Translations under genes and position numbers: made by a program
Shown here: one piece after another, positions 1-64,000 of the stretch
How positions within the stretch are numbered: position 1 is the stretch's first letter
Layout: each line of letters begins with the position of its first letter
Assembly: GCF_003991155.1 (NCBI RefSeq)
Contig: NZ_CP031293.1
Origin: Escherichia coli
Lineage (GTDB): Bacteria > Pseudomonadota > Gammaproteobacteria > Enterobacterales > Enterobacteriaceae
DNA length: 64,000 nucleotides
Reading direction: 5' to 3' (one strand)
The notes under the pieces: model-generated
Database searches by the model: none
What the model was told of the DNA's origin: nothing
The model's input: the letters and a program-made list of their open reading frames with translations, nothing else

Positions 1-940
1 GCCGCCGTTACGGGCAGAGATAATATCGGCAGATTTTTCTTTGGCTAACGCAGCAAAATCACCGCCTTTATTCAGCTCATCAAGTACCGCTTTCGCTTCA
101 TCTTCAGTTTTGGTCTGGATGATGCTGTAGCGGGTACGCTGCGGCTGGGTGAATTGATCCTGATGCTGATCGTAGTAGCTCTGGATATCCGCATCGCTAA
201 CCGGTTGCTGCATCGTTGCGGCATCCAGCTTGATGTAACTCACGCGGAATTGTTCCGGCGTCATGAAATTGTTTTTGTTTTGTTCGTAGTAGCTGGCAAT
301 TTCCTGTTCGGTCACAGGCTGCTTCGCCGCCAGCGCGTTAACATCGATAGTCGCTTCACGTACCACGCGTTGTTGAGCTACCAGTGCCGCCAGCTCGTCG
401 GTTTCACCTTTCAGCATAAAATCGGTACCGGCAACGCCGTTAATCAGCTGTTGGGTAGTGAGCTGGTTACGTAGCGCCTGGGCGTACTGATCGGCGGTCA
501 TCCCCATCTGGTTGAGGATACCGTTATAGCGGCTGTTATCAAATTTGCCGTCAACCTGGAAGGCTGGGGTCGCGAAAATCGCCTGTTTAACCTGCTCATC
601 ACTGATACCCAGTTTCAGCTCACGAGCGTACTGATCCAGAAGCGCCTCGTCGATCAGACGATTCAGCACCTGTTGACGCAGGGTTTTCATATAGCCTTCG
701 TTCGCTGCAAGCTCAGAGTATTGATCGCCCAGCTGTTGCTGCATGCGATTACGCTCGCTGTTGAAGGCATTCTCGAACTGCCCACGGCTGATTTCCTGGT
801 CATTCACTTTTGCGGCGTAGTTATTGCCTCCGCCAATCAGGTAACCACTCACGCCGGTCAATATGAACGACACGATAATGATACCGAAAATAATCTTGAG
901 CACGAGACTGTTTGCAGCCGTGCGTAAGCTGTCCATCATG
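1..940 (-). CDS. ppiD: Periplasmic chaperone/peptidyl-prolyl isomerase PpiD, N-terminal part (gene runs off the window start)
   Basis: Minus-strand ATG at 940 (reverse complement of gtccatcat) gives MMDSLRTAANSLVLKIIFGIIIVSF..., a membrane-anchored N-terminus recognised as PpiD; open frame continues to position 1. Confidence 0.8.
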
Positions 941-1130
941 GTGTAACAACACTCCGCTGTAGATGACTGTGTACCTCACGCAACGTATCGATGCGCGCAA
1001 AGGCCTATTGTGACAAGAAACGGGGGCAATTGTCAGCCCACAAGACGCAGAAAGTCACCGATTACAAATAAAAAAGGCACATCAGTAGATGCGCCCTTGA
1101 ACTTCGTCACATCCCCACTGGGGACAACGC

Positions 1131-1403
1131 TTAGTTTACCGCGTCTTTCAGTGCTTTACCTGCACGGAAGCTCGGTACTTTAGCGGCAGCGATGGTGATC
1201 TCTTTACCGGTCTGCGGGTTGCGGCCAGTACGGGCAGCACGCTCTTTAACGGCAAAAGTACCAAAACCTACCAGTGCTACATCATCCCCTTCTTTCAGAG
1301 ATTCAGTTACGGAAGCAATAATAGCATCTAACGCACGGCCAGCCGCAGCTTTAGAGATATCAGCCCCTGCAGCAATCTTGTCGATCAATTGAGATTTATT
1401 CAC
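1131..1403 (-). CDS. hupB: DNA-binding protein HU-beta
   Basis: 90-aa [93 protein letters not shown], recognised as HU-beta. Confidence 0.95.
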
Positions 1404-1540
1404 TCTTCTCTTCCTCTTTATAATTTATATCGCACTTGAATCCTTCAAGGTACGAACGCGCAGCAGTTATATCAGGCCAGCCATCCCCTTACAACACCCC
1501 TTAATAAGGGCAAGCCCAATCCGCCATCTAACTTAGCGAG

Positions 1541-1588
1541 ACAAAAAAAGGCTGGCAAGTCCGAATTAGCCTGCCAGCCCAGTTTTTA
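1541..1588 (-). terminator. Intrinsic terminator-like hairpin downstream of lon (A-tract, GC stem, T-tract; potentially bidirectional)
   Basis: acaaaaaaaggctggcaagtccgaattagcctgccagcccagttttta: stem ggctggca/tgccagcc flanked by an A-run and a T-run, just 3' of the lon stop. Confidence 0.6.
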
Positions 1589-1611
1589 TTAGTGCATTTT
1601 GCGCGAGGTCA

Positions 1612-3966
1612 CTATTTTGCAGTCACAACCTGCATGCCAGACGGTTCATTTTGCAGCGCCAGAGTCAGAACTTCCTCAATGCGTTTCACAGGATGAATAT
1701 CCAGATCGGCAATTACGTTGTCAGGAATCTCTTCCAGATCGCGTTTATTTTCGAACGGAATTAACACTGTTTTAATCCCGCCGCGATGCGCTGCCAGTAG
1801 TTTTTCTTTCAAACCACCGATAGGCAGTACCTGACCACGCAGAGTGATCTCACCGGTCATTGCCACATCGGCACGAACCGGGTTACCGGTCAGGCAAGAA
1901 ACCAGCGCGGTGCACATAGCAATACCGGCACTCGGACCATCTTTCGGCGTCGCACCTTCCGGTACGTGGACGTGGATGTCGCGTTTTTCATAAAAATCAG
2001 GGTTGATCCCCAGTTTTTCCGCACGCGCACGAACCACCGTTAACGCCGCCTGAATGGACTCCTGCATCACTTCGCCAAGCGATCCGGTATAGGTCAGTTT
2101 GCCTTTACCCGGAACGCACGCGGTTTCAATGGTCAGCAAGTCACCGCCCACTTCCGTCCACGCCAGACCAGTTACCTGACCGACACGGTTTTCGTTATCC
2201 GCGCGACCATAGTCGAAACGCTGAACACCGAGATAGTCATGCAGGTTATCGCCGTTAATTTCGATATGTTTTAATGACTTATCGAGCAGTAACTGCTTAA
2301 CCGCTTTGCGACACAGTTTGGAGATTTCACGCTCCAGACCACGCACGCCCGCCTCACGGGTGTAGTAACGAATAATGCCGATAATGGCGCTATCGTCGAC
2401 GGTCAGCTCACCTTTTTTCAGTGCATTACGTTCAATCTGCTTCGGCAGCAGGTGACGTTTGGCGATGTTCAGTTTTTCATCTTCGGTATAACCGGAGAGG
2501 CGAATCACTTCCATACGATCCAGCAGCGGTGCCGGAATGTTCATGGAGTTCGACGTCGCGACAAACATCACGTCGCTAAGGTCGTAATCCACTTCCAGGT
2601 AGTGGTCGCTGAACGCTACGTTCTGCTCTGGATCCAGCACTTCAAGCAGTGCGGAAGCCGGATCGCCTCGCATGTCAGAAGACATTTTGTCGATCTCATC
2701 GAGCAGGAACAGCGGGTTTTTCACGCCCACTTTCGCCATTTTCTGGATCAGTTTACCCGGCATAGAACCGATGTAAGTACGGCGGTGACCACGGATTTCC
2801 GCTTCATCACGCACGCCGCCCAGCGCCATACGGACATATTTACGCCCGGTGGCTTTGGCGATGGACTGCCCCAGGGACGTTTTACCTACCCCCGGTGGCC
2901 CTACCAGGCAGAGGATCGGTCCCTTGATTTTGTTGACACGGCTTTGAACCGCAAGATACTCAAGGATGCGATCTTTCACGCGCTCCAGACCATAATGGTC
3001 GGTATCAAGGATTTCCTGCGCCTGACGCAGGTCTTTTTTGACCTTGCTACGCGCATTCCACGGTACCTGTACCATCCAGTCGATATAACCACGCACTACG
3101 GTCGCTTCTGCCGACATCGGAGACATCATTTTCAGCTTCTGCAACTCTGCTTCCGCTTTCTCTTTTGCCTCTTTCGGCATTTTCGCCGCGTCGATTTTGC
3201 GCTTCAGGGCTTCGTTTTCGTCCGGCGCGTCGTCCATTTCACCGAGTTCTTTCTGAATAGCTTTCATTTGCTCGTTCAGATAGTACTCACGCTGGGATTT
3301 CTCCATCTGCTTTTTAACACGGTTGCGAATGCGTTTCTCAACCTGCAGCAGATCGATTTCCGATTCCATCATTGCCATCAGATATTCCAGACGTTCGTTA
3401 ACGTCGGACATCTCCAGAACGGACTGTTTGTCAGCCAGTTTCAGCGGCATATGTGCAGCAATGGTATCCGCCAGACGCGCCGGATCGTCGATGCTATTCA
3501 GCGACGTCAGCACTTCTGGTGGAATTTTTTTGTTCAGCTTGATGTAGCCTTCGAACTGGCTGATTGCAGTACGCACCAGCACTTCCTGTTCCCGCTCATC
3601 AATGGTCGGCGACTCCAGATACTCCGCCTTCGCAGAAAAGTGTTCGCCATTGTCAGAGAGCGCAGAAATACGCGCGCGCTGTAACCCCTCGACCAGCACT
3701 TTGACGGTGCCGTCAGGCAGTTTCAGCATCTGCAATATAGAGGCCACGGTCCCGACGGTGAAAAGATCGTTTACACCCGGCTCATCCGTTGAAGCTTCTT
3801 TCTGCGCGACCAGCATAATTTTTTTATCATGGTCCATCGCCGCTTCCAGACAACGGATAGATTTTTCCCGCCCGACAAATAAGGGGATGACCATGTGCGG
3901 ATAAACCACCACATCGCGCAGCGGCAATACGGGGATTTCAATGCGTTCAGAACGCTCAGGATTCAT
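1612..3966 (-). CDS. lon: ATP-dependent Lon protease
   Basis: ORF 1612..4011; recognised Lon N-terminus [28 protein letters not shown] begins 15 codons inside the ORF, so start set to 3966. Walker [10 protein letters not shown] and the serine-protease DGPSAG motif are present. Confidence 0.95.
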
Positions 3967-4153
3967 AGAGCTCTCTCTTAGTTTAATTTCCGCCAGGTAA
4001 TCAGATGACACGACTGTGCTTCACGCCATCTATTAACATGTACGTCAGTATATGGGGATGTTTCCCCCACATTCAACGCCGAGAATAGAGGAAAAATTAA
4101 AGGGGAGATAAAATCCCCCCTTTTTGGTTAACTAATTGTATGGGAATGGTTAA

Positions 4154-5428
4154 TTATTCACCAGATGCCTGTTGCGCTTCCGGCTTGCCATAAATCAGCA
4201 ACGGCTTGCTTTGACCATCAATTACCGATTCGTCGATAACCACTTTTTCGACGTCTTCCATGGACGGCAGATCGTACATGGTATCGAGCAGTGCGGCTTC
4301 TACGATGGAACGCAGGCCACGGGCACCGGTTTTACGCGCCATCGCTTTCTTAGCGATAGCATCCAGCGCCTCGTCACGGAATTCCAGATCCACGCCTTCC
4401 AGATTAAACAGCGCCTGATACTGCTTGGTCAGGGCGTTTTTCGGCTCTTTGAGGATCTGAATCAGAGCTTCTTCGCTCAGTTCATTCAACGTTGCGACAA
4501 CCGGCAGACGACCAATGAACTCAGGGATCAGACCAAACTTGATCAGATCTTCCGGTTCAACCTGCGCCAGCAGTTCACCTTCGCTTGCTTTGTCGGACTT
4601 CGCTTTTACCGTCGCGCCAAAACCAATGCCGGAACCGGTTTCTACACGATGGGAAATCACTTTATCCAGACCGGCAAACGCACCGCCACAGATAAACAGG
4701 ATCTTAGAGGTATCAACCTGCAAGAATTCCTGCTGCGGATGTTTACGCCCACCTTGCGGCGGAACAGCAGCTACCGTACCTTCGATCAGTTTTAACAGTG
4801 CCTGCTGTACGCCTTCACCGGAAACGTCTCGGGTAATGGACGGGTTGTCTGACTTACGAGAAATCTTGTCAATTTCATCGATGTAGACAATCCCGCGCTG
4901 CGCTTTCTGTACGTCGTAATCGCACTTCTGCAACAGCTTCTGAATGATGTTTTCAACGTCTTCGCCCACATAACCGGCTTCGGTCAGCGTGGTTGCGTCA
5001 GCCATGGTGAACGGAACGTCCAGCAGGCGCGCCAGCGTTTCGGCCAGCAGCGTTTTACCGGAACCGGTCGGACCGATCAGCAGAATGTTACTTTTGCCCA
5101 ACTCGACGCCATTGCTGGTATCTCCGTTGCGCAGACGTTTGTAGTGGTTGTATACCGCGACCGCCAGCACTTTTTTCGCCTGTTCCTGACCGATAACGTA
5201 ATCGTCCAGGTGGTTGCGAATTTCATGCGGCGTCGGTAGCGCACTGCGTTCACGATGCGGTGCAACTTCTTTAATCTCTTCGCGAATGATGTCGTTACAT
5301 AAATCAACACATTCGTCGCAGATATACACGGATGGACCGGCAATCAGCTTGCGCACTTCATGCTGGCTTTTGCCGCAAAAAGAGCAATACAGCAATTTGC
5401 CTGAGCCATCTTTGCGTTTATCTGTCAT
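4154..5428 (-). CDS. clpX: ATP-dependent Clp protease ATP-binding subunit ClpX
   Basis: 424 aa; N-terminal zinc-binding CSFCGKSQ...CDEC and AAA+ Walker A GPTGSGKT. Confidence 0.95.
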
Positions 5429-5553
5429 GGGTCAAAACCTCTTCTTTGTTCTTTGTGCCGCACACGACGACGCAAATGCCATTCTCAGGCGCAAGCCGCT
5501 TACAGCGTTGTGCCGCCCTGGATAAGTATAGCGGCACAGTTGCGCCTCTGGCA

Positions 5554-6177
5554 TCAATTACGATGGGTCAGAATCGAATCGACCAGACCGTATTCCACCG
5601 CTTCAGGGGCGGAAAGGAAGCGATCGCGCTCGGTATCACGTTCAATCTGTTCTAATGATTGACCCGTATGAAGCGCCATAAGTTCATTCATGCGCCCTTT
5701 AACTTTCAGAATTTCACGGGCATGAATTTCGATATCGGTCGCCTGGCCCTGGTAGCCGCCCAACGGCTGGTGAATCATCACGCGCGAATTCGGCAGGCAG
5801 AAACGTTTACCTTTTGCCCCTGCAGTCAGCAAGAAAGCGCCCATCGAGGCCGCCTGGCCCATACAGATGGTGCTGACATCAGGCTTGATAAACTGCATGG
5901 TGTCATAGATAGACATCCCGGCAGTAATCACCCCGCCTGGAGAGTTAATGTACAGATAGATATCTTTTTCTGGGTTTTCTGCTTCCAGGAACAGCATCTG
6001 CGCCACAATCAGGTTAGCCATGTGGTCTTCAACCTGGCCAGTCAGAAAAATGACGCGTTCCTTAAGTAGACGAGAATAGATATCAAAAGAGCGCTCACCT
6101 CGTGAGGTCTGTTCAATGACCATCGGCACCAGCGCCATATGGGGTGCAAAGTTATCTCGTTCGCCGCTGTATGACAT
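5554..6177 (-). CDS. clpP: ATP-dependent Clp protease proteolytic subunit ClpP
   Basis: 207 aa [83 protein letters not shown]..., recognised as ClpP. Confidence 0.95.
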
Positions 6178-6422
6178 TTCCGTCTCCTGGATAAAATTGA
6201 AAAAACCTGCTGTACCGATTGTAACCTTATGGACGGATTATCAGCTAGTCCCTGTGTTATGGGTACGGCATCACCATATTTCAAGCATAACAATCTTTTG
6301 TTGTTACGCTAACACCGAAAGAGGCTTTTCGCACGGTTCCATGCAAAATTCATGACAAAAAAAAGCCCACCACCTGGCGGTGACGGGCCTTTGTGCGAAT
6401 TTAGCGCGTTATGCTGCGTAAA

Positions 6423-7730
<1,308 letters not shown>

Positions 7731-8064
7731 TCAAAAAATCACAGTGCTCGGTCAACTCTTACCCCGCAAGCACAGGTTGTTGGCTTCGCGGAACCGGGAT
7801 GTTCTTATAATCAATCACATTCCCTGTTACCAGAATCATCCCGAAAGCATTCAAATAGGACGCGGCATTATAGCGGCATCACTTTTATGAGTCGAGAACG
7901 GTTATTGCGCGCTGTCGCGTATTTTTTCACAATTCCCGGGCAATTTTCGTCTGAATGCTGGGCAAAAAGCGCAAAATCCAGACAAAACAAAACGGCCCGC
8001 AGGCCGTTTTTCATAAAATCTTTAGCAACATACTGGAAAAGCGCCGACAGTTGCAAATGCGTTT

Positions 8065-8382
8065 TTACGCGATGCTTCCTGCTCCACGACAGGGAGGAGA
8101 GGCAAAGACGGTATCCTGCAACCCTTCCCACTCCTTAATAGTGTAAGTATGCAGAGCCAGCGCATGAACGGTAGTAGAGAGTTCCTCCGCTAAAGTACTG
8201 TAAATCATTCGATGACGATTCAGAAAACGTTCACCCGTAAAACGATCGCTGACCAGCACAACTTTAAAATGGCTTTCAGAGCCGGCTGGGACATTGTGAC
8301 GATAGCTTTCATCCACTACTTCGAGGAATACGGGTTGGAACGCCGCCCTTAATTTTTCTTCTATCCGCTCACGTATCATCAT
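8065..8382 (-). CDS. bolA: Stress-induced morphogene / transcriptional regulator BolA
   Basis: ORF 8065..8415; BolA sequence starts at the internal [51 protein letters not shown]; start trimmed to 8382. Confidence 0.85.
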
Positions 8383-8686
8383 GAAATATCTCCTCCGACA
8401 ACGCTGAGATGTCATCCATCCCTTTAAATACTAGCCGCTTTTACCGTTTCCATTGCAGCTTAACAACAAATATTTAGGTTTCGTCCTGGTTTTTCCGTCA
8501 AGCGTATGAAGTTTACTGATTTAAAGATTGAAACACAGGCCTCGCATCAGCGTTTCTTTTACCAGGGGCGATTATTTCGTCAACATGATGAATTTACATG
8601 CCTTACCCACTTCCCCTCGCCGTTGGCAATGTTATGATGGCGGGAATTTTTACCAAACACGCTTAAGAGTCTCTGAGAGCCCGAAC

Positions 8687-9265
8687 ATGTTCAAAAAAAT
8701 CCTCTTCCCGTTAGTTGCTCTGTTTATGCTTGCAGGATGCGCAAAACCGCCAACAACTATTGAAGTTTCACCGACGATAACACTGCCACAGCAGGATCCA
8801 AGCCTGATGGGCGTCACCGTAAGCATTAATGGTGCCGATCAGCGTACCGATCAGGCGCTGGCAAAAGTCACCCGCGATAATCAAATCGTTACCCTGACCG
8901 CCTCCCGCGATCTGCGTTTCCTGCTGCAAGAAGTGCTGGAAAAACAGATGACCGCGCGTGGTTACATGGTTGGTCCGAATGGCCCGGTTAATCTGCAAAT
9001 CATCGTTAGCCAACTGTATGCTGACGTGTCCCAGGGCAACGTGCGCTATAACATCGCCACCAAAGCGGATATCGCTATCATCGCTACCGCGCAGAATGGC
9101 AACAAAATGACCAAAAACTATCGTGCCAGCTACAACGTTGAAGGTGCGTTCCAGGCCTCCAACAAAAATATCGCCGATGCGGTTAACAGTGTGCTGACCG
9201 ATACCATCGCTGATATGTCTCAGGACACCAGCATCCACGAATTCATCAAGCAGAACGCGCGTTAA
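8687..9265 (+). CDS. yajG: Lipoprotein YajG
   Basis: ORF 8528..9265; lipoprotein signal with lipobox MFKKILFPLVALFMLAGC begins at 8687. Confidence 0.85.
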   Translation: MFKKILFPLVALFMLAGCAKPPTTIEVSPTITLPQQDPSLMGVTVSINGADQRTDQALAKVTRDNQIVTLTASRDLRFLLQEVLEKQMTARGYMVGPNGPVNLQIIVSQLYADVSQGNVRYNIATKADIAIIATAQNGNKMTKNYRASYNVEGAFQASNKNIADAVNSVLTDTIADMSQDTSIHEFIKQNAR

Positions 9266-9308
9266 TTTCTGCCCTCTGGCCCGGTGCAAGCCGGGCCTGT
9301 AGACGCCC

Positions 9309-10784
9309 ATGTCCAGTCAATATTTACGTATTTTTCAACAGCCGCGTTCAGCCATATTGCTGATCCTGGGTTTTGCTTCCGGGCTACCGCTCGCCCTGAC
9401 GTCCGGCACCTTACAGGCCTGGATGACGGTCGAGAATATCGATCTCAAAACCATTGGTTTCTTCTCTCTGGTAGGCCAGGCTTACGTTTTTAAATTCCTC
9501 TGGTCACCACTGATGGACCGCTACACGCCCCCATTTTTCGGGCGGCGGCGCGGTTGGCTGCTCGCCACGCAAATTCTGTTATTAGTCGCCATTGCGGCGA
9601 TGGGTTTTCTCGAACCAGGCACCCAGCTCCGCTGGATGGCGGCACTGGCGGTGGTGATCGCTTTTTGCTCTGCCTCCCAGGATATTGTCTTCGATGCGTG
9701 GAAAACCGATGTGCTCCCGGCAGAAGAACGTGGTGCGGGCGCGGCAATCAGCGTGCTGGGTTACCGTTTAGGGATGCTGGTTTCCGGCGGCTTAGCCCTG
9801 TGGCTGGCAGATAAATGGCTGGGCTGGCAGGGCATGTACTGGTTGATGGCGGCGCTGTTGATCCCCTGTATTATCGCGACGTTACTTGCACCAGAACCCA
9901 CCGACACCATTCCTGTGCCCAAAACGCTGGAACAAGCGGTTGTTGCACCTCTGCGCGATTTCTTTGGTCGCAATAATGCCTGGCTTATTTTGCTTCTTAT
10001 CGTGCTGTATAAGCTGGGCGACGCATTCGCTATGAGCCTGACAACCACGTTTTTGATTCGTGGCGTCGGGTTTGATGCGGGTGAAGTAGGCGTGGTTAAC
10101 AAAACGCTTGGCTTACTGGCGACCATTGTTGGCGCATTGTACGGTGGGATTTTGATGCAGCGCCTGTCGCTGTTCCGTGCACTGCTGATTTTCGGCATTT
10201 TACAAGGTGCATCTAACGCCGGTTACTGGCTGCTGTCGATTACTGATAAGCATCTCTACAGCATGGGTGCAGCCGTCTTTTTCGAAAACCTCTGTGGCGG
10301 GATGGGTACATCAGCCTTTGTCGCGCTGTTAATGACGCTGTGTAATAAGTCATTTTCCGCTACTCAATTTGCCCTGCTCTCAGCGCTTTCTGCTGTAGGG
10401 CGAGTTTATGTCGGCCCCGTGGCGGGTTGGTTTGTTGAAGCACACGGCTGGTCGACATTCTATCTGTTCTCCGTCGCCGCTGCCGTACCAGGGCTTATTT
10501 TACTGCTGATTTGTCGCCAGACGCTTGAATATACACGAGTAAATGACAACTTTATCTCCCGTACCGAATATCCGGCAGGTTATGCCTTTGCCATGTGGAC
10601 ACTGGCGGCGGGCGTCAGCCTGTTGGCCGTGTGGTTACTGCTGTTGACGATGGACGCGCTGGATTTGACGCACTTCTCTTTCCTGCCTGCTCTGCTGGAA
10701 GTCGGGGTTTTAGTCGCCCTTTCTGGCGTCGTGCTTGGTGGTTTACTGGATTATCTGGCGCTACGAAAAACGCATCTGACGTAA
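9309..10784 (+). CDS. ampG: Muropeptide permease AmpG (MFS transporter)
   Basis: 491-aa polytopic membrane protein MSSQYLRIFQQPRSAILLILGFASGLPLALTSGTLQAWM..., recognised as AmpG. Confidence 0.9.
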   Translation: MSSQYLRIFQQPRSAILLILGFASGLPLALTSGTLQAWMTVENIDLKTIGFFSLVGQAYVFKFLWSPLMDRYTPPFFGRRRGWLLATQILLLVAIAAMGFLEPGTQLRWMAALAVVIAFCSASQDIVFDAWKTDVLPAEERGAGAAISVLGYRLGMLVSGGLALWLADKWLGWQGMYWLMAALLIPCIIATLLAPEPTDTIPVPKTLEQAVVAPLRDFFGRNNAWLILLLIVLYKLGDAFAMSLTTTFLIRGVGFDAGEVGVVNKTLGLLATIVGALYGGILMQRLSLFRALLIFGILQGASNAGYWLLSITDKHLYSMGAAVFFENLCGGMGTSAFVALLMTLCNKSFSATQFALLSALSAVGRVYVGPVAGWFVEAHGWSTFYLFSVAAAVPGLILLLICRQTLEYTRVNDNFISRTEYPAGYAFAMWTLAAGVSLLAVWLLLLTMDALDLTHFSFLPALLEVGVLVALSGVVLGGLLDYLALRKTHLT

Positions 10785-11243
10785 TCTGTAAATATTATTT
10801 AGCTGTAGTAATCACTCGCCGTAATTATTACGGCTAAATAAACATCAGCATCGCTTATTAATATTTGTTCTTTTGTGCGGCTTAGCGTCTGGAAATTATT
10901 GACGCTATTTATGAATTCTATTTTTCTTACACGATTCAGCTAATGAGTCTTTATTTTCTCACTACCAAGTTGTCACCTTAATGATAATTATTTGTTAAAT
11001 AATTGTTTTATTTCGCATTGGTTATACCAATTGCCAGCCCAGACTCCTTCTGCACTCCCCTTTTGTTATAACGCCCTTTTGCAACAGCTTCTTAAAATCA
11101 ATCCGATATGTTTTGCAACATATGTGACCTGGAAGCCAAATCCAAGTAACAGGAATTTAATCATGTTTACAGTAATGTAACCTTCCCGTAAAATGCCCAC
11201 ACACTTTAAACGCCACCAGATCCCGTGGAATTGAGGTCGTTAA

Positions 11244-12191
<948 letters not shown>

Positions 12192-12200
12192 AGGGGTTGA

Positions 12201-15137
<2,937 letters not shown>

Positions 15138-15148
15138 GAGCGGCGGTT

Positions 15149-16039
15149 ATGATGTTTAAGCAATACCTGCAAGTAACGAAACCAGGCATCATCTTTGGCA
15201 ACCTGATCTCGGTGATTGGGGGATTCCTGTTGGCCTCAAAGGGCAGCATTGATTATCCCCTGTTTATCTACACGCTGGTTGGGGTGTCACTGGTTGTGGC
15301 GTCGGGTTGTGTGTTTAACAACTACATCGACAGGGATATCGACAGAAAGATGGAAAGGACGAAGAATCGGGTGCTGGTTAAAGGCCTGATCTCTCCTGCT
15401 GTCTCGCTGGTGTACGCCACCTTGCTAGGCTTTGCTGGCTTTATGCTGCTGTGGTTTGGCGCGAATCCGCTGGCCTGCTGGCTGGGGGTGATGGGCTTTG
15501 TGGTTTATGTCGGCGTTTATAGCCTGTACATGAAACGTCATTCTGTCTACGGCACATTGATTGGTTCGCTCTCCGGCGCTGCGCCTCCGGTGATCGGTTA
15601 CTGTGCGGTAACCGGCGAGTTCGATAGCGGCGCAGCGATCCTGCTGGCTATCTTCAGCCTGTGGCAGATGCCTCACTCCTATGCCATCGCCATTTTCCGC
15701 TTTAAGGATTACCAGGCGGCAAACATTCCGGTATTGCCAGTGGTAAAAGGCATTTCGGTGGCGAAGAATCACATCACGCTGTATATCATCGCCTTTGCCG
15801 TTGCCACGCTGATGCTCTCTCTTGGCGGCTACGCTGGGTATAAATATCTGGTGGTCGCCGCTGCGGTGAGCGTCTGGTGGTTAGGCATGGCTCTGCGCGG
15901 CTATAAAGTTGCTGATGATCGAATCTGGGCGCGCAAGCTGTTCGGCTTTTCTATCATCGCCATCACTGCCCTCTCGGTAATGATGTCCGTTGATTTTATG
16001 GTGCCGGACTCGCATACGCTGCTGGCTGCTGTGTGGTAA
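15149..16039 (+). CDS. cyoE: Heme O synthase (protoheme IX farnesyltransferase)
   Basis: ORF 15104..16039; recognised N-terminus [29 protein letters not shown] begins at 15149. Confidence 0.9.
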
Positions 16040-16054
16040 CACAACCTCTCTATA

Positions 16055-16080
16055 AAAAAGGTGCTACGGCACCTTTTTTA
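16055..16080 (+). terminator. Intrinsic terminator of the cyo operon
   Basis: aaaaaaggtgctacggcacctttttt: perfect 6-bp stem (aggtgc/gcacct), 4-nt loop, A-tract before and T-tract after, 16 nt beyond the cyoE stop. Confidence 0.8.
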
Positions 16081-16092
16081 TTGTCTGAGATC

Positions 16093-16168
16093 AGAGATAC
16101 GGCTAATAACCGTATCTCTTGACAGAGTGAGCATATGCACATAAATTAATCACACGGTTGATAGCCGT
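16093..16168 (+). promoter_or_regulatory. Two related palindromes (ATACGG-N7-CCGTAT type) upstream of the antitoxin gene; candidate operator sites
   Basis: Perfect inverted repeat agagatacgg-ctaataa-ccgtatctct at 16093-16119, and a weaker copy acgg-ttgatag-ccgt at 16154-16168, both within about 130 bp upstream of the ATG at 16224. Confidence 0.4.
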
Positions 16169-16223
16169 ATTATGCATGAGATCGACTCCCTACGATTTCA
16201 TTCAGTTAATCAAAGAGGTCATA

Positions 16224-16535
16224 ATGCCTGGAAAAACAGTCGCTCTACCCGATATCGATAAAACGCTGAAAAATGCGCGGGTTGAACTCAAAACCAGTCC
16301 CGACGCCAAAAACAAACTTCGTGAAGCTGCGCAAGCCGTTGGGGTAGATTTAAGCGCTTTTATTTTGAGCGCAGCTATGGAACGCGCCGAAAGTGTGCTT
16401 GATAACCAACGTCGCCGTGAGCTTTCGAATCAAAGCTGGGAACTGATGAACCAACTCATCGCTGAACCTGCTCAACCGACGCTCGCCCTCAAGGCGTTAA
16501 TGAAAAGGAAAAACAGCGATGGTCGACAAGCATGA
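16224..16535 (+). CDS. DUF1778-family type II antitoxin (TacA/AtaR-like), partner of the downstream GNAT toxin
   Basis: ORF-track frame 16158..16535; I place the start at ATG 16224, preceded by RBS aaagaggt, giving MPGKTVALPDIDKTLKNARVELKTSPDAKNKLREAAQAVGVDLSAFILSAAMERAESVL. Size (about 103 aa) and overlap with the GNAT toxin fit the DUF1778 antitoxin family. Confidence 0.7.
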   Translation: MPGKTVALPDIDKTLKNARVELKTSPDAKNKLREAAQAVGVDLSAFILSAAMERAESVLDNQRRRELSNQSWELMNQLIAEPAQPTLALKALMKRKNSDGRQA

Positions 16536-17061
16536 AGAGATTACTCTGCCCATAGTCCTCTCCTGTAATTATCAGTCTGATATTATTTATCCTGGGCAAA
16601 AACAGTTTGATTGCGGTAACCCTGTTATCGATAAATTTGTACGCGCATCGCTAAAGAAAAGTGTGCGTAATAGCGACTGTGCTGCTAAAGCTCTTATTGA
16701 CAGACAAAGTGGTGAACTGATTGGCATCTGTACTTTTACGGCATATTCGCTGGAAAAACAACGCGTTTCTGGCGTCCTTCAGGGTTCACAACCTTCAGAG
16801 ATTGGTGTTGTCAGATTAGTCATGTTAGGGGTAGCGCGGAAATATCAAAAGCGGGGCTTTGGTCAGGACCTACTATGTAATTTTTTTGAACATGTAAAAA
16901 TAATTCACCGGGCATTACCAATTAAAGGGGTTTATCTTGATGCTGACCCTGCCGCCATTAACTTTTATACTCGCCTCGGCTTTGTTCAGCTTTCAGCGAG
17001 GCCCAATGTTTTCGGTGCTGTACCGATGTTTTTAGCGATTCAGCATATTCTCGCGGCTTAG
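16519..17061 (+). CDS. GNAT-family acetyltransferase toxin (TacT/AtaT/ItaT-like; predicted aminoacyl-tRNA acetyltransferase)
   Basis: 180 aa, ATG at 16519 overlapping the antitoxin 3' end by 17 nt; FDCG motif near the N-terminus and GNAT acetyl-CoA motif QKRGFGQDLL. Confidence 0.7.
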   Translation: MVDKHEEITLPIVLSCNYQSDIIYPGQKQFDCGNPVIDKFVRASLKKSVRNSDCAAKALIDRQSGELIGICTFTAYSLEKQRVSGVLQGSQPSEIGVVRLVMLGVARKYQKRGFGQDLLCNFFEHVKIIHRALPIKGVYLDADPAAINFYTRLGFVQLSARPNVFGAVPMFLAIQHILAA

Positions 17062-17116
17062 ATTATTATCGCCTCCGGCCAGGGCTAGTTTTGCCTCAGC
17101 CGGGGACTGAGCAGCG

Positions 17117-17398
17117 TTACCACTTTTGTTCAATTGCCCCCGCTTTCAGCAACTCCACATCCTTGCCGTTAATGGTTGCCGTTGCGGCAACGATTGTGGT
17201 CCTTACAGTTGCACAAGATTTTCGCTCAAATTCCGGTTTATAAAGAATTAGAGACGAATTACTGGTAAATGAATCAAATATGTAATCAGTAAAGCTAATA
17301 TTCAGCCGGTTTAAACCGAAAGGCGCGAAGCCAACCGTTTGGTTAATCTCCTTACCGGATGGGCTACGAATGCTGAATGTCACGCGAAGATTGGCCAC
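17117..17398 (-). CDS. Hypothetical small protein (93 aa), immediately downstream of the Sel1-repeat gene
   Basis: ORF MANLRVTFSIRSPSGKEINQTVGF...TVRTTIVAATATINGKDVELLKAGAIEQKW; no recognisable family; may be a gene fragment. Confidence 0.3.
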   Translation of the reverse strand: MANLRVTFSIRSPSGKEINQTVGFAPFGLNRLNISFTDYIFDSFTSNSSLILYKPEFERKSCATVRTTIVAATATINGKDVELLKAGAIEQKW

Positions 17399-17403
17399 TT
17401 CGC

Positions 17404-17961
17404 CTAATTTATTGGTGGTCCGGAAGACTTTCTGTCAATCATGTCTTTTCGACATGTAGCCAGAAAGTCTTCCGGACCACCATAAATGTGGACACCTTTA
17501 TCAAGATATTCCTTCGCTTTCTTACAATCTACCTCAACATACTGACCATTGGCGTACATCATGCCCAACCTGGACCATGCTAAATTCACACCGTATTGCG
17601 CGGCCTGATTAAATAGTGCATACGCTTTGGCATAATCCACCCGCACCAGCTCACCGTCGTAGTAGATACTCCCCAGCGCTAACGGAGCTTCTCTATCACC
17701 GTGTTTAACGGCTAACTCAAACCATTTAATCGCTTCCTGAACATCAGGTTTGGTATCAAAGCGAGGCTGATAATATTCCCAGCCTAACAGGCTCTGCGCG
17801 TCGACATCTCCCAATTCAGCCATTTTATGCAGTCTATTTATAACATCGGGCGCAGGTTGACCACCGTATATGCTGTCATACAATTCATGCGCTTTCTCGC
17901 TTGCCACCACGCATGGTGAAACTATTAGCATTAAAGAAAATAATATTCTTTTAGTTAACAT
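17404..17961 (-). CDS. Secreted Sel1-like repeat (TPR-like) protein
   Basis: ORF 17404..18021; probable start at the ATG at 17961 giving signal peptide MLTKRILFSLMLIVSPCVVA, followed by Sel1-type repeats (AQSLLGWEYYQ..., ALGSIYYDGELVRVDYAKAYALFNQAAQYG, AWSRLGMMYANGQYVEVDCKKAKEYLDKG). Confidence 0.65.
   Translation of the reverse strand: MLTKRILFSLMLIVSPCVVASEKAHELYDSIYGGQPAPDVINRLHKMAELGDVDAQSLLGWEYYQPRFDTKPDVQEAIKWFELAVKHGDREAPLALGSIYYDGELVRVDYAKAYALFNQAAQYGVNLAWSRLGMMYANGQYVEVDCKKAKEYLDKGVHIYGGPEDFLATCRKDMIDRKSSGPPIN
17415..17481. repeat. Nested perfect palindrome (21-bp inverted repeat around an inner 6-bp hairpin)
   Basis: ggtggtccggaagactttctg (17415-17435) and cagaaagtcttccggaccacc (17461-17481) are exact reverse complements; the 25-nt spacer contains catgtc-ttttc-gacatg. 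Confidence 0.85.
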
Positions 17962-18367
17962 GTATACCTTTATGTTCTCTCTGTCATATATTTCCATAAT
18001 AATTAACCACCAAACATCCATTTAATGAATAAATACAGTGCCATAAAGGCCCAAGTAATAAGCACACATTTAACCTGAAACATTATCATCGATGTCACCA
18101 AATCGTTTATTTAGTGAGATAAAAATAGCATGTTCGCAAGATAAAAAATGCACATAGCAATCAAGAAATAATATTATTACTTTTGATGTAAAACTATTTA
18201 GCTTTAAGAATAATTTTTTCAACATATAGAGCATTCATTTTATGAATGCAAAATAAACATGCCTGACACACAAACTATTCTCCTCTGTAATATTTTCTCA
18301 TTAACACTCTGTTTACCCAACATGCGCTCCGCACTACACTATGTGGGCATTTTTTTAAGAGGTGGTA

Positions 18368-19732
18368 ATGAACGATTATAAAATGACGCCAGGTGAGCGG
18401 CGCGCGACCTGGGGTTTAGGCACCGTTTTCTCGTTGCGCATGCTGGGCATGTTCATGGTTCTGCCGGTTCTGACCACGTACGGCATGGCTCTGCAAGGTG
18501 CCAGCGAAGCATTAATCGGTATTGCCATTGGTATTTATGGTCTGACTCAGGCCGTTTTTCAGATTCCGTTTGGCCTGCTTTCAGACCGCATTGGTCGCAA
18601 ACCATTAATTGTCGGTGGGCTGGCGGTGTTTGCCGCCGGTAGCGTTATTGCTGCGCTCTCCGACTCCATCTGGGGAATTATTCTGGGCCGGGCGTTACAA
18701 GGTTCTGGAGCGATTGCCGCTGCCGTTATGGCACTACTTTCTGATCTCACGCGCGAACAAAACCGCACCAAAGCGATGGCGTTTATCGGCGTGAGCTTTG
18801 GCATTACCTTTGCCATTGCGATGGTGCTTGGCCCGATCATCACTCACAAACTTGGACTGCACGCGCTGTTCTGGATGATCGCTATTCTGGCAACAACCGG
18901 CATTGCGTTGACCATTTGGGTTGTGCCCAACAGTAGCACTCACGTACTTAATCGTGAGTCCGGAATGGTGAAAGGCAGTTTCAGTAAAGTGCTGGCGGAA
19001 CCGCGGTTGCTGAAACTCAACTTTGGCATTATGTGTCTACACATGCTTCTGATGTCTACGTTTGTTGCCCTGCCCGGACAGCTGGCTGATGCGGGGTTCC
19101 CGGCGGCTGAACACTGGAAGGTCTATCTGGCGACGATGCTAATCGCCTTTGGCTCGGTCGTGCCTTTCATTATCTACGCTGAAGTTAAGCGCAAAATGAA
19201 GCAAGTCTTTGTCTTCTGCGTCGGATTGATCGTGGTTGCGGAAATTGTGTTGTGGAACGCACAAACGCAGTTCTGGCAACTGGTGGTCGGCGTGCAGCTT
19301 TTCTTTGTAGCGTTTAATTTGATGGAAGCCCTTCTGCCTTCACTTATCAGTAAAGAGTCGCCTGCAGGTTACAAAGGTACGGCGATGGGTGTTTACTCCA
19401 CCAGCCAGTTTCTTGGCGTGGCGATTGGCGGTTCGCTGGGCGGCTGGATTGACGGCATGTTTGACGGTCAGGGCGTATTTCTCGCTGGCGCAATGCTGGC
19501 CGCAGTGTGGCTGGCAGTCGCCAGTACCATGAAAGAACCGCCGTATGTCAGCAGCTTGCGCATTGAAATCCCGGCGGACATTGCCGCAAACGAAGCGTTA
19601 AAAGTACGTTTGCTGGAAACTGAAGGCGTCAAAGAAGTGTTGATTGCAGAAGAAGAACATTCAGCGTATGTGAAAATCGACAGCAAAGTGACGAATCGCT
19701 TTGAGGTTGAACAGGCAATTCGCCAGGCATAA
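18368..19732 (+). CDS. yajR: MFS transporter YajR
   Basis: ORF begins at GTG 18362; recognised N-terminus MNDYKMTPGERRATWGLGTVFSLRMLG starts at ATG 18368; 12-TM MFS protein with C-terminal soluble domain. Confidence 0.9.
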   Translation: MNDYKMTPGERRATWGLGTVFSLRMLGMFMVLPVLTTYGMALQGASEALIGIAIGIYGLTQAVFQIPFGLLSDRIGRKPLIVGGLAVFAAGSVIAALSDSIWGIILGRALQGSGAIAAAVMALLSDLTREQNRTKAMAFIGVSFGITFAIAMVLGPIITHKLGLHALFWMIAILATTGIALTIWVVPNSSTHVLNRESGMVKGSFSKVLAEPRLLKLNFGIMCLHMLLMSTFVALPGQLADAGFPAAEHWKVYLATMLIAFGSVVPFIIYAEVKRKMKQVFVFCVGLIVVAEIVLWNAQTQFWQLVVGVQLFFVAFNLMEALLPSLISKESPAGYKGTAMGVYSTSQFLGVAIGGSLGGWIDGMFDGQGVFLAGAMLAAVWLAVASTMKEPPYVSSLRIEIPADIAANEALKVRLLETEGVKEVLIAEEEHSAYVKIDSKVTNRFEVEQAIRQA

Positions 19733-19764
19733 AAGCGAGGCGAAATTGCCTGCTGCGCTACGCT

Positions 19765-19850
19765 TACCAGGCCTACAAAGTTCCTGAGTTACAAACCTTT
19801 GTAGGCCGAATCAGGCGTTCATGCCGCATCTGACATGAACAAAACGCACA
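19765..19850. repeat. REP/BIME-type extragenic palindromes between the convergent yajR and yajQ
   Basis: gcctacaaag...ctttgtaggc palindrome and a gccgaatcaggcgttcatgccgcatctgaca REP-like unit. Confidence 0.6.
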
Positions 19851-19859
19851 TTGTCGCGA

Positions 19860-20351
19860 TTAATCGCGGAAGTTTTTGAACTGGAACGGCTGACCGAGAT
19901 CGCCACCACGTACCATCGCCATGACAGCCTGCAAATCATCACGAGATTTACCCGTTACGCGGATCTCATCGCCCTGAATTTGCGCCTGCACTTTCAGTTT
20001 GCTGTCTTTGATCATTTTGACGATTTTCTTCTGAGTCGCGCTTTCAATGCCCTGTTTCAGTTTCGCTTCCACAAACCAGGTTTTACCGCTATGAACGATA
20101 TTTTCCGGTACATCCAGTGAACTGCCTTCAATGCCGCGCTTCAGCAACTTGGCACGCAGAATATCCAGCAACTGATTGACCTGGAAGTCGGACTCGCTCA
20201 ACACTTTGATAGTTTTGCTGGCGTCATTCAGCTCAAATGAGGCTTCAACGTTACGGAAGTCAAAACGGGACTCCACTTCGCGGCTCGCGTTATCGACCGC
20301 GTTACGTGCTTCCTGAAGATCAACTTCAGAGACAATATCGAAAGATGGCAT
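19860..20351 (-). CDS. yajQ: Nucleotide-binding protein YajQ (UPF0234)
   Basis: ORF 19860..20519; recognised protein [42 protein letters not shown] begins at 20351. Confidence 0.9.
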
Positions 20352-20429
20352 CTTTTCCTCTCCCTTCATTTTTGATGCGAAGCATAATACCTGCAAAGTT
20401 AAATAACCAACAGTCCTGCACCAGGACGT

Positions 20430-20475
20430 ATCCCTTAATTGTGCATAGTCGCAACAGCATGCACAATTAAGGGAT
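20430..20475. promoter_or_regulatory. 17-bp perfect inverted repeat in the divergent yajQ/panE promoter region
   Basis: atcccttaattgtgcat (20430-20446) - 12-nt spacer - atgcacaattaagggat (20459-20475), exact reverse complements. Confidence 0.5.
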
Positions 20476-20518
20476 AGCCTTATTGAACACCCGGAGTGGT
20501 TGCGGGTGAGGAGGAACA

Positions 20519-21983
<1,465 letters not shown>

Positions 21984-22036
21984 TGTCGGATGCGGTAAAC
22001 GTCGCATCCGACCAGATGCGACGTTACAACCACATA

Positions 22037-23485
22037 TTACGGGCGATACACCTTCACATTGTTAAAGCCCTGCTCGCGCAGATAGAGCGCCTGCAGGCGG
22101 CTCATCACCCCGCGCTCACACCACAACAGCCAGGTTTTGCTCTGGTCGAGATCGCCAAATTTGGTGCTCAGTTTATAGAACGGCAGAGAAACCACATCAA
22201 TCCCTTCGACTTTCAGTGGCTTATCTTCCTGTTCATCGATAGAACGGATATCGAGGATCACGTCGTTCGGGCCGAAGCCATTGACGGTTTCCACTTCCAC
22301 CACTTCCTGCTCGGTCTGCTGGGCGATTTCGCGGATATCAACGTTATTCGCTTCCTCAACCACTTTATCGAGAATGCTGAAGTCAAACTTCTCTTCTTCC
22401 GCTTCAATCTTCGATTTAACCGCTTTCACCGTCGGGCTTTTGGAAATCACGCCGCAATATTCCGGCATCGTGCGGGCAAAGTCTTCGGTGCCAATCTGGC
22501 GAGCCAGGTTGATGATGTGCTCTTTGTCGTAAGAGATCAGCGGACGCAGGATCAGCGTGTCGGAGACGTTATCAATCAGGCGCAGGTTGGTCAGCGTCTG
22601 GCTGGACACCTGGCCGAGCGCTTCACCGGTAACCAGCGCCTGAACGCCGTAACGTTCTGCCACTTTGGACGCGGCACGCACCATCATACGTTTGAGGATA
22701 ACGCCCATCTGACCGTCGTCGATTTTCTCGAGAATTTCCCCGACGACCGGTTCGAAATTAATAGCGACAAAACGCACGCGGTGGGAGCTGCCAAAGCGGT
22801 TCCACAGATAATGCGCTACCTGACGCACGCCAATTTCATGCGCCGCGCCGCCAAGGTTAAAGAAGCAGTAATGCACACGACATCCGCGACGCATCAACAT
22901 ATAACTGGAAACGCCGGAGTCGAAACCACCAGAAATGAGCGACAGCACATCTTCCTGGGTACCAATCGGGAAACCGCCAATACCTTCGTAGCGGCCTTTA
23001 ATCAGCAGAAGACGATCGTCTTCCACTTCCAGATGGACAGTCACATCCGGATTGGTCAACTTCACGCGCGCGGATTCAATATGCTGATTTAAACCGCCGC
23101 CGACGTAACGCTCCACATCAATCGAGCTAAAATCATGTTTGCCACGGCGCTTCACGCGCACGCAGAAGGTTTTGCCTTCCAGCTGATCGCGATACTGAAC
23201 CAACGCTTTCTCGAAAATATCGTGCATGTCGGTAAACGGCACGTCTTCGACTTCGAGAATATGGTGGATACCCGGAATACGGGTCAGGGCGTCGCGAATA
23301 GCCAGACGCTGGTTTTCATCTTTTGCGCGAACTTCGATGTTATCCCAGTGGCGGACGACAGCGAGCGTCTCATCATAGTGCTTTAAAACGTTACGAATGT
23401 TCCCGGTAAGGATTTTTATAAAGCGCAAGCGCACAGATTGGCTTTTGATGGTGATTTCCGGGAACAATTTAATGATAAACTTCAT
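22037..23485 (-). CDS. thiI: tRNA 4-thiouridine synthase / thiamine biosynthesis protein ThiI
   Basis: 482 aa [33 protein letters not shown]... with PP-loop SGGFDS and C-terminal rhodanese-like domain. Confidence 0.95.
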
Positions 23486-23690
23486 GGCGGCAATGGTTCG
23501 TTGGCAAGCCTTAAGCGACTTGTATAGGGAAAAATACAGCAGCCCACACCTGCGGCTGCATCCAGGCGCGGAAGTATACCACTAACATCGCTTTGCTGCG
23601 CACATCACCTTACCATTGCGCGTTATTTGCTATTTGCCCTGAGTCCGTTACCATGACGGGGCGAAAAATATTGAGAGTCAGACATTCATT

Positions 23691-23933
23691 ATGCCGAAGA
23701 AAAATGAGGCGCCCGCCAGCTTTGAAAAGGCGCTGAGCGAGCTGGAACAGATTGTAACCCGTCTGGAAAGTGGCGACCTGCCGCTGGAAGAGGCGCTGAA
23801 CGAGTTCGAACGCGGCGTGCAGCTGGCACGTCAGGGGCAGGCCAAATTACAACAAGCCGAACAGCGCGTACAAATTCTGCTGTCTGACAACGAAGACGCC
23901 TCTCTAACCCCTTTTACACCGGACAATGAGTAA
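23691..23933 (+). CDS. xseB: Exodeoxyribonuclease VII small subunit
   Basis: 80 aa [64 protein letters not shown]. Confidence 0.95.
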
Positions 23934-24832
23934 TGGACTTTCCGCAGCAACTCGAAGCCTGCGTTAAGCAGGCCAACCAGGCGCTGAGCCGTTTTATCGC
24001 CCCACTGCCCTTTCAGAACACTCCCGTGGTCGAAACCATGCAGTATGGCGCATTATTAGGTGGTAAGCGCCTGCGACCTTTCCTGGTTTATGCCACCGGT
24101 CATATGTTCGGCGTTAGCACAAACACGCTGGACGCACCCGCTGCCGCCGTTGAGTGTATCCACGCTTACTCATTAATTCATGATGATTTACCGGCGATGG
24201 ATGATGACGATCTGCGTCGCGGTTTGCCGACCTGCCATGTGAAGTTTGGCGAAGCGAACGCGATTCTCGCTGGCGATGCTTTACAAACGCTGGCGTTCTC
24301 GATTTTAAGCGATGCTGATATGCCGGAAGTGTCGGATCGCGACAGAATTTCGATGATTTCTGAACTGGCGAGCGCCAGCGGTATTGCCGGAATGTGCGGT
24401 GGTCAGGCATTAGATTTAGACGCGGAAGGCAAACACGTACCTCTGGAGGCGCTTGAGCGTATTCATCGTCATAAAACCGGCGCATTGATTCGCGCCGCCG
24501 TTCGCCTTGGTGCATTAAGCGCCGGAGATAAAGGACGTCGTGCTCTGCCAGTACTCGACAAGTACGCAGAGAGCATCGGCCTTGCCTTCCAGGTTCAGGA
24601 TGACATCCTGGATGTGGTGGGAGATACTGCAACGTTGGGAAAACGCCAGGGTGCCGACCAGCAACTTGGTAAAAGTACCTACCCTGCACTTCTGGGTCTT
24701 GAGCAAGCCCGGAAGAAAGCCCGGGATCTGATCGACGATGCCCGTCAGTCGCTGAAACAACTGGCTGAACAGTCACTCGATACCTCGGCACTGGAAGCGC
24801 TAGCGGACTACATCATCCAGCGTAATAAATAA
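23933..24832 (+). CDS. ispA: Farnesyl diphosphate synthase
   Basis: 299 aa; start overlaps xseB stop; prenyltransferase Asp-rich motifs (LIHDDLPAMDDDDLRRG, FQVQDDILD). Confidence 0.95.
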   Translation: MDFPQQLEACVKQANQALSRFIAPLPFQNTPVVETMQYGALLGGKRLRPFLVYATGHMFGVSTNTLDAPAAAVECIHAYSLIHDDLPAMDDDDLRRGLPTCHVKFGEANAILAGDALQTLAFSILSDADMPEVSDRDRISMISELASASGIAGMCGGQALDLDAEGKHVPLEALERIHRHKTGALIRAAVRLGALSAGDKGRRALPVLDKYAESIGLAFQVQDDILDVVGDTATLGKRQGADQQLGKSTYPALLGLEQARKKARDLIDDARQSLKQLAEQSLDTSALEALADYIIQRNK

Positions 24833-24856
24833 ACAATAAGTATTAATAGGCCCCTG

Positions 24857-26719
<1,863 letters not shown>

Positions 26720-26773
26720 TCCCTACTCCACTCCTGCTATGCTTAAGAAATTATTCATGGCAGGAGTGGCAGC

Positions 26774-27748
26774 ATGCAATACAACCCCTTAGGAAAAACC
26801 GACCTTCGCGTTTCCCGACTTTGCCTCGGCTGTATGACCTTTGGCGAGCCAGATCGCGGTAATCACGCATGGACACTGCCGGAAGAAAGCAGCCGTCCCA
26901 TCATTAAACGCGCGCTGGAAGGCGGCATAAATTTCTTTGATACCGCCAATAGCTATTCCGATGGCAGCAGCGAAGAGATCGTCGGTCGCGCACTGCGGGA
27001 TTTCGCCCGTCGTGAAGACGTGGTCGTTGCGACCAAAGTGTTCCATCGCGTTGGTGATTTACCGGAAGGATTATCCCGTGCACAAATTTTGCGCTCTATC
27101 GACGACAGCCTGCGCCGTCTCGGCATGGATTATGTCGATATCCTGCAAATTCATCGCTGGGATTACAACACGCCGATCGAAGAGACGCTGGAAGCCCTCA
27201 ACGACGTGGTAAAAGCCGGGAAAGCGCGTTATATCGGCGCGTCATCCATGCACGCTTCGCAGTTTGCTCAAGCACTGGAACTACAAAAACAGCACGGCTG
27301 GGCGCAGTTTGTCAGTATGCAGGATCACTACAATCTGATTTATCGTGAAGAAGAGCGCGAGATGCTGCCGCTGTGTTATCAGGAAGGCGTGGCGGTGATT
27401 CCATGGAGCCCGCTGGCGCGGGGCCGTCTGACGCGTCCTTGGGGAGAAACCACCGCACGGCTGGTGTCGGATGAAGTGGGGAAAAATCTCTACCAAGAAA
27501 GCGATGAAAATGACGCACAAATTGCAGAACGCTTAACGGGCGTCAGTGAAGAACTTGGTGCAACACGAGCACAAGTTGCGCTGGCCTGGTTGTTGAGTAA
27601 ACCGGGCATTGCCGCACCGATTATCGGAACTTCGCGGGAAGAACAGCTTGATGAGCTGCTGAACGCGGTGGATATCACTTTAAAGCCGGAACAGATTGCT
27701 GAACTGGAAACGCCGTATAAACCGCATCCGGTAGTAGGATTTAAATAG
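26774..27748 (+). CDS. yajO: Aldo-keto reductase YajO
   Basis: 324 aa MQYNPLGKTDLRVSRLCLGCMTFGEPDRGNHAWTLPEE..., AKR family. Confidence 0.9.
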   Translation: MQYNPLGKTDLRVSRLCLGCMTFGEPDRGNHAWTLPEESSRPIIKRALEGGINFFDTANSYSDGSSEEIVGRALRDFARREDVVVATKVFHRVGDLPEGLSRAQILRSIDDSLRRLGMDYVDILQIHRWDYNTPIEETLEALNDVVKAGKARYIGASSMHASQFAQALELQKQHGWAQFVSMQDHYNLIYREEEREMLPLCYQEGVAVIPWSPLARGRLTRPWGETTARLVSDEVGKNLYQESDENDAQIAERLTGVSEELGATRAQVALAWLLSKPGIAAPIIGTSREEQLDELLNAVDITLKPEQIAELETPYKPHPVVGFK

Positions 27749-27751
27749 GTA

Positions 27752-27800
27752 TGCAGGCCTGATGAGACGTGACAAGCGTCACATCAGGCATCGGTGCACA
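27752..27800. repeat. REP-like palindrome between the convergent yajO and pgpA
   Basis: gcctgatgagacgtgacaagcgtcacatcaggc, a long imperfect palindrome of the REP type. Confidence 0.6.
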
Positions 27801-27801
27801 A

Positions 27802-28320
27802 CTACGACAGAATACCCAGCGGCCAGTGATGTCCAATAAAGTACAGGATGCCTGCGGAAATCACCCCGGCGACAATATCGTCAATCATGATCCCCATGCC
27901 GCCATGTACATTGCGATCAAACCAACGGATCGGCCACGGCTTCCACATATCCAGAATACGGAAAATCACAAACCCGGCGGCAACCCACTGCCAGTCATTG
28001 GTCGGCAGCGCCATGAGCGTGATCCACATACCGATAAATTCGTCCCAGACAATGCTGCCGTGATCGTGCACACCCATGTCTTTCGCCGTTTGATGACAAA
28101 GATACACGCCGATACAGATCCCCAGCATCACCACCAGCGAATAGAGCTGCCAGGGCAAAAAAGTCATCAGATACCAGAACGGAATCGCTGCCAGCGATCC
28201 CATCGTGCCAGGAACGATTGGGCTTAATCCACTTCCGAATCCGACAGCAAGCAGATGCCACGGATTACTCATCTTCAGGCGACTTTTCGCGACATCTTTA
28301 TGGCGTGGCAAAATGGTCAT
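27802..28320 (-). CDS. pgpA: Phosphatidylglycerophosphatase A
   Basis: 172 aa [51 protein letters not shown]. Confidence 0.9.
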
Positions 28321-29275
28321 ATCCTTTCCAGTCTAACGTGACAGGTTCGCCGTCACGAATAAAACAAAGCCCTTCGATATCGGCGGTCATTTGCCCGATA
28401 CAGGTAAACGGTACGCCCAGGTGTCCGAGAGCCACATCCAGCGCGCCACGGTTCAGTTCCGGCACAGTGAAACACAACTCGTAATCTTCACCGCCAGAGA
28501 GCGCCCAGCGCAACGCCTGTTCAGGTTCAACATGGCGAGAAAGCGCATCAGAAAACGGCAGCAATGCCAGGTCAATACGTGCGCCGCAGTCGCTGGCTTT
28601 CACGATATGCCCGAGATCGGAAATCAGACCGTCAGAGAGATCGATAGCTGAATTTGCCAGATCGCGCAGTGCCTGCCCCTGTAAAATACGCGGCGATGGA
28701 CGGAGATGACGTTTGATCAAGTAGTCCGCATCTTTAGCATCGGCAACCTGCAAACGGTTTTGCAAAATCGCCAGCCCGGCGGCGCTATCGCCCGGTGTAC
28801 CGGTCACATAGATCCAGTCACCCGGTTTCGCCCCAGCGCGCGTTAAGGCTCGTCCCATCGGAACAAAGCCGTGGATACCCAGCGTCATTGATAATGGCCC
28901 ACGCGTGGTATCGCCGCCAATGAGTTGCATATCGTAATAATTGAGAAGATCAAACAAACTGTCGCTGAAGGACTCAAGCCACGCTTCGTCGACGTCCGGT
29001 AAGGTTAATGCCAGCGTCAGCCAGGCTGGATCGGCCCCCATCGCTGCCAGATCGCTTAGGTTCACCGCCAGTGCTTTATACGCCAGATCAGCAGGATCGA
29101 TATCAGGGAGGAAGTGGTTGCCCGCCACCAGCGTATCAGTGCTGATCGCCAGGGTCTGCTTCTCGGGGATATTGAGAAGTGCGCAATCGTCGCCGATGCC
29201 CAGTTCGACATCAAGACGAGAACTTCTTACACGGTCAAAATAACGGGCAATCAGGGAGAACTCGCCACATGCCAT
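28298..29275 (-). CDS. thiL: Thiamine-monophosphate kinase
   Basis: 325 aa [55 protein letters not shown]. Confidence 0.95.
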
Positions 29276-29352
29276 ACGTTATGCCTCAGCAGGTAAAAAA
29301 GAAAAGGCCGGCGATCGCGGAACGGTCTTCCGTGAATCTACCGGCCTGGATA

Positions 29353-29772
29353 TCACTTTTTGTTAGGGCGAATCACAGGTGCTGCTTTATCGAGTACGCC
29401 GTTGACGAACTTATGGCTGTCTTCTGCGCCGAACGATTTCGCCAGTTCGATCGCTTCGTTAATGGCCACTTTGTATGGCACATCGCTACGTTTAGACAGC
29501 TCGTACAGCGCAATGCGCAGTACTGCTTTTTCTACCTGGCCCAGTTCTTCCAGCAGGCGGGACAGGTATGGCTTCATCAGTCCGTCGAGGTATGCGGTGT
29601 TAGTCGCCACCCCGGCCAGCAGCTCACGGAAGTACAGGACGTCAACGTCTTTTACATCCTGTTCAGCCAGGAACTGGTATTCAACATCAGCGATGTCGTT
29701 CTGGGACAACTGCCAGGAGTAGAGCGCCTGGACGGCACACTCACGAGCGCGGCGACGAGCAGCAGGTTTCAC
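29353..29772 (-). CDS. nusB: Transcription antitermination factor NusB
   Basis: 139 aa [55 protein letters not shown]. Confidence 0.95.
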
Positions 29773-29791
29773 GGATTTCCCCTTACTAATT

Positions 29792-30262
29792 TCAGGCCTT
29801 GATGGCTTTCAATACATTAATCATTTCAAGCGCGGTCAGTGCAGCTTCTGCACCTTTGTTGCCAGCTTTGGTGCCAGCACGTTCGATCGCTTGTTCAATG
29901 CTTTCAGTGGTCAGAACACCAAAAGCAACCGGAATTTCGCTGTCCTGGGCAACATGCGCCAGGCCGTTGCTTGCACCACCAGCGACATATTCAAAGTGGG
30001 CAGTGCCACCACGAATAACCGTACCCAGCGCAATCACCGCGTCGTATTTACCGGTTTTAGCCAGTGCACCCGCCGCCAGCGGCAGCTCATAGGCACCAGG
30101 CACCCAAACAACGGTAATGTTTTCATCTTTTACCTGACCGATACGTTTCAGTGCGTCAATTGCACCTTCCAGCAGGCTGTCATTGATAAAGTTGTTGAAA
30201 CGCGCGATGGTGATGGCGACGCGAGCGTCCGGGGTAGCAACGTTAGCTTCAATAATGTTCAT
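29792..30262 (-). CDS. ribH: 6,7-dimethyl-8-ribityllumazine synthase
   Basis: ORF 29792..30358; recognised protein [42 protein letters not shown] begins at 30262. Confidence 0.9.
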
Positions 30263-30350
30263 TTTCTTCCTTCGGGTTCGAGTATGGCCCCGCAGGGGGG
30301 CGGATTTTAGCATAATATTTCGTGCTCTGCTTCCCTTTCGAGCCGGGAGA

Positions 30351-31454
30351 TCATGCACCCACTAAATGCAGGCAAACATCCGGGCCTACATGACGTATCT
30401 CTTTGAATTTAAATTGGGGGGCGTCGGCTAATTTCTCAAGCCCTGGCAGCGAGCATAATCCACGGGCGTCGCTGCCTAATAGTTTAGGTGCGATATAGAC
30501 AATCAGCTCATCGACTAACCCCGCCTGTAGCAATGCGCCAGCGAGCGTTGGCCCCGCTTCCACCCAGATGCTGTTAATTTGCTGTTTACCCAGTTGCATC
30601 ATCAGTACAACCAGATCCAGATGACCTTTATGCTCTGGAATCAGCAAGGTACGCACCGTTTCCGGCCACTCACGAGAATCATCCTGAGTACGCGCGAACC
30701 AAGTTTCGCCGGGCTGCTGCACAATGCGATGTTCCGGCGTCACGCGATTTTGGCTATCAATCACAATACGTATCGGCTGACGGAGATTTTGTTGCGGATA
30801 GAGCGCCTGAGTTTGTTCATCCAGTTCAGACCAACGCACTGTTAAGGCTGGATCATCCGCCAGCACCGTGGCGCTGCTGGTTAAAATGGCATGACTTTGT
30901 GCGCGCAGTCGTTGTACGTCGCGCCGCGCCTGAGGCGAAGTGATCCACTGGCTTTCGCCGCTCGCCATCGCCGTGCGGCCATCAAGCGATGCGCCAAGTT
31001 TTAACTGAATATAAGGAAAGCCGGTGCGCATCCGCTTGAGAAAGCCTTTATTCAATTGCTCGGCTTCACTCATCATCAACCCGTGGCTGACGTCAATACC
31101 AGCCTGTTGTAGACGGTAAAGTCCACGCCCAGCGACCTGCGGATTGGGGTCTTGCATTGCAGCAACCACGCGCGCCACGCCCGCAGCAATTAATGCATCA
31201 CAACACGGTGGCGTACGACCATGATGGCTACAGGGTTCGAGTGTGACATACGCCGTTGCGCCTTTGGCTTTTTCGCCGGCCATGCGCAACGCGTGTACCT
31301 CGGCATGCGGTTCACCCGCTCGTTGATGGTAACCTTCACCGACAGTTTCGCCATCTTTGACAATGACGCACCCGACATTCGGGTTGGGATGCGTGGTAAA
31401 ACGTCCTCGTTGCGCCAGCTTTAGCGCCCGCGCCATGTAATACTCGTCCTGCAC
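30351..31454 (-). CDS. ribD: Riboflavin biosynthesis bifunctional deaminase/reductase
   Basis: 367 aa; cytidine-deaminase zinc motifs HAEVHAL and [12 protein letters not shown]. Confidence 0.95.
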
Positions 31455-31457
31455 GGC

Positions 31458-31943
<486 letters not shown>

Positions 31944-32057
31944 TTACCCTGAACTGACGATACAACAAAGGCGCAACGCTTTTGAGATAAAGGATCGATG
32001 CTTTCACTGCTTTTACCCTCTACCATTAGGCTAATTGCGACGAGAAAGGGACGACCT

Positions 32058-32190
32058 ATGAATACTAACGTTTTTCGACTGCTCCTGCTGGGAAGCCTGT
32101 TCAGCCTTAGCGCCTGTGTGCAGCAAAGCGAAGTGCGGCAGATGAAACACAGCGTCAGCACACTGAACCAGGAGATGACGCAACTCATTG
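32058..32190 (+). pseudogene. yajI: yajI 5' fragment (lipoprotein signal and first ~44 codons), interrupted by an IS insertion
   Basis: MNTNVFRLLLLGSLFSLSACVQQSEVRQMKHSVSTLNQEMTQL..., then the frame runs into IS sequence and stops at 32246; the rest of a YajI-sized protein resumes about 1.76 kb downstream. Confidence 0.7.
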
Positions 32191-32230
32191 ACATCCTCCA
32201 CGCCCTGAAGGACGTGGATCCCTGCTACGT

Positions 32231-33439
32231 TCAGGCTGTCGCCTGAATCATTTCGGTGGGTTCCTGCTTCAACGGGCGGCCTGACTGCACCATCCCTCCA
32301 CAGGCAAGAACGGCGTGCCCCGCCGCTAAAATGTTACGAGCGCCATTTACATCGGCGTTCGCTGTATATCCACATACCTGGCATCTGAATTGACTTTGTG
32401 ACAGGCGATTTTCTTTCGCTGTATGACCACAGCACGTGCAACGCTGGCTTGTGTACGCTGGCGGAACAGCAAGCACCTGACCGCCACGCCAGAGCTGCTT
32501 GTACTCAAGCTGGCGGCGCATTTCATACCAGCCCTGATCCAGTACCGAACGGTTTAAACCTGATTTTGCCCGGACATTGCGTCCCGGCTGGCTGACCGTA
32601 CCCGCTGCTGACTTTGACATGTTGCTGACCTTCAAATCCTCAATGACTATCATTGCGTGGTTTTTGCTGACGGTCGTTGTGACTTTGTGAAGGTAGTCCC
32701 TGCGGATATTTGCGATACGGGAATGCAGTCGCTGTATTTTGCGTTTCTGCTTCTGCCAGTTATTGCTGAATTCGACCTTGCGGCTTAACTGTCGCTGAAG
32801 TCTCGCCAGCGTCTTCTGGTTTTTCTGAAAACTGTTTACAGGCTCAAAGACTGTGCCATCTGACAGCGTGGCGAGTTTAGCCACGCCAGCATCCAGCCCG
32901 ACCATTGATGCTGAAGGGTGAACCGGAGTGGATACTTCACTTTCTGTCTGAATACTGATGTACCACTTACCGCAGGACTGGCTGACAGTGACATTTTTCA
33001 CAACACCCGTGACCTGACGGCTGTTCCGGTAGCGCATCCAGCCCAGTTTCGGCAGAAAAATACGGCTGTTTTCCTGATCGAGCTTAACGCCCTGCGGGTA
33101 GCGGAATGCATCATTCTGTCCCCGCTTTTTGAATCGGGGAAAAGCAGCCCGCTTCTGGAAGAAGTTTTTGTAAGCCCGCTCAAGGTCTTTCAGTGACTGT
33201 TGCAATGGCTGTGAGGGCGAATCTTTAAGCCATTGCGTTCCAGTGGCGTTTTTCCACTCAACCAGCCAGGAAGCCATTTTCCCGTAAGGGATGTATTTAT
33301 TACCGGCCTCATGATTCTCATTCTGAAGCGCCAGAGCACGATTGAAAACGAAACGACATGCGCCTGCGAAGCGCCTCATTTCATGCTCCTGTTGACCACC
33401 GGGTCTTAACTGGAATTTAAATGCCTGTAGTCGTTTCAC
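32231..33439 (-). CDS. tnpB: TnpB (IS605 OrfB; RuvC-like RNA-guided endonuclease), apparently intact
   Basis: 402 aa; RuvC-like motifs [24 protein letters not shown] and [13 protein letters not shown], and a C-terminal zinc finger CTCCGH...CQVCGY. Confidence 0.85.
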
Positions 33440-33454
33440 AGGTCAAATTATATT

Positions 33455-33938
33455 TTGGTCTGTGAAAAAAGAAACCGATATCCGGCGTGGAAGGCATTGT
33501 GTTTTCCTGATGCATGTTCACCTGGTCTTTGTCCCAAATACCGACGCCAGATTTTTGACCATGACGCGACAGAAAAACTACGCACTTACTTTTCAAATGT
33601 ATGTGCTGATTTTGAAGCTGAACGGGTTGAAATGGATGGCGAACCAGATCACGTCCATTTGTTAATTAACTATCCTCCCAAACTGGCGATATCCAGTCTG
33701 GTAAACAGCCTCAAAGGTGTATCGGGTAGGTGACTGCGACGAGATCGACCAGATATTGCAGTCAGGTATTACTACAAAGGCGTTTTGTGGAGTCCTGGCT
33801 ATTTTGCCAGTAGCTGCGGAGGTGCGCCAATATCCGTCATCCGCCAATACATTGAACAACAGCAAACACCTGGTCAGGTGGAAAACCGCGCCTTATATCC
33901 CCGCCCTGAAGGACGGGGTTTTACGGCGCACCGGATAA
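33455..33938 (+). pseudogene. tnpA: tnpA (IS200-type HuH transposase) remnant with frameshift and in-frame stop
   Basis: Three pieces: HVHLVFV (frame from 33462), then PKYRRQIF...DHVHLLINYPPKLAISSLVNSLKGVSGR ending at TGA 33729, then LRRDRPDIAVRYYYKGVLWSPGYFASSCGGAPISVIRQYIEQQ after the stop. The conserved Tyr region (RQYIEQ) lies beyond the stop. Confidence 0.7.
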
Positions 33939-33945
33939 AGAAACC

Positions 33946-34344
33946 GTCAAAATCACTCAGCAAAACAGGCTGAATGCAAAATCCAGCAGTGGGGTTTACC
34001 TTCTGCCTGGAGCGAAAACACCGGCAAGACTGGAAAGCCAGATCGGTACTTTACGTATGTCGCTAGTGAATATTACGCATGATACAGATGGCACCACCCT
34101 GACGCTACGTATTCAGGGCGAGTCGAATGACCCCTTGCCCGCATTCAGCGGAACTGTTGAATATGGGCAAATTCAGGGAACAATAGACAACTTTCAGGAA
34201 ATCAATTTGCAGAATCAATTGATTAATGCCCCTGCCAGCGTCCTCGTCCCCAGCGATGTTGATATTCCGTTACAGTTAAAGGGGATTTCTGTAGAACAGT
34301 TAGACTTTGTACGTATCCACGACATTCAACCTGTTATGCAGTAA
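33946..34344 (+). pseudogene. yajI: yajI 3' fragment (C-terminal ~132 codons), separated from the 5' fragment by the IS
   Basis: Open frame ...TVKITQQNRLNAKSSSGVYLLPGAKTPARLESQIGTLRMSLVNITHDTDGTTLTLRIQGE...IHDIQPVMQ; with the 5' fragment it totals about 176 aa, a plausible full-length lipoprotein. Confidence 0.6.
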
Positions 34345-34642
34345 ACGTATAGCGGGGCGATTTTGTGCGTCCCGCAACATCTTTTCCCGTCATTTTGTTA
34401 CTCCGCTTACATCACCTGGATTGATAGTAAAAGTTTGCAACAAGGGTGAAAGTCAGTACAATCCCCGCCCGAATGTGTGTAAACGTGAACGCAATCGATT
34501 ACGTAAATGATAGAACTGTGAAACGAAACATATTTTTGTGAGCAATGATTTTTATAATAGGCTCCTCTGTATACGAAATATTTAGAAACGCAATTTGCGC
34601 CTTTTTCACTCCCGCAAGGGATTTTCAAACAGTGGCATACAT

Positions 34643-35527
34643 ATGAAAAAAACATTACTGGCAGCCGGTGCGGTACTGGCGCTCTCTTCGTCTTTTACTG
34701 TCAACGCAGCTGAAAACGACAAACCGCAGTATCTTTCCGACTGGTGGCACCAGAGCGTTAACGTTGTCGGAAGCTATCACACCCGTTTCGGACCGCAGAT
34801 CCGCAACGATACCTACCTTGAGTACGAAGCATTCGCTAAAAAAGACTGGTTCGACTTCTATGGTTATGCGGATGCGCCGGTATTCTTCGGCGGTAACTCC
34901 GATGCAAAAGGTATCTGGAACCACGGTTCTCCGCTGTTTATGGAAATCGAACCGCGTTTCTCCATCGACAAACTGACCAATACTGACCTTAGCTTCGGTC
35001 CGTTCAAAGAGTGGTACTTCGCGAACAACTACATTTACGACATGGGTCGTAATAAAGATGGTCGCCAGAGCACCTGGTACATGGGTCTGGGTACCGACAT
35101 CGATACTGGTCTGCCGATGAGCCTGTCCATGAACGTCTATGCGAAATACCAGTGGCAGAACTATGGCGCAGCGAACGAAAACGAGTGGGACGGTTACCGT
35201 TTCAAAATTAAATACTTTGTGCCGATTACCGATCTGTGGGGCGGTCAGCTGAGCTACATCGGCTTCACCAACTTCGACTGGGGTTCCGATTTAGGGGATG
35301 ACAGCGGTAACGCAATCAACGGTATTAAGACCCGTACTAATAACTCTATCGCTTCCAGCCATATTCTGGCTCTGAACTACGATCATTGGCACTACTCTGT
35401 CGTAGCTCGTTACTGGCACGACGGTGGTCAGTGGAACGACGATGCAGAACTGAACTTCGGCAACGGCAACTTCAACGTTCGCTCTACCGGCTGGGGTGGT
35501 TACCTGGTAGTAGGTTACAACTTCTAA
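34643..35527 (+). CDS. tsx: Nucleoside-specific outer-membrane channel Tsx
   Basis: ORF 34595..35527; signal peptide [25 protein letters not shown] begins at 34643; beta-barrel ending in ...[12 protein letters not shown]. Confidence 0.95.
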
Positions 35528-35564
35528 TTGTGAGAATGCCGGATTTCATATCCGGCATTTTTTA

Positions 35565-35912
35565 TCACTTCTTCTTGTTCATCATCGCTTTCAGGTCAGC
35601 GAATGGGTTGTACTTCGCTTCACCGACATCTTTCTGCGCATCTTCCCCTGCGATAACGGTCGTACCATACTGATCCGCTTCGGTATATTTCGAATGCTCA
35701 TGATCGTGGCAATAGAGACAAAGCAATTCCCAGTTACTGCCATCTTCCGGGTTATTGGTATGGTCGTGATCAATGTGGTGAACGGTAAGTTCACGCAGGT
35801 TGGAATAAACAAACTCACGGGAACAGCGACCGCAGACCCACGGATAGATTTTTAATGCTTTTTCGCGATAGCCGCTTTCTAACCGCGCATAGTTTTTTGG
35901 GATGATAGCCAT
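35565..35912 (-). CDS. yajD: HNH-endonuclease-family protein YajD
   Basis: 115 aa MAIIPKNYARLESGYREKALKIYPWVCGRCSREFVYSNLRELTVHHIDHDHTNNPEDGSNWELLCLYCHDHEH (HNH/zinc motif). Confidence 0.9.
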   Translation of the reverse strand: MAIIPKNYARLESGYREKALKIYPWVCGRCSREFVYSNLRELTVHHIDHDHTNNPEDGSNWELLCLYCHDHEHSKYTEADQYGTTVIAGEDAQKDVGEAKYNPFADLKAMMNKKK

Positions 35913-35999
35913 GAAAAGTTACCTGGATGAAATGTAGGGTTACGCGCAGTTTCCCAAGATGCGGGGATTTTCGCAATCCTGAGTCAAGAAATTCTCACA

Positions 36000-36314
36000 T
36001 TACCAGTGACGGCGAGGTTCCATCAGCTGATGAAGAATGCGCGCAATGAGAATGTCATCGACTCTTATAACGTAATAAACAGTGTGAAACCTAAATGCGA
36101 TCTTCTTTACCTCTGGAATCGCATCATAGTCTTGCCCTATCTCGGGCATTTGAGAGAGTGTATCCAGAAAAATGCCGAGAGAGTCGGTGTAGCGATCCGC
36201 CTGCTCCTCACCAAACTTTCCCAGCGTGTAGTCATAGATCCCTCTGAAATCTTCAACAGCTTTTCCGCTAAGCTTATACACGATGTTTTTGCTTCCTTTC
36301 TGCTGCGATATCAC
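36000..36314 (-). CDS. parE: ParE/RelE-superfamily toxin (type II TA)
   Basis: 104 aa from GTG at 36314; ...IVYKLSGKAVEDFRGIYDY...HTVYYVIRVDDILIARILHQLMEPRRHW matches the ParE pattern; overlaps upstream antitoxin gene by 41 nt. Confidence 0.7.
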   Translation of the reverse strand: MISQQKGSKNIVYKLSGKAVEDFRGIYDYTLGKFGEEQADRYTDSLGIFLDTLSQMPEIGQDYDAIPEVKKIAFRFHTVYYVIRVDDILIARILHQLMEPRRHW

Positions 36315-36516
36315 GAAGCGTCATCGAACTTTCACCGCTCTCAAGACCTTCAATAACAGCATTTCTGACAGCTTCATCCCTGGATTCTTGTTGTTCCAAT
36401 AGACGAAGCGCTGAACGCATTACTTCACTGGCCGAGCCATAACGACCAGACTGGACCATCCGTGTAATAAAACTATCTAATTGTTCGCCAACGCTTACTG
36501 AGGTAATTTTGCGCAT
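36274..36516 (-). CDS. parD: ParD-like antitoxin (ribbon-helix-helix)
   Basis: 80 aa MRKITSVSVGEQLDSFITRMVQSGRYGSASEVMRSALRLLEQQESRDEAV..., matching the ParD G-x-Y-x-SASE-V-x-R-x-A-x-R-x-L signature; RBS ggaga upstream. Confidence 0.7.
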   Translation of the reverse strand: MRKITSVSVGEQLDSFITRMVQSGRYGSASEVMRSALRLLEQQESRDEAVRNAVIEGLESGESSMTLRDIAAERKQKHRV

Positions 36517-36529
36517 AAGCGATCTCCAT

Positions 36530-36546
36530 GTATTAACTATTAATAC
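36530..36546. promoter_or_regulatory. Perfect palindrome upstream of parD (candidate operator, includes a -10-like tattaat)
   Basis: gtattaa-cta-ttaatac, 14-30 nt upstream of the parD start. Confidence 0.45.
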
Positions 36547-36666
36547 AAAGTATATGTCAGAACTCTTTCTACAACCAAACCGTATTCAGTTGCATGTGAA
36601 ACAGGCAAAAAAAACCGCAGCGCAAATACGCCACGGTTTTTTTAACAGAACGGATTTAAAACACCC

Positions 36667-37638
36667 TTAAGGCAGAATTGACGGCTGATCCGCCCCTTCT
36701 TTTTCCACTTTCTGCTGCAGCATGTGTTCGCGCTTCATACCCAGTTTCAGAGCCAGCGCCGATGCTACGTAGATGGAAGATGCAGTACCGATGGAAACAC
36801 CGATAAGCATGGTCAGCGAGAAGCCTTCCAGTACCGGACCACCGAAGAGGTACAGCATCAGGATAACCATCAAGGTAGTACCGGATGTGATCAAGGTACG
36901 GTGCAGCGTCTGGGTCAAGGACACGTTAAAGATTTCGTAAGGCGTACCGCGACGGATCTTGCGGAAGTTTTCACGAATACGGTCCGATACCACGATACTG
37001 TCGTTAAGCGAGTAACCGATAACTGACATCAACGATGCCACAATGGTCAGGTCAATCTCGATATGGAATAACGACAAAATACCCAGCGTAATGATAACGT
37101 CGTGCGCCAGCGCAATAACAACCCCTGCCGCCAGTCGCCACTCAAAGCGGAAACCTACGTACACGAGGATAGACAGCAGCGCCGCCATCAACGCCATCGC
37201 ACCGGTTTGCGCAAGGTCTGCCCCCACGCTCGGCCCGACGAACTCAATACGCTTCACTGCCGCATTCTGATTGGTGGATTCGTTAATCACCTTCAAGACC
37301 TGGCTGCCCAGCACCTGACCGCCGGTTTCGCCTTCAGCAGGCGGCATACGGACCATGATGTCGTGGCTGCTACCAAAGTTTTGCAGCATCGGCTCTTCAA
37401 AACCGGCTTTTTGCAATGCATCACGCATTACGTCAATTTCAGCCGGTTTTTCGAGCGTAATTTCAATAACCGTACCACCGGTGAAATCCAGCCCCCAGTT
37501 AAAGCCGCGCACGCCCATAATAACGATAGCGGCGATTAACAGCAGACCAGAGATGCCGAAAGCCCAGTAGTCCCAGCGCATAAAGTCATAGACTTTACGG
37601 CCGTGGTTTAGTTGTTCAACAGTATATTCCTGTGCCAC
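36667..37638 (-). CDS. secF: Protein translocase subunit SecF
   Basis: ORF 36667..37683; recognised protein begins (V)[38 protein letters not shown] at GTG 37638. Confidence 0.9.
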
Positions 37639-37648
37639 ATCGCACTCC

Positions 37649-39496
37649 TCAGATTGACAGCTTCTTGACGCGCTTGCCGCCATATAGCAGGTTTACGATG
37701 GCACGCGTACCGACAATCGCGGTAAACATCGACGTCGCCACACCGATACCGGTAGTAATCGCGAACCCTTTAATTGCCCCGGTACCCACTGCGTACAGGA
37801 TGGTGACTTTAATCAGCGTGGTGATGTTCGCATCGAAGATGGAACTGAATGCGCCACGATAACCTTCATCAATTGCCTGTTGAACAGTACGTCCGTTGCT
37901 CAACTCTTCTTTAATACGTTCGTTGATCAGTACGTTCGCGTCGACCGCTACCGCAAGGGTTAAGACGATACCCGCGATACCTGGCATACTCAGCGTTGCG
38001 CCTGGCAACAGCGACATAATACCGACGATCAAGATCAAGTTGGCAATCAGAGCACTGGTCGCAATCAGACCAAACTTCTTATAGAAGATGATCATGAACA
38101 GAATAGAAACCAGCAGACCGGCAAGGCAAGCCTCCAGCCCCTGCTCAATGTTCTGCATACCCAGGGTCGGGCCAATTGTACGTTCTTCAACAATCTGAAT
38201 CGGCGCGATCAACGCACCGGCACGCAGCAGCAGTGACAGCTGACGGGCTTCGTTCGGGTTGTTGATGCCGGTGATACGGAAGCTGTTACCCAGACGAGAC
38301 TGGATGTTAGCGATGTTAATCACCTCTTCCTGTTTCACCAGAACCGCACGACCGTTAGCATCTTTCTTGCCGCTGTCTTTGTACTCCACAAACAGGGTCG
38401 CCATCGGTTTGCCGATGTTGTCCTTGGTGAAGTTAGACATAATGTTGCCACCTGCGCTGTCGAGCGAGATGTTAACCTGCGGCTGGTTGTATTCGTCCTG
38501 GCTGGAAGTGGAGTCGGTGATATGGTCACCGGTCAGAATTACGCGTTTGTACAGCACAACCGGCTGACCTTCGCGGGTCTGTTTCACTTCAGAGTCGCCC
38601 GGTACGCGGCCGGATGCCGCAGCGGCCTGATCAACGTTGGTGTTTACCAGACGGAATTCCAGCGTTGCCGTCGCACCCAGAATCTCTTTCGCACGCGCGG
38701 TGTCCTGAATACCTGGCAGTTCAACAACGATACGGTCAGCACCCTGACGCTGAACCACCGGCTCCGCCACGCCAAGTTGGTTTACACGGTTACGCAGGAT
38801 ATTAATGTTCTGCTGCACCGCATATTCACGCGCTTCACTCAGACGAGCATCGCTCATTACCGCACGCAGCTGGTTGCTGCCCTGGCTGCTAATCACCAGG
38901 TCCGGATGGCGCTTGCTCAGATACGCAATGGCTTCATCACGAGCTTTAGCATCGCGGAAAGTGATGCTCAGGCCGTAGTTGTTTTCTTTACGAACGGTGG
39001 TATACGGGATGCCCTTTTCACGCAGGTCGCTGCGCAGGCTATCGATGTTTTGTTCCTGGAGTTTGCCAAGCGCGGTGTCCATATCCACTTCCATCAGGAA
39101 GTGAACGCCGCCACGCAGGTCAAGGCCGAGCTTCATCGGCTCAGCATGAATAGCTGCCAGCCAGCGCGGCGTTGCCGGGGCAAGGTTAAGCGCCACGACG
39201 TATTTGTCACCCATAACGCCCATTAATGCTTCACGAGCGCGCAGCTGGGTGTCAGTGGAGTCGAAGCGCGCAAGAATAGCGCCCTCTTCCAGTGCCACAG
39301 ACTTAGCAGTTATTTTTTCTTCTTGTAACGTTTTCTGGACCTGGATCAGCGTTTGCTCACTGGCGGCGACTCCGCGCGCACCAGTGATCTGAACAGCCGG
39401 ATCCTCACCAAACAGGTTGGGAAGCGCATACAGCAGACCGATGACAATCACCACGATCAGCATGACGTACTTCCACAAAGGATAACGGTTTAACAC
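37649..39496 (-). CDS. secD: Protein translocase subunit SecD
   Basis: 615 aa [43 protein letters not shown]... Confidence 0.95.
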
Positions 39497-39523
39497 GGCA
39501 ATTCCCTTAGGGAAAAATTTTAA

Positions 39524-39856
39524 TTACAGCGCCTTCATGGTGCCTTTCGGCAGGACGGCAGCTACGAAGTCACGTTTAATAACTACTTCAGTGGTGTCAT
39601 TCAGCGCGATAGCAATGTAGCCGTTTTCCGCTACTTTGGTTACGCGACCAACCAGGCCACCGTTCGTCAGAACTTCATCACCTTTGGCAATGGAGTCCAT
39701 CAGCTTTTTGTGTTCTTTGGTGCGCTTCTGCTGTGGACGCAGGATCATGAAATAGAAAATCAGACCGAATACCACCAGCATCAAAATCAAAGACATCGGG
39801 CTACCTTGCGCCGGTGCACCCGTTGCCGCTACCGCATCAGAAATAAAAAAGCTCAT
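39524..39856 (-). CDS. yajC: Sec translocon accessory protein YajC
   Basis: ORF 39524..39886; recognised protein MSFFISDAVAATGAPAQGSPMSLILMLVVFGLIFYFMILRPQQKRTKEHKKLMDSIAKGDEV begins at 39856. Confidence 0.9.
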   Translation of the reverse strand: MSFFISDAVAATGAPAQGSPMSLILMLVVFGLIFYFMILRPQQKRTKEHKKLMDSIAKGDEVLTNGGLVGRVTKVAENGYIAIALNDTTEVVIKRDFVAAVLPKGTMKAL

Positions 39857-39878
39857 TAAATTTCCCTCATTATTAATA

Positions 39879-41021
<1,143 letters not shown>

Positions 41022-41060
41022 TCAGAAAAACAGTCCAACGTTTAAACCAGCGCCGCGGAA

Positions 41061-42131
41061 TTACTCCCCGACGCGCTCATTAATTGCCTGCGGATTGTAC
41101 GTGATAAACATCGCATCACCGTAACTAAAAAAGCGATATTTCTCTTCTACCGCCGCTTTATAGGCGTTCATAGTGTGTTGATAGCCGGCAAATGCCGAAA
41201 CCAGCATAATCAGCGTCGATTCAGGAAGGTGGAAGTTCGTCACCAGCGCATCGACCACTTTGTACTGGAAGCCGGGATAGATAAAGATTTGGGTATCGTC
41301 AAAGAACGGTTCGATGAGATCGTTTTTCGCCGCCTGGGCCGCGCTTTCCAGCGAACGTACCGAGGTGGTGCCAACCGCAATCACCCGGTTACCGCGCGCT
41401 TTCGCCGCCAGTACCGCGTCTACCACATCCTGCGGTACTTCAGCGTATTCCGAGTGCATGATGTGATCTTCAATGGTGTCGACGCGCACCGGCTGGAAGG
41501 TGCCCGCACCAACGTGCAGGGTGACAAACGCCATCTCCACGCCTTTGGCGCGTAATTTTTCCAGCAAAGGTTCGTCAAAATGCAGACCAGCGGTCGGGGC
41601 TGCAACCGCGCCCGGTTTTTCGCTATAAACGGTTTGATAAAGTTCGCGGTCAGCGTCTTCGTCCGGACGGTCGATATACGGCGGCAGCGGCATATGGCCG
41701 ATGCTGTTGAGGATATCCAGTACCGAACGATCATCATTAAATTCGACTTCAAACAGTGCGCCGTGGCGCGCGGTCATTGTTGCGTTAATACTTTCGTCAT
41801 CGCCCAGCAGCAGTTCTGCGCCAGGTTTTGGCGCTTTCGAGGCGCGAATATGCGCAAGAATGCGTTTGTCGTCGAGCATCCGCTCAACCAGCACTTCAAT
41901 CTTGCCGCCGCTGGCTTTACGCCCAAACAGACGCGCCGGGATCACGCGGGTATTATTAAAAACCAGAAGATCGCCGGGGTTGAGCTTATCGAGTAAATCG
42001 GTGAAAGTACCGTGCGTCAGCGCGCCCGTCGGCCCGTCCAGCGACAGTAAACGACAGCTACTGCGTTCAGGCATGGGATAGTGGGCAATCAGGGATTCGG
42101 GCAATTCAAAGGAGAAATCGGTAACGCGCAT
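41061..42131 (-). CDS. queA: S-adenosylmethionine:tRNA ribosyltransferase-isomerase
   Basis: 356 aa [50 protein letters not shown]... Confidence 0.95.
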
Positions 42132-42223
42132 GACACTGACTCAGACTAAAATAAGAGGCGGGTAGTCTAGTGCCGGGGCGCTCTCCCTGCAACCTTTACC
42201 CCCCTTTGGATAGAATATAATCG

Positions 42224-42805
42224 ATGAATTTTTTAGCTCACCTGCATTTAGCCCATCTCGCGGAAAGCTCGCTTTCCGGCAATTTGCTGGCTGATTTCGT
42301 ACGCGGAAATCCTGAAGAAAGTTTTCCGCCCGACGTCGTGGCTGGCATTCATATGCATCGGCGCATTGATGTACTAACCGACAATCTGCCGGAAGTCCGC
42401 GAAGCACGGGAATGGTTTCGTAGTGAAACGCGCCGCGTTGCGCCTATTACGCTGGATGTCATGTGGGATCACTTTCTTTCCCGCCACTGGTCGCAGCTGT
42501 CGCCGGACTTTCCGCTACAGGAATTTGTCTGTTATGCCCGCGAGCAAGTGATGACGATTTTGCCGGACTCACCGCCACGTTTTATCAATCTGAACAATTA
42601 CTTGTGGTCAGAGCAGTGGCTGGTGCGCTATCGCGATATGGATTTCATCCAGAACGTGTTAAACGGCATGGCAAGCCGTCGCCCACGTCTGGATGCCCTG
42701 CGTGACTCCTGGTACGATTTAGACGCCCATTACGATGCTCTCGAAACCCGCTTCTGGCAGTTTTATCCGCGGATGATGGCGCAGGCGTCACGCAAGGCGC
42801 TCTGA
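42224..42805 (+). CDS. acpH: Acyl carrier protein phosphodiesterase
   Basis: 193 aa [53 protein letters not shown]... Confidence 0.9.
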
Positions 42806-42825
42806 AACTTCAAGCTCCGGCGTCA

Positions 42826-64000: not shown

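Follow-up and report, generated by a model that had tools for sequence, protein, structure and literature searches.

In the stretch of Escherichia coli DNA analysed here (the window, 64,000 nucleotides), cyoE and yajR, which a preliminary description of the sequence gave as adjacent in K-12, are separated by about 2.3 kb, from the end of cyoE at 16039 to the start of yajR at 18368. That description took the intervening DNA to be an accessory insertion carrying four open reading frames in a combination not previously described as a unit. The locus raises the question of whether this DNA arrived recently, and of whether its genes belong together. Strain 2016C-3878 matches the window without a difference over 15700-18700, and its RefSeq annotation was applied to the window; this annotation starts yajR at 18368, and a GTG open reading frame opens at 18362. 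The features that frame the segment are:

15149-16039, plus strand: cyoE (heme O synthase), left flanking core gene (open reading frame list and RefSeq annotation of the identical strain)
16052-16081, plus strand: cyo operon terminator hairpin, ATAAAAAAGGTGC/GCACCTTTTTTAT (13-nt perfect inverted repeat)
17962-18361: AT-rich divergent intergenic region between the Sel1 gene and yajR (25-35% GC)
18368-19732, plus strand: yajR (MFS transporter), right flanking core gene (RefSeq annotation and open reading frame list)

Alignment to the empty site places the variable segment at 16083 to about 18309, a length of approximately 2.2 kb. Its left edge (16082/16083, the alignment breaking at 16083) lies directly after the cyo terminator, the stem of which shows compensatory changes in Pseudocitrobacter. 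The right edge falls at about 18309/18310, where the alignment picks up again at TGTTTACCC (about 18310), and the final ~50 bp before yajR are homologous to the empty site but diverged. The segment replaces ~47 bp of unrelated sequence at the empty site and is not a clean insertion. The terminator and the AT-rich stretch had both been proposed as bounds in the preliminary description, and both hold, with the lowest GC content (25-32%) found at about 18000-18300. Identity across the AT-rich region is 84.5% with E. albertii and 95% with the main E. coli allele, and an Rfam search there returned no family.

In K-12 MG1655 the cyoE-yajR spacer is only 148 bp and the segment is absent, and the K-12-like strain Trp01 has the same short spacer. 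Among 5426 complete E. coli genomes, 1367 carry the segment at this site and the remainder match the flanks only (about 20 records with 80-90% matches at the site were not individually inspected). Both the proposed adjacency in K-12 and the presence/absence polymorphism are thereby borne out, and the pattern that the preliminary description had named as counting against it, the same genes in K-12 and in most E. coli, is not what is seen, K-12 and about 75% of E. coli being without the segment. The BL21-derived strain C43(DE3) has the islet at the cyoE-yajR site, in agreement with the published carriage of itaRT by BL21(DE3) (PMC6125619, PMC7367177). Within E. coli the islet occupies one chromosomal site only; three matches labelled as plasmids are records of 1.2-4.8 Mb, that is, mislabelled chromosomes. 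A third state of the site, of the HH97 type (a 1.17-kb spacer with poly-G runs and no open reading frames), was judged to be an assembly artefact rather than a decayed islet. Among phage records, the matches were limited to two short fragments without annotation; they are 97-99% identical to chromosomal itaT and probably host DNA, and so lend no support to carriage of this allele by phages.

The islet holds three genes, one of which is a pseudogene:

16224-16535, plus strand: itaR, ribbon-helix-helix/DUF1778 (TacA-type) antitoxin, 103 aa (RefSeq CDS; PDB relatives KacA and AtaR-type DUF1778)
16519-17061, plus strand: itaT, GNAT aminoacyl-tRNA N-acetyltransferase toxin, 180 aa, apparently intact (PDB 7BYY match)
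17117-17961, minus strand: pseudogene of an exported Sel1-repeat/IrmA-like beta-sandwich protein, 311 aa when intact

The family names given in the preliminary description (a DUF1778 antitoxin, a tRNA-acetylating GNAT toxin and an exported Sel1 protein) were correct. The itaR gene lies upstream of itaT with a 17-bp overlap. Over its full length of 180 aa, ItaT is ~96% identical to PDB 7BYY (E 4.5e-114), which is the structure of ItaT (PMC7367177), and the catalytic residue Y150 and the aminoacyl pocket residues V36, I37, F40 and M102 (as listed in PMC6125619 and PMC7367177) are all kept. Because of this identity and the intact catalytic and pocket residues, the DUF1778/GNAT pair is identified at the sequence level as itaRT, an already published type II toxin-antitoxin system. 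The ItaRT of E. coli HS and BL21(DE3) (Wilcox et al., 2018, PMC6125619; Zhang et al., 2020, PMC7367177; PDB 7BYY) has the same locus, genes, overlap and promoter region; relative to it, the window allele, which is common to SMS-3-5-like strains, is ~3.5% diverged in DNA and carries six ItaT substitutions (only at positions 23, 121, 131, 151, 161 and 164), none at residues shown to matter. ItaR differs from the main, BL21-type allele at 3 of its 103 residues, and Pfam TacA1 is recorded on ItaR orthologues of 82-86% identity; every match in an NCBIfam search fell far under its cut-off.

Toxicity of ItaT, its neutralisation by ItaR and acetylation of Ile-tRNA have been demonstrated for the HS allele (PMC6125619, PMC7367177), and the 96% identity and intact key residues suggest that the present allele is active in the same way. 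With acetyl-CoA as donor, ItaT would acetylate charged Ile-tRNA(Ile) at its alpha-amino group, and Val- and Met-tRNAs with lower efficiency; the acetylated aminoacyl-tRNAs would be excluded from elongation, stalling translation, and ItaR would bind and neutralise the toxin. The AtaRT, TacAT and KacAT systems are built like ItaRT, the GNAT toxin gene being preceded by that of an RHH/DUF1778 antitoxin, and likewise acetylate aminoacyl-tRNA, but their toxins align weakly to ItaT (PDB search, best E 2.3e-08 to 1e-04) and other aminoacyl-tRNA preferences are reported for them (PMC7367177). Upstream of itaR, a promoter scan and a search for inverted repeats delineate a putative control region:

16093-16170, plus strand: candidate itaRT promoter and operators (promoter scan, 10/12 matches; inverted repeats)
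16093-16119: palindrome 1, core ATACGGCTAATAACCGTAT (inverted repeat, candidate operator)
16119-16124: candidate -35 element TTGACA (promoter scan, sigma-70)
16142-16147: candidate -10 element TAAATT (promoter scan, sigma-70)
16152-16170: palindrome 2, ACACGGTTGATAGCCGTAT (inverted repeat, candidate operator)

The palindrome cores and the -35 element are invariant between Escherichia and Pseudocitrobacter, while the bases around them diverge. The ItaRT complex is reported to repress the 172-bp upstream region (PMC6125619), and in the window the ItaR-ItaT complex would probably do so by way of the two conserved palindromes (ATACGG-N7-CCGTAT) on either side of the promoter; these are thus putative ItaRT operators.

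On the opposite strand, the preliminary description counted a 93-aa open reading frame and a Sel1 open reading frame as two genes. The relevant features are:

17404-17961, minus strand: N-terminal fragment open reading frame with signal peptide and Sel1 repeats, 185 aa
17117-17398, minus strand: C-terminal fragment, the 93-aa open reading frame
17413-17434 and 17461-17482 (span 17413-17482): template-switch scar, the arms of a perfect 22-nt inverted repeat

These are fragments of one gene that is broken here, because RefSeq annotates a frameshifted pseudogene at the Sel1 locus of 2016C-3878, intact alleles encode 311 aa, the sequence at the deletion junction exactly matches the reverse complement of sequence downstream, and the segment deleted in the window is present in 1319 of the ~1368 islet-bearing genomes. 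Alignment to the closest intact allele, that of SBF22, shows that ~106 bp of ancestral sequence were swapped for the reverse complement of downstream sequence, leaving the gene with a net loss of 91 bp and consequently a frameshift. The arms of the inverted repeat are 100% complementary, with a DNA fold of -32.8 kcal/mol (z = -12.1). The only notable Rfam match, of a plant miRNA-precursor model to this hairpin, is spurious. The event was a replication template switch in the lineage of this strain, which removed the net 91 bp, made the perfect hairpin and inactivated the gene; the locus reads as two open reading frames because this event split the Sel1 part from the beta-sandwich part. The 93-aa open reading frame should accordingly not be counted as a gene.

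The segment is best described as two independent, convergently transcribed units, the itaRT operon and the gene for an exported Sel1-repeat protein, and in this explanation as a whole we have high confidence. The toxin and the Sel1 protein do not form an obligate unit, each being widespread without the other: ItaT orthologues lacking a Sel1 partner are found in P2-like prophages, in a plasmid-like element and in a cpxP-fieF islet, and Sel1-family genes are found with no toxin-antitoxin pair. As to whether the genes always travel together, linkage is perfect within E. coli (1368 versus 1370 genomes) and is not general elsewhere, and the statement that the combination is not a described unit must also be revised, given that the toxin-antitoxin half is the published itaRT (PMC6125619, PMC7367177) and that the pairing with Sel1 is one of synteny.

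It might still be argued that itaRT and the exported Sel1/beta-sandwich protein work together, the toxin-antitoxin pair stabilising or regulating the Sel1 gene, or the Sel1 protein sensing an envelope signal that triggers the toxin. Besides the E. coli linkage, such coupling could account for the convergent arrangement kept in Pseudocitrobacter and for the situation in Pectobacterium actinidiae, where, at a locus of different genomic context, a Sel1-family gene converges with a GNAT/TacA pair that is not orthologous to itaRT (23.5% identity to ItaT). We nevertheless consider a functional unit highly improbable: the two transcription units are separate and convergent, their products act in different compartments (the cytoplasm and, after export, beyond it), and Pectobacterium zantedeschiae is without the toxin-antitoxin pair, although the Sel1 gene and an HTH gene are still there. 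The Sel1 gene is also dead beside an intact itaRT in the window, and itaT is truncated beside intact Sel1 genes at a Pseudocitrobacter locus (L008). The tight linkage in E. coli is explained by the two units sharing a single locus.

As to the origin of the segment, the preliminary description was right about its size and its variability among strains, but the term insertion does not fit a segment whose divergence tracks that of its flanks and which bears no signs of mobility. A recent horizontal gain in this lineage, by insertion of a strain-specific islet at the cyoE-yajR junction, would be in keeping with its absence from 75% of E. coli, K-12 included, with its GC content (42-47%, and 25-32% in one stretch, versus 52-55% in the flanks), and with the fact that toxin-antitoxin modules are typical mobile cargo, ItaT orthologues indeed riding on P2-like prophages. 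We regard such a gain as unlikely all the same. No integrase or transposase open reading frame, tRNA gene, flanking direct repeat or target-site duplication was found at the islet, nor does it have the attachment site, the copies at other E. coli sites or the copies on genuine plasmids that characterise mobile genomic islands. Comparison of its two alleles in E. coli gives 96.3-98.1% identity for the islet and 97.4-97.6% for the flanking core genes, an equal divergence, and in the comparison with Pseudocitrobacter, which has the same itaRT-Sel1 arrangement and the same terminator junction, the divergence of itaRT is similar to that of the flanks. In E. albertii and Salmonella the cyoE-yajR interval contains related Sel1-family clusters. 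No remnant of the E. albertii 325-aa protein was found in the E. coli islet.

Because of this agreement in divergence between islet and flanks, the shared junction in Pseudocitrobacter, the Sel1 clusters of E. albertii and Salmonella and the lack of mobility signs, it is most likely that K-12 and about 75% of E. coli lost the segment, rather than that it was gained here. The cyoE-yajR interval would then probably be an old, dynamic home of a Sel1-family cluster across Enterobacteriaceae and not the site of a recent insertion; the survey behind this view covered Escherichia, Salmonella and Pseudocitrobacter. Similar patterns would also be expected if the segment had been transferred long ago by homologous recombination through cyoE and yajR. 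Relative to Pseudocitrobacter, Sel1 is 59% conserved in amino acids and ItaT 88%, a gap that may stem from separate histories and not from unequal rates. Since the ~47 bp at the empty site are without an islet counterpart, the course of the deletion cannot be retraced.

A further question concerns what itaRT does at this site. Abortive-infection phage defence, rather than a role in stress or persistence or selfish addiction, is a possibility, albeit a rather doubtful one; the proposal bears on the role alone and does not conflict with the mechanism set out above. In several genera, ItaT orthologues of ~70% identity occupy a variable slot of P2-like prophages, with the replication gene (GPA) on one side and the portal gene on the other. 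This slot is known to carry anti-phage cargo. Furthermore, the Pectobacterium GNAT toxin-antitoxin pair adjoins OLD-TOPRIM/AAA_15 and UvrD-helicase genes, a Gabija-like arrangement. On the other hand, no PADLOC model matches ItaR or ItaT, a literature search returned no report of anti-phage activity for GNAT/DUF1778 systems, and the ItaT paper itself calls the functional significance unknown (PMC6125619).

The intact Sel1 protein comprises a signal peptide, three to four Sel1 repeats and, in the predicted fold, a disulfide-containing C-terminal beta-sandwich (AF2 models with pLDDT of 86 and 84.5). It has a Pfam Sel1 match and shows both the Sel1 motifs and the alpha/alpha solenoid fold of Sel1-like repeat proteins, and it has four invariant cysteines. 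Its N-terminal sequence and these conserved cysteines point to export, and it probably serves as a binding or scaffold protein, either in the periplasm or secreted. A weak PADLOC match to PtuA (18 bits, no stretch passing alone) was disregarded. EsiB (c5321), HcpC and LpnE are likewise exported bacterial Sel1-like repeat proteins, but the islet protein, with its three to four repeats, is much shorter and continues into a C-terminal beta-sandwich absent from them. The predicted C-terminal domain has the FNIII-like beta-sandwich fold of IrmA (C1275), a secreted "interleukin receptor mimic" of uropathogenic E. coli (PMC4807369; PDB 5EK5). It is not assigned to the IrmA family, since sequence homology is not detectable: the structure-based identity is 14%, and a profile of 13 C-terminal domains gave no match in the PDB at E <= 10. 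A domain-swapped dimer and cytokine binding are features of IrmA; in the islet protein the beta-sandwich is joined to Sel1 repeats.

A genome-wide survey of the Sel1 family was limited by search patterns that fell in the generic Sel1 repeat, 77 of 80 loci being unrelated and only three (L012-L014) usable. A literature search by guessed locus tags found nothing on the Sel1 gene (ECs0482 is cyoE), an absence that the guessing of tags makes weak. One conjecture, to which we give very little credence, is that the exported Sel1/IrmA-like proteins are a small, uncharacterised and fast-evolving family (~35 clusters at 50% identity, with each locus holding one to three paralogues), resident in the cyoE-yajR interval since before the split of Escherichia, Salmonella and Pseudocitrobacter, and that its recurrent adjacency to GNAT/DUF1778 pairs (itaRT, and the non-orthologous pair in Pectobacterium) might reflect functional coupling, for example if a toxin that blocks translation guarded or regulated the locus of a binding protein facing the envelope or the host.

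The islet is largely ordinary and already known, its toxin-antitoxin pair having been published with mechanism and crystal structure, and, being routinely annotated in RefSeq, it carries little weight as a discovery. With K-12 as the reference, this probably ancestral locus will be mis-scored as an insertion in comparative analyses. The Sel1/beta-sandwich family, compact, fast-evolving and uncharacterised, is the sole mildly new element; its two halves resemble two host-factor-binding E. coli antigens, EsiB and IrmA, and an intact member is present in common laboratory strains (BL21, HS), which makes the family easy to study.

Within E. coli the interval between cyoE and yajR is a true presence/absence polymorphism. 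The preliminary description had proposed a strain-variable segment, extra relative to K-12, with four ORFs on two strands, and the ORF listing agrees on the reading frames:

cyoE, left flank, ending at 16039
cyo terminator hairpin, 16052-16081, directly left of the variable segment
DUF1778-type ORF (itaR), 16224-16535, plus strand
GNAT ORF (itaT), 16519-17061, plus strand, overlapping the DUF1778-type ORF
93-aa ORF, 17117-17398, minus strand
Sel1 ORF, 17404-17961, minus strand (the mechanical ORF reaches 18021)
yajR, right flank, starting at 18368 (RefSeq start)

When 15700-18700 was compared by megablast with 5426 complete E. coli genomes, the flanks were found in 5424, whereas just 1367 contained the whole segment; the cyoE-yajR spacer measures 148 bp in K-12 MG1655 and the same in the K-12-like strain Trp01. 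Alignment against this empty site places the left edge at 16082/16083, right after the cyo terminator hairpin, and the right edge near 18309/18310, in keeping with the boundaries first suggested, the terminator and an AT-rich stretch (25-32% GC at ca. 18000-18300). The empty allele has ca. 47 bp of unrelated sequence in place of the segment, and over the final ca. 50 bp upstream of yajR the two alleles share homology despite divergence. One 4.83 Mb record labelled as the K-12 derivative E. coli DH5alpha (NZ_CM135829.1) is larger than K-12 and carries the islet that K-12 lacks; its strain label is probably wrong. In E. coli HH97 (locus L005, 2374-3549) the spacer is a 1.17-kb poly-G-rich sequence free of ORFs that resembles the Sel1 gene only patchily (82%), probably a low-quality assembly region; partial matches of this kind (80-90%) occur in ca. 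20 genomes.

The DUF1778/GNAT pair is itaRT, the GNAT protein being ca. 96% identical across all 180 residues to PDB 7BYY, the structure of ItaT (PMC7367177). The pair studied experimentally came from E. coli HS, and BL21(DE3) was recorded as another carrier (PMC6125619); the islet lies at exactly this site in the BL21 derivative C43(DE3). Expressed alone, ItaT is toxic and is neutralised by ItaR; it acetylates Ile-tRNA(Ile) and, less efficiently, Val- and Met-tRNAs (PMC6125619, PMC7367177), and the ItaR-ItaT complex represses the operon's promoter (PMC6125619). Relative to the common allele, the window ItaT differs at positions 23, 121, 131, 151, 161 and 164, with Y150 and, in the pocket, V36, I37, F40 and M102 all unchanged, while three N-terminal residues differ in ItaR. 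The toxin and Sel1 protein, initially regarded as no described unit, thus include a toxin-antitoxin (TA) component with a published mechanism. A sequence upstream of itaR (TTGACA at 16119, TAAATT ending at 16147) makes a good candidate sigma-70 promoter, flanked by two related palindromes with cores ATACGG-N7-CCGTAT, which we infer to be putative ItaRT operators. Between Escherichia and Pseudocitrobacter the palindromes, the -35 element and the cyo-terminator junction are invariant and neighbouring bases diverge. The terminator stem (16052-16081 versus the Pseudocitrobacter loci L012 and L008) shows fully compensatory changes, GGTGC/GCACC in Escherichia and CCCGC/GCGGG in Pseudocitrobacter, with conservation of the T-run and the following ATTGTCTG.

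Whether the genes always travel together has a divided answer. In E. coli they stay together, with 1368 genomes matched by the TA query, 1370 by the Sel1 query, and every match at the cyoE-yajR locus; beyond E. coli the arrangement varies. Pseudocitrobacter sp. (L012) carries cyoE, itaR (86%), itaT (88%), a convergent gene for Sel308, the counterpart (59%) of the Sel1-repeat protein, and a second, longer paralogue. On another Pseudocitrobacter contig (L008, 5927-6233) itaT is cut down to residues 11-89 beside an intact itaR, now an orphan antitoxin; an apparent REP-like GC-rich palindromic sequence lies there between the itaT remnant and the 3' end of the Sel1 gene. In Pseudocitrobacter cyperus a paralogue of 484 aa lies near cyoE and the TA pair is lacking. 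In E. albertii the Sel1 gene (81%) is present and a 325-aa secreted protein replaces itaRT. This protein (L006, 6048-7025) and its 326-aa Salmonella homologue (L101, 8001-8981) have signal peptides and share 65.5% identity, occur in Pseudocitrobacter as well, and match no Pfam, PHROG or PADLOC entry. The Salmonella enterica interval between yajR and cyoE (L101, 5001-11031) holds a ca. 6.4-kb cluster lacking the TA pair and comprising three ca. 490-aa Sel1/beta-sandwich paralogues, the 326-aa protein and a 116-aa remnant of the type of Sel311, the intact 311-aa form; evidently, members of the family have been both duplicated and degraded at this locus.

ItaT orthologues (60-77% identity) are, in turn, widespread in Enterobacterales, in P2-like prophages between replication and portal genes, on a plasmid-like element and in a cpxP-fieF islet, and at none of these loci was a Sel1 gene found beside them. 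Modules resembling ItaRT (ca. 70% identity to ItaT) lie between Phage_GPA and the portal gene in P2-like prophages of Enterobacteriaceae and Pectobacterium (L094, L095, L097 and L098, ca. 3700-4540 in each). This replication-portal slot is a known site of anti-phage cargo, and the position of the modules suggests a possible defence role outside the PADLOC models. Two unannotated 'Escherichia phage' records, OR845150.1 (6.5 kb) and OR844664.1 (2.3 kb), each include an itaT sequence 97-99% identical to the chromosomal one, probably as packaged or contaminating host DNA.

Because Sel1-family genes without the TA pair and ItaT orthologues without a Sel1 gene both exist, the E. coli pairing reflects shared ancestry at one locus rather than an obligate unit. 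Functional coupling of the two is very improbable; the one hint of it is another, independent case of a GNAT-TA pair beside a Sel1-family gene, in Pectobacterium. There a 489-aa paralogue of Pectobacterium actinidiae, in a different genomic context, is convergent with a GNAT/TacA pair only 23.5% identical to ItaT; P. zantedeschiae (L013) lacks this pair at the corresponding position. The P. actinidiae pair is followed (L011, 7137-11470) by a dnstrm_HI1420-type gene, a UvrD-like helicase and an AAA_15/OLD-TOPRIM protein, a set that looks like a Gabija-type defence island.

The view of the segment as an accessory insertion is probably inverted, since no mobility genes, tRNA gene or flanking direct repeats were found at the islet, it co-diverges with its flanks, and clusters occupy the interval in Salmonella and E. 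albertii. DNA identity between the window and the common E. coli allele is 97.4% for cyoE, 98.1% for itaR, 96.3% for itaT, 96.8% for the Sel1 gene and 97.6% for yajR; within the species the islet has diverged together with its flanks. Against Pseudocitrobacter (cyoE 84%, itaR 84-88%, itaT 79.5-83.5%, Sel1 gene 67-69%, yajR 77%) itaRT tracks the flanks and the Sel1 gene appears to evolve faster. Ancient transfer by flank-mediated recombination might instead explain this pattern. Matching islet and flank divergence, together with the two clusters, nevertheless points to an old, dynamic locus, of which the E. coli islet is probably a reduced version and K-12 a complete loss. No genuine plasmid copies of the islet were found; three PLSDB records of 1.2-4.8 Mb labelled as plasmids (CP061270.1, NZ_OL790696.1, CP099174.1) carry it and are almost certainly chromosomes or chromosome fragments.

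The 93-aa and Sel1 ORFs, first counted as separate genes, are parts of one broken gene, which lowers the gene count of the islet from four to three. Strain 2016C-3878 matches the window at every position of 15700-18700, and its RefSeq annotation treats 17117-17961 as a single pseudogene, a 'tetratricopeptide repeat protein' with a frameshift. At the same place other strains have the gene whole (936 nt, 311 aa), and the 93-aa ORF is its C-terminal part. The closest intact allele, from strain SBF22, differs by only 7 SNPs outside the deletion junction, where ca. 106 bp are exchanged for 15 bp in the window, a net loss of 91 bp that causes the frameshift. The replacement is the reverse complement of sequence ca. 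40 bp downstream, so that 17413-17434 pairs with 17461-17482 without a mismatch, giving a hairpin stem of 22 bp. The microhomologies at the switch, GGTGGT/ACCACC and TTTCTG/CAGAAA, were already there beforehand. These features are the signature of a textbook quasipalindrome-type replication template switch, by which the gene was inactivated. The hairpin (17413-17482) folds at -32.8 kcal/mol (z = -12.1); an Rfam plant miRNA precursor match (MIR5229, 44 bits) falls on it and was rejected. Since the deleted segment is kept in 1319 genomes, compared with ca. 1368 with the islet, and the window-type allele occurs in ca. 106 genomes, among which SMS-3-5 has the gene intact, the broken form is a minority lineage of roughly 30-50 genomes.

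The intact protein has a hydrophobic, signal-like N-terminus, three Pfam Sel1 repeats and a conserved C-terminal domain of ca. 140 aa, and four cysteines are invariant across the family. Sequence profile search found no PDB relative of this domain, and its likeness to IrmA is therefore one of predicted fold, not of family membership. With 35 clusters out of 1.84 billion representatives the domain family is a small one, and in every listed protein of sufficient length the domain sits at the C-terminal end; AFDB50 members come from Salmonella, E. fergusonii, Pectobacterium, Morganella, Proteus and Achromobacter. The UniProt name 'zinc-dependent hydrolase' on some copies (A0A0H3MM38, A0A376ZPS8, A0A376P1S9 in AFDB) finds no support in sequence or model and is likely a propagated annotation error. 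The protein may serve for binding or as a scaffold, either in the envelope or extracellularly. The segment is thus real and strain-variable, and its main component, itaRT, was already known in mechanistic detail; what remains new is the Sel1/IrmA-like family, predicted to be exported, and its conserved home beside the cyo operon.

Follow-up and report, generated by a model that had tools for sequence, protein, structure and literature searches.

A minority allele of the Escherichia coli toxin-antitoxin operon itaRT and two palindromic candidate operators at its promoter

A stretch of 64,000 nucleotides of the Escherichia coli chromosome, here referred to as the window, contains a two-gene operon that encodes an RHH antitoxin and a GNAT toxin. 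Judged by its sequence this pair is itaRT itself, which is already characterised, not an uncharacterised relative of it, and the copy in the window is a minority allele of E. coli itaRT. Two related palindromes upstream of the antitoxin gene, O1 and O2, are very probably the ItaRT operators. We hold with considerable confidence the combined reading of the locus as a type II toxin-antitoxin operon, present as a minority allele, which the ItaR-ItaT complex would repress through O1 and O2. The gene pair as such adds nothing new, as itaRT is known from genetics, biochemistry, structure and ribosome profiling. The gain is a precise and testable model of the itaRT operators, in which two TACGG-N7-CCGTA palindromes bracket the promoter.

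The published biology concerns ItaR-ItaT of E. coli HS and BL21(DE3) (Wilcox et al. 2018, PMC6125619; Zhang et al. 2020, PMC7367177; Bikmetov et al. 2022, PMC9177977). Induced ItaT is toxic, growth is restored by ItaR, and the two proteins form a tight complex; the toxin acetylates Ile-tRNAIle, blocking translation, and ItaR is not one of its substrates (PMC6125619). It further acetylates Val-tRNAVal and Met-tRNAMet (PMC7367177). The aminoacyl pocket of ItaT is made up of V36, I37, F40 and M102 and its tRNA face of K39, R42, K46, K47, R50, K80 and R82, while acetyl-CoA is held by G115, Y150 serves as general acid and L133 is located at the dimer interface (PMC7367177). In ribosome profiling ItaT causes pauses at AUU and AUC codons, and overexpression of Pth counteracts the toxin; together these results point to elongator Ile-tRNAIle(GAU) as the physiological target (PMC9177977). 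A reporter carrying a 172-bp upstream fragment is repressed by ItaR and ItaT together, not by ItaR alone, and this repression is independent of ItaT catalysis (PMC6125619). If it is counted from the start codon, the fragment includes both palindromes. Mapping of the itaRT operators was not found in the accessible literature, though repression through the upstream fragment is described there, and the words 'operator', 'palindrome' and 'inverted repeat' are absent from the 2018 paper (PMC6125619). As a prediction, the assignment of operators to itaRT appears to be new, if unsurprising.

In the window the genes cyoB, cyoC, cyoD and cyoE are on the + strand, with the end of cyoE at 16039. The cyoE terminator (16052–16081, + strand) has a perfect 13-bp stem, ATAAAAAAGGTGC / GCACCTTTTTTAT, and forms the left boundary of an islet; homology to islet-free E. 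coli stops at approximately 16079. The islet is 2278 bp (16080–18357), is present in place of 98 bp in islet-free strains, and contains itaRT and a broken TPR/Sel1-like gene (17117–18021, - strand) that lies outside the toxin-antitoxin pair. This neighbour has been broken by a deletion of approximately 91 bp at 17420–17428; its common allele encodes 311 aa. Where itaT and the TPR gene converge, a possible hairpin (17073–17105, + strand) was considered as a terminator. It is a weak candidate with no clear T-tract and, with z only -1.88, is unconvincing. Between 1367 and 1371 of 5426 complete E. coli genomes (about 25%) carry the islet, and in these it is always located between cyoE and yajR. 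The window allele, at 99% identity or more, is present in about 100 genomes, and the other carriers have an HS-type allele that is approximately 96.5% identical.

The antitoxin gene itaR (16224–16535, + strand) encodes 103 aa and the toxin gene itaT (16519–17061, + strand) encodes 180 aa. The RefSeq annotation of a 100%-identical genome, that of strain 2016C-3878, has a 'DUF1778 domain-containing protein' and a 'GNAT family N-acetyltransferase' at the same coordinates. A previous reading of this DNA from the sequence only had described a DUF1778 antitoxin and GNAT toxin pair with the antitoxin gene first and an overlap of 17 nt. Both the pair and the overlap are there, in the two-gene layout with a 17-nt overlap that is also that of the published E. 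coli itaRT: the antitoxin has a TacA1/DUF1778 domain (Pfam PF08681, E = 2.4e-17) and the toxin is nearly identical to ItaT.

The identity of the toxin was established by a search of solved structures, in which its residues 1–180 match PDB 7BYY chain A with E = 4.5e-114. This structure is E. coli HS ItaT with the engineered, inactivating change G115D (PMC7367177). With that change set aside, the window toxin and HS ItaT are identical at 174 of 180 residues (96.7%), and the native G115 is kept in the window. The six substitutions relative to E. coli HS are T23I, D121N, Q131R, A151T, T161R and A164V. The toxin of the common E. coli allele at this locus (L002) is the same as 7BYY except for G115D. 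The predicted mass of the window protein is 19.96 kDa, and the published mass of ItaT is 19.8 kDa. All of the residues defined by mutagenesis (V36, I37, F40, M102, G115, L133 and Y150) are identical in the window protein, and all seven residues of the tRNA face are kept. The FDCG and QKRGFGQ motifs seen in the sequence-only reading are at residues 30–33 and 110–116. ItaT has the features expected of a GNAT toxin, including the acetyl-CoA motif Q/R-x-x-G-x-G/A (QKRGFG, residues 110–115) and a catalytic tyrosine, Y150.

The same reading had placed the toxin in the TacT/AtaT/ItaT class and had judged it to be clearly divergent from AtaT, and on both points the structure search agrees. After 7BYY the toxin matches KacT, AtaT and TacT-type toxins, with the AtaT chains matching only at E ~1e-5, and the antitoxin matches KacA and AtaR. 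It had also stated that the tRNA target cannot be inferred, and this has to be withdrawn. Because the toxin has only 6 differences in 180 residues from the studied HS protein, the main target of the window ItaT can be inferred from the HS allele to be Ile-tRNAIle, with Val and Met tRNAs as further substrates.

Might this instead be an ordinary housekeeping GNAT, with a small molecule or a protein as its substrate, which stands beside an RHH regulator by chance? Pfam reports only generic GNAT families for the toxin, and the NCBIfam matches (RimI, MshD and PaiA) are sub-threshold GNAT models that are uninformative for family, which is the little that speaks for such a reading. These searches gave no assignment to a non-toxin GNAT family, and it is the near-identity to ItaT that decides. 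An identity of 96.7% to a proven tRNA-acetylating toxin effectively refutes the housekeeping reading, the next-nearest solved relatives are all GNAT toxins, and the gene overlaps that of a TacA1-family antitoxin. We regard a housekeeping role as hardly credible. The PADLOC defence-system models gave no match for either ItaR or ItaT.

The 103-aa ItaR has a predicted mass of 11.37 kDa, compared with a published 11.4 kDa. A Shine-Dalgarno sequence, AAGAGG (16213–16218, + strand), is present 5 nt ahead of its ATG, and the RefSeq start agrees. Longer versions of itaR, starting at a TTG at 16158 or at an in-frame ATG at 16176, were rejected, as neither has a Shine-Dalgarno sequence and as 103 aa fits both the published mass and the RefSeq start. 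NCBIfam gave only weak MobA/RelB matches for the antitoxin and was uninformative. ItaR is identical to the antitoxin of the common allele at 100 of 103 residues, with N-terminal differences A6V, T7A and V11I. We infer that it is the cognate ItaR from this match, in which the reference was not HS ItaR directly but the antitoxin encoded together with the toxin that equals 7BYY. The putative DNA-reading strand is R19-V-E21-L-K23, and the strand ARVELKT is invariant throughout the ItaR clade.

The first of the palindromes, candidate operator O1 (16093–16119), is a perfect 10-bp inverted repeat, AGAGATACGG-CTAATAA-CCGTATCTCT, the arms of which extend to 13 nt with one mismatch. Its core, ATACGG-N7-CCGTAT, is at 16097–16115. 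The 3' end of O1 abuts a -35 hexamer, TTGACA (16119–16124, + strand), such that the last base of the palindrome is also the first of the hexamer. A -10 hexamer of the σ70 type, TAAATT (16142–16147, + strand), follows after a 17-nt spacer. The -35 hexamer was located by a promoter consensus scan, and its TTGAC is kept in orthologues. The second palindrome, candidate operator O2 (16152–16170), begins 5 nt past the -10 hexamer and has the sequence ACACGG-TTGATAG-CCGTAT, with one mismatch to the palindrome. Transcription would start at approximately 16153–16155, that is, inside O2. O1 and O2 share a TACGG-N7-CCGTA-type core and flank the promoter TTGACA-17-TAAATT. The sequence-only reading had noted the perfect repeat and a weaker related copy, both of which are present, and had suggested that they would fit autoregulation by the antitoxin. 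Their position around a σ70 promoter and their retention in orthologues are consistent with that suggestion.

This arrangement is not one that would be expected by chance. In the 64-kb window ATACGG-N7-CCGTAT, allowing up to 1 mismatch, is matched twice, and both matches are upstream of itaR. Shuffled sequences give an expectation of 0.05 matches, and none of 100 shuffles reached 2. In the common E. coli allele the upstream region is approximately 96% identical and both palindromes and the promoter are present; there it is O2 that has a perfect ATACGG, and O1 that has one outer mismatch.

Further evidence comes from phylogenetic footprinting across nine orthologous loci outside the genus, the toxins of which are 63–88% identical: Pseudocitrobacter, Serratia (two loci), Rahnella (two loci), Superficieibacter, Buttiauxella, Edaphovirga and Citrobacter freundii. 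Their genomic contexts are unrelated; among them are a replicon, where the locus is beside repB, and a plasmid that carries phage tail genes. In the 58.6 kb of sequence from these nine loci TACGG-N7-CCGTA is matched 17 times, where approximately 0.06 matches are expected, and every one of the 17 falls in the 300 nt that precede the antitoxin gene. In eight of the nine loci the palindrome is present as two copies, 55–61 bp apart. Between the copies there are TTGAC-N17-TA(A/G)ATT-like hexamers at fixed offsets, while the 17-nt spacer and the flanks vary; in the eight two-palindrome loci and in the common E. coli allele TTGAC is at the same offset from O1. The arm sequence TACGG/CCGTA is invariant across the orthologues, with no co-variation, which speaks for recognition by a protein rather than for a hairpin in RNA or DNA. 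The sequence evidence for a palindromic operator, to which the toxin-antitoxin complex would bind, is strong.

The same loci bear on whether the repeats are structural elements, with O1 as part of the region of the cyoE terminator and O2 as a stabilising stem-loop at the 5' end of the itaRT mRNA. O2 would be at the far 5' end of the predicted transcript, where a 6-bp hairpin is possible, and in the consensus scan it is listed as terminator-like on the minus strand. However, the real cyoE terminator is a separate element, the 13-bp stem at 16052–16081, and O1 is upstream of the promoter and would hence be outside the itaRT transcript. A constraint on structure only would give compensatory changes, which the invariant arms do not have. 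In addition, a crystal structure shows KacA on the same sequence, no Rfam family matches the repeats, and nothing in 15950–17300 comes near an Rfam gathering score. A purely structural role for the palindromes is very improbable.

The crystal structure in question is that of KacA-KacT from Klebsiella pneumoniae, in which, as in itaRT, the GNAT toxin is partnered by an antitoxin of the RHH/DUF1778 type (Qian et al. 2019, PMC6698736, PDB 5ZGN). Its KacA4KacT2 complex was crystallised with the DNA AAATGTACGGTTATTAACCGTACATGA, and the half-sites, the 7-bp AT-rich spacer and the 11-bp periodicity of that DNA match those of O1 and O2 (PMC6698736). The KacA operator core, GTACGG-TTATTAA-CCGTAC, and that of O1, ATACGG-CTAATAA-CCGTAT, have the same core sequence and spacing. 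In the crystal two RHH dimers read neighbouring major grooves, with compression of the minor groove at the centre (PMC6698736). The KacAT palindrome spans the transcription start, as O2 is predicted to do, and KacT is a co-repressor, just as ItaT is required for repression. The proteins themselves are distant from those of itaRT (toxin E = 1e-6, antitoxin E = 3.5e-11). The contact residues R8, D10 and R12 of KacA align with R19, E21 and K23 of ItaR, but their identities differ, and ItaT has an N-terminal extension of approximately 10 residues, kept in the ItaT clade, that KacT does not. Conditional cooperativity has been demonstrated for KacAT.

Related systems include AtaR-AtaT of E. coli O157:H7 and TacA-TacT of Salmonella, which also combine aminoacyl-tRNA-acetylating GNAT toxins with DUF1778 antitoxins and are autoregulated through the toxin-antitoxin complex. 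AtaT and TacT belong to other clades than ItaT and differ in tRNA preference, which is for Gly and others in AtaT and for Gly in TacT (PMC9177977). TacT acetylates TacA, whereas ItaT leaves ItaR unacetylated (PMC6125619). The palindrome is found beyond the ItaR orthologues. A distant homologue on an Acidovorax plasmid, in which the toxin is 36% identical and the strand reads ARMELKT, has TTGACT-ATACGG-N7-CCGTAT, so that TACGG-N7(AT-rich)-CCGTA is common to distant GNAT/RHH clades: the ItaR orthologues of eight other genera, KacA and the Acidovorax homologue. A universal operator for all DUF1778 antitoxins was rejected, as the motif is missing in GmvA-like homologues (Shigella pINV) and in Klebsiella IncFIA homologues. 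In a homologue from a Salmonella Cerro IncI plasmid the half-sites are differently arranged.

Taken with the published results for the HS allele, the ItaR-ItaT operator model for the window can be described as follows. ItaT, as a dimeric GNAT, would transfer the acetyl group of acetyl-CoA to the alpha-amino group of charged elongator tRNAs, as shown for HS. Its substrates here would be mainly Ile-tRNAIle(GAU), with Val and Met to a lesser extent, and elongation would stall at Ile codons. The C-terminal part of ItaR would bind and neutralise ItaT as it does in the HS allele. By analogy with KacAT and AtaRT, from which the stoichiometry is carried over, the complex is probably an ItaR4ItaT2 heterohexamer. 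One complex would be bound at each 19-bp palindrome, its two RHH dimers sitting on the two ACGG/CCGT half-sites, which are 11 bp apart or approximately one helical turn. Occupancy of O1 would block access to the -35 hexamer, and occupancy of O2, over the predicted start, would block open-complex formation or promoter escape. With both occupied the TTGACA-17-TAAATT promoter would be off. The need for ItaT in repression may reflect the bridging of ItaR dimers by the toxin, as in KacAT and AtaRT.

Three of the differences between the window allele and its relatives deserve attention. T23 is invariant in ten other sequences (one from the HS allele, nine from orthologues) and is within a conserved YQxDITYP segment, but the window has Ile at this position. 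T23 is also kept in a 99%-identical E. coli allele (L004), and an exact match to the 61 nt surrounding codon 23, T23I included, is present in only 49 of 1368 carrier genomes. A151T adjoins the catalytic Y150, and Thr is found there in Buttiauxella as well. In O2, a T-to-C change in the outer half-site gives ACACGG in the window, compared with ATACGG in the common allele and most orthologues. The O2 variant haplotype was counted in 84 genomes, a partial count, as the 28-nt exact word of megablast drops common-allele genomes. T23I or A151T could weaken or alter the toxin, and with these allele differences the toxin may be attenuated or repression slightly weaker.

Is the window allele a decaying copy, in which ItaT is mostly non-toxic through T23I, perhaps together with D121N or A151T, and the module has become a neutral remnant? 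The otherwise invariant T23, the rarity of the T23I haplotype and the imperfect O2 of the window lineage would fit such decay, and the neighbouring TPR pseudogene makes relaxed selection on the islet possible. However, both reading frames are intact, as are ItaR and the core of both operators, and every residue of ItaT for which there is an experimental requirement is kept. The codon differences between itaT in the window and in the HS-type allele are mostly synonymous (13 synonymous, 6 non-synonymous), and T23 has no reported function. We consider decay improbable, and an itaRT operon under the control of its own complex remains the preferred reading of the locus.

Two further possibilities go beyond the operon itself: that T23I changes toxicity or tRNA preference, or that the shared core permits cross-repression, with tuning by O2 and the reading strand. 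We think it rather unlikely, but not implausible, that one or the other applies. In the case of cross-repression, non-cognate complexes present in one cell, such as those of itaRT with ataRT- or kacAT-type modules, could act on each other's promoters, and specificity would then have been tuned by the T-to-C change in O2 and by the R-to-K difference between the reading strands. The core that is shared with the KacA operator raises the question of regulatory cross-talk among GNAT/RHH modules, and the natural T23I allele is a possible probe of the N-terminal segment that is specific to ItaT.

The islet formed by itaRT and the adjoining TPR gene (window 16080-18357) stands where islet-free strains have 98 bp, and about 75% of E. 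coli genomes lack it and have this 98-bp segment instead. At its right end the replacement stops only a few bases short of the yajR Shine-Dalgarno sequence, so that the upstream and promoter regions of yajR are wholly different in carriers and non-carriers.

Within the islet, the TPR/Sel1-like gene beside itaT (window 17117-18021, minus strand) is a pseudogene, broken by comparison with the common E. coli allele (L002), in which the intact gene encodes 311 aa. In the window, 9 bp at 17420-17428 stand for approximately 100 bp of the intact gene (L002 1921-2020), and this replacement splits it into two ORFs of 205 aa and 93 aa. The sole PADLOC match for this gene was a weak one, to the PtuA ATPase model (E = 1.7e-4). 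Codon 23 of itaT (window 16585-16587) encodes Ile, whereas Thr is invariant in the ten sequences with which it was compared, those of nine orthologues plus the HS allele. This T23I site lies within YQxDITYP, an N-terminal segment that is specific to the ItaT clade, is absent from other GNAT toxins, and has no reported function.

The placement of the palindromes also varies among the orthologous loci. In five of these (L007 2519-2690; L008 2476-2681; L011 2473-2681; L014 2538-2705; L015 2475-2642) the second palindrome is 165-210 nt 5' of the antitoxin start, as compared with approximately 55 nt in E. coli. Such a long leader holds a small ORF, 16-22 codons in length, with a Shine-Dalgarno-like sequence in front of it; MRNQSKALNFSRFIKLS and MKFTANVFNLNRFRCIF are examples. 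Conservation of the encoded peptides is poor, and they are not rich in Ile. The Superficieibacter electus orthologue (L009 2265-2999) has only a single palindrome, 40 nt 5' of the antitoxin start. Here an upstream open frame of approximately 245 codons continues into the antitoxin gene, and the promoter region therefore appears to have been rearranged. In the distant GNAT/DUF1778 pair on a Salmonella Cerro IncI plasmid (L019, about 640-670), the half-sites are identical but their order is inverted (CCGTAC-AAT-GTACGG), immediately 5' of a TTGAC. This sequence hints that RHH binding in that clade may have another spacing or geometry.

Two of the long-leader orthologues, those of C. freundii (L014, NZ_CP145667.1) and S. 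marcescens (L015, NZ_OW849140.1), are plasmid-borne. One is surrounded by baseplate, tail, and morphogenetic genes, on what is likely to be a phage-plasmid; the other adjoins repB. Both of these contexts are consistent with a role of the ItaRT family in addiction or stabilisation.

Follow-up and report, generated by a model that had tools for sequence, protein, structure and literature searches.

The window analysed here, a 64,000-nt stretch of an Escherichia coli chromosome, is colinear with NZ_AP021933.1, from which it differs by 5 mismatches over 49,948 nt. Between cyoE and yajR (the latter followed by yajQ, panE and yajL) it carries a variable insert of about 2.2-2.3 kb, with a GC content of 0.27-0.48 against 0.51-0.57 in the flanks, where K-12 has only an empty 148-bp spacer. 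The insert holds a toxin–antitoxin pair and, on the opposite strand, two adjacent open reading frames (ORFs), one encoding Sel1 repeats and one of 93 codons (Table 1). The first-pass annotation placed both ORFs exactly where we find them and read them as an exported Sel1-repeat protein and a separate, possibly co-transcribed gene, with the option that the second is the remnant of a larger gene.

Table 1. Features of the window, and the content of the cyoE-yajR site in related genomes.
Feature	Position	Strand	Remarks
sraA small RNA	4038-4133	+
cyoABCDE	end at 16039	+
Variable low-GC insert, cyoE-yajR	16090-18280 (bounds approximate)		carries pseudogene and TacA/GNAT pair; absent from K-12
DUF1778/TacA antitoxin	16224-16535	+
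GNAT toxin	16519-17061	+
Pseudogene (Sel1 ORF and 93-aa ORF)	17117-17961	-
3' ORF	17117-17398	-	93 aa, GTG-initiated
5' ORF	17404-17961	-	185 aa if started at MLTKR, 205 aa with the upstream ATG at 18021
Nine novel nucleotides	17420-17428		plus strand CCGGAAGAC; replace 100 nt of the ancestral gene
Mutation scar, perfect 22-bp inverted repeat	arms 17413-17434 and 17461-17482		26-nt loop; 100% complementarity
AT-rich segment	17950-18400		upstream of the Sel1 gene, common to divergent yajR
yajR	18368-19732	+
RelE/ParE toxin and ParD antitoxin	36000-36516	-	between yajD and secF
481-aa 'hypothetical protein'	42826-44271	-	between acpH and malZ
Pseudocitrobacter-like contig (L006)	cyoE-yajR		478-aa and 308-aa paralogues; lone TacA
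Contig L008	cyoE-yajR		484-aa form directly adjoining cyoE
Salmonella enterica AAFJES010000004.1 (L012:6001-12031)	yajR-cyoE		three diverged Sel1 plus IrmA-like paralogues of 484-496 aa; 326-aa exported protein without Pfam matches; 116-aa remnant of a short-form C-domain

The segment that the Sel1 gene shares with the divergent yajR has a GC content of 0.27-0.31 (flanks 0.51-0.57), an AT-richness typical of horizontally acquired DNA of the kind silenced by H-NS. A scan for promoters and terminators over positions 16900-18450 gave promoters not clearly above shuffled expectation, and no transcription signal could be assigned. The neighbouring TacA/GNAT genes form an intact type II toxin–antitoxin pair that overlaps by 17 nt and has a toxin of 180 aa, and the RelE/ParE–ParD genes make up a second accessory toxin–antitoxin module of the window. 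Elsewhere in the 64 kb, sraA is the sole Rfam family at the gathering threshold (106.7 bits).

Comparison with other E. coli genomes joins the two ORFs into one coding sequence. The intact orthologue measures 936 bp and encodes 311 aa, and its alleles, among them WP_012311701 (strain EC332, 99.9% identical) and WP_001375746 (O26:H11 strain 11368), are 96-99.9% identical to the window over a matched span that is 845 bp long here, a net loss of 91 nt. In terms of the intact protein, the 5' ORF covers residues 1-177, with the predicted signal peptide and the complete Sel1 solenoid, and the 93-aa ORF residues 219-311, the distal part of a C-terminal β-sandwich. The frame is not open over the orthologous length: it shifts after codon 177, runs through seven out-of-frame residues (SSGPPIN) and ends at a TAG (17406-17404) 5 nt before the GTG at 17398, which lies in a different frame and is the internal codon for Val219. 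PGAP, in its annotation of NZ_AP021933, treats exactly this span as one pseudogene, 'tetratricopeptide repeat protein, frameshifted'. The segment missing from the window encodes residues 178-208, including L184, P185 and C205, all invariant across Escherichia species, the Pseudocitrobacter-like lineage, the 484-486-aa long forms and Affinibrenneria. E. albertii, the cryptic Escherichia clades, Pseudocitrobacter, Salmonella and Affinibrenneria all have this segment, which makes the long form the ancestral one. The 93-aa ORF is thus the remnant that the first-pass annotation had offered as its second option, not a gene in its own right; the Sel1 ORF, for its part, is what a truncated allele still encodes. 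We consider it very probable that the whole locus is a single dead gene for an exported Sel1 plus IrmA-like protein, broken by one replication error.

In a base-by-base comparison, positions 534-633 of the EC332 coding sequence (100 nt) are replaced in the window by the 9 nt GTCTTCCGG, and outside this replacement the two alleles differ by one substitution in 845 nt. All nine novel nucleotides match exactly, as reverse complement, the left arm (CCGGAAGAC) of an inverted repeat, 26 nt upstream, and the product is a perfect 22-bp repeat, the only inverted repeat found in positions 17100-18000. The ancestral allele already had a small hairpin, with a TTTCTG/CAGAAA stem and an inner CATGTC/GACATG stem; over the same 80 nt, the predicted stability rises from -19.6 kcal/mol in the ancestral to -51.9 kcal/mol in the derived allele. 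An imperfect repeat has therefore been made perfect, with every novel base templated by the opposite arm, which is the pattern of a quasi-palindrome template switch.

Judged from this product, the simplest account is that the lesion arose by template switching during replication. The nascent strand would have copied ...GACAGAAA, whereupon its 3' end, ...CAGAAA, would have folded back on the TTTCTG of the pre-existing 6-bp hairpin. The folded-back end would then have copied 9-16 nt of the left (opposite) arm, giving GTCTTCCGGACCACCA, before the nascent strand re-annealed to its original template at the first downstream ACCACCA, 100 nt on. One such switch would suffice to turn 100 nt into 9, to complete the 22-bp palindrome and to shift the frame.

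For the protein that was lost, an AlphaFold2 model of the intact form, built on an alignment of 18 sequences, has two domains (pLDDT 86.9, pTM 0.84), nine helices that extend as far as residue 178 and, after them, a β-sandwich. The helices form a Sel1-repeat α-solenoid (residues 22-178) that superposes on solved Sel1-like repeat proteins. In the 5' ORF of the window, Pfam Sel1 (PF08238) matches residues 54-89, 95-122 and 131-155, with E values of 2.5e-5, 2e-3 and 1e-3, and the best Sel1 match in the intact protein reaches 2.4e-6. Rule-based inspection of the N-terminus finds K4/R5, hydrophobic residues 6-19, V, S or C at -3 and, at -1, A20, which is invariant across the 18 homologues. These features point to a signal peptide of the SPase I type, cleaved after A20, and to export by the Sec pathway, so that the 'exported Sel1-repeat protein' of the first-pass annotation, with three Pfam repeats and an SPase I-like N-terminus, probably holds for this part of the gene. 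NCBIfam returned for the intact protein only sub-threshold generic Sel1/TPR matches (MerG, AlgK, MotX and ExoR). A PADLOC match to PtuA was weak and was set aside as spurious.

The C-terminal domain (residues ~185-311) is modelled as an Ig/FNIII-like β-sandwich of seven to eight strands, the FNIII-like fold of IrmA (PDB 5EK5). In sequence, the relationship is weak for the E. coli protein itself. Pfam IrmA (PF18673) scores E 0.59 with the 93-aa ORF and E 1.3 with the intact E. coli domain, and two of ten family members fall at E ≤ 1e-3, the best at 5.3e-5. Aligning the family with the IrmA alignment by hhalign gave E 0.013 over 83 columns, at a probability of only 3.4%, and the alignment with the single IrmA sequence (E 0.17, 20 columns) was uninformative. 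The hhalign alignment nevertheless places C205, which is invariant in the family, and C280, which is nearly so, on C46 and C105 of the IrmA precursor, that is, C21 and C80 of the mature protein, which form an unusual intradomain disulfide (PMC4807369). The predicted C205-C280 pair would accordingly reproduce an IrmA-type disulfide. A search of PDB sequences with the C-domain family profile gave no matches at E ≤ 10, and IrmA was not among the best 50 matches listed by Foldseek against AFDB50. We conclude that the C-domain is IrmA-like and probably homologous to IrmA as a distant relative. We do not file the protein as a member of the IrmA family, because the E. coli sequence misses the Pfam threshold, because architecture and genomic context differ and because the significant range of the Foldseek search contained only the domain's own family.

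Of 1.84 billion representatives, the C-domain profile retrieves only 33 at E ≤ 1e-3. The matches lie almost always at the C-terminus of proteins of 300-600 aa, and every full-length one examined begins with a Sel1 region. Those with a named source belong to Escherichia (E. coli, E. albertii, the cryptic clades and E. fergusonii), Shigella, many Salmonella serovars, Pseudocitrobacter, Pectobacterium, Morganella, Proteus, Providencia, Affinibrenneria and Achromobacter. Searching the literature for the protein accessions, or for cyoE or yajR together with Sel1, we found nothing. Several UniProt entries for this E. coli protein (A0A0H3MM38, A0A376ZPS8 and A0A376P1S9) are named '(putative) zinc-dependent hydrolase', a name without support in sequence or model and apparently a mis-annotation that has been propagated.

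Between cyoE and yajR lies a variable hot spot (Table 1), whose content in Salmonella looks like an array of paralogues with decay products. In Affinibrenneria, Providencia and Achromobacter the gene sits elsewhere. The TacA/GNAT pair found in E. coli is absent from these three genomes as well as from contigs L008 and L012; since the Pseudocitrobacter-like contig has TacA only and L008 and L012 lack the pair, TacA/GNAT appears to be an independent passenger at the cyoE-yajR site. Neighbourhood analysis found no conserved partner gene, and no effector, toxin or secretion gene as a consistent neighbour.

Within the species, the locus occurs in 1,369 of 5,426 complete genomes at 95-100% identity, a conservation well beyond chance, and roughly 1,310 of these ~1,369 carriers have the uninterrupted 936-bp gene; a probe placed inside the deleted segment matches 1,312 complete genomes. 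A 48-nt probe across the window junction matches at 100% in 49 of the 5,426 genomes, with no others. A second, independent inactivating allele, L199* (TTA-to-TAA), occurs in human gut metagenome contigs (L015:648-1583 and L016:493-1428) and in none of the 5,426 complete E. coli genomes; it splits the gene into a Sel1 ORF of 198 aa and a downstream ORF of 106 aa. We had considered the 198-aa form (cluster P0012) as the result of a -1 slip in a T-run, which was rejected as the DNA shows the nonsense change instead. Decay of the gene thus recurs.

Could the truncated form still serve a purpose? The 5' ORF could yield an exported Sel1-only stub, which keeps the capping helix 166-178 and both invariant cysteines of the solenoid, C146 and C170. 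On this basis, the deletion allele might be a functional, selected variant that shed its IrmA-like domain and kept its binding activity, a reading that we regard as unlikely. In its favour, the truncation falls exactly at the domain boundary, leaving residues 1-177 with the helix and cysteines just named; L199*, too, ends the protein just past the Sel1 domain; and the 49 junction carriers come from humans, cattle, poultry, dogs and wastewater on several continents. Against it, these are the only two alleles known, a Shigella sonnei form loses its N-terminus instead, and the absence of the gene from ~75% of E. coli, together with the empty site in K-12, suggests dispensability. The carriers may, moreover, belong to one clone: all 49 share the junction at 100% identity, and no fewer than 20 share the whole 2.3-kb insert likewise.

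As for the intact protein, it is most likely an adaptor, located in the periplasm or secreted, that binds other proteins through two modules. EsiB, another Sel1-like repeat protein, binds SIgA. IrmA, a domain-swapped dimer, binds IL-2, IL-4 and IL-10 in vitro (PMC4807369). By analogy with both, binding of a host factor suggests itself. A broader proposal, which we put forward only as a doubtful conjecture, is that a so far unrecognised, fast-turnover family of exported Sel1 plus IrmA-like proteins occupies the cyoE-yajR hot spot of Escherichia, Salmonella and Pseudocitrobacter, with zero to three or more tandem paralogues and frequent remnants, and binds host factors or competitor toxins; the window and L199* alleles would then perhaps be selected Sel1-only variants.

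Another reading of the intact family takes its members as orphan periplasmic immunity proteins against phospholipase-type type VI secretion (T6SS) effectors, as in PA5086-PA5088 of Pseudomonas aeruginosa (PDB 6LCH), which we take to be tandem Sel1-type T6SS immunity proteins. The intact protein is of Sel1 type and, by its predicted export, would be periplasmic, and the tandem diverged paralogues and remnants between yajR and cyoE (three full copies and a fragment in Salmonella, two copies in the Pseudocitrobacter-like contig) resemble immunity-gene arrays. The associated effector that the first-pass annotation had proposed to look for is, however, missing from the window and from seven related loci, none of these eight contexts having vgrG, tle/pld or any other effector gene adjacent, and the IrmA-like domain has no counterpart in known Sel1 immunity proteins. 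We therefore hold this reading to be quite improbable.

That the locus is two separate co-transcribed genes, one for an exported Sel1 protein and one for an independent 93-aa protein, is still harder to maintain. Both ORFs are open, 5 nt apart and on one strand, and termination–reinitiation at the GTG is conceivable, with a weak AGG 5 nt upstream of it. Nevertheless, in ~1,310 genomes the 93-aa ORF has its collinear counterpart inside one 311-aa protein, at residues 219-311, its start is an internal valine codon, and it lacks a signal peptide, two β-strands and the invariant C205; it has no NCBIfam or PADLOC match and no Pfam match better than the E 0.59 given above; and PGAP calls the whole region one pseudogene. 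If made by reinitiation, its product would be cytoplasmic and signal-less and would not be expected to fold, because it lacks two strands (187-196 and 205-213) and, with C205, one partner of the disulfide. The two-gene reading fails on its own terms, since both ORFs turned out to be fragments of one disrupted 311-aa gene, and we give it hardly any credence. An error of sequencing or assembly is practically out of the question, and so is a frameshift of the programmed or phase-variable kind: frameshifts in single assemblies are often errors, but here 49 complete genomes, sequenced independently, have the identical junction, which excludes an error of assembly, and a replacement of 100 nt by 9 is not a homopolymer slip and cannot revert.

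Our preferred reading is hence that of a single gene inactivated by a template switch. Taken by itself the finding is ordinary, a RefSeq-flagged pseudogene in a dispensable accessory insert, and its immediate use is to tidy the annotation, as the 93-aa 'gene of unknown function' should be dropped from the gene count. Two aspects are modestly new, namely the proposed template-switch origin of the lesion and, in an enterobacterial family that is uncharacterised, the fusion of an IrmA-like domain to Sel1 repeats.

The mechanism of quasi-palindrome mutation has been studied with E. coli reporters by the Lovett laboratory (PMC7202029, PMC6357072). Like the mutations recovered there, the lesion in the window turns an imperfect into a perfect inverted repeat, takes its new bases from the opposite arm and clusters its changes in one event. 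Whereas classical examples are small, changing a few nucleotides inside the palindrome, here the return would have taken place 100 nt downstream on a 7-nt microhomology, with a large deletion as the result. On this account the lesion is a clean natural example of a template switch that combines a templated insertion with a 100-nt deletion, events that comparative genomics usually mis-scores as a 'deletion plus several SNPs'.

The Sel1 part invites comparison with EsiB (c5321; PDB 4BWR) and with HcpB and HcpC of Helicobacter, Sel1-like repeat proteins that have no C-terminal β-sandwich. EsiB has 11 repeats, the intact protein three canonical repeats plus caps, and the SIgA binding of the former is not transferable to the latter. 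The family shares with PA5086-PA5088 a predicted periplasmic location, the Sel1 type and the occurrence as tandem paralogues, but has no adjacent effector and no specific sequence signature in common with them, and it carries the IrmA-like domain that they lack.

The closest comparison for the C-domain is IrmA, interleukin receptor mimic protein A of uropathogenic E. coli. Both proteins are enterobacterial and Sec-exported, the intact protein by prediction from its N-terminus. IrmA, however, is a stand-alone protein of ~150 aa encoded in the agn43-yeeR-irmA operon on mobile islands, whereas the domain described here, only ~17% identical to it in sequence, follows a Sel1 solenoid within a 311-aa protein whose gene lies between cyoE and yajR. 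Among the matches listed (120 of 216), IrmA homologues are mostly ~150 aa long (range 91-219 aa), and none of these 120 has Sel1 repeats. Descriptions of IrmA have so far been limited to a stand-alone antigen of pathogenic E. coli that is a vaccine candidate; the Sel1-fused, chromosomally encoded IrmA-like proteins of Escherichia, Salmonella and other Enterobacterales, its probable distant relatives, offer a comparative handle on the role of its fold.

Follow-up and report, generated by a model that had tools for sequence, protein, structure and literature searches.

The sequence examined here, referred to as the window, is a stretch of 64,000 nt from an Escherichia coli chromosome (contig NZ_CP031293.1), in which cyoABCDE is followed by a three-gene island and then by yajR-yajQ-panE. 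The island lies between cyoE and yajR, at positions 16040-18360, and was present in 1,373 of the 5,426 complete E. coli genomes searched. Its genes, together with the features described below, are listed in Table 1. In most genomes carrying the island, the region is approximately 92 bp longer than in the window, and the third gene, which encodes a Sel1-repeat protein, is an intact 936-nt open reading frame (ORF) of 311 aa. Genomes lacking the island matched over only approximately 40 nt at the cyoE end, and one copy of the island was reported on a plasmid record. In the RefSeq annotation of an identical strain, an "RNA-guided endonuclease InsQ/TnpB family protein" (IS200/IS605-type) is also annotated within the flank spanning positions 18100-40000.

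Table 1. Features of the island and of the Sel1-repeat gene, with positions relative to the window
Feature	Position	Strand	Description
DUF1778/TacA-type antitoxin	16224-16535	+	Island gene
GNAT (TacT-like) acetyltransferase	16519-17061	+	Island gene
Sel1/TPR gene	17117-17961	-	Island gene; pseudogene in the window
5' fragment of the Sel1/TPR pseudogene	17404-17961	-	RefSeq start; 185-aa product predicted
Out-of-frame 3' remnant of the Sel1 gene	17117-17398	-	93-aa ORF; residues 219-311 of the intact 311-aa protein
TGGTGGT	17413-17419		Ancestral; outer end of the left arm; 7-nt microhomology with ACCACCA (17476-17482); one switch point
CCGGAAGAC	17420-17428		The sole 9 new nt; the ancestor has 100 nt here (gene nt 534-633, codons 178-211)
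TTTCTG	17429-17434		Ancestral; inner end of the left arm; 6-nt microhomology with CAGAAA (17461-17466); other switch point
Spacer, 26 nt	17435-17460		Ancestral coding sequence; holds CATGTC (17440-17445) and GACATG (17451-17456)
Right arm, CAGAAAGTCTTCCGGACCACCA	17461-17482		Ancestral coding sequence (encodes ...GGPEDFL...); template of the copied 9 nt

In strain 2016C-3878, whose sequence is 100% identical to the window, RefSeq annotates the Sel1 gene as "tetratricopeptide repeat protein, frameshifted" (17117-17961, minus strand). The original prediction had treated the Sel1 ORF as intact; the ORF represents only the front of this frameshifted pseudogene. A net loss of 91 nt has shifted the reading frame; the predicted 185-aa product has a signal-peptide-like N terminus and three Sel1 repeats, is native up to K178, and then ends with SSGPPIN and a stop codon. 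Downstream, the ORF at 17117-17398 agrees with the protein of the nearest intact allele, that of strain CM2, from residue 219 onwards and corresponds to a domain conserved in orthologs. The consequence predicted from these reading frames is the loss of the last 133 residues of a putative secreted Sel1-repeat protein. Searches of this protein identified Sel1 repeats alone in Pfam and nothing at or above the cut-off in NCBIfam. Mechanical ORF calling placed the start at ATG 18021 (205 aa), compared with ATG 17961 in RefSeq; the latter start gives the signal-peptide-like N terminus MLTKRILFSLMLIVSPCVVA, and an upstream start is used by some database entries (P0001, 323 aa).

An inverted-repeat search of the window identified, at the 3' end of the truncated ORF, a left arm TGGTGGTCCGGAAGACTTTCTG (17413-17434) and a right arm CAGAAAGTCTTCCGGACCACCA (17461-17482), each of 22 nt, with 100% complementarity to one another and separated by 26 nt. 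The whole structure is 70 nt (17413-17482), and within the spacer is an inner 6-bp hairpin, catgtc (17440-17445)-ttttc-gacatg (17451-17456). The original prediction had recognized both the large exact inverted repeat and the inner hairpin; its figures (21-nt arms, a 25-nt spacer, and a start at 17415) were off by one and made the structure slightly too small, with the perfect complementarity upheld. It had also judged such a structure unlikely by chance, with which the present numbers agree. Allowing up to three mismatches, the arm sequence was found only at its two sites in the window and gave no matches in 100 shuffles, and by our own estimate approximately 4e-7 perfect 22-nt inverted repeats with a spacer of at most 100 nt are expected per 64 kb of random sequence. 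The palindrome is a nonchance structure. Folding of the region as RNA from the minus strand gave -55.7 kcal/mol (z = -10.2), and folding as DNA gave -35.3 kcal/mol for the minus strand and -32.8 kcal/mol for the plus strand.

The palindrome does overlap the last 25 codons of the ORF at 17404-18021 (minus strand), as had been proposed. Of the C-terminal tail GGPEDFLATCRKDMIDRKSSGPPIN, the first 18 residues, GGPEDFLATCRKDMIDRK, are native and conserved (residues 161-178); novelty is confined to the seven residues SSGPPIN and the stop codon. Among the database matches were further shortened versions of the Sel1 protein (P0012, P0014, and P0015), including a 193-aa "partial" form from Shigella sonnei with a foreign N terminus (377 member sequences) and a 177-aa form starting at an internal Met. 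As none of these has the SSGPPIN tail, the Sel1 gene seems to decay independently in other lineages.

To resolve how the palindrome arose, the window was compared with the allele of strain CM2 over 931 nt (17100-18030). The two sequences differ by one single-nucleotide polymorphism (SNP) at 17708 and by one complex change, in which 100 nt of the ancestral gene (GGCGAAGAGG...CAACCGTT; gene nt 534-633, codons 178-211) are replaced by the 9 nt CCGGAAGAC. These 9 nt (17420-17428) are the exact reverse complement, at nine of nine positions, of GTCTTCCGG (17467-17475). Within 4 kb of the CM2 allele, GTCTTCCGG occurs once, in the right arm, and the forward 9-mer CCGGAAGAC is absent. On its left, the replaced block is flanked by TGGTGGT, which closes the prefix common to CM2 and the window, occurs in every intact allele, and can pair with ACCACCA at the right arm's outer end. 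On the right it is flanked by TTTCTG, which can pair with CAGAAA at the inner end of the right arm and opens the common suffix. Both microhomologies, of 7 and 6 nt, already exist in the intact CM2 allele. The ancestor therefore held a 6-nt and a 7-nt match, separate from one another and with 100 extra nt on one side, where the window holds 22 matches of 22. Simulation of a single template switch on the CM2 allele reproduced positions 17100-18030 of the window base for base, with the exception of the SNP at 17708.

Taken together, the palindrome is very probably the scar of one template-switch (quasipalindrome-type) mutation inside the Sel1-repeat gene, and this event inactivated the gene in one E. 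coli lineage. The one-step origin is inferred on grounds of parsimony. An alignment program can draw the same difference as a retained GAAGA, a 91-nt gap, and four substitutions, and it could then be read as a plain 91-nt deletion joined by several independent point mutations through which the repeat became perfect by accident. This would call for at least four substitutions within 9 nt, all toward complementarity, compared with one SNP in the remaining 931 nt, and complementarity at nine of nine positions has a chance probability of 3.8e-6. When all 91-nt deletions around the junction were modelled, the best still left four clustered mismatches, and direct repeats are absent at the putative ends. 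Intermediate alleles, carrying the deletion without the substitutions or the reverse, were not found among 1,368 matching genomes. A series of unrelated steps is thus extremely improbable.

Two further bases within the palindrome were considered as possible products of the event, and both were rejected. The T at 17455, which completes GACATG (17451-17456), is already present in the intact CM2 and SMS-3-5 alleles, and the A at 17476 is already present in intact CM2. The spacer is identical in the intact CM2 and SMS-3-5 alleles, while B-type alleles have GACAAG, leaving the inner hairpin imperfect there. The right arm is identical in intact CM2; position 17476 is A in intact CM2 and in all genomes carrying the palindrome and G in the SMS-3-5 and B-type alleles. 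The A lengthens the return microhomology TGGTGG/CCACCA from 6 to 7 nt and may thereby have made the CM2-type allele more prone to the switch.

Inside the Sel1 gene, CM2 and SMS-3-5 differ from the window by one to two SNPs in 931 nt. Over positions 14380-20515 they differ at 69 to 70 positions, mostly in dense SNP clusters at 15427-15979, 18649-18856, and 19792-20472, within cyoE, yajR, and yajQ. Dense clusters surrounding a near-identical gene mark the locus as a recombination mosaic, and CM2 can consequently be called the nearest intact allele only for the Sel1 gene itself.

The comparison of alleles also bears on the origin of the palindrome as an insertion. One reading of the original prediction was an inserted miniature palindromic element, and a size of approximately 70 nt with perfect terminal inverted repeats does give the structure a superficial likeness to mobile elements of the palindromic or miniature inverted-repeat kind (MITE-, REP-, or ERIC-like), here placed at the gene's 3' end. 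In every intact allele, however, the stretch formed by the right arm and the spacer, inner hairpin included, is plain coding sequence; of the 70 nt of the palindrome, 61 are ancestral coding sequence and only 9 are new. With both right arm and spacer already in place, the intact ("empty") allele exceeds that of the window by 91 nt, such that the net change is a loss of 91 nt, and a target site duplication is absent. A search for further copies, as had been suggested, returned a single locus: no second copy was found in the window, in the 5,426 E. coli genomes, in 100,044 species-representative genomes (GTDB), or in viral contigs (IMG/VR), and the 22-nt arm had no exact match in the latter two collections. 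An inserted mobile element is accordingly scarcely conceivable.

To establish which form of the gene is ancestral, Sel1 orthologs were compared, the check which had been proposed for this locus and which proved decisive. An intact 311-aa Sel1-repeat gene was found at the same locus in approximately 1,300 E. coli genomes, and outgroup species also carry an intact form. The missing 34 codons and the C-terminal domain are kept in full-length orthologs from E. albertii and the cryptic Escherichia clades, and likewise in more distant full-length orthologs, namely, 308-aa proteins with 56 to 60% identity and an Affinibrenneria homolog with 36% identity. Because full-length orthologs keep this segment, the intact form is ancestral and the palindrome is derived, and the original suggestion that the 3' end of the Sel1 gene had been altered is confirmed.

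The 50-nt junction was identified in 49 of the 5,426 complete E. coli genomes, with 100% identity, once in each genome, on the chromosome, and always in this gene. Genomes were then ordered by their similarity to the window over a 22-kb flank from which the palindrome was excluded. All 41 of the closest genomes (approximately 100% identity) carry the junction, and the next closest, at 99.5% and including SMS-3-5 and CM2, are intact. Eight carriers fall outside this 41-genome cluster, among them CP172336, CP196255, CM142671, and CM195848. The other four of the eight were examined and share the local haplotype of the window, including 17708A, differing from it mainly in a SNP-dense tract beyond 21084. 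An independent recurrence of the mutation was considered for these carriers and is disfavored by this shared haplotype in the four examined; a single origin followed by flanking recombination would fit better. A second sublineage of carriers (TCM3e1, 20, 980-2, and Z226-1) has 49 to 50 SNPs in 24 kb relative to the window, nearly all of them within 21084-24448 (panE to thiI) and 28577-29195 (the yajO/pgpA region), and these two tracts look like imported recombination segments. The carriers form one clonal cluster, whose documented members belong to ST457; three have been typed as such, MRY15-117, MRY15-131, and CREC-544 (PMC5430464; PMC9860340). No intact intermediate or sister allele was found within the carrier cluster, so the event carries no date and two-step routes are still conceivable.

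The original prediction had also offered a strong RNA hairpin or attenuator, and a protein-binding or recombination site, as possible explanations. An evolved cis-regulatory RNA or DNA structure (an attenuator, terminator, mRNA stabilizer, or protein-binding site) would be in keeping with the great stability of the hairpin (-55.7 kcal/mol; z = -10), with its end lying 6 nt ahead of the new stop codon, and with its invariance in 49 of 49 carriers. As the hairpin is the derived state of one recent clonal cluster, its invariance among carriers is uninformative, and it sits inside a gene destroyed by the same event. A test for an intrinsic terminator found AAUAAAUUAGG after the stem on the minus strand and TAAATGTGG after it on the plus strand; neither provides a U tract, and the hairpin was not called in a terminator scan. 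In Rfam 15 (E-value mode) no family reached its threshold, the best match being MIR5229 with 44.2 bits against a gathering score of 80; these matches to plant microRNA (miRNA) precursors reflect generic similarity among long hairpins. Nothing pointed to a protein-binding or recombination site. The hairpin is probably without an evolved function, and a regulatory origin is highly unlikely. A separate terminator-like hairpin at 17384-17403 (plus strand, antisense to the Sel1 gene), GCGAAGATTGGCCACTTCGC followed by CTAATTTATT, directly abuts the palindrome; the sequence there is ancestral coding sequence, and the match has probably arisen by chance.

The mechanism proposed for the template switch is as follows. 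In the ancestor, 100 nt separated TGGTGGT from TTTCTG, and the downstream coding sequence contained CAGAAA-GTCTTCCGG-ACCACCA. At one short inverted match, the growing strand would have come off its template and made a reverse-complement copy of GTCTTCCGG, either from its own new strand folded back or from the strand across the fork; at the second such match it would have rejoined the original template, skipping 100 nt. A perfect inverted repeat with 22-nt arms would in this way have grown out of inverted matches of 6 and 7 nt, leaving the gene 91 nt shorter and out of frame, with a truncated 185-aa product and an orphaned C-terminal domain.

The strand involved can be suggested from the composition of the window. 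GC skew on the plus strand was negative in seven of eight bins, which suggests that the fork crosses the window from right to left, with the minus strand as the nascent leading strand. Such a skew fits the location of cyo on the right replichore of the K-12 map. In the fold-back version of the template switch, the nascent minus strand would copy the right arm, the spacer, and CAGAAA, and its 3' end would snap onto its own TTTCTG. Modelling of the nascent minus strand as a 54-mer paired the 3' CAGAAA with TTTCTG at -10.1 kcal/mol as DNA (z = -4.2), making this first switch plausible. The strand would then be extended through GTCTTCCGG-ACCACCA and reannealed to TGGTGGT 100 nt further along the template. 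With the minus strand leading, a fold-back event would be placed on the leading strand. A strand bias of quasipalindrome mutations has been reported in several studies, and in one screen most mutagens affected the leading-strand reporter (PMC7202029). A switch between strands would yield the same product as the fold-back, and from sequence the two would be indistinguishable.

Template switching of this type was proposed by Ripley and later studied in E. coli (PMC7202029), and it is established both in E. coli and by comparative genomics (PMC7202029; PMC5941160). In the quasipalindrome mechanism, a stalled polymerase takes as its template either the nascent strand or the one across the fork, and an imperfect inverted repeat becomes perfect (PMC7202029; PMC5941160). 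The event at the Sel1 gene would by this account have taken place during replication. The same product could also have been made by repair synthesis after a break (microhomology-mediated fold-back priming, MMBIR-like) rather than at an ordinary fork, as switching at 6- to 7-nt microhomologies and a 100-nt skip are also typical of repair-associated template switching, and the four-point template-switch model assumes no cause or mechanism (PMC5453318). No feature of the sequence favors repair synthesis, and in E. coli the documented cases of quasipalindrome switching are mainly strand-biased replication events (PMC7202029), leaving the repair route rather unlikely.

The palindrome adds one more case to a well-known type of mutation and does not represent a new element. 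With the structure settled as the mutational scar of a pseudogene, it is not to be pursued as a mobile or regulatory feature. Its value is modest, and lies in providing a fully polarized natural template switch in E. coli for which the ancestral allele, outgroups, microhomologies, and lineage distribution are known. It illustrates how a long perfect hairpin may arise in one step, here a 22-bp repeat from matches of 6 to 7 nt with 100 nt skipped, and how template switches take on the appearance of a "deletion plus clustered SNPs" in alignments. The junction also serves as a simple sequence marker of the carrier cluster. ST457, to which the documented members belong, is a multidrug-resistant lineage of humans, livestock, and wildlife.

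A wider significance is improbable. It would require that the hairpin born of the template switch, or the truncated 185-aa predicted secreted Sel1 protein, had been co-opted or positively selected in ST457, or that the site is a recurrent hotspot in CM2-type alleles. Co-option might, for example, have turned the hairpin into a 3' stabilizer for the shortened mRNA, or losing the C-terminal domain might have been adaptive. A hotspot could be attributed to the G-to-A change at 17476 of the CM2 type, which lengthened the return microhomology from 6 to 7 nt.

Among known systems, the quasipalindrome template switch (Klaric et al. 2020; PMC7202029) is similar in that an imperfect repeat is perfected by brief copying of the complementary arm followed by a return, the new bases match the other arm exactly in reverse complement, and a frameshift results. 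The events recorded in quasipalindrome reporters and hotspots change 1 to 4 nt within an existing, closely spaced repeat of approximately 18 bp. In the Sel1 gene, by contrast, the arm grew to 22 nt from prior matches of only 6 and 7 nt, with 9 nt templated and 100 nt skipped; the result is a natural allele fixed in a lineage, whereas the reporter events are laboratory revertants. In the notation of the four-point model (Loytynoja and Goldman 2017; PMC5453318), the event would be 3-2-1-4 on the minus strand and 1-4-3-2 on the plus strand, the type that creates inverted repeats and appears in ordinary alignments as a mutation cluster with an indel. That model was derived from human and chimpanzee genomes, in which points 1 and 4 mostly lie a short gap apart; here, an unusually long 100 nt lies between them, and the event fell in bacterial coding sequence and knocked out a gene.

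RNA hairpins born of template switches (Monttinen and Loytynoja, PMC8794818; de novo miRNA hairpins, PMC10710096) share with the Sel1 palindrome the origin of a long perfect stem in one event. The subthreshold Rfam matches to miRNA precursors are consistent with this likeness. Unlike the template-switch-born miRNA hairpins, the Sel1 hairpin has no sign of co-option, and to our knowledge the miRNA pathway is absent from bacteria. REP/BIME, ERIC/IRU, and MITE sequences resemble it as palindromic units of approximately 70 nt that are capable of forming hairpins. These elements are multicopy, mostly intergenic, and inserted, whereas the Sel1 palindrome is single copy, lies within a gene, and was made from the gene's own sequence.

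Follow-up and report, generated by a model that had tools for sequence, protein, structure and literature searches.

A perfect 18-nt inverted repeat between yajQ and panE of Escherichia coli coincides with a published RNase III hairpin and with mirror-image transcription starts

Introduction

The leaders of the rnc, pnp, and adhE mRNAs are processed by RNase III, which cuts an untranslated stem of about two helical turns and alters the half-life of the mRNA. The bioA and bioBFCD transcription units have divergent, overlapping promoters and a palindromic operator, bioO, which is bound by BirA. The spacer between yajQ and panE in E. coli can be compared with both. Like the RNase III-processed leaders, it specifies an untranslated stem of about two turns that is cut with an effect on mRNA half-life, yet it differs from them in that the stem is a perfect palindrome in the DNA, can form in both senses, and overlaps the core promoters that we propose below. 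Like bioO, an inverted repeat of ∼40 to 48 bp, it lies over two divergent promoters (here putative ones, both of which it covers), but the likeness is geometric only: bioO is imperfect and has a known repressor, whereas the yajQ-panE repeat is perfect and is not conserved.

The hairpin itself is already known. Gordon, Cameron & Pfleger (2017; mBio 8:e00128-17, PMC5371410) compared RNA-seq coverage between wild type and an rnc deletion, with reads mapped to NC_000913.3, and reported an RNase III site at 444573, 'Intergenic (panE-yajQ)', where the rnc mutant gave 96 reads and wild type 2 to 3. In vitro transcripts were cut by purified RNase III, and several cuts were mapped via 5' RACE. With half-lives of ∼6 min in wild type and ∼3 min in the rnc mutant, yajQ mRNA was stabilized two-fold, and ahpC and pflB are further stabilizing cases from this study. 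Besides drawing the hairpin, the authors found both in vitro transcripts cleaved, pointed out that the complementary panE-sense strand could form the same hairpin, and proposed that a stabilizing hairpin remains 5' of yajQ after cleavage.

Two other described systems are close. Huang et al. (2020; mBio 11:e00485-20, supplementary file 7) captured RNase III-dependent dsRNAs of ∼22 nt with p19, including from overlapping divergent 5' regions, and yajQ/panE likewise yields dsRNA in its overlap; their mechanism is intermolecular and adjoins the repeat, so that the hairpin is an extra, intramolecular substrate. Warman, Forrest, Wade & Grainger (bioRxiv 10.1101/2020.01.31.928960) described bidirectional promoters in which symmetry also makes promoter elements coincide on opposite strands; in that class the starts are 7 to 25 bp apart (mode 18 bp) and the −10 elements overlap.

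Here, we found that the coordinates of the repeat and the RNase III site coincide, that two mapped starts are mirror images within the repeat, and that the repeat is a single-copy, lineage-restricted insertion. We put at roughly three in four the probability that this 48-bp repeat has a dual role, as the published RNase III hairpin in RNA and as a pair of putative mirror-image sigma-70 promoters in DNA. What is added to the known hairpin is modest, namely the twin-promoter reading and the insertion history; in the parts of the Gordon et al. paper used here, neither the starts inside the arms nor a lineage-restricted insertion is mentioned.

Methods

The window is the whole 64,000-nucleotide stretch of E. 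coli DNA that was analyzed, and positions refer to it unless another coordinate system is named. K-12 positions were converted as window position = 465034 − NC_000913.3 coordinate, a relation checked base by base that places K-12 444683 at window 20351, the first base of the yajQ start codon. U00096.2 positions were brought to NC_000913.3 with an offset of 776, confirmed via yajQ (443907). K-12 and the window show only two differences in the spacer, both outside the repeat. We took from the publications of others the RNase III dependence of the site, its cleavage in vitro, the effect on half-life, the mapped 5' ends, and the detection of dsRNA in the overlap. Promoter elements were scored with a simple position-weight scan (PWM) with frequencies from classical compilations. 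For comparison among species, the locus was fetched via PanE from 80 Enterobacteriaceae species.

Results

The yajQ coding sequence occupies 19860 to 20351 on the minus strand, and the spacer that separates it from panE is 167 nt long. The divergent yajQ/panE context given in an earlier sequence-only reading of this DNA stands: K-12 carries the same annotation, as do 5,424 E. coli genomes. A 271-base segment enclosing the repeat was matched in 5,424 of the 5,426 complete genomes of this species, always between yajQ and panE. The features of the spacer are as follows.

20413-20427, minus strand: short stem-loop GUCCUG-GUG-CAGGAC followed by a U-rich run (−8.1 kcal/mol; terminator-like match)
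20429-20446, no strand: left arm of the repeat, TATCCCTTAATTGTGCAT, 100% complementary to 20459-20476
20447-20458, no strand: 12-nt spacer, the loop in RNA, AGTCGCAACAGC, asymmetric
20459-20476, no strand: right arm of the repeat, ATGCACAATTAAGGGATA
20429-20476, minus strand: RNA hairpin in the long yajQ leader (fold; Gordon et al. 2017 Table 1 and Table S1)
20519-21430, plus strand: panE coding sequence, with its ATG at 20519

A repeat search delimited the arms (20429-20446 and 20459-20476) as 18 nt each, fully complementary and 12 nt apart. The sequence-only reading had reported a 17-bp perfect inverted repeat, which is real and perfect but extends one base further on each side, and it had called the whole a 46-bp perfect palindrome. 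That description does not hold: the spacer AGTCGCAACAGC is not symmetric and has no self-complementarity, and the element is therefore a 48-bp interrupted inverted repeat. The second short palindrome of that reading, GTCCTG-cac-CAGGAC, is present at 20413-20427. Within the 64-kb window the 18-mer occurs solely as the two arms (0.02 expected), and the longest perfect arm in 60 simulated first-order Markov sequences of 64 kb (loop 3 to 30) was 13 nt. The 18-nt repeat is far beyond chance.

As RNA, the 48 nt fold with −26.9 kcal/mol in the yajQ sense (z = −7.7 versus shuffles) and −26.3 kcal/mol in the panE sense (z = −8.6 versus shuffles). The stem comprises 18 perfect pairs and two further pairs predicted inside the loop (20 bp), which makes it intramolecular and about two helical turns long, as expected of an RNase III leader hairpin. 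A supercoiling-driven cruciform in the DNA was set aside, because the 12-nt spacer makes extrusion costly. We also rejected an intrinsic terminator for the 18-bp stem, as no U run follows it in either sense; the terminator scan flagged just the 6-bp stem at 20413-20427 on the minus strand. An Rfam scan of 20000-20900 with E up to 10 returned only a meaningless snoRNA match. The K-12 position 444573 converts to window 20461, which is base 3 of the right arm, and the yajQ-panE RNase III site is thus the identical element and not merely a similar one. The sequence-only reading had offered a structured RNA as one of two options for the repeat, and this published site (Gordon et al. 2017, PMC5371410) confirms it.

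Published maps of transcript 5' ends place three yajQ-sense starts around the repeat. Cappable-seq (Ettwiller et al. 2016, U00096.2 coordinates) gave all three, which we list together with the promoters outside the repeat.

20376, minus strand: yajQ start, U00096.2 443882, Cappable-seq relative read score 63.7
20431, minus strand: yajQ start, U00096.2 443827, Cappable-seq relative read score 43.2
20618, minus strand: yajQ start, U00096.2 443640, Cappable-seq relative read score 35.9
20376-20389, minus strand: proximal yajQ promoter, −10 TATTAT (reverse complement of 20384-20389), +1 A at 20376, 25-nt leader (Cappable-seq, SMRT-Cappable-seq)
20618-20630, minus strand: distal yajQ promoter inside panE, −10 TACAAT at 20625-20630, +1 G at 20618, 267-nt leader (Cappable-seq, Kim et al. 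2012)

Table S1 of Kim et al. (2012) gives the yajQ start at 443640 with a 5'UTR of 267 nt. The distal start is thus backed by two independent published data sets, and the hairpin therefore lies in a real transcript; among the three yajQ transcripts, solely the one with the 267-nt leader (from 20618) spans it. SMRT-Cappable-seq (Yan et al. 2018, NC_000913.3 coordinates) reported yajQ starts at 444602 and 444657, each one base below its Cappable-seq counterpart after the 776-base offset. The same study reported a single start for the panE-yajL operon (b0425/b0424), at 444560, which is window 20474 and lies inside the right arm. We had foretold a panE start at 20474 from the symmetry of the repeat before the SMRT-Cappable-seq position was seen. 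The starts at 20431 (yajQ) and 20474 (panE) are exact mirror images inside the arms, 43 bp apart. Kim et al. (2012) list no panE start, and among the sources examined the panE start comes from one data set, SMRT-Cappable-seq. The sequence-only reading was silent on the panE start and on the one yajQ start inside the arms, though both are in published start-site maps.

We considered whether the element might be a hairpin only, with the 5' ends at 20431 and 20474 being artifacts or processing ends from a stable stem and not true starts. Read in its own sense, each end falls 3 nt within the 3' foot of the stem, just before a GGG:CCC block where reverse transcriptase would stall, and SMRT-Cappable-seq sets its 5' ends by cDNA tailing. 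Cappable-seq, however, captures 5'-tri/diphosphate ends and ligates the adaptor to RNA, so that a stall cannot yield the end at 20431, and in SMRT-Cappable-seq incomplete cDNA/RNA hybrids are digested by RNase If ahead of the second cap capture. Because of these two steps, a reverse-transcriptase stalling artifact at the stem is unlikely. Processing fares no better, as RNase III products carry a 5' monophosphate and would thus not be capped. Moreover, the relative read score of 20431 is on par with those of the other yajQ starts, there is no other panE start in the SMRT-Cappable-seq data, and a PWM scan using sequence only predicts the same two positions. A hairpin without promoters is, in our judgment, quite improbable.

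The reading that we prefer adds to the hairpin two putative sigma-70 promoters, whose hexamers are assigned from the two mapped ends and the sequence.

20439-20474, plus strand: inferred panE-yajL promoter, −35 TTGTGC at 20439-20444, 17 nt, −10 CACAAT at 20462-20467, +1 A at 20474
20431-20466, minus strand: inferred second yajQ promoter, the mirror image, −35 TTGTGC (reverse complement of 20461-20466), 17 nt, −10 CACAAT (reverse complement of 20438-20443), +1 A at 20431

Both strands read TTGTGC, 17 nt, and CACAAT, followed 6 to 7 nt on by a mapped start at A. Each putative −10 overlaps the −35 of its partner on the opposite strand, and the 48 bp cover −46 to +3 of both putative promoters. The arrangement is not a bidirectional promoter in the sense of Warman et al., since 43 bp separate the starts and the −10 of one promoter overlaps the −35 of the other. 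The hexamer spacing fits sigma-70, and the starts come from cap-based methods. The hexamers are weak, matching 7 of 12 consensus positions; a promoter scan at a stringency of 9/12 found none in the region. In the PWM scan of 20300-20700, the pair ranks first on the plus strand and joint second on the minus strand and predicts the observed starts exactly, with a score of a size expected by chance about once per few hundred bases. The two promoters, so assigned, would compete for RNA polymerase.

A repeat that covers both mapped promoters could instead be an operator, at which a dimeric or tetrameric regulator would bind both arms, occlude both promoters in the manner of BirA at bioO, and thereby co-regulate panE and yajQ. 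The sole named candidate is NtrC. Three NtrC-like half sites are present (TGCACCA at 20417-20423, TTGTGCA at 20439-20445, and TGCACAA at 20460-20466), but half sites with centers 30 bp apart are unusual for a dimer. Neither TGCACCAnnnTGGTGCA (17-bp dyad, ≤3 mismatches) nor the GCAnnAnnnTnnTGC core (≤1 mismatch) has a match in 20352-20518, and we rejected an NtrC enhancer site given that the canonical dyad is absent. Genomic SELEX gave an NtrC peak at U00096.2 443,846, or about window 20412 (in vitro, 41% intensity; Shimada et al. 2021); SELEX is, however, coarse in resolution as well as in vitro, the peak was not followed up in that study, and its supplement has nothing for the yajQ-panE site. 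A literature search found no other paper linking a regulator to panE-yajL. The repeat is missing in most genera that have both genes, and the Citrobacter arms lose their symmetry save at the promoter-like cores. The operator explanation is accordingly improbable, and the dimeric-regulator site that had been the other option of the sequence-only reading finds no support: the repeat is absent from most Enterobacteriaceae, there is no canonical NtrC box, and in the Citrobacter freundii complex only the promoter-like ATTGT and ACAAT cores are invariant.

The two divergent transcripts also overlap. The panE mRNA (from 20474, plus strand) and the long yajQ leader (from 20618, minus strand) share 145 nt, 20474-20618. 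Among the p19 duplexes listed by Huang et al. (2020), those at U00096.2 443643-443777, which is window 20615-20481, lie within this overlap. The locus therefore has two RNase III substrates, the intramolecular hairpin and an intermolecular panE/yajQ duplex. The table of Gordon et al. is not strand-separated, and its in vivo signal could partly reflect the panE/yajQ duplex; their in vitro experiments establish that the hairpin alone suffices as an RNase III substrate.

The distribution of the repeat is narrow. Across the 80 species, the perfect repeat is confined to Escherichia (E. coli, E. albertii, and E. whittamii, the last with one G-to-A loop change), and 10 species of the C. freundii complex have a homologous, degenerate copy at the same site, e.g., GTATCCTTTAATTGTACGC...GCGAACAATAAAGGGGTAC, in which ∼14 of the 18 arm positions are complementary. 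The remaining 67 species lack it, including Salmonella, C. koseri, C. amalonaticus, Enterobacter, Klebsiella, Kluyvera, and Raoultella. Conservation across Enterobacteriaceae, which the sequence-only reading had named as a check on a functional site, is not borne out with 13 of 80 species carrying the repeat. In most noncarriers the spacer is ∼113 to 145 nt long and has a conserved gcgcTATACT where the carriers have the insertion; a few have spacers of 159 to 337 nt with unrelated extra sequence. The TATACT/TATAAT box is the best candidate for a panE-direction promoter in genera that lack the insertion. In Citrobacter it is kept beside the insertion; in Escherichia the corresponding bases are cctgcacc, part of the short palindrome. 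Given that Escherichia has lost this −10-like TATACT just upstream of the repeat, the insertion has probably assumed the role of panE promoter there.

Within the arms, ATTGT and ACAAT show no change in any of the 13 carriers, and other positions have decayed in Citrobacter, which keeps TTGTAC-18-AACAAT and TTGTTC-18-TACAAT. The Citrobacter stem is weaker (−16 to −23 kcal/mol in the panE sense and −7 to −15 kcal/mol in the yajQ sense), and one pair differs between the genera through a compensatory AU-to-GC change. All 48 nt are shared without change by 5384 of the 5412 matching E. coli genomes, and 9 more differ by a loop change only (G-to-A). Arm or edge variants occur in 28 genomes, the one identified being an IS insertion; in two strains an IS3-family element has inserted into the spacer, in one case within the right arm. 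The panE genes of E. coli and E. albertii are 11% divergent and the remaining spacer ∼5%, with unchanged arms, which is suggestive of constraint, although zero changes are just mildly improbable. The carriers do not group as sisters in a panE tree, so that either precise loss on several occasions or transfer by recombination must be part of the history of the repeat.

Such a distribution could arise from a mobile palindromic remnant (MITE or REP/ERIC-like) inserted independently in Escherichia and Citrobacter, which would fit presence or absence between genera at one site in carriers that are not monophyletic at panE, and the TA dinucleotides that flank the arms at both ends. Known enterobacterial MITEs are longer than 48 bp, and the REP consensus is GC-rich and not found in the repeat. 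Exactly one copy per genome is present in 5,412 E. coli genomes, and neither the 64-kb window nor the 80 related loci hold a second copy beyond chance 9- to 11-mers. A mobile origin therefore seems to us barely credible. Membership in a repeat family (REP/BIME, ERIC, or MITE) was rejected for E. coli on the single copy per genome (5,412 genomes).

A neutral history is harder to dismiss, although we hold it to be unlikely. In this account, a quasi-palindrome of the kind that Citrobacter still has was perfected in the Escherichia ancestor by one intra-strand template switch, and the promoter and RNase III activities are by-products. The patchy distribution, with carriers that are not sister groups in the panE tree, agrees with it, as do the ∼14/18 complementarity of the Citrobacter copies, an 18/18 symmetry beyond what either function requires, the tolerance of IS3-family insertions in two E. 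coli strains (one in the right arm), and the weakness of the conservation statistics. Against it stand the identity of the 48 nt in 5384 of 5412 E. coli genomes, arms that are the same in E. albertii and E. whittamii despite 11% divergence in panE, and the compensatory AU-to-GC pair between genera. In addition, the repeat supplies the sole panE start among the sources examined, with the ancestral TATACT lost, and its cleavage alters the half-life of the yajQ mRNA. Neither promoter nor RNase III function needs 18/18 symmetry, and the perfect symmetry may reflect a template-switch event, selection, or both.

Discussion

Combining the published RNase III data with the putative promoters, we propose the following course of events for the dual-role reading. 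The distal promoter in panE (20618) gives a yajQ mRNA with a 267-nt leader, in which the repeat folds into an 18-bp stem; the stem is cut by RNase III, which leaves a processed yajQ mRNA about twice as stable. The putative promoter with its start at 20474 would drive panE-yajL, and its mirror image with the start at 20431 would drive a second yajQ transcript. The long leader is antisense to the first 145 nt of the panE mRNA, and the two form dsRNA in vivo. The insertion, which is confined to Escherichia (perfect) and the C. freundii complex (degenerate), would have taken over the role of the panE promoter in Escherichia.

A more specific version holds that the repeat is a self-contained mirror promoter, a lineage-specific insertion in which each half serves as −35 in one direction and −10 in the other, which replaced the ancestral panE promoter in Escherichia and whose read-through RNA is an RNase III substrate. 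We regard the odds on this version as even. If it is true, one small insertion couples the initiation of two divergent genes with the processing of an antisense-overlapping yajQ leader, and the 43-bp geometry of its starts falls outside the published class of symmetric bidirectional promoters. The locus would then be a clean natural case of a short palindromic insertion that makes promoters both ways together with an RNA-processing site; in one genus the insertion seems to have supplanted the earlier promoter of a gene of the pantothenate pathway, and the locus would be well suited to studies of how sequence symmetry gives rise to promoters. The interpretation of the reported rnc effect on yajQ is also affected, because there are three yajQ transcripts and one of them has the hairpin.

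The short stem-loop at 20413-20427 corresponds to +5 to +19 of the transcript from 20431. It is a candidate 5' stabilizer or weak terminator-like element and may be the stabilizing 5' hairpin proposed by Gordon et al.

Stem pairing in Citrobacter copies of the yajQ–panE repeat

The Citrobacter copies of the 48-bp interrupted inverted repeat between yajQ and panE were compared for stem pairing in the two transcript senses, using Citrobacter loci L006-L022 in alignments A1 and A2. Seven stem positions varied on just one side; each of these was still paired in the panE sense, mostly via G·U, and mismatched in the yajQ sense. The proportion of paired cells in the stems was 85.6% in the panE sense versus 74.5% in the yajQ sense. 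This bias could reflect selection for a 5′-terminal hairpin on a panE mRNA starting from the retained TATACT box, or it could represent a strand-biased C-to-T mutation pattern.

A conserved stem-loop before panE

Two features lie immediately before panE:
20488-20508: stem-loop CACCCG-N9-CGGGTG with a 6-bp stem, directly 5′ of the panE Shine-Dalgarno
20509-20514: panE Shine-Dalgarno, AGGAGG

Among the 80 species compared, most kept the 6-bp stem-loop, mainly as CACCTG-N9-CAGGTG, and several carried U·G intermediates in the stem. The CACCCG and CACCTG versions differ by a compensatory C:G to U:A change, and Kluyvera has a different stem at this position. The element could be translational or could act as a DNA palindrome.

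IS elements in the yajQ–panE spacer

IS3-family elements were found in the spacer of two E. coli strains, L082 (NZ_CP019256.1) and L083 (NZ_LT883142.1), with insertion points at window ∼20467 and ∼20405, respectively. One of the two, an IS1203-like element in strain 13TMH22, breaks the right arm after ∼39 of the 48 bases of the repeat, and this insertion should cut panE off from its mapped promoter.

Inverted repeat at the proximal yajQ −10, and the yajQ ribosome-binding site

In many genera (e.g., loci L061, L064, and L079), we observed a palindrome, TTGCGTTGCA-taatacc-TGCAACGCAA, around the proximal yajQ −10 (window 20373-20398), with arms of 8 to 10 nt and a 7-nt spacer; the −10 itself, TATTAT, is present as its reverse complement within gcATAATAcc. 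The palindrome is conserved more widely than the 48-bp repeat, and its E. coli version is degenerate (gatgcgaagcataatacctgcaaag). It is possibly an operator or a leader hairpin for yajQ.

The yajQ Shine-Dalgarno region (AAUGAAGGGAGA, yajQ sense; window 20358-20378) is similar to the 3′ arm (AAUUAAGGGAUA; 20457-20477) of the hairpin formed by the 48-bp repeat in the yajQ leader. Because of this likeness, the hairpin 5′ arm, which is 76% complementary to the ribosome-binding site over 21 nt, could pair with it. RNAfold favored the perfect hairpin over this pairing, and the likeness may therefore be coincidence.

Other inverted repeats in the window

Three further perfect inverted repeats were present:
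16052-16081: ATAAAAAAGGTGC-tacg-GCACCTTTTTTAT
17413-17482: 22-nt arms TGGTGGTCCGGAAGACTTTCTG, 26-nt spacer
19770-19807: GGCCTACAAAG-N16-CTTTGTAGGCC, in the gap separating the ends of the convergent genes yajR and yajQ

The first looks like a bidirectional intrinsic terminator. The second, which is longer than the equally perfect yajQ–panE repeat, lies where a 205-aa ORF ends; in other annotations this ORF is called a tetratricopeptide repeat protein. The region around the repeat is accessory: of 5426 E. coli genomes, 1369 carry it. Four of the six matches listed came from non-identical genomes and were near full length, and in these four the match fell into two pieces that spanned ∼390 bp, versus 301 bp in the window.

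Follow-up and report, generated by a model that had tools for sequence, protein, structure and literature searches.

A copy of IS609 with an intact tnpB gene and a decayed tnpA gene in yajI of Escherichia coli

The interrupted yajI gene and the ends of the element

The stretch of Escherichia coli DNA analysed here, referred to as the window (64,000 nucleotides of contig NZ_CP031293.1), was found to carry the yajI gene in two pieces separated by a mobile element. The pieces, the element and its target are the following.

32058-32187, plus strand: yajI 5' fragment, 130 nt, matching K-12 yajI up to ...CAACTCA
32188-33934, minus strand: IS609 (IS200/IS605 family), 1,747 bp; the top strand of the transposon is the minus strand of the window
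33935-34344, plus strand: yajI 3' fragment, 410 nt, beginning ATAAAG... and decaying
33935-33939, minus strand: target or TAM, 5'-TTTAT (core TTAT), adjoining the left end, part of yajI and not of the element

The right end of the element therefore lies at low and the left end at high coordinates of the window. The two yajI fragments sum to 540 nt, which is the length of the K-12 gene, and the 3' fragment has acquired 8 private substitutions in 400 nt. The split of yajI and the signal peptide in its first piece had been recognised in the initial annotation, but the length of about 44 codons given there is replaced by 43 codons plus one base, including the 19-aa lipoprotein signal and Cys20. 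In strains 88-3493 and 181.1, in which yajI is uninterrupted, the sequence reads ...ACTCA/ATAAAGAAAC, where the slash marks the exact join of 32187 and 33935. As judged by alignment, the insertion is precise and has no target duplication, because the intact alleles join exactly at this point; integration 3' of a specific short sequence, with nothing duplicated, is as in the IS200/IS605 family. The start at 32188 was confirmed, whereas the high-coordinate boundary, formerly placed at 33945 (about 1.76 kb), was moved to 33934 on the basis of the uninterrupted alleles and of IS609 copies at six loci.

The alignment with an uninterrupted yajI, proposed earlier as a check, also gave the target, TTTAT, a motif likewise present in uninterrupted yajI alleles. 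At all six independent IS609 loci plus-strand ATAA lies beside ...CACCGG, i.e. TTAT flanks the left end, and the ...GTCAA end and the element boundaries are common to these copies. The unoccupied site of K-12 yajI reads TTGAT. This sequence, considered as the target from the alignment with K-12 yajI, was ruled out by the closer empty alleles and the six loci, which have TTAT/TTTAT; it is a variant at one base of the target and not the target rule.

The K-12 copy annotated as 'insertion sequence:IS609' (yncK/insQ) served as the reference for identity, and the element in yajI shares 97.88% nucleotide identity with it. By the ISfinder naming convention, two sequences are the same element at nucleotide identities of at least about 95%. 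On this measure the insert is IS609 itself, and its earlier assignment to the IS200/IS605 family was borne out. Indeed, yajI::IS609 is already known, as the element is catalogued and the insertion is annotated in public genomes: RefSeq records pseudogene fragments together with an InsQ/TnpB protein, and in IAI39 the 5' and 3' pieces of yajI are labelled 'DUF3251... missing C-terminus' and 'missing N-terminus', respectively.

Both ends contain subterminal imperfect hairpins in direct orientation, and terminal inverted repeats are lacking, as is characteristic of the family.

32197-32218, minus strand: right-end hairpin, CCACG-T-CC TTCAG GG-CGTGG; DNA fold -9.3 kcal/mol, z = -2.4
33899-33918, minus strand: left-end hairpin, CCCCG-T-CC TTCAG GG-CGGGG; DNA fold -14.1 kcal/mol, z = -2.6

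Read on the strand of tnpB, both hairpins follow the pattern CCxCG-T-CC/TTCAG/GG-CGxGG with one extra T. They share the 14-mer CGCCCTGAAGGACG, which occupies 32201-32214 and 33902-33915 without a mismatch, on one strand and in direct orientation; chance alone would give about 0.35 matches in the window if up to 2 mismatches are allowed. Identical hairpins in direct orientation had thus been described correctly, but the sequence ccctgaagga, quoted as their loop, is partly paired. The right-end hairpin has compensatory changes among relatives and is followed by AGGATGTCAA, ending at the cleavage site TCAA; the terminus ...GGAGGATGTCAA is invariant in 11 relatives, and the flanks diverge directly after it. 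AAAA just before the left-end hairpin is the putative guide tetranucleotide for the cleavage site. At the level of sequence, the hairpins, the TCAA right-end cleavage site and the TTAT flank were shown to be intact. IS609 entered yajI via the single-strand 'peel-and-paste' route of its family.

A tnpA pseudogene, an intact tnpB and a predicted omegaRNA

The element carries divergent tnpA and tnpB genes, as had been reported.

33447-33877, plus strand: tnpA pseudogene (Y1 HUH transposase); the intact gene of an O157:H7 copy (143 aa, WP_000604943.1) served for comparison
32231-33439, minus strand: tnpB (insQ), intact open reading frame, 402 aa

Four lesions were located in tnpA. The start codon ATG has become ATT (33447-33449), an A has been lost from GTC(A)CC between 33533 and 33534, TTA has been changed to an in-frame TGA at 33731-33733, and the natural TAG stop is replaced by CAG (33875-33877). 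The initial annotation was right that tnpA is decayed through a 1-nt deletion and an in-frame TGA, but placed the deletion in a T-run near 33525 and the TGA at 33729; the lost start and stop are additional to these. The intact TnpA of O157:H7, at the same position, scores 145.7 bits against the NCBIfam model transpos_IS200 (cutoff 55), and the window copy, though a pseudogene, retains the HVHLL and RQYIEQQ motifs of a Y1 HUH tyrosine transposase. It does not supply a functional TnpA in cis for autonomous transposition. Since the start is lost, the frame shifted and a nonsense codon present, it is well supported that this copy is a non-autonomous member of its family, unable to move by itself; the lesions lead directly to the earlier statement that it is probably not mobile on its own.

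A sequencing or assembly artefact at the frameshift and stop, which would leave the element autonomous, had been raised in the initial annotation as a general possibility. It is ruled out, because a 1,841-bp segment that includes the whole element shows 100% identity among more than 40 complete genomes, each assembled independently, and because the TGA allele is carried by 2,728 genomes, in 3,375 places altogether and at four different loci; the lost start and stop codons are independent lesions besides. The NCBI annotation pipeline likewise labels the IAI39 tnpA copy 'frameshifted; internal stop'. In that genome, which has exactly this insertion, the canonical ydcL-insQ-ydcO locus is deleted, aldA being truncated by an IS3 element with pptA as the next gene, and its record reports a second IS609-like place besides yajI. 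Across E. coli IS609 copies tnpA is mostly annotated as a pseudogene; the mirror case is the yeaQ-locus IS609 of strain A28, where tnpB is frameshifted and tnpA intact.

TnpB has the RuvC-like D-E-D triad (D183, E267 and D363, which align with the catalytic positions of ISDra2) and a C-terminal zinc finger with the CxxC...CxxC cysteines C334, C337, C353 and C356. It scores 386.5 bits against NCBIfam guided_TnpB (cutoff 100), and alignment with the ISDra2 TnpB structure 8EXA (E = 1e-53), in which both the D/E/D residues and the CxxC pairs are matched, confirmed the 402-aa protein with RuvC-like motifs and zinc finger described before. Across copies, pN/pS of tnpB is about 0.3 (range 0.16-0.40), with 29 synonymous and 31 non-synonymous segregating sites (S = 271, N = 935; P = 1e-5); the two lineages at the yajI locus differ by 9 synonymous and 8 non-synonymous changes (P = 0.006). 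Four residues of the window protein, H19, G67, E223 and V299, are private to it, being absent from the seven other intact copies compared.

The region from the 3' end of tnpB to the right end, and the flank beyond, are predicted to encode the following.

32188-32357, minus strand: predicted omegaRNA scaffold (5' limit approximate), overlapping the 3' end of tnpB together with the right end
32172-32187, minus strand: predicted omegaRNA guide TGAGTTGCGTCATCTC, in the yajI flank just 3' of the right end

In a consensus fold of 11 homologues of the scaffold region, 45 pairs were obtained and 91.5% were paired; 12 pairs were changed on both sides, compared with 4.8±1.4 in shuffles (0/500 shuffles reached 12), the structure having been predicted from the same alignment that was tested. 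This supports a conserved, covarying structure of the kind predicted for an omegaRNA scaffold. At gathering thresholds Rfam gave no match within the element. Matches below threshold were HgcC at 23.8 bits (threshold 50), RAGATH-18 at 28.1 (44.9) and sot0042 at 17 (88). All three are TnpB-associated Rfam families, and each match falls precisely on the 3' end of tnpB and the right end. The HgcC model alignment extends 13 nt into the flank beyond the right end; a guide length of 16 nt was assumed by analogy with ISDra2, and the guide has only one exact copy in the window.

As purifying selection on tnpB goes together with a conserved guide-RNA scaffold, it is a reasonable inference that TnpB is a potentially active RNA-guided nuclease, as the initial annotation had proposed. 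This selection, seen in a comparison of copies, could date from the time when the element was spreading and need not mean that tnpB functions at this locus today. Intact motifs are also no guarantee of activity, since the IS608 TnpB of Helicobacter pylori was inactive in interference assays (bioRxiv 10.1101/2023.03.14.532601). An IS609-type TnpB has been purified and included in a trans-cleavage screen that highlighted a different orthologue, and no other, for high activity, and the same work reports no cis-cleavage result for it (PMC12781874).

Distribution and possible retention of the element

IS609 is present in 4,858 of 5,426 complete E. coli genomes (~90%), at some 11,000 places in total, and the identical yajI::IS609 junction in 340 of the 5,426. 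The empty yajI allele with TTTAT and a perfect guide match occurs in 1,889 (~35%), and a TTGAT-type empty allele, as in K-12, also circulates. Between yajI lineages the element has diverged by 1.3% and its flanks by 1.0-3.3%. As so many genomes share the junction and the two divergences are similar, an old, inherited insertion appears to be favoured; recent independent insertions of IS609 into yajI in different lineages are not, the element having diverged to the same order as its flanks.

The whole is probably best explained as a copy of the known IS609 in yajI, non-autonomous, with tnpB intact and possibly retained through omegaRNA guidance. TnpA from another IS609 copy could still excise or mobilise it. 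One precedent for the mechanism is the set of pairing rules between cleavage site and guide described for IS608 TnpA (PMC3201880). TnpB would bind the omegaRNA, whose 3' guide would be read from the adjoining yajI flank, and together they would cleave yajI in its unoccupied form, TTTAT/TGAGTTGCG.... This sequence would be the 'donor joint' recreated by excision, and it is also the natural empty allele. If an occupied copy then served as the template for repair, the element would be restored or spread, amounting to homing or retention. Since the target is split by the element in this genome, the nuclease would have no resident target and would stay idle unless excision or DNA import provided one. 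Cleavage of the donor joint by TnpB and retention of the transposon, including a case with a TTTAT TAM, are on record for Geobacillus elements (bioRxiv 10.1101/2023.03.14.532601).

It is rather unlikely that the element is instead an inert relic, persisting as it is unable to excise, in which tnpB is merely unbroken so far and is either unexpressed or inactivated by missense changes. The dead tnpA would fit, as would the promoter scan, in which no sigma-70-type signal rose above chance, the four private residues of TnpB, the A28 yeaQ copy, which shows that either gene can decay, and the inactivity of some natural TnpBs in assays. Yet tnpB, although three times longer than tnpA, stayed free of disabling lesions in the period in which tnpA acquired four; the synonymous excess is found both species-wide and within the yajI lineage, and the omegaRNA scaffold and right-end terminus have been conserved. 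Selection of the TnpB-omegaRNA of a tnpA-dead IS609 for a role co-opted by the host or as an allele guard, whether in cutting uninterrupted yajI DNA that enters the cell or as a regulator, and not for homing of the transposon once excised, seems most improbable. About nine tenths of E. coli genomes have IS609 with an intact-looking insQ, tnpA being annotated for the most part as a pseudogene, the TGA allele has reached four loci, the perfectly matched target with its TAM is common, and the low pN/pS of tnpB agrees with such a role; but the catalytic triad is intact, unlike that of nuclease-dead regulator derivatives of TnpB, the pattern is indistinguishable here from ordinary selfish retention, and in the very sparse literature on IS609/insQ function no support for a host role of insQ was found.

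A further reading, that the tnpA-dead IS609 is kept because resident TnpB-omegaRNA cuts incoming uninterrupted yajI of the TTTAT type, is regarded as decidedly unlikely. If true, the occupied allele would be protected or spread as a chromosomal allele drive or guard without transposition, and alleles of the K-12 type, with TTGAT, would escape cutting. As an annotation, yajI::IS609 matters little, being ordinary, catalogued and marked by RefSeq in hundreds of genomes. Its value is modest and lies in a clean natural example, in which 340 genomes have the occupied allele and 1,889 the matching empty one with the TAM; the TTTAT and TTGAT empty alleles together with the occupied one would allow TnpB homing or the guarding of an allele by an element native to E. 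coli to be tested directly in its own host.

Comparison with known elements

The closest likeness is to K-12 IS609, which lies between ydcL and ydcO and comprises the yncK tnpA pseudogene and insQ/tnpB. It is 1,748 bp long against 1,747 bp here, with divergent tnpA and tnpB; its ends and its TTAT flank are the same, and its tnpA, too, has the TTA>TGA nonsense change. It differs in its insertion site, and the yajI copy has a private ATG>ATT change and 1-nt deletion in tnpA as well as the four private TnpB residues.

IS608 of H. pylori likewise has subterminal imperfect hairpins with an extra T, a right end finishing in TCAA 10 nt past the hairpin foot, and insertion 3' of a tetranucleotide without duplication. 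AAAA 5' of the left hairpin matches TTAT position by position, which may correspond by analogy to AAAG/TTAC in IS608. The target is TTAC in IS608 and TTAT here, and the distance from target to left hairpin is 19 nt there and 16 nt here. The genes of IS608 are co-directional, whereas those of IS609 are divergent in this copy.

ISDra2 TnpB of Deinococcus radiodurans (8EXA/8H1J) is homologous over its full length, with the RuvC D-E-D residues and zinc finger aligned, though identity is only about 40%. In ISDra2 the 3' end of tnpB and the right end give rise to the omegaRNA, as predicted here. The TAM of ISDra2 is TTGAT (PMC8612924), compared with the TTAT/TTTAT deduced for IS609.

ISGst/TnpB2 of Geobacillus stearothermophilus shares the TTTAT TAM, and there the TAM plus right-end flank forms the donor joint cut by TnpB-omegaRNA, as is proposed for IS609. 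Most ISGst copies also have no working tnpA and rely on TnpA in trans. The host is different and the sequence relation distant, and the function established by experiment in ISGst is one that IS609 in yajI may share.

IS609 at the yajI locus

The window is part of the E. coli chromosome, and in it the lipoprotein gene yajI is divided by an insert, with the following arrangement.

31458-31907, minus strand: nrdR
32058 (gene start) to 32187: yajI 5' piece, 130 nt
32188-33934: insert between the yajI pieces, 1,747 bp
32231-33439, minus strand: tnpB reading frame, 402 aa
33935-34344: yajI 3' piece, 410 nt
From about 34640: tsx

The two pieces add up to 540 nt, the length of yajI in K-12, and alignment with the K-12 gene places the left junction directly after ...CAACTCA. 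Of the 5,426 complete E. coli genomes searched by megablast, 4,858 contain the insert at ≥80% coverage, the median being two places per genome. Its K-12 homologue, a 1,748 bp stretch between ydcL and ydcO sharing 97.88% identity with the window copy, is annotated as 'insertion sequence:IS609' and holds yncK, a tnpA pseudogene, together with insQ, labelled 'putative RNA-guided DNA endonuclease'. At least 40 genomes assembled independently of one another, IAI39 included, carry the window copy and its flanks at 100% identity. For IAI39 the NCBI annotation pipeline records yajI (DUF3251) as two fragments and flags the tnpA as 'frameshifted; internal stop', alongside an InsQ/TnpB protein. Thus, the insert is the known element IS609 in a state already annotated, tnpB kept and tnpA lost, which is typical of the IS200/IS605 family; the initial annotation, which had assigned it to this family, was right in substance.

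Nine IS609 copies from six loci (yajI, a TetR gene adjoining ytfB, ydcL-ydcO, yedK, yeaQ and yfeD) were aligned. On the plus strand all nine start with TTGACATCC... and end with ...GGCGCACCGG, and beyond this end ATAA is found at every locus, the next base being A at four of them and G at the other two. It follows from these shared ends and the ATAA flank that, on the tnpB strand, the element always lies directly 3' of 5'-TTAT (TTTAT or CTTAT) and always terminates in ...GGAGGATGTCAA. The uninterrupted yajI alleles of strains 88-3493 and 181.1 read ...ACTCA|ATAAAGAAAC, and as this is the exact join of window positions 32187 and 33935, the insertion is, on allele comparison, precise, without duplication or deletion. 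Such precision is a hallmark of the family. The alignment to an uninterrupted allele proposed in the initial annotation is thereby supplied; of the span given there, 32188-33945, the start was retained and the end was moved back by 11 nt to 33934. TTGAT, which uninterrupted K-12 yajI would give as the target, was ruled out by these closer empty alleles.

The 14-mer CGCCCTGAAGGACG occurs in direct orientation at both ends (32201-32214 and 33902-33915), the chance expectation for a 14-mer with up to two mismatches being about 0.35 matches in the window. Single-stranded DNA folding gave imperfect hairpins with one extra T at both ends, so that the direct-orientation end hairpins of shared sequence described earlier were recovered.

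The canonical IS609 locus, ydcL-insQ-ydcO, is deleted from IAI39. Within positions 1805001-1835000 of that genome an IS3-family element truncates aldA and the next genes are pptA/yddH, an arrangement implying that tens of kilobases present in K-12 were lost in an IS-associated deletion. Elsewhere in the window a toxin/antitoxin pair (36000-36516) is placed between yajD and secF.

35565-35912: yajD
36000-36281 (to 36314 by ORF), minus strand: RelE/ParE-family toxin
36274-36516, minus strand: ParD antitoxin
From 36667: secF

In K-12 the secF-yajD gap seems too short for this pair, which therefore looks like an insertion with respect to that strain.

Decay of tnpA and maintenance of tnpB

The O157:H7 copy encodes an intact TnpA of 143 aa (145.7 bits against NCBIfam transpos_IS200), and against it four lesions were counted in the window tnpA.

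33447-33449: start codon ATG>ATT
Between 33533 and 33534: loss of A in GTC(A)CC
33731-33733: TTA>TGA
33875-33877: natural stop TAG>CAG

The decay of tnpA had been recognised from the sequence at the outset, and both lesions then reported are real, though their positions (near 33525 and 33729) and the 'T-run' were slightly off. Among the nine copies, ATG>ATT and the 1-nt deletion are private to the window lineage; the TGA nonsense codon (33731-33733; comparison loci L003, L006, L010 and L012) is common to copies at four loci, yajI, ydcL, yedK and yfeD. A 45-nt probe, seeding solely on an exact match at the TGA/TTA base, counted 3,375 places (2,728 genomes) for the TGA allele and 6,321 places (3,889 genomes) for the TTA allele, and the same base differs between the closely related yajI copies of strains MEI003 and JCH767. 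Taken together, these data suggest that the tnpA-null variant moved between loci via trans-mobilisation or gene conversion between copies.

TnpB, in contrast to the adjoining tnpA product, is maintained. It scored 386.5 bits against NCBIfam guided_TnpB and aligned end to end with the ISDra2 TnpB structures 8EXA and 8H1J (E = 1e-53); D183, E267 and D363 hold the catalytic positions and C334/C337 with C353/C356 form the zinc finger, in agreement with the intact 402-aa protein with RuvC-like motifs and zinc finger first described. Eight intact copies gave pN/pS of 0.16-0.40; their segregating sites comprise 29 synonymous (of 271 positions available) and 31 non-synonymous (of 935; binomial P = 1e-5), and the two yajI-locus lineages alone are separated by 9 changes that are synonymous and 8 that are not (P = 0.006). 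Judged from this synonymous excess, purifying selection has acted on tnpB during the decay of the adjoining tnpA. Four residues, H19, G67, E223 and V299, are private to the window TnpB relative to the other copies compared.

The mirror-image state occurs in the yeaQ/yeaR-locus copy of E. coli A28 (L011, 301-2047), with an intact tnpA (143 aa) and a 1-nt deletion that shifts the frame of tnpB. Just 7 nt separate the GTG start of tnpB (33439, minus strand) from the ancestral start of tnpA (33447, plus strand), and the two genes diverge; therefore the promoter of each must sit within the coding sequence of the other; this shared start region may limit how far a dead tnpA decays.

As for the age of the insertion, the window copy shows 1.3-1.5% divergence from the yajI-locus copies of MEI003 and JCH767, with flank divergence of 1.0% (left) and 3.3% (right). 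Compared with K-12, MEI003 and JCH767, the yajI 3' fragment (33935-34334) carries 8 substitutions in 400 nt private to the window lineage, far more than the nrdR-side flank, and that of MEI003 has a 1-nt deletion. The private substitutions in this orphaned fragment are consistent with relaxed selection after insertion. These divergences fit a single old insertion after which yajI decayed as a pseudogene; recurrent IS609 insertion into yajI across lineages is the less favoured reading.

Predicted omegaRNA and guide

At gathering score no Rfam family was matched within the element, the sole such family in the 64-kb window being the sRNA sraA (4038-4133, plus strand, 106.7 bits). With E-value reporting over 4.5 kb, the sole matches were three families below gathering score, all on the tnpB strand at the tnpB 3' end and right (low-coordinate) end.

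32175-32298, tnpB strand: HgcC, sub-threshold
32197-32358, tnpB strand: sot0042, sub-threshold
32261-32304, tnpB strand: RAGATH-18, sub-threshold

All three are known from TnpB 3' regions. The HgcC alignment covers the terminal hairpin and GGAGGAUGUCAA, then 13 nt of yajI flank. The 31-nt module of right-end hairpin and GGAGGATGTCAA has a 96.8% identical match in the haloarchaeal Natrinema salinisoli plasmid NZ_CP084470.1 (110820-110850; blastn match H220), which accords with the sub-threshold archaeal matches HgcC and sot0042.

Distant blastn of this scaffold region against plasmids disclosed relatives, 70-95% identical, in Salmonella, Tatumella, Klebsiella, E. fergusonii, E. albertii and Xanthomonas. 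Across the 11 sequences aligned, GGAGGATG(T/C)CAA hardly varies, and as the relatives become unrelated directly past it, 32188 is confirmed as the right-end boundary. The consensus structure comprises 45 pairs, with 91.5% of cells paired against 37-48% when partners were slid. Twelve pairs have both sides changed, a number that none of 500 shuffles reached (4.8±1.4 per shuffle). Because the alignment used for the covariation test also served to predict the structure, this is support rather than proof of a conserved covarying RNA scaffold.

By the family rule, the predicted guide is the flank past the right end, read from 32187 to 32172 as TGAGTTGCGTCATCTC, for which no other close match was found within the window. 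Directly 3' of this 16-nt guide, in the yajI 5' fragment, the minus strand holds a terminator-like hairpin, CAGTGTGCTGACGCTG (32150-32165), followed by a T-rich tail; it could mark the omegaRNA transcript end or be due to chance. tnpB and the predicted omegaRNA are co-directional with downstream nrdR-ribD-ribH-nusB. A promoter scan gave nothing above chance. IncY plasmids of E. fergusonii (L017, 151-289) and E. albertii (L020, 151-289) carry about 140 nt of IS609-like right end/omegaRNA scaffold at 77-79% identity, ending GGAGGATGCCAA, near the plasmid record start and upstream of an AAA ATPase gene, with no tnpB upstream; the stretch may represent a relic or a mobile element that encodes no protein.

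Proposed mechanism, site alleles and comparison with IS608

A precise IS200/IS605-type insertion, a dead tnpA, intact ends and an intact tnpB are established, and a conserved RNA scaffold is supported. By extension from work on ISDra2 (PMC8612924) and on Geobacillus elements (bioRxiv 10.1101/2023.03.14.532601), TnpB would bind the omegaRNA and cut DNA in which a TAM (TTAT/TTTAT) is followed by a guide match, that is, the donor joint that excision would recreate, after which repair templated by the sister chromosome would put the element back. Here the element itself parts the TAM from the guide match, so that there would be no resident target, and no excision would be expected unless TnpA were supplied in trans. 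The H. pylori IS608 TnpB was inactive in interference assays (bioRxiv 10.1101/2023.03.14.532601), and an IS609-type TnpB was purified in PMC12781874, a paper that gives no cis-cleavage result for it.

A 35-nt probe for the uninterrupted TTTAT yajI allele matched 1,889 of the 5,426 genomes, and the occupied yajI::IS609 junction was found in 340. The remaining roughly 3,200 uninterrupted genomes had no match to the TTTAT probe; K-12, the one whose allele was read directly, has TTGAT at the TAM. One and the same site thus exists in E. coli in occupied, empty (predicted cleavable) and TAM-variant form, on which native TnpB homing could be tested, and this is the sole forward-looking point.

In IS608, AAAG matches the target TTAC position by position (PMC3201880). 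In IS609, the AAAA 5' of the left hairpin likewise corresponds by position to the target TTAT, and the right end closes in TCAA, 10 nt past the hairpin foot. An IS608-like reading of cleavage sites and target at the IS609 ends, drawn by analogy, agrees with the six observed flanks.

Follow-up and report, generated by a model that had tools for sequence, protein, structure and literature searches.

A predicted TnpB guide RNA at the right end of an IS609 element in yajI of Escherichia coli

An insertion sequence in yajI

The window, a stretch of 64,000 nucleotides from Escherichia coli (GCF_003991155.1, NZ_CP031293.1), covers the ribD-nrdR-yajI-tsx region. In it, yajI is split by an element of 1747 bp (32188-33934), a complete member of the IS609 group (IS200/IS605 family) of the K-12 insQ type. 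The working (top) strand of the element is the minus strand of the window. Its boundaries follow from an empty-site comparison. The uninterrupted yajI of E. coli 042 reads ...CAACTCA/ATAAAGAAAC..., which corresponds to window position 32187 fused to 33935. Insertion was therefore exact and without target duplication; the empty site CTCA/ATAAAG accounts for both junctions, and no base is doubled. Read on the minus strand, the order is 5'-TTTAT/CCGGTGCGCC... at the left end, the left hairpin, tnpA in divergent orientation, tnpB, the right hairpin, and ...GGAGGATGTCAA/TGAGTTGCGTCATCTCC at the right end. The assignment to the IS200/IS605 family (IS609 group) is based on a Y1-type tnpA, insertion 3' of a motif without duplication, and subterminal hairpins on the same strand without terminal inverted repeats.

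IS608 reportedly inserts 3' of TTAC/TTAY without duplication, has TCAA as right end and carries its subterminal hairpins on one strand. The element in yajI resembles IS608 in its insertion pattern, the TCAA right end and the one-strand hairpins, whereas tnpA and tnpB are divergent in the former and co-oriented in the latter. The closest known counterparts are copies of the same element in K-12 (insP/insQ by ydcO) and O157:H7, with the same ends, a TTTAT left flank and divergent tnpA and tnpB. Identity to the K-12 insQ/ydcO copy is 97.9% over 1747 bp. Of 5426 complete E. coli genomes, 340 have the yajI::IS609 junction and 4876 the terminal 153 nt of the element, the latter nearly always under an annotated InsQ/TnpB gene. 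IS609 in yajI is an ordinary, widespread E. coli insertion sequence.

Transposase and nuclease genes

The gene tnpB (33439 to 32231, minus strand) is an intact open reading frame for an RNA-guided endonuclease of 402 aa and carries the RefSeq label 'RNA-guided endonuclease'. Its stop codon occupies 32233-32231, as the first-pass annotation had placed it (32231). The protein contains the Pfam domains HTH_OrfB_IS605, OrfB_IS605 and Cas12f1-like_TNB and is homologous to TnpB of ISDra2 from Deinococcus radiodurans (8EXA and 8H1J; E 1e-53), with identical catalytic motifs. Substituted catalytic residues had been named beforehand as an argument against a guide RNA. In an alignment to 8EXA, the RuvC D/E/D triad and the zinc finger with both CxxC pairs are retained (GLDAG, IEDLK, NADVN, CTCCG...CQVCG). 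The window TnpB shares 85% identity with the 'IS609' TnpB of PMC12781874. In that report, an IS609 TnpB ortholog was purified with a designed guide and given TTAT as TAM (PMC12781874). TnpB of IS608 from H. pylori was inactive in interference assays (PMC10055086), so intact motifs are no guarantee of TnpB activity.

Divergent from tnpB lies tnpA (33447-33871, plus strand), a pseudogene of a Y1 HUH transposase, in which Pfam Y1_Tnp is recognized on two fragments. RefSeq annotates the gene as frameshifted with an internal stop. An in-frame TGA and the loss of the natural stop are common to the K-12 copy, while a 1-nt deletion at 33533 is private to the window copy, giving it one frameshift more than K-12. 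With tnpA dead in cis, the copy in yajI is non-autonomous. Intact relatives encode 138-143 aa. An intact tnpA is found in the O157:H7 copy of the same element, under the NCBI name 'IS609 family transposase', and intact IS609 tnpA genes occur also on plasmids of other Enterobacterales.

Ends of the element

The tnpB-proximal end had been assigned to the low-coordinate side in the first-pass annotation. The empty site and 40 related ends from ~30 Enterobacterales species or strains fix it exactly at 32188. All 40 stop at the equivalent position, and the flanks past it are unrelated among insertions. The terminus GGAGGATGTCAA is exact in 37 of the 40 and represented by near-variants in three relics. 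Its 30-nt form occurs once in the window, against zero occurrences expected by chance. The tetranucleotide TCAA at this end (32188-32191, minus strand), conserved in the same 37 of 40, is assigned as the TnpA cleavage site and would also form the last bases of the guide-RNA scaffold.

A subterminal hairpin at 32197-32218 (minus strand), already recognized in the first-pass annotation, has arms at 32197-32206 and 32209-32218 that are 90% complementary. Its minus-strand sequence is UCCACGUCC-UUCA-GGGCGUGGA, with a 9-bp stem and the UUCA loop at -22..-19 from the element end. It was identified as an inverted repeat and is backed by compensatory changes in four of the nine pairs; the loop is UUCA or UUUA among relatives. 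The left end carries a second subterminal hairpin (33899-33918, minus strand), CCCCGUCC-UUCA-GGGCGGGG, which was read from the sequence and is kept in the left ends of relatives. Both hairpins are near-identical in sequence and the same in loop and orientation. As ssDNA, the right-end hairpin should in addition be the one that TnpA recognizes. Because TnpA needs it in this form, covariation within this hairpin is not RNA-specific.

Constraint and covariation over the 3' end of tnpB

Scanning a single genome per species yielded 57 related loci with amino-acid identities of 60-94%, most of them from Enterobacterales. The 3' end of tnpB is under strong synonymous constraint despite a lower amino-acid identity there. 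Mean codon identity is 0.59 over codons 1-350, and the 14 highest 10-codon windows of the gene start at codons 378-391 with codon identities of 0.88-0.94. Values of pS are 0.32-0.58 in the last 52 codons, compared with 0.66-0.78 in the rest. The constraint sets in at ~-118 from the element end, a distance similar to the 116 nt of the ISDra2 scaffold (PMC10097598). The conserved scaffold covers ~32188-32305, and a separate conserved patch lies at 32329-32334. The first-pass annotation had allotted 32188-32420 to RNA and guide; the low end stands, and 32420 was generous. An invariant patch, AUUUUAGCG, is located at ~-145..-137, and codons 371-372 (TTA GCG, 32324-32329) are synonymously invariant.

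Covariation was tested over the last 200 nt of 31 sequences, with a structure taken from RNAalifold and a RAGATH-18 alignment. Among these sequences, pairing holds in 96.9% of the cells, as opposed to 40-47% with slid partners. Compensatory changes were counted at nine pairs (38 cells), while slid partners gave one to four pairs (1-7 cells). None of 500 shuffles matched the observed value on four of five measures. The compensatory changes fall in three helices of the last ~120-150 nt, two of which overlap the tnpB coding sequence. The many G-U pairs make the structure strand-specific.

Inward of the right-end hairpin, an irregular long hairpin spans the tnpB stop codon (32221-32256, minus strand). 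It is stem-3-like, has the core TTCAGGC/GCCTGAA at 32230-32247 and is supported by alignment and covariation. In its helix (32227-32251), pair 152:176 alternates between AU (16 sequences) and GC (14), and pair 161:168 varies between GU, AU and GC. Within the coding sequence follows a RAGATH-18-like module of two helices (32263-32304, minus strand), in which CCUGU...GCAGG encloses GGGAUGG...CCGCCC; it was recognized by Rfam and covariation. Three pairs of the inner helix (32274-32296) show compensatory changes, e.g. GC (20 sequences) alternating with AU (10). At 32295, in this helix, the window copy has a G-C pair and the K-12 copy an A-C. The outer helix replaced an alternative RNAalifold pairing, 76-80/96-100; covariation is found in neither.

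The RNAalifold consensus contains in addition a candidate pseudoknot-like 5' arm, ACAUUU (32329-32334, minus strand; -147..-142), with GGAUGU at 32191-32196 (-9..-4) as partner. In this candidate, 98.9% of the cells are paired with zero covariation, and both sides are nearly invariant. The invariant codons 371-372 adjoin its arm, and the patch AUUUUAGCG is able to pair with this GGAUGU. A small hairpin at 32311-32325 (GCGGC...GCCG) was discarded as unreliable, with 95% pairing, several breaks and one compensatory cell. Single-sequence folding is only mildly better than that of shuffles (z -2.2 and -2.6) and was set aside as evidence.

Relation to known guide RNAs

A covariance-model search had been proposed as a check. 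Rfam was searched at E<=1 over 2.5 kb, and three matches only were obtained, all on the tnpB strand within 32175-32358. Three TnpB-associated RNA families were thus hit, each below its threshold. HgcC (RF00062) matches 32175-32298 with 23.8 bits (gathering score 50), RAGATH-18 (RF03064) matches 32261-32304 with 28.1 bits (gathering score 44.9), and sot0042 (RF02656) matches 32197-32358 with 17 bits (gathering score 88), where only the terminal hairpin aligns well. Eight relatives were scanned as well, and four of them have an HgcC match at the corresponding position, at 26.8-34.8 bits. A custom covariance model was rejected, since a match would be trivial with a window ~83% or more identical to the relatives.

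According to one study, sot RNAs overlap tnpB 3' ends, and HgcC has their right-end-like tetraloop (PMC4615843). The window agrees with HgcC and sot0042 in position and strand relative to tnpB, and the hairpin and the GGAGGAxGUCAx tail are nearly identical. However, the upstream parts align poorly, and both of these models derive from archaeal sequences. RAGATH-18 has been described as the core of the IS607 TnpB guide RNA (PMC11061315). In the window, CCUGUGGAG...CGUUGAAGCAGGAA fits both ends of the RAGATH-18 model, with a variable inner helix. RAGATH-18 accompanies IS607, a serine recombinase element, and lies outside the coding sequence (PMC11061315), whereas the window motif belongs to a Y1-type element and lies inside tnpB. 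The matches support homology of the putative scaffold to HgcC, RAGATH-18 and sot0042, with formal membership in none of the three; all scores are below threshold, and filing under any of these names was rejected.

Another of the closest known systems is ISDra2, whose scaffold measures 116 nt and has a UUUA tetraloop at -20..-17 (PMC10097598). The predicted RNA of the window resembles that of ISDra2 in spanning the right end together with the 3' part of tnpB, in a guide taken from the flank, and in a TAM equal to the transposase target. Further likenesses are a terminal hairpin with UUYA tetraloop ~20 nt from the guide and a core scaffold of ~116-120 nt. The right-end hairpin is the counterpart of stem 4 in the ISDra2 omega RNA. 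The systems differ in the TAM (TTTAT/TTAY in the window element, TTGAT in ISDra2), in the orientation of tnpA (divergent and co-oriented, respectively) and in the pseudoknot partner, which, if real, is located at ~-145 in the window element and at -104 in ISDra2. The inner RAGATH-18-like module, read for the window at the level of sequence, is unlike ISDra2.

Guide, TAM and target

The predicted guide is a 16-nt segment, 5'-UGAGUUGCGUCAUCUC (TGAGTTGCGTCATCTC), antisense to yajI and abutting the conserved terminus (32187 to 32172, minus strand); it could reach ~32168. The first-pass annotation had already drawn the guide from the yajI flank with the correct string, but started it one base too late: TGAGTTGCGTCATCTC begins at 32187. 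It had also set the RNA end near 32175-32190, which is now revised to a predicted mature end near 32172-32168. All other insertions have unrelated sequence at the guide position. The K-12 copy, at another insertion site, would hence have another guide.

Next to the left end is TTTAT (33935-33939, minus strand), which comparison of insertions identifies as the TnpA target motif and predicted TnpB TAM. Each of the four complete E. coli insertions examined (yajI, ydcO, a TetR/AcrR gene of O157:H7 and an IncI1 plasmid) has TTTAT beside its left end, while the right flank is different in each. More than 20 independent insertions have TTTAT/TTAY 5' of this end, with TTTAY/TTAY in the relatives. In the uninterrupted yajI of E. 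coli 042, TTTAT lies directly 5' of the guide-matching sequence (TTTAT+TGAGTTGCGTCATCTC...). Of 5426 complete E. coli genomes, 1864 contain, in uninterrupted yajI, an exact 35-mer comprising TTTAT and the guide match (at least 24 nt). This fits the earlier proposal that TnpB would be aimed at the uninterrupted yajI allele. The predicted TAM of TnpB is TTTAT/TTAY, and its predicted target is TTTAT+TGAGTTGCGTCATCTCCTGG. In K-12, yajI has TTGAT in place of TTTAT. The sole full guide match in the window is the occupied locus, preceded by GTCAA and not by the TAM; a second match with a TAM was not found in the window, where the only other match has three mismatches.

Proposed mechanism

The minus strand from 32188 to ~32335 probably encodes the scaffold of a TnpB omega RNA (reRNA), laid over the last ~35-50 tnpB codons and continued by a guide from yajI. 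An omega RNA across the 3' end of tnpB and the element end had been suggested from family knowledge, and this prediction is supported at the level of sequence by the covariation, the strongest synonymous constraint in the gene and the abrupt boundary. Characterized members of the family produce scaffold and guide by read-through of the right end (ISDra2: PMC8612924; PMC10097598), and TnpB from Geobacillus targets the donor joint (PMC10055086). The steps described here, from transcription and processing through assembly of the RNP to cleavage and recombinational homing, follow by analogy from ISDra2 and the Geobacillus ISGst elements. Transcription in the direction of tnpB would cross 32188 into antisense yajI. 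Read-through would append the locus-specific guide 5'-UGAGUUGCGUCAUCUC to the scaffold, and the mature RNA would end near 32172-32168. The tnpB mRNA is probably the precursor of the guide RNA, because a promoter scan revealed no internal promoter-like site. On the minus strand within tnpB, the scan detected no sigma-70-like promoter, and a single plus-strand match is within chance; an independent promoter for the omega RNA was dropped on these grounds.

TnpB would then take up the scaffold and cut DNA in which the guide match follows 5'-TTTAT. The presumed target is the scarless yajI donor joint, i.e. the uninterrupted yajI allele. The occupied locus would be spared, since GTCAA instead of TTTAT precedes the match. 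After cleavage, recombination would restore the element (homing).

RNA-seq of K-12 is reported to show a transcript that overlaps the 3' end of tnpB (PMC4615843). A literature search for insQ, ydcM or IS609 together with sRNA returned no dedicated study, and ydcM appeared only as a qPCR marker. Transcription of yajI converges on the right end, enters it and could counteract the RNA.

Alternative explanations

The module may be a functional relic, a genuine omega-RNA gene by descent which is inert in this E. coli lineage and whose TnpB and RNA are as yet undegraded. This is judged unlikely, though it deserves serious consideration. The tnpA lesions common to the yajI and K-12 copies point in this direction. 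Mutation-accumulation lines derived from MG1655 had zero IS609 transpositions (PMC5009759). Among the strains listed, the yajI junction (present in the 340 genomes) shows 100% identity, which suggests a recent clonal insertion. A relic would have no target, because a dead tnpA means no excision. With tnpA dead in cis, excision that creates the target needs a transposase in trans, and the guide is useful only with such a transposase or against an incoming uninterrupted allele. The dead tnpA and the lack of IS609 transposition in the MG1655 lines imply that the guide-targeted donor joint may rarely or never arise.

Selection on tnpB and the scaffold speaks against decay. Five E. coli copies were examined, each with an intact TnpB reading frame. 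Over all comparisons made, dN/dS of tnpB is 0.06-0.44. Among the five E. coli copies it is 0.17-0.44 and significantly below neutral in nine of ten pairs, which include pairs with a dead tnpA in both members. The last ~150 nt with the scaffold differ from the K-12 copy at two positions, while the whole element differs at 37. Moreover, the intact IS609 tnpA genes of O157:H7 and of the Enterobacterales plasmids make a supply in trans possible.

An active omega-RNA gene is also preferred over a reading in which the conserved end is a transposition signal only, serving TnpA as ssDNA, or a terminator or stabiliser of the tnpB mRNA, and no guide RNA is made. The near-identity of the left and right hairpins is what TnpA recognition predicts, much of the covariation sits in the right-end hairpin, and the promoter scan of the minus strand within tnpB gave no independent promoter. 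Nevertheless, the constraint and the compensatory changes reach 120-150 nt inward, with two more helices over the tnpB coding sequence. Ends of the IS608 type are said to need the region of hairpin plus cleavage site, well short of 120-150 nt. The inner region is the part matching RAGATH-18 and HgcC, and relics at two loci (L058 and L060) retain ~150 nt, more than the hairpin. A signal without guide RNA is therefore considered very improbable.

Co-option of TnpB and its RNA as a domesticated, TldR-like regulator for RNA-guided DNA binding or repression without cleavage can hardly be expected. In its favour, most E. coli genomes retain TnpB next to a dead tnpA, with purifying selection on the protein. 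Against it, the RuvC triad is undamaged and so is the zinc finger, unlike in nuclease-dead TldR proteins (PMC10705468), the guide is whatever flanks each insertion, and a second TAM-bearing guide match is absent from the window.

Implications

As an instance of a probable omega-RNA gene, the yajI module is a routine case of an already known TnpB system in a catalogued insertion sequence. The understanding of how TnpB systems work is unchanged. A more far-reaching idea is that the TnpB-RNA pair acts without transposition in cis as a stand-alone allele-drive or exclusion device. It derives from the purifying selection on tnpB and the guide module in IS609 copies with a long-dead tnpA and from the presence of the module in ~90% of complete E. 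coli genomes, and is speculative, with a low probability. If true, the copy in yajI would cut incoming uninterrupted TTTAT-yajI, which is carried by one third of E. coli strains, so that the incoming allele would be converted to the one with the insertion or recombinants would be blocked.

The finding is mainly one of annotation. An unannotated guide-RNA module that current Rfam models miss would be carried by ~4900 of the 5426 complete genomes of E. coli. The TAM TTTAT and the guide UGAGUUGCGUCAUCUC offer a concrete and cheap test of native TnpB activity in the best-studied bacterium, and the copy in yajI allows one to ask whether TnpB still protects an element with a dead transposase.

Insertion site and transcription around the right end

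The insertion site is polymorphic among uninterrupted yajI alleles, such as those of Escherichia coli K-12 (L001) and E. coli 042 (L004). TTTAT, the predicted target-adjacent motif (TAM) of TnpB, is present together with the guide match in 1864 of 5426 genomes. The yajI allele of K-12 carries TTGAT at the TTTAT position and would lack the predicted TAM.

In the interrupted allele, a truncated yajI ORF with signal peptide and lipobox (32059-32246, plus strand) continues through 59 nt of the right end of the element, which adds 19 IS-encoded codons to it. A transcript initiated at the yajI promoter would converge with that of tnpB and lie antisense to both the predicted guide (32172-32187, minus strand) and the scaffold (approximately 32188-32305, minus strand). 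On the other strand, nrdR (31458-31907, minus strand) and ribD are oriented as tnpB and follow downstream, roughly 280 nt beyond the right end, so that read-through from tnpB and the predicted guide RNA could reach the nrdR operon. The minus strand at 32150-32165 carries a weak hairpin resembling a terminator (CAGTGTGCTGACGCTG, then TGTTTCATCT). It starts 23 nt beyond the right end, approximately where the predicted guide would stop. The scan yielded 8 terminator-like sites against 2.2 expected, indicating that its criteria are loose.

Sequence constraint and possible modular exchange at right ends

A patch of synonymous-site constraint at tnpB codons 248-262 (32654-32698, minus strand; constraint 0.82-0.86) ranks second within the gene; its distance from the right end, on the upstream side, is about 470-510 nt. 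It is adjoined by a promoter-like match on the plus strand (32625-32653), which is within chance.

Relics in Photorhabdus tasmaniensis (L058, 2478-2677) and in a gammaproteobacterial MAG (L060, 2449-2648) have been reduced to the terminal ~150 nt of the element, approximately the size of the scaffold. Their termini are near-variants, and the sequence upstream of the retained part is unrelated. A group of Photorhabdus and Klebsiella pneumoniae loci (L025-L030, L039, L040, L055) shares 84-88% DNA identity across the counterpart of 32440-32259; the intact TnpBs of the group (L025-L030) are just 61-63% identical to the window protein. Past the counterpart of 32259, these loci continue with a different 3' module and a longer right-end hairpin, ending in an unchanged GGAGGATGTCAA terminus. 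This pattern is suggestive of modular exchange or of a strong constraint at the RNA level.

Further copies and probable mobilization in trans

Another chromosomal E. coli copy (L063), in the yfaY-yfaV region, harbors an intact tnpB, the stop of which overlaps the annotated yfaV start. A left-end pattern search of this locus gave no match.

The tnpA region of the window (33447-33934, plus strand) is a pseudogene, while tnpA of the O157:H7 copy (L062, 663-1094) is intact. An in-frame TGA and the loss of the natural stop are both common to the K-12 copy beside ydcO, and a 1-nt deletion at 33533 is private to the window copy. Accordingly, the parent element of the yajI insertion seems to have been already tnpA-dead, which implies that it was mobilized in trans.

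Follow-up and report, generated by a model that had tools for sequence, protein, structure and literature searches.

A known chromosomal ParD/ParE toxin-antitoxin pair in the secF-yajD interval of a subset of Escherichia coli genomes

What occupies the interval between secF and yajD in some Escherichia coli chromosomes, where did it come from, and what would its products do to the cell? The question is raised by a window of 64,000 nucleotides (the whole stretch of DNA that was analyzed), which is E. coli chromosome and whose secF-yajD interval, 100% identical to that of strain 2016C-3878, carries, on the minus strand, genes for a ParD antitoxin and a ParE-family toxin together with a perfect palindrome. 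A preliminary description of this DNA had pointed out the pair of open reading frames and the palindrome, all of which are present in the sequence. The locus is an ordinary, annotated chromosomal type II ParD/ParE toxin-antitoxin pair and is already known; RefSeq names both genes in every carrier, one as a ParD antitoxin and the other as a RelE/ParE toxin. The genes and boundaries of the region are as follows.

35565-35912, minus strand: yajD, an HNH-nuclease gene, downstream of parE.
35913-35999, minus strand: the parE-yajD spacer (87 nt), whose last 66 nt (35913-35978) are ancestral yajD upstream sequence.
35979-36666, minus strand: the acquired cassette as a whole, delimited by alignment to K-12-like and ABU83972 empty sites, MG1655 and outgroup spacers.
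36000-36281, minus strand: parE, encoding a 93-aa toxin (WP_000277485.1), with a GTG start at 36281 and RefSeq/PGAP coordinates.
36274-36516, minus strand: parD, encoding an 80-aa ribbon-helix-helix antitoxin (WP_001226938.1), assigned by profiles and RefSeq annotation.
36608-36643, minus strand: a hairpin resembling a terminator, with a U8 run behind it, located 23 nt past the secF stop codon.
36667-37638, minus strand: secF, preceded by secD.

The adjacency of secF and yajD in K-12, and with it the presence/absence polymorphism that had been proposed for the pair, was confirmed in MG1655, where the spacer between the two genes measures 128 bp and the toxin-antitoxin genes are absent. Alignment of filled and empty sites showed that the cassette comprises 688 bp with a GC content of 43.6%, compared with 51% in the window, and that it replaced about 62 bp of the ancestral secF-yajD spacer, including the canonical secF terminator. 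One junction lies immediately past the secF stop codon and the other 66 nt upstream of yajD. The earlier view of an inserted, and hence derived, segment holds, whereas its size of about 650 bp and the notion of a clean insertion do not. Flanking direct or inverted repeats and a target-site duplication were looked for at the cassette ends and none was found, which leaves no basis for attributing it to a transposon, an integron or a site-specific mechanism. A K-12-type terminator and no toxin-antitoxin pair were observed in Salmonella enterica arizonae (167-bp spacer), in the representative of a divergent Escherichia species (130-bp spacer) and, within 76 visible nucleotides, in E. albertii. Since these outgroups possess a K-12-type spacer, the empty site is ancestral and the cassette was gained within E. 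coli. The cassette is thus a low-GC unit that was acquired in this species and exchanged the native secF terminator for its own.

Among 5,426 complete E. coli genomes, the cassette was found in 424 to 426 (about 8%), always on the chromosome and always behind secF. In 77 genomes it is at least 99% identical to the window, representing the allele of the IAI39 type; most other carriers belong to O157:H7, including EDL933, and show 98.4-98.5% identity, and a few stand at 98.8% or 96.7%. When 100,044 species-representative genomes were searched with a peptide pattern of the toxin, 49 pattern matches came up, none of which is a relative; near-identical copies therefore seem to be confined to E. coli.

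The upstream gene was assigned by both profiles and annotation, and each protein of the pair matches its family at a level well above chance. The 80-aa product scores 95.7 bits (1.2e-27) against TIGR02606, for which the cut-off is 46.2, and 1.9e-22 against PF03693, in agreement with the ribbon-helix-helix ParD-like antitoxin claimed in the preliminary description. Its closest relatives of solved structure are V. cholerae ParD2 (7b22, 2.9e-19 over residues 1-69) and Caulobacter ParD1 (3kxe, 1.9e-13). At every residue the protein matches the UniRef representative PARD_ECO57, a name whose format we take to mark a curated Swiss-Prot entry. A GGAG Shine-Dalgarno sequence precedes parD at 36527-36524.

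For the toxin, the start codon had to be settled. A gene of 104 codons overlapping parD by 41 nt had been described; this open reading frame (GTG at 36314, 36000-36314) exists and its product is ParE-like, but it is merely the longest mechanical reading frame, and we rejected it in favor of a gene of 93 codons that overlaps parD by 8 nt (GTGTATAA). The short form is preceded by an AGGAAG Shine-Dalgarno sequence at 36297-36292, 10 nt upstream of the GTG at 36281, and no comparable motif was found upstream of the GTG at 36314. Moreover, three plasmid-borne homologs share the same GTG-Tyr-Lys-Leu start, with in-frame stop codons 3-9 codons further upstream, so that the 11-residue extension is untranslatable in those homologs. 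Their alignments start with residue 1 of the 93-aa toxin, and in the 104-aa reading frame the match to the Pfam ParE model sets in at residue 13. The antitoxin-first bicistronic layout is common to the RefSeq annotation and the three plasmid homologs. An old annotation of IAI39 (CAR16410) retains the long form of the toxin.

That the toxin is ParE-like, as had been suggested, was corroborated by its match to PF05016 (i-E 7.9e-14, model positions 1-88 of 89), whereas no NCBIfam toxin model matched and no meaningful NCBIfam family appeared even at E<=10. Its only significant matches of solved structure are ParE toxins, namely 7ycs, M. tuberculosis 8c24, Caulobacter 3kxe and V. cholerae 7r5a, all of which align with it end to end. 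Since these four alignments to ParE toxins of known structure span the whole protein, they settle its predicted fold. Exact look-ups for a curated name of the toxin returned only 'Toxin' or 'RelE/ParE family'.

The cassette also contains signals through which the pair may be expressed and controlled.

36530-36546: the palindrome GTATTAA-cta-TTAATAC (7-3-7), a putative ParD operator, identified from the sequence, the alleles and the homologs.
36549-36578, minus strand: a candidate parDE promoter read by hand, with TTGGTT (36578-36573), an 18-nt spacer and TATACT (36554-36549).
36532-36560, minus strand: an alternative promoter candidate, with CTGACA (36560-36555), a 17-nt spacer and GTTAAT (36537-36532), the last inside the palindrome.

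A short AT-rich spacer separates the terminator hairpin from the palindrome, which has TATACT 2 nt away on its upstream side and the GGAG Shine-Dalgarno motif of parD 2 nt away on its downstream side. It is the sole match in the 64-kb window when two mismatches are allowed (0.02 expected). Shuffling the 91-nt spacer produced some perfect inverted repeat with 7-nt arms in about 4% of cases; taken alone the palindrome is thus only modestly unlikely, and comparison with homologs adds weight to its predicted role. It is invariant in the four E. coli alleles. The homolog on the Y. ruckeri plasmid shows GTGTTAA-TAG-TTAACAC at the aligned place, with both arms changed and the symmetry kept. In the C. 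freundii plasmid homolog the palindrome has one mismatch, and in that of the Salmonella plasmid it is a different and shifted one, ATAGTT-AAT-AACTAT, with the core ATAGTTAATA in common. Across homologs, the element is only partly conserved. In V. cholerae, Lys, Thr and Ser residues of the N-terminal ribbon of ParD2 contact DNA, and GTA[C/T] motifs are recognized (PMC10776004). The N-terminus of the present ParD (MRKITSVS, compared with MAKNTSIT in V. cholerae ParD2) retains these ribbon residues, and the ends of the palindrome read GTAT...ATAC, which is suggestive of a ParD2-like recognition of the predicted operator.

The preliminary description had located the palindrome over a -10-like sequence. 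The palindrome is indeed perfect, but the '-10-like' element is weak: in a scan for consensus promoters no site reached at least 9 of 12 matches, and the parDE candidate lies below this threshold. At the aligned place the plasmid homologs possess a near-consensus TTGACA-17-TATCAT that reaches to within 1 nt of the palindrome; an operator at this position would therefore cover the transcription start. Furthermore, the palindrome and the candidate -10 element lie in a conserved core (36530-36563), outside of which all non-coding differences between the alleles fall. Both the promoter and the binding of ParD to the operator are thus predicted from sequence features.

The position of the cassette directly behind the secDF genes had been considered notable, a judgment that the analysis did not uphold. 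The hairpin at 36608-36643 folds with -25.1 kcal/mol (z -4.45; as stable in 0 of 200 shuffles) and was also detected as an inverted repeat. A simple consensus scan for promoters and terminators gave zero sites, and the hairpin was recovered by folding alone. Judged from its fold and U8 run, it would stand in for the native secF terminator and preserve termination of secDF; given its symmetric A/T runs, it could even act in both directions. The cassette brings its own strong terminator right after the secF stop codon; there is no sign of functional coupling to secDF, and the site behind these genes is nothing special. Rfam searches at permissive E-values returned nothing in the cassette and only sub-threshold matches, at the tsx terminator. 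At the other end, no terminator-like structure was found in the 87-nt spacer between parE and yajD (fold z-score 0.07), where K-12 has the canonical secF terminator. Since the native secF terminator has been removed and the cassette supplies none past parE, transcripts from the parDE promoter may read through into yajD.

Taken together, we interpret the locus with good confidence as a chromosomal, ParD-autorepressed type II operon, the one found in O157:H7, whose toxin is most probably a gyrase poison. A weak sigma-70 promoter would give rise to a bicistronic parD-parE transcript, and translation of the toxin would be coupled to that of the antitoxin through the 8-nt overlap. ParD, alone or with sub-stoichiometric amounts of ParE, is predicted to bind the 17-bp palindrome, which is flanked by the -10 element and the ribosome-binding site, and thereby to repress the operon, and the disordered C-terminal half of ParD would wrap around ParE and neutralize it. 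If the supply of ParD fails, free ParE would most probably poison DNA gyrase, with the consequence that replication stalls and growth stops. Toxicity and its neutralization are attributed to the pair from the literature on parD(EDL933)-parE3.

DNA gyrase is, in our estimation, the probable target, by analogy with homologs. Experiments have shown that ParE1 of M. tuberculosis and ParE2 of V. cholerae inhibit gyrase (PMC10899793, PMC3001019), and in the structure-match alignments the gyrase-inhibiting homologs read as about 25-30% identical to the toxin. The five residues implicated in toxicity of V. cholerae ParE2, F20, W25, Y33, H69 and H88 (preprint 10.1101/2025.07.24.666505), correspond to Y18, F23, Y31, H66 and H84, so that four of the five are identical or conserved as aromatic residues. 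At the position of Trp25 the toxin has a Phe, and replacement of Trp25 by Phe weakened V. cholerae ParE2 (preprint 10.1101/2025.07.24.666505).

This last difference feeds an alternative in which the toxin has the ParE fold and a target other than gyrase, as proposed for ParE2 of O157:H7, with the toxin-antitoxin logic otherwise unchanged. The O157 ParE2 is reported neither to bind GyrA nor to block translation (PMC8251345, PMC5086665), and for ParE1 of Caulobacter, which is among the nearest homologs of solved structure, a target had not been identified (PMC8251345). However, the toxin shows no detectable similarity to the ParE2 of 5CW7 at E<=1, it matches the gyrase-inhibiting toxins of M. 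tuberculosis and V. cholerae, and it retains most of the residues important for toxicity in the latter, which makes a non-gyrase target rather unlikely. An activity as a RelE-type ribosome-dependent mRNA endonuclease, rather than as a gyrase poison, is a further alternative: PF05016 and the RefSeq designation 'RelE/ParE family' span both activities (PMC11980606), and the older annotation of IAI39 calls the toxin 'RelE family'. Yet all four significant matches of solved structure are ParE, with RelE, YoeB, YafQ and HigB chains absent from the matches at E<=1, and the C-terminal tail 'ILHQLME' fits the 'LHQxMD' tail seen in ParE proteins in the structure-match alignments. The partner is, moreover, a ParD-family protein above the curated cut-off, which sets the pair apart from the interferase class of RelBE, YefM-YoeB and DinJ-YafQ. 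We consider such an endonuclease very unlikely. A pair of more speculative readings is also improbable: either the cassette goes beyond a selfish toxin-antitoxin pair and places yajD under read-through controlled by ParD and ParE, or the toxin, with Phe for Trp in its hairpin, acts on a target other than gyrase.

Other alternatives concern the role of the pair rather than the target of its toxin. Chromosomal toxin-antitoxin copies are, as a general statement, often under relaxed selection (PMC3920263), and in strain E105 an IS3 element lies between parD and parE and cuts the toxin off from its promoter, a typical way to silence a toxin; the locus might accordingly be a decaying, non-functional remnant carried passively in some lineages. 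Against this, both reading frames are intact in 424 genomes, and both genes are under purifying selection: of 13 polymorphic coding sites in the four alleles, which diverge by at most 3.3% at the DNA level, 11 are synonymous and 2 non-synonymous, the latter being E25D and I37T in the toxin of O157:H7, which corresponds to a crude pN/pS of 0.05 (P=3e-6 against neutrality), and ParD is identical in all four. With the palindrome, the Shine-Dalgarno sequence and the candidate -10 element invariant as well, decay is hardly credible. The main role could also lie in abortive infection against phages or in the exclusion of ParDE-bearing plasmids (anti-addiction) rather than in stabilization of the locus. 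Relatives that are 56-63% identical adjoin repA on many Enterobacterales plasmids, and toxin-antitoxin systems are widely discussed as defense or anti-addiction modules (PMC3920263). However, neither protein matched any family among the PADLOC models (0 at E<=0.01), 50,697 phage records contained no relatives, and the flanking genes are secF and yajD, with no neighboring defense genes. With regard to anti-addiction, the three ParE toxins of O157:H7 are reported to show no cross-interaction, and cross-neutralization is described as absent among the ParE systems of this serotype (Goeders and Van Melderen 2014, PMC3920263). A main role of this kind therefore seems improbable.

The preferred reading, an autorepressed ParD/ParE operon, can be compared with systems that have already been described. 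Closest is the pair of O157:H7 EDL933, which occupies the same site, has the same architecture and an identical 80-aa ParD, and lies in cassette DNA that is 98.5% identical. Its toxin, WP_000277484.1, differs from WP_000277485.1 of the window and the IAI39-type allele by E25D and I37T, and its upstream region by a few substitutions, all of them outside the palindrome.

The nearest relatives beyond E. coli chromosomes are ParDE pairs, often adjacent to repA, on small Enterobacterales plasmids (for example Y. ruckeri pYRKMM821_1, C. freundii pF1917-3 and Salmonella pLG26p2), with identities of 56-63% for the toxins and 75-78% for the antitoxins. They likewise have a parD of 243 nt, a GTG-started parE and an 8-nt overlap, and a related palindrome is situated between promoter and Shine-Dalgarno sequence. 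In contrast to the weak promoter of the chromosomal pair, theirs is near consensus. None of the plasmid copies is similar enough to qualify as the direct donor.

Among structurally characterized systems, V. cholerae ParDE2 (7R5A, 7B22) provides the closest solved antitoxin, with the same Lys/Thr/Ser ribbon, and a toxin that aligns over its full length (5e-4). It too is an antitoxin-first operon; its autorepression through GTA[C/T] motifs and its poisoning of gyrase have predicted counterparts in the present pair. It differs in its location in the superintegron of chromosome II, in an operator of three GGTA boxes at intervals of about 10 bp where the present pair has a single 7-3-7 palindrome, and in the Trp25 that is Phe in the window toxin. 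Its repressor has a 6:2 stoichiometry. The ParDE1 systems of Caulobacter crescentus (3KXE) and M. tuberculosis (8C24) contain the best-scoring named toxins of solved structure (about 1e-7, end to end), and their antitoxins belong to the same ParD family. However, their hosts are distant, toxin identity is about 30%, and they carry Trp in the alpha1-alpha2 loop where the present toxin has Phe.

Two further systems are readily set apart. PaaR2-PaaA2-ParE2 (5CW7) from O157:H7 prophages shares a ParE-fold toxin and the host species and is discussed alongside this pair in the literature, but it is prophage-borne, includes a third regulator gene, has an antitoxin without a DNA-binding domain, and its toxin is reported not to bind gyrase. 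At the present locus, the terminator and yajD enclose just two genes, and the antitoxin has a ribbon-helix-helix domain. As for the RK2 ParDE archetype, no RK2 ParD chain was among the solved-structure matches of ParD at E<=1, an NMR entry of RK2 ParD exists (PMC8251345), and all 424 carriers have the locus on the chromosome.

The pair very probably corresponds to the published parD(EDL933)-parE3 system, because the antitoxin has a curated name and because DNA similarity detects no other ParD/ParE of the same kind in O157:H7 genomes. According to Leplae et al. (PMC3141249), parD(EDL933)-parE3 was 'tested as proof of concept', and it is reported as experimentally validated. A pangenome study from 2025 (PMC12472240) counts WP_000277484.1 among the marker genes of O157, with the automatic name 'ParE4'. 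A literature search by locus tags, RefSeq accessions and the combination 'yajD + ParE' retrieved no functional paper on the locus.

The findings leave the current understanding of such systems unchallenged, and their value lies mainly in annotation. The cassette can serve as a lineage marker, since O157:H7 and the IAI39-type lineage possess it and K-12 does not, and it exemplifies how a toxin-antitoxin unit can replace a housekeeping terminator while supplying its own. Where V. cholerae ParE2 depends on the critical Trp of its alpha-hairpin, the toxin naturally has Phe, a variant of use to studies of ParE toxins, and the cassette-free K-12 offers a convenient test host. If read-through into yajD did occur under the control of ParD and ParE, derepression of the toxin-antitoxin operon would co-induce YajD in carrier lineages such as O157:H7.

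In E. coli E105 (NZ_CP071375.1), which carries the same chromosomal parD/parE pair, an IS3-family element lies between parD and parE (positions 1245-2458 of its sequence, L008). The 3' end of parD is clipped by the element, leaving 231 nt, and the toxin gene is intact but cut off from the operon promoter. On the C. freundii plasmid pF1917-3 (positions 1848-2711 of its sequence, L007), the ParDE homolog is directly followed by a gene of the reverse-transcriptase family and an HTH regulator on the opposite strand; these two genes possibly represent a retron or another defence-type module.

The convergent tsx-yajD spacer measures 37 bp in the window (35528-35564) and likewise in the cassette-free strain ABU83972, and 176 bp in both cassette-free MG1655 and the cassette carrier O157:H7. 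A segment of approximately 139 bp, which we take to be probably a REP-type element, is present in some strains and missing in others, independently of the toxin-antitoxin cassette. At the tsx/yajD convergent terminator (35500-35563), an Rfam match to the SorX sRNA scored 24.5 bits, below the gathering score of 46.6, and most likely reflects a terminator hairpin matched by chance.

For secF, the longest mechanical ORF (36667-37683, 338 aa) begins at an upstream ATG and overlaps secD, whereas the RefSeq annotation gives 323 aa (36667-37638); as with parE, gene length is overstated by the longest ORF.

An IS200/IS605-family element occupies 32231-33871 in the annotation of the identical RefSeq record, which lists the following features in this element and directly next to it:

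32231-33439, minus strand, intact tnpB/InsQ RNA-guided endonuclease gene
~33447-33871, tnpA pseudogene, frameshifted and truncated, adjoining the tnpB/InsQ gene
33934-34344, DUF3251-domain pseudogene, N-terminally truncated

The DUF3251-domain gene occupies what we take to be the yajI position of K-12. It directly adjoins the IS200/IS605 remnant, which suggests that the gene was lost through IS insertion.
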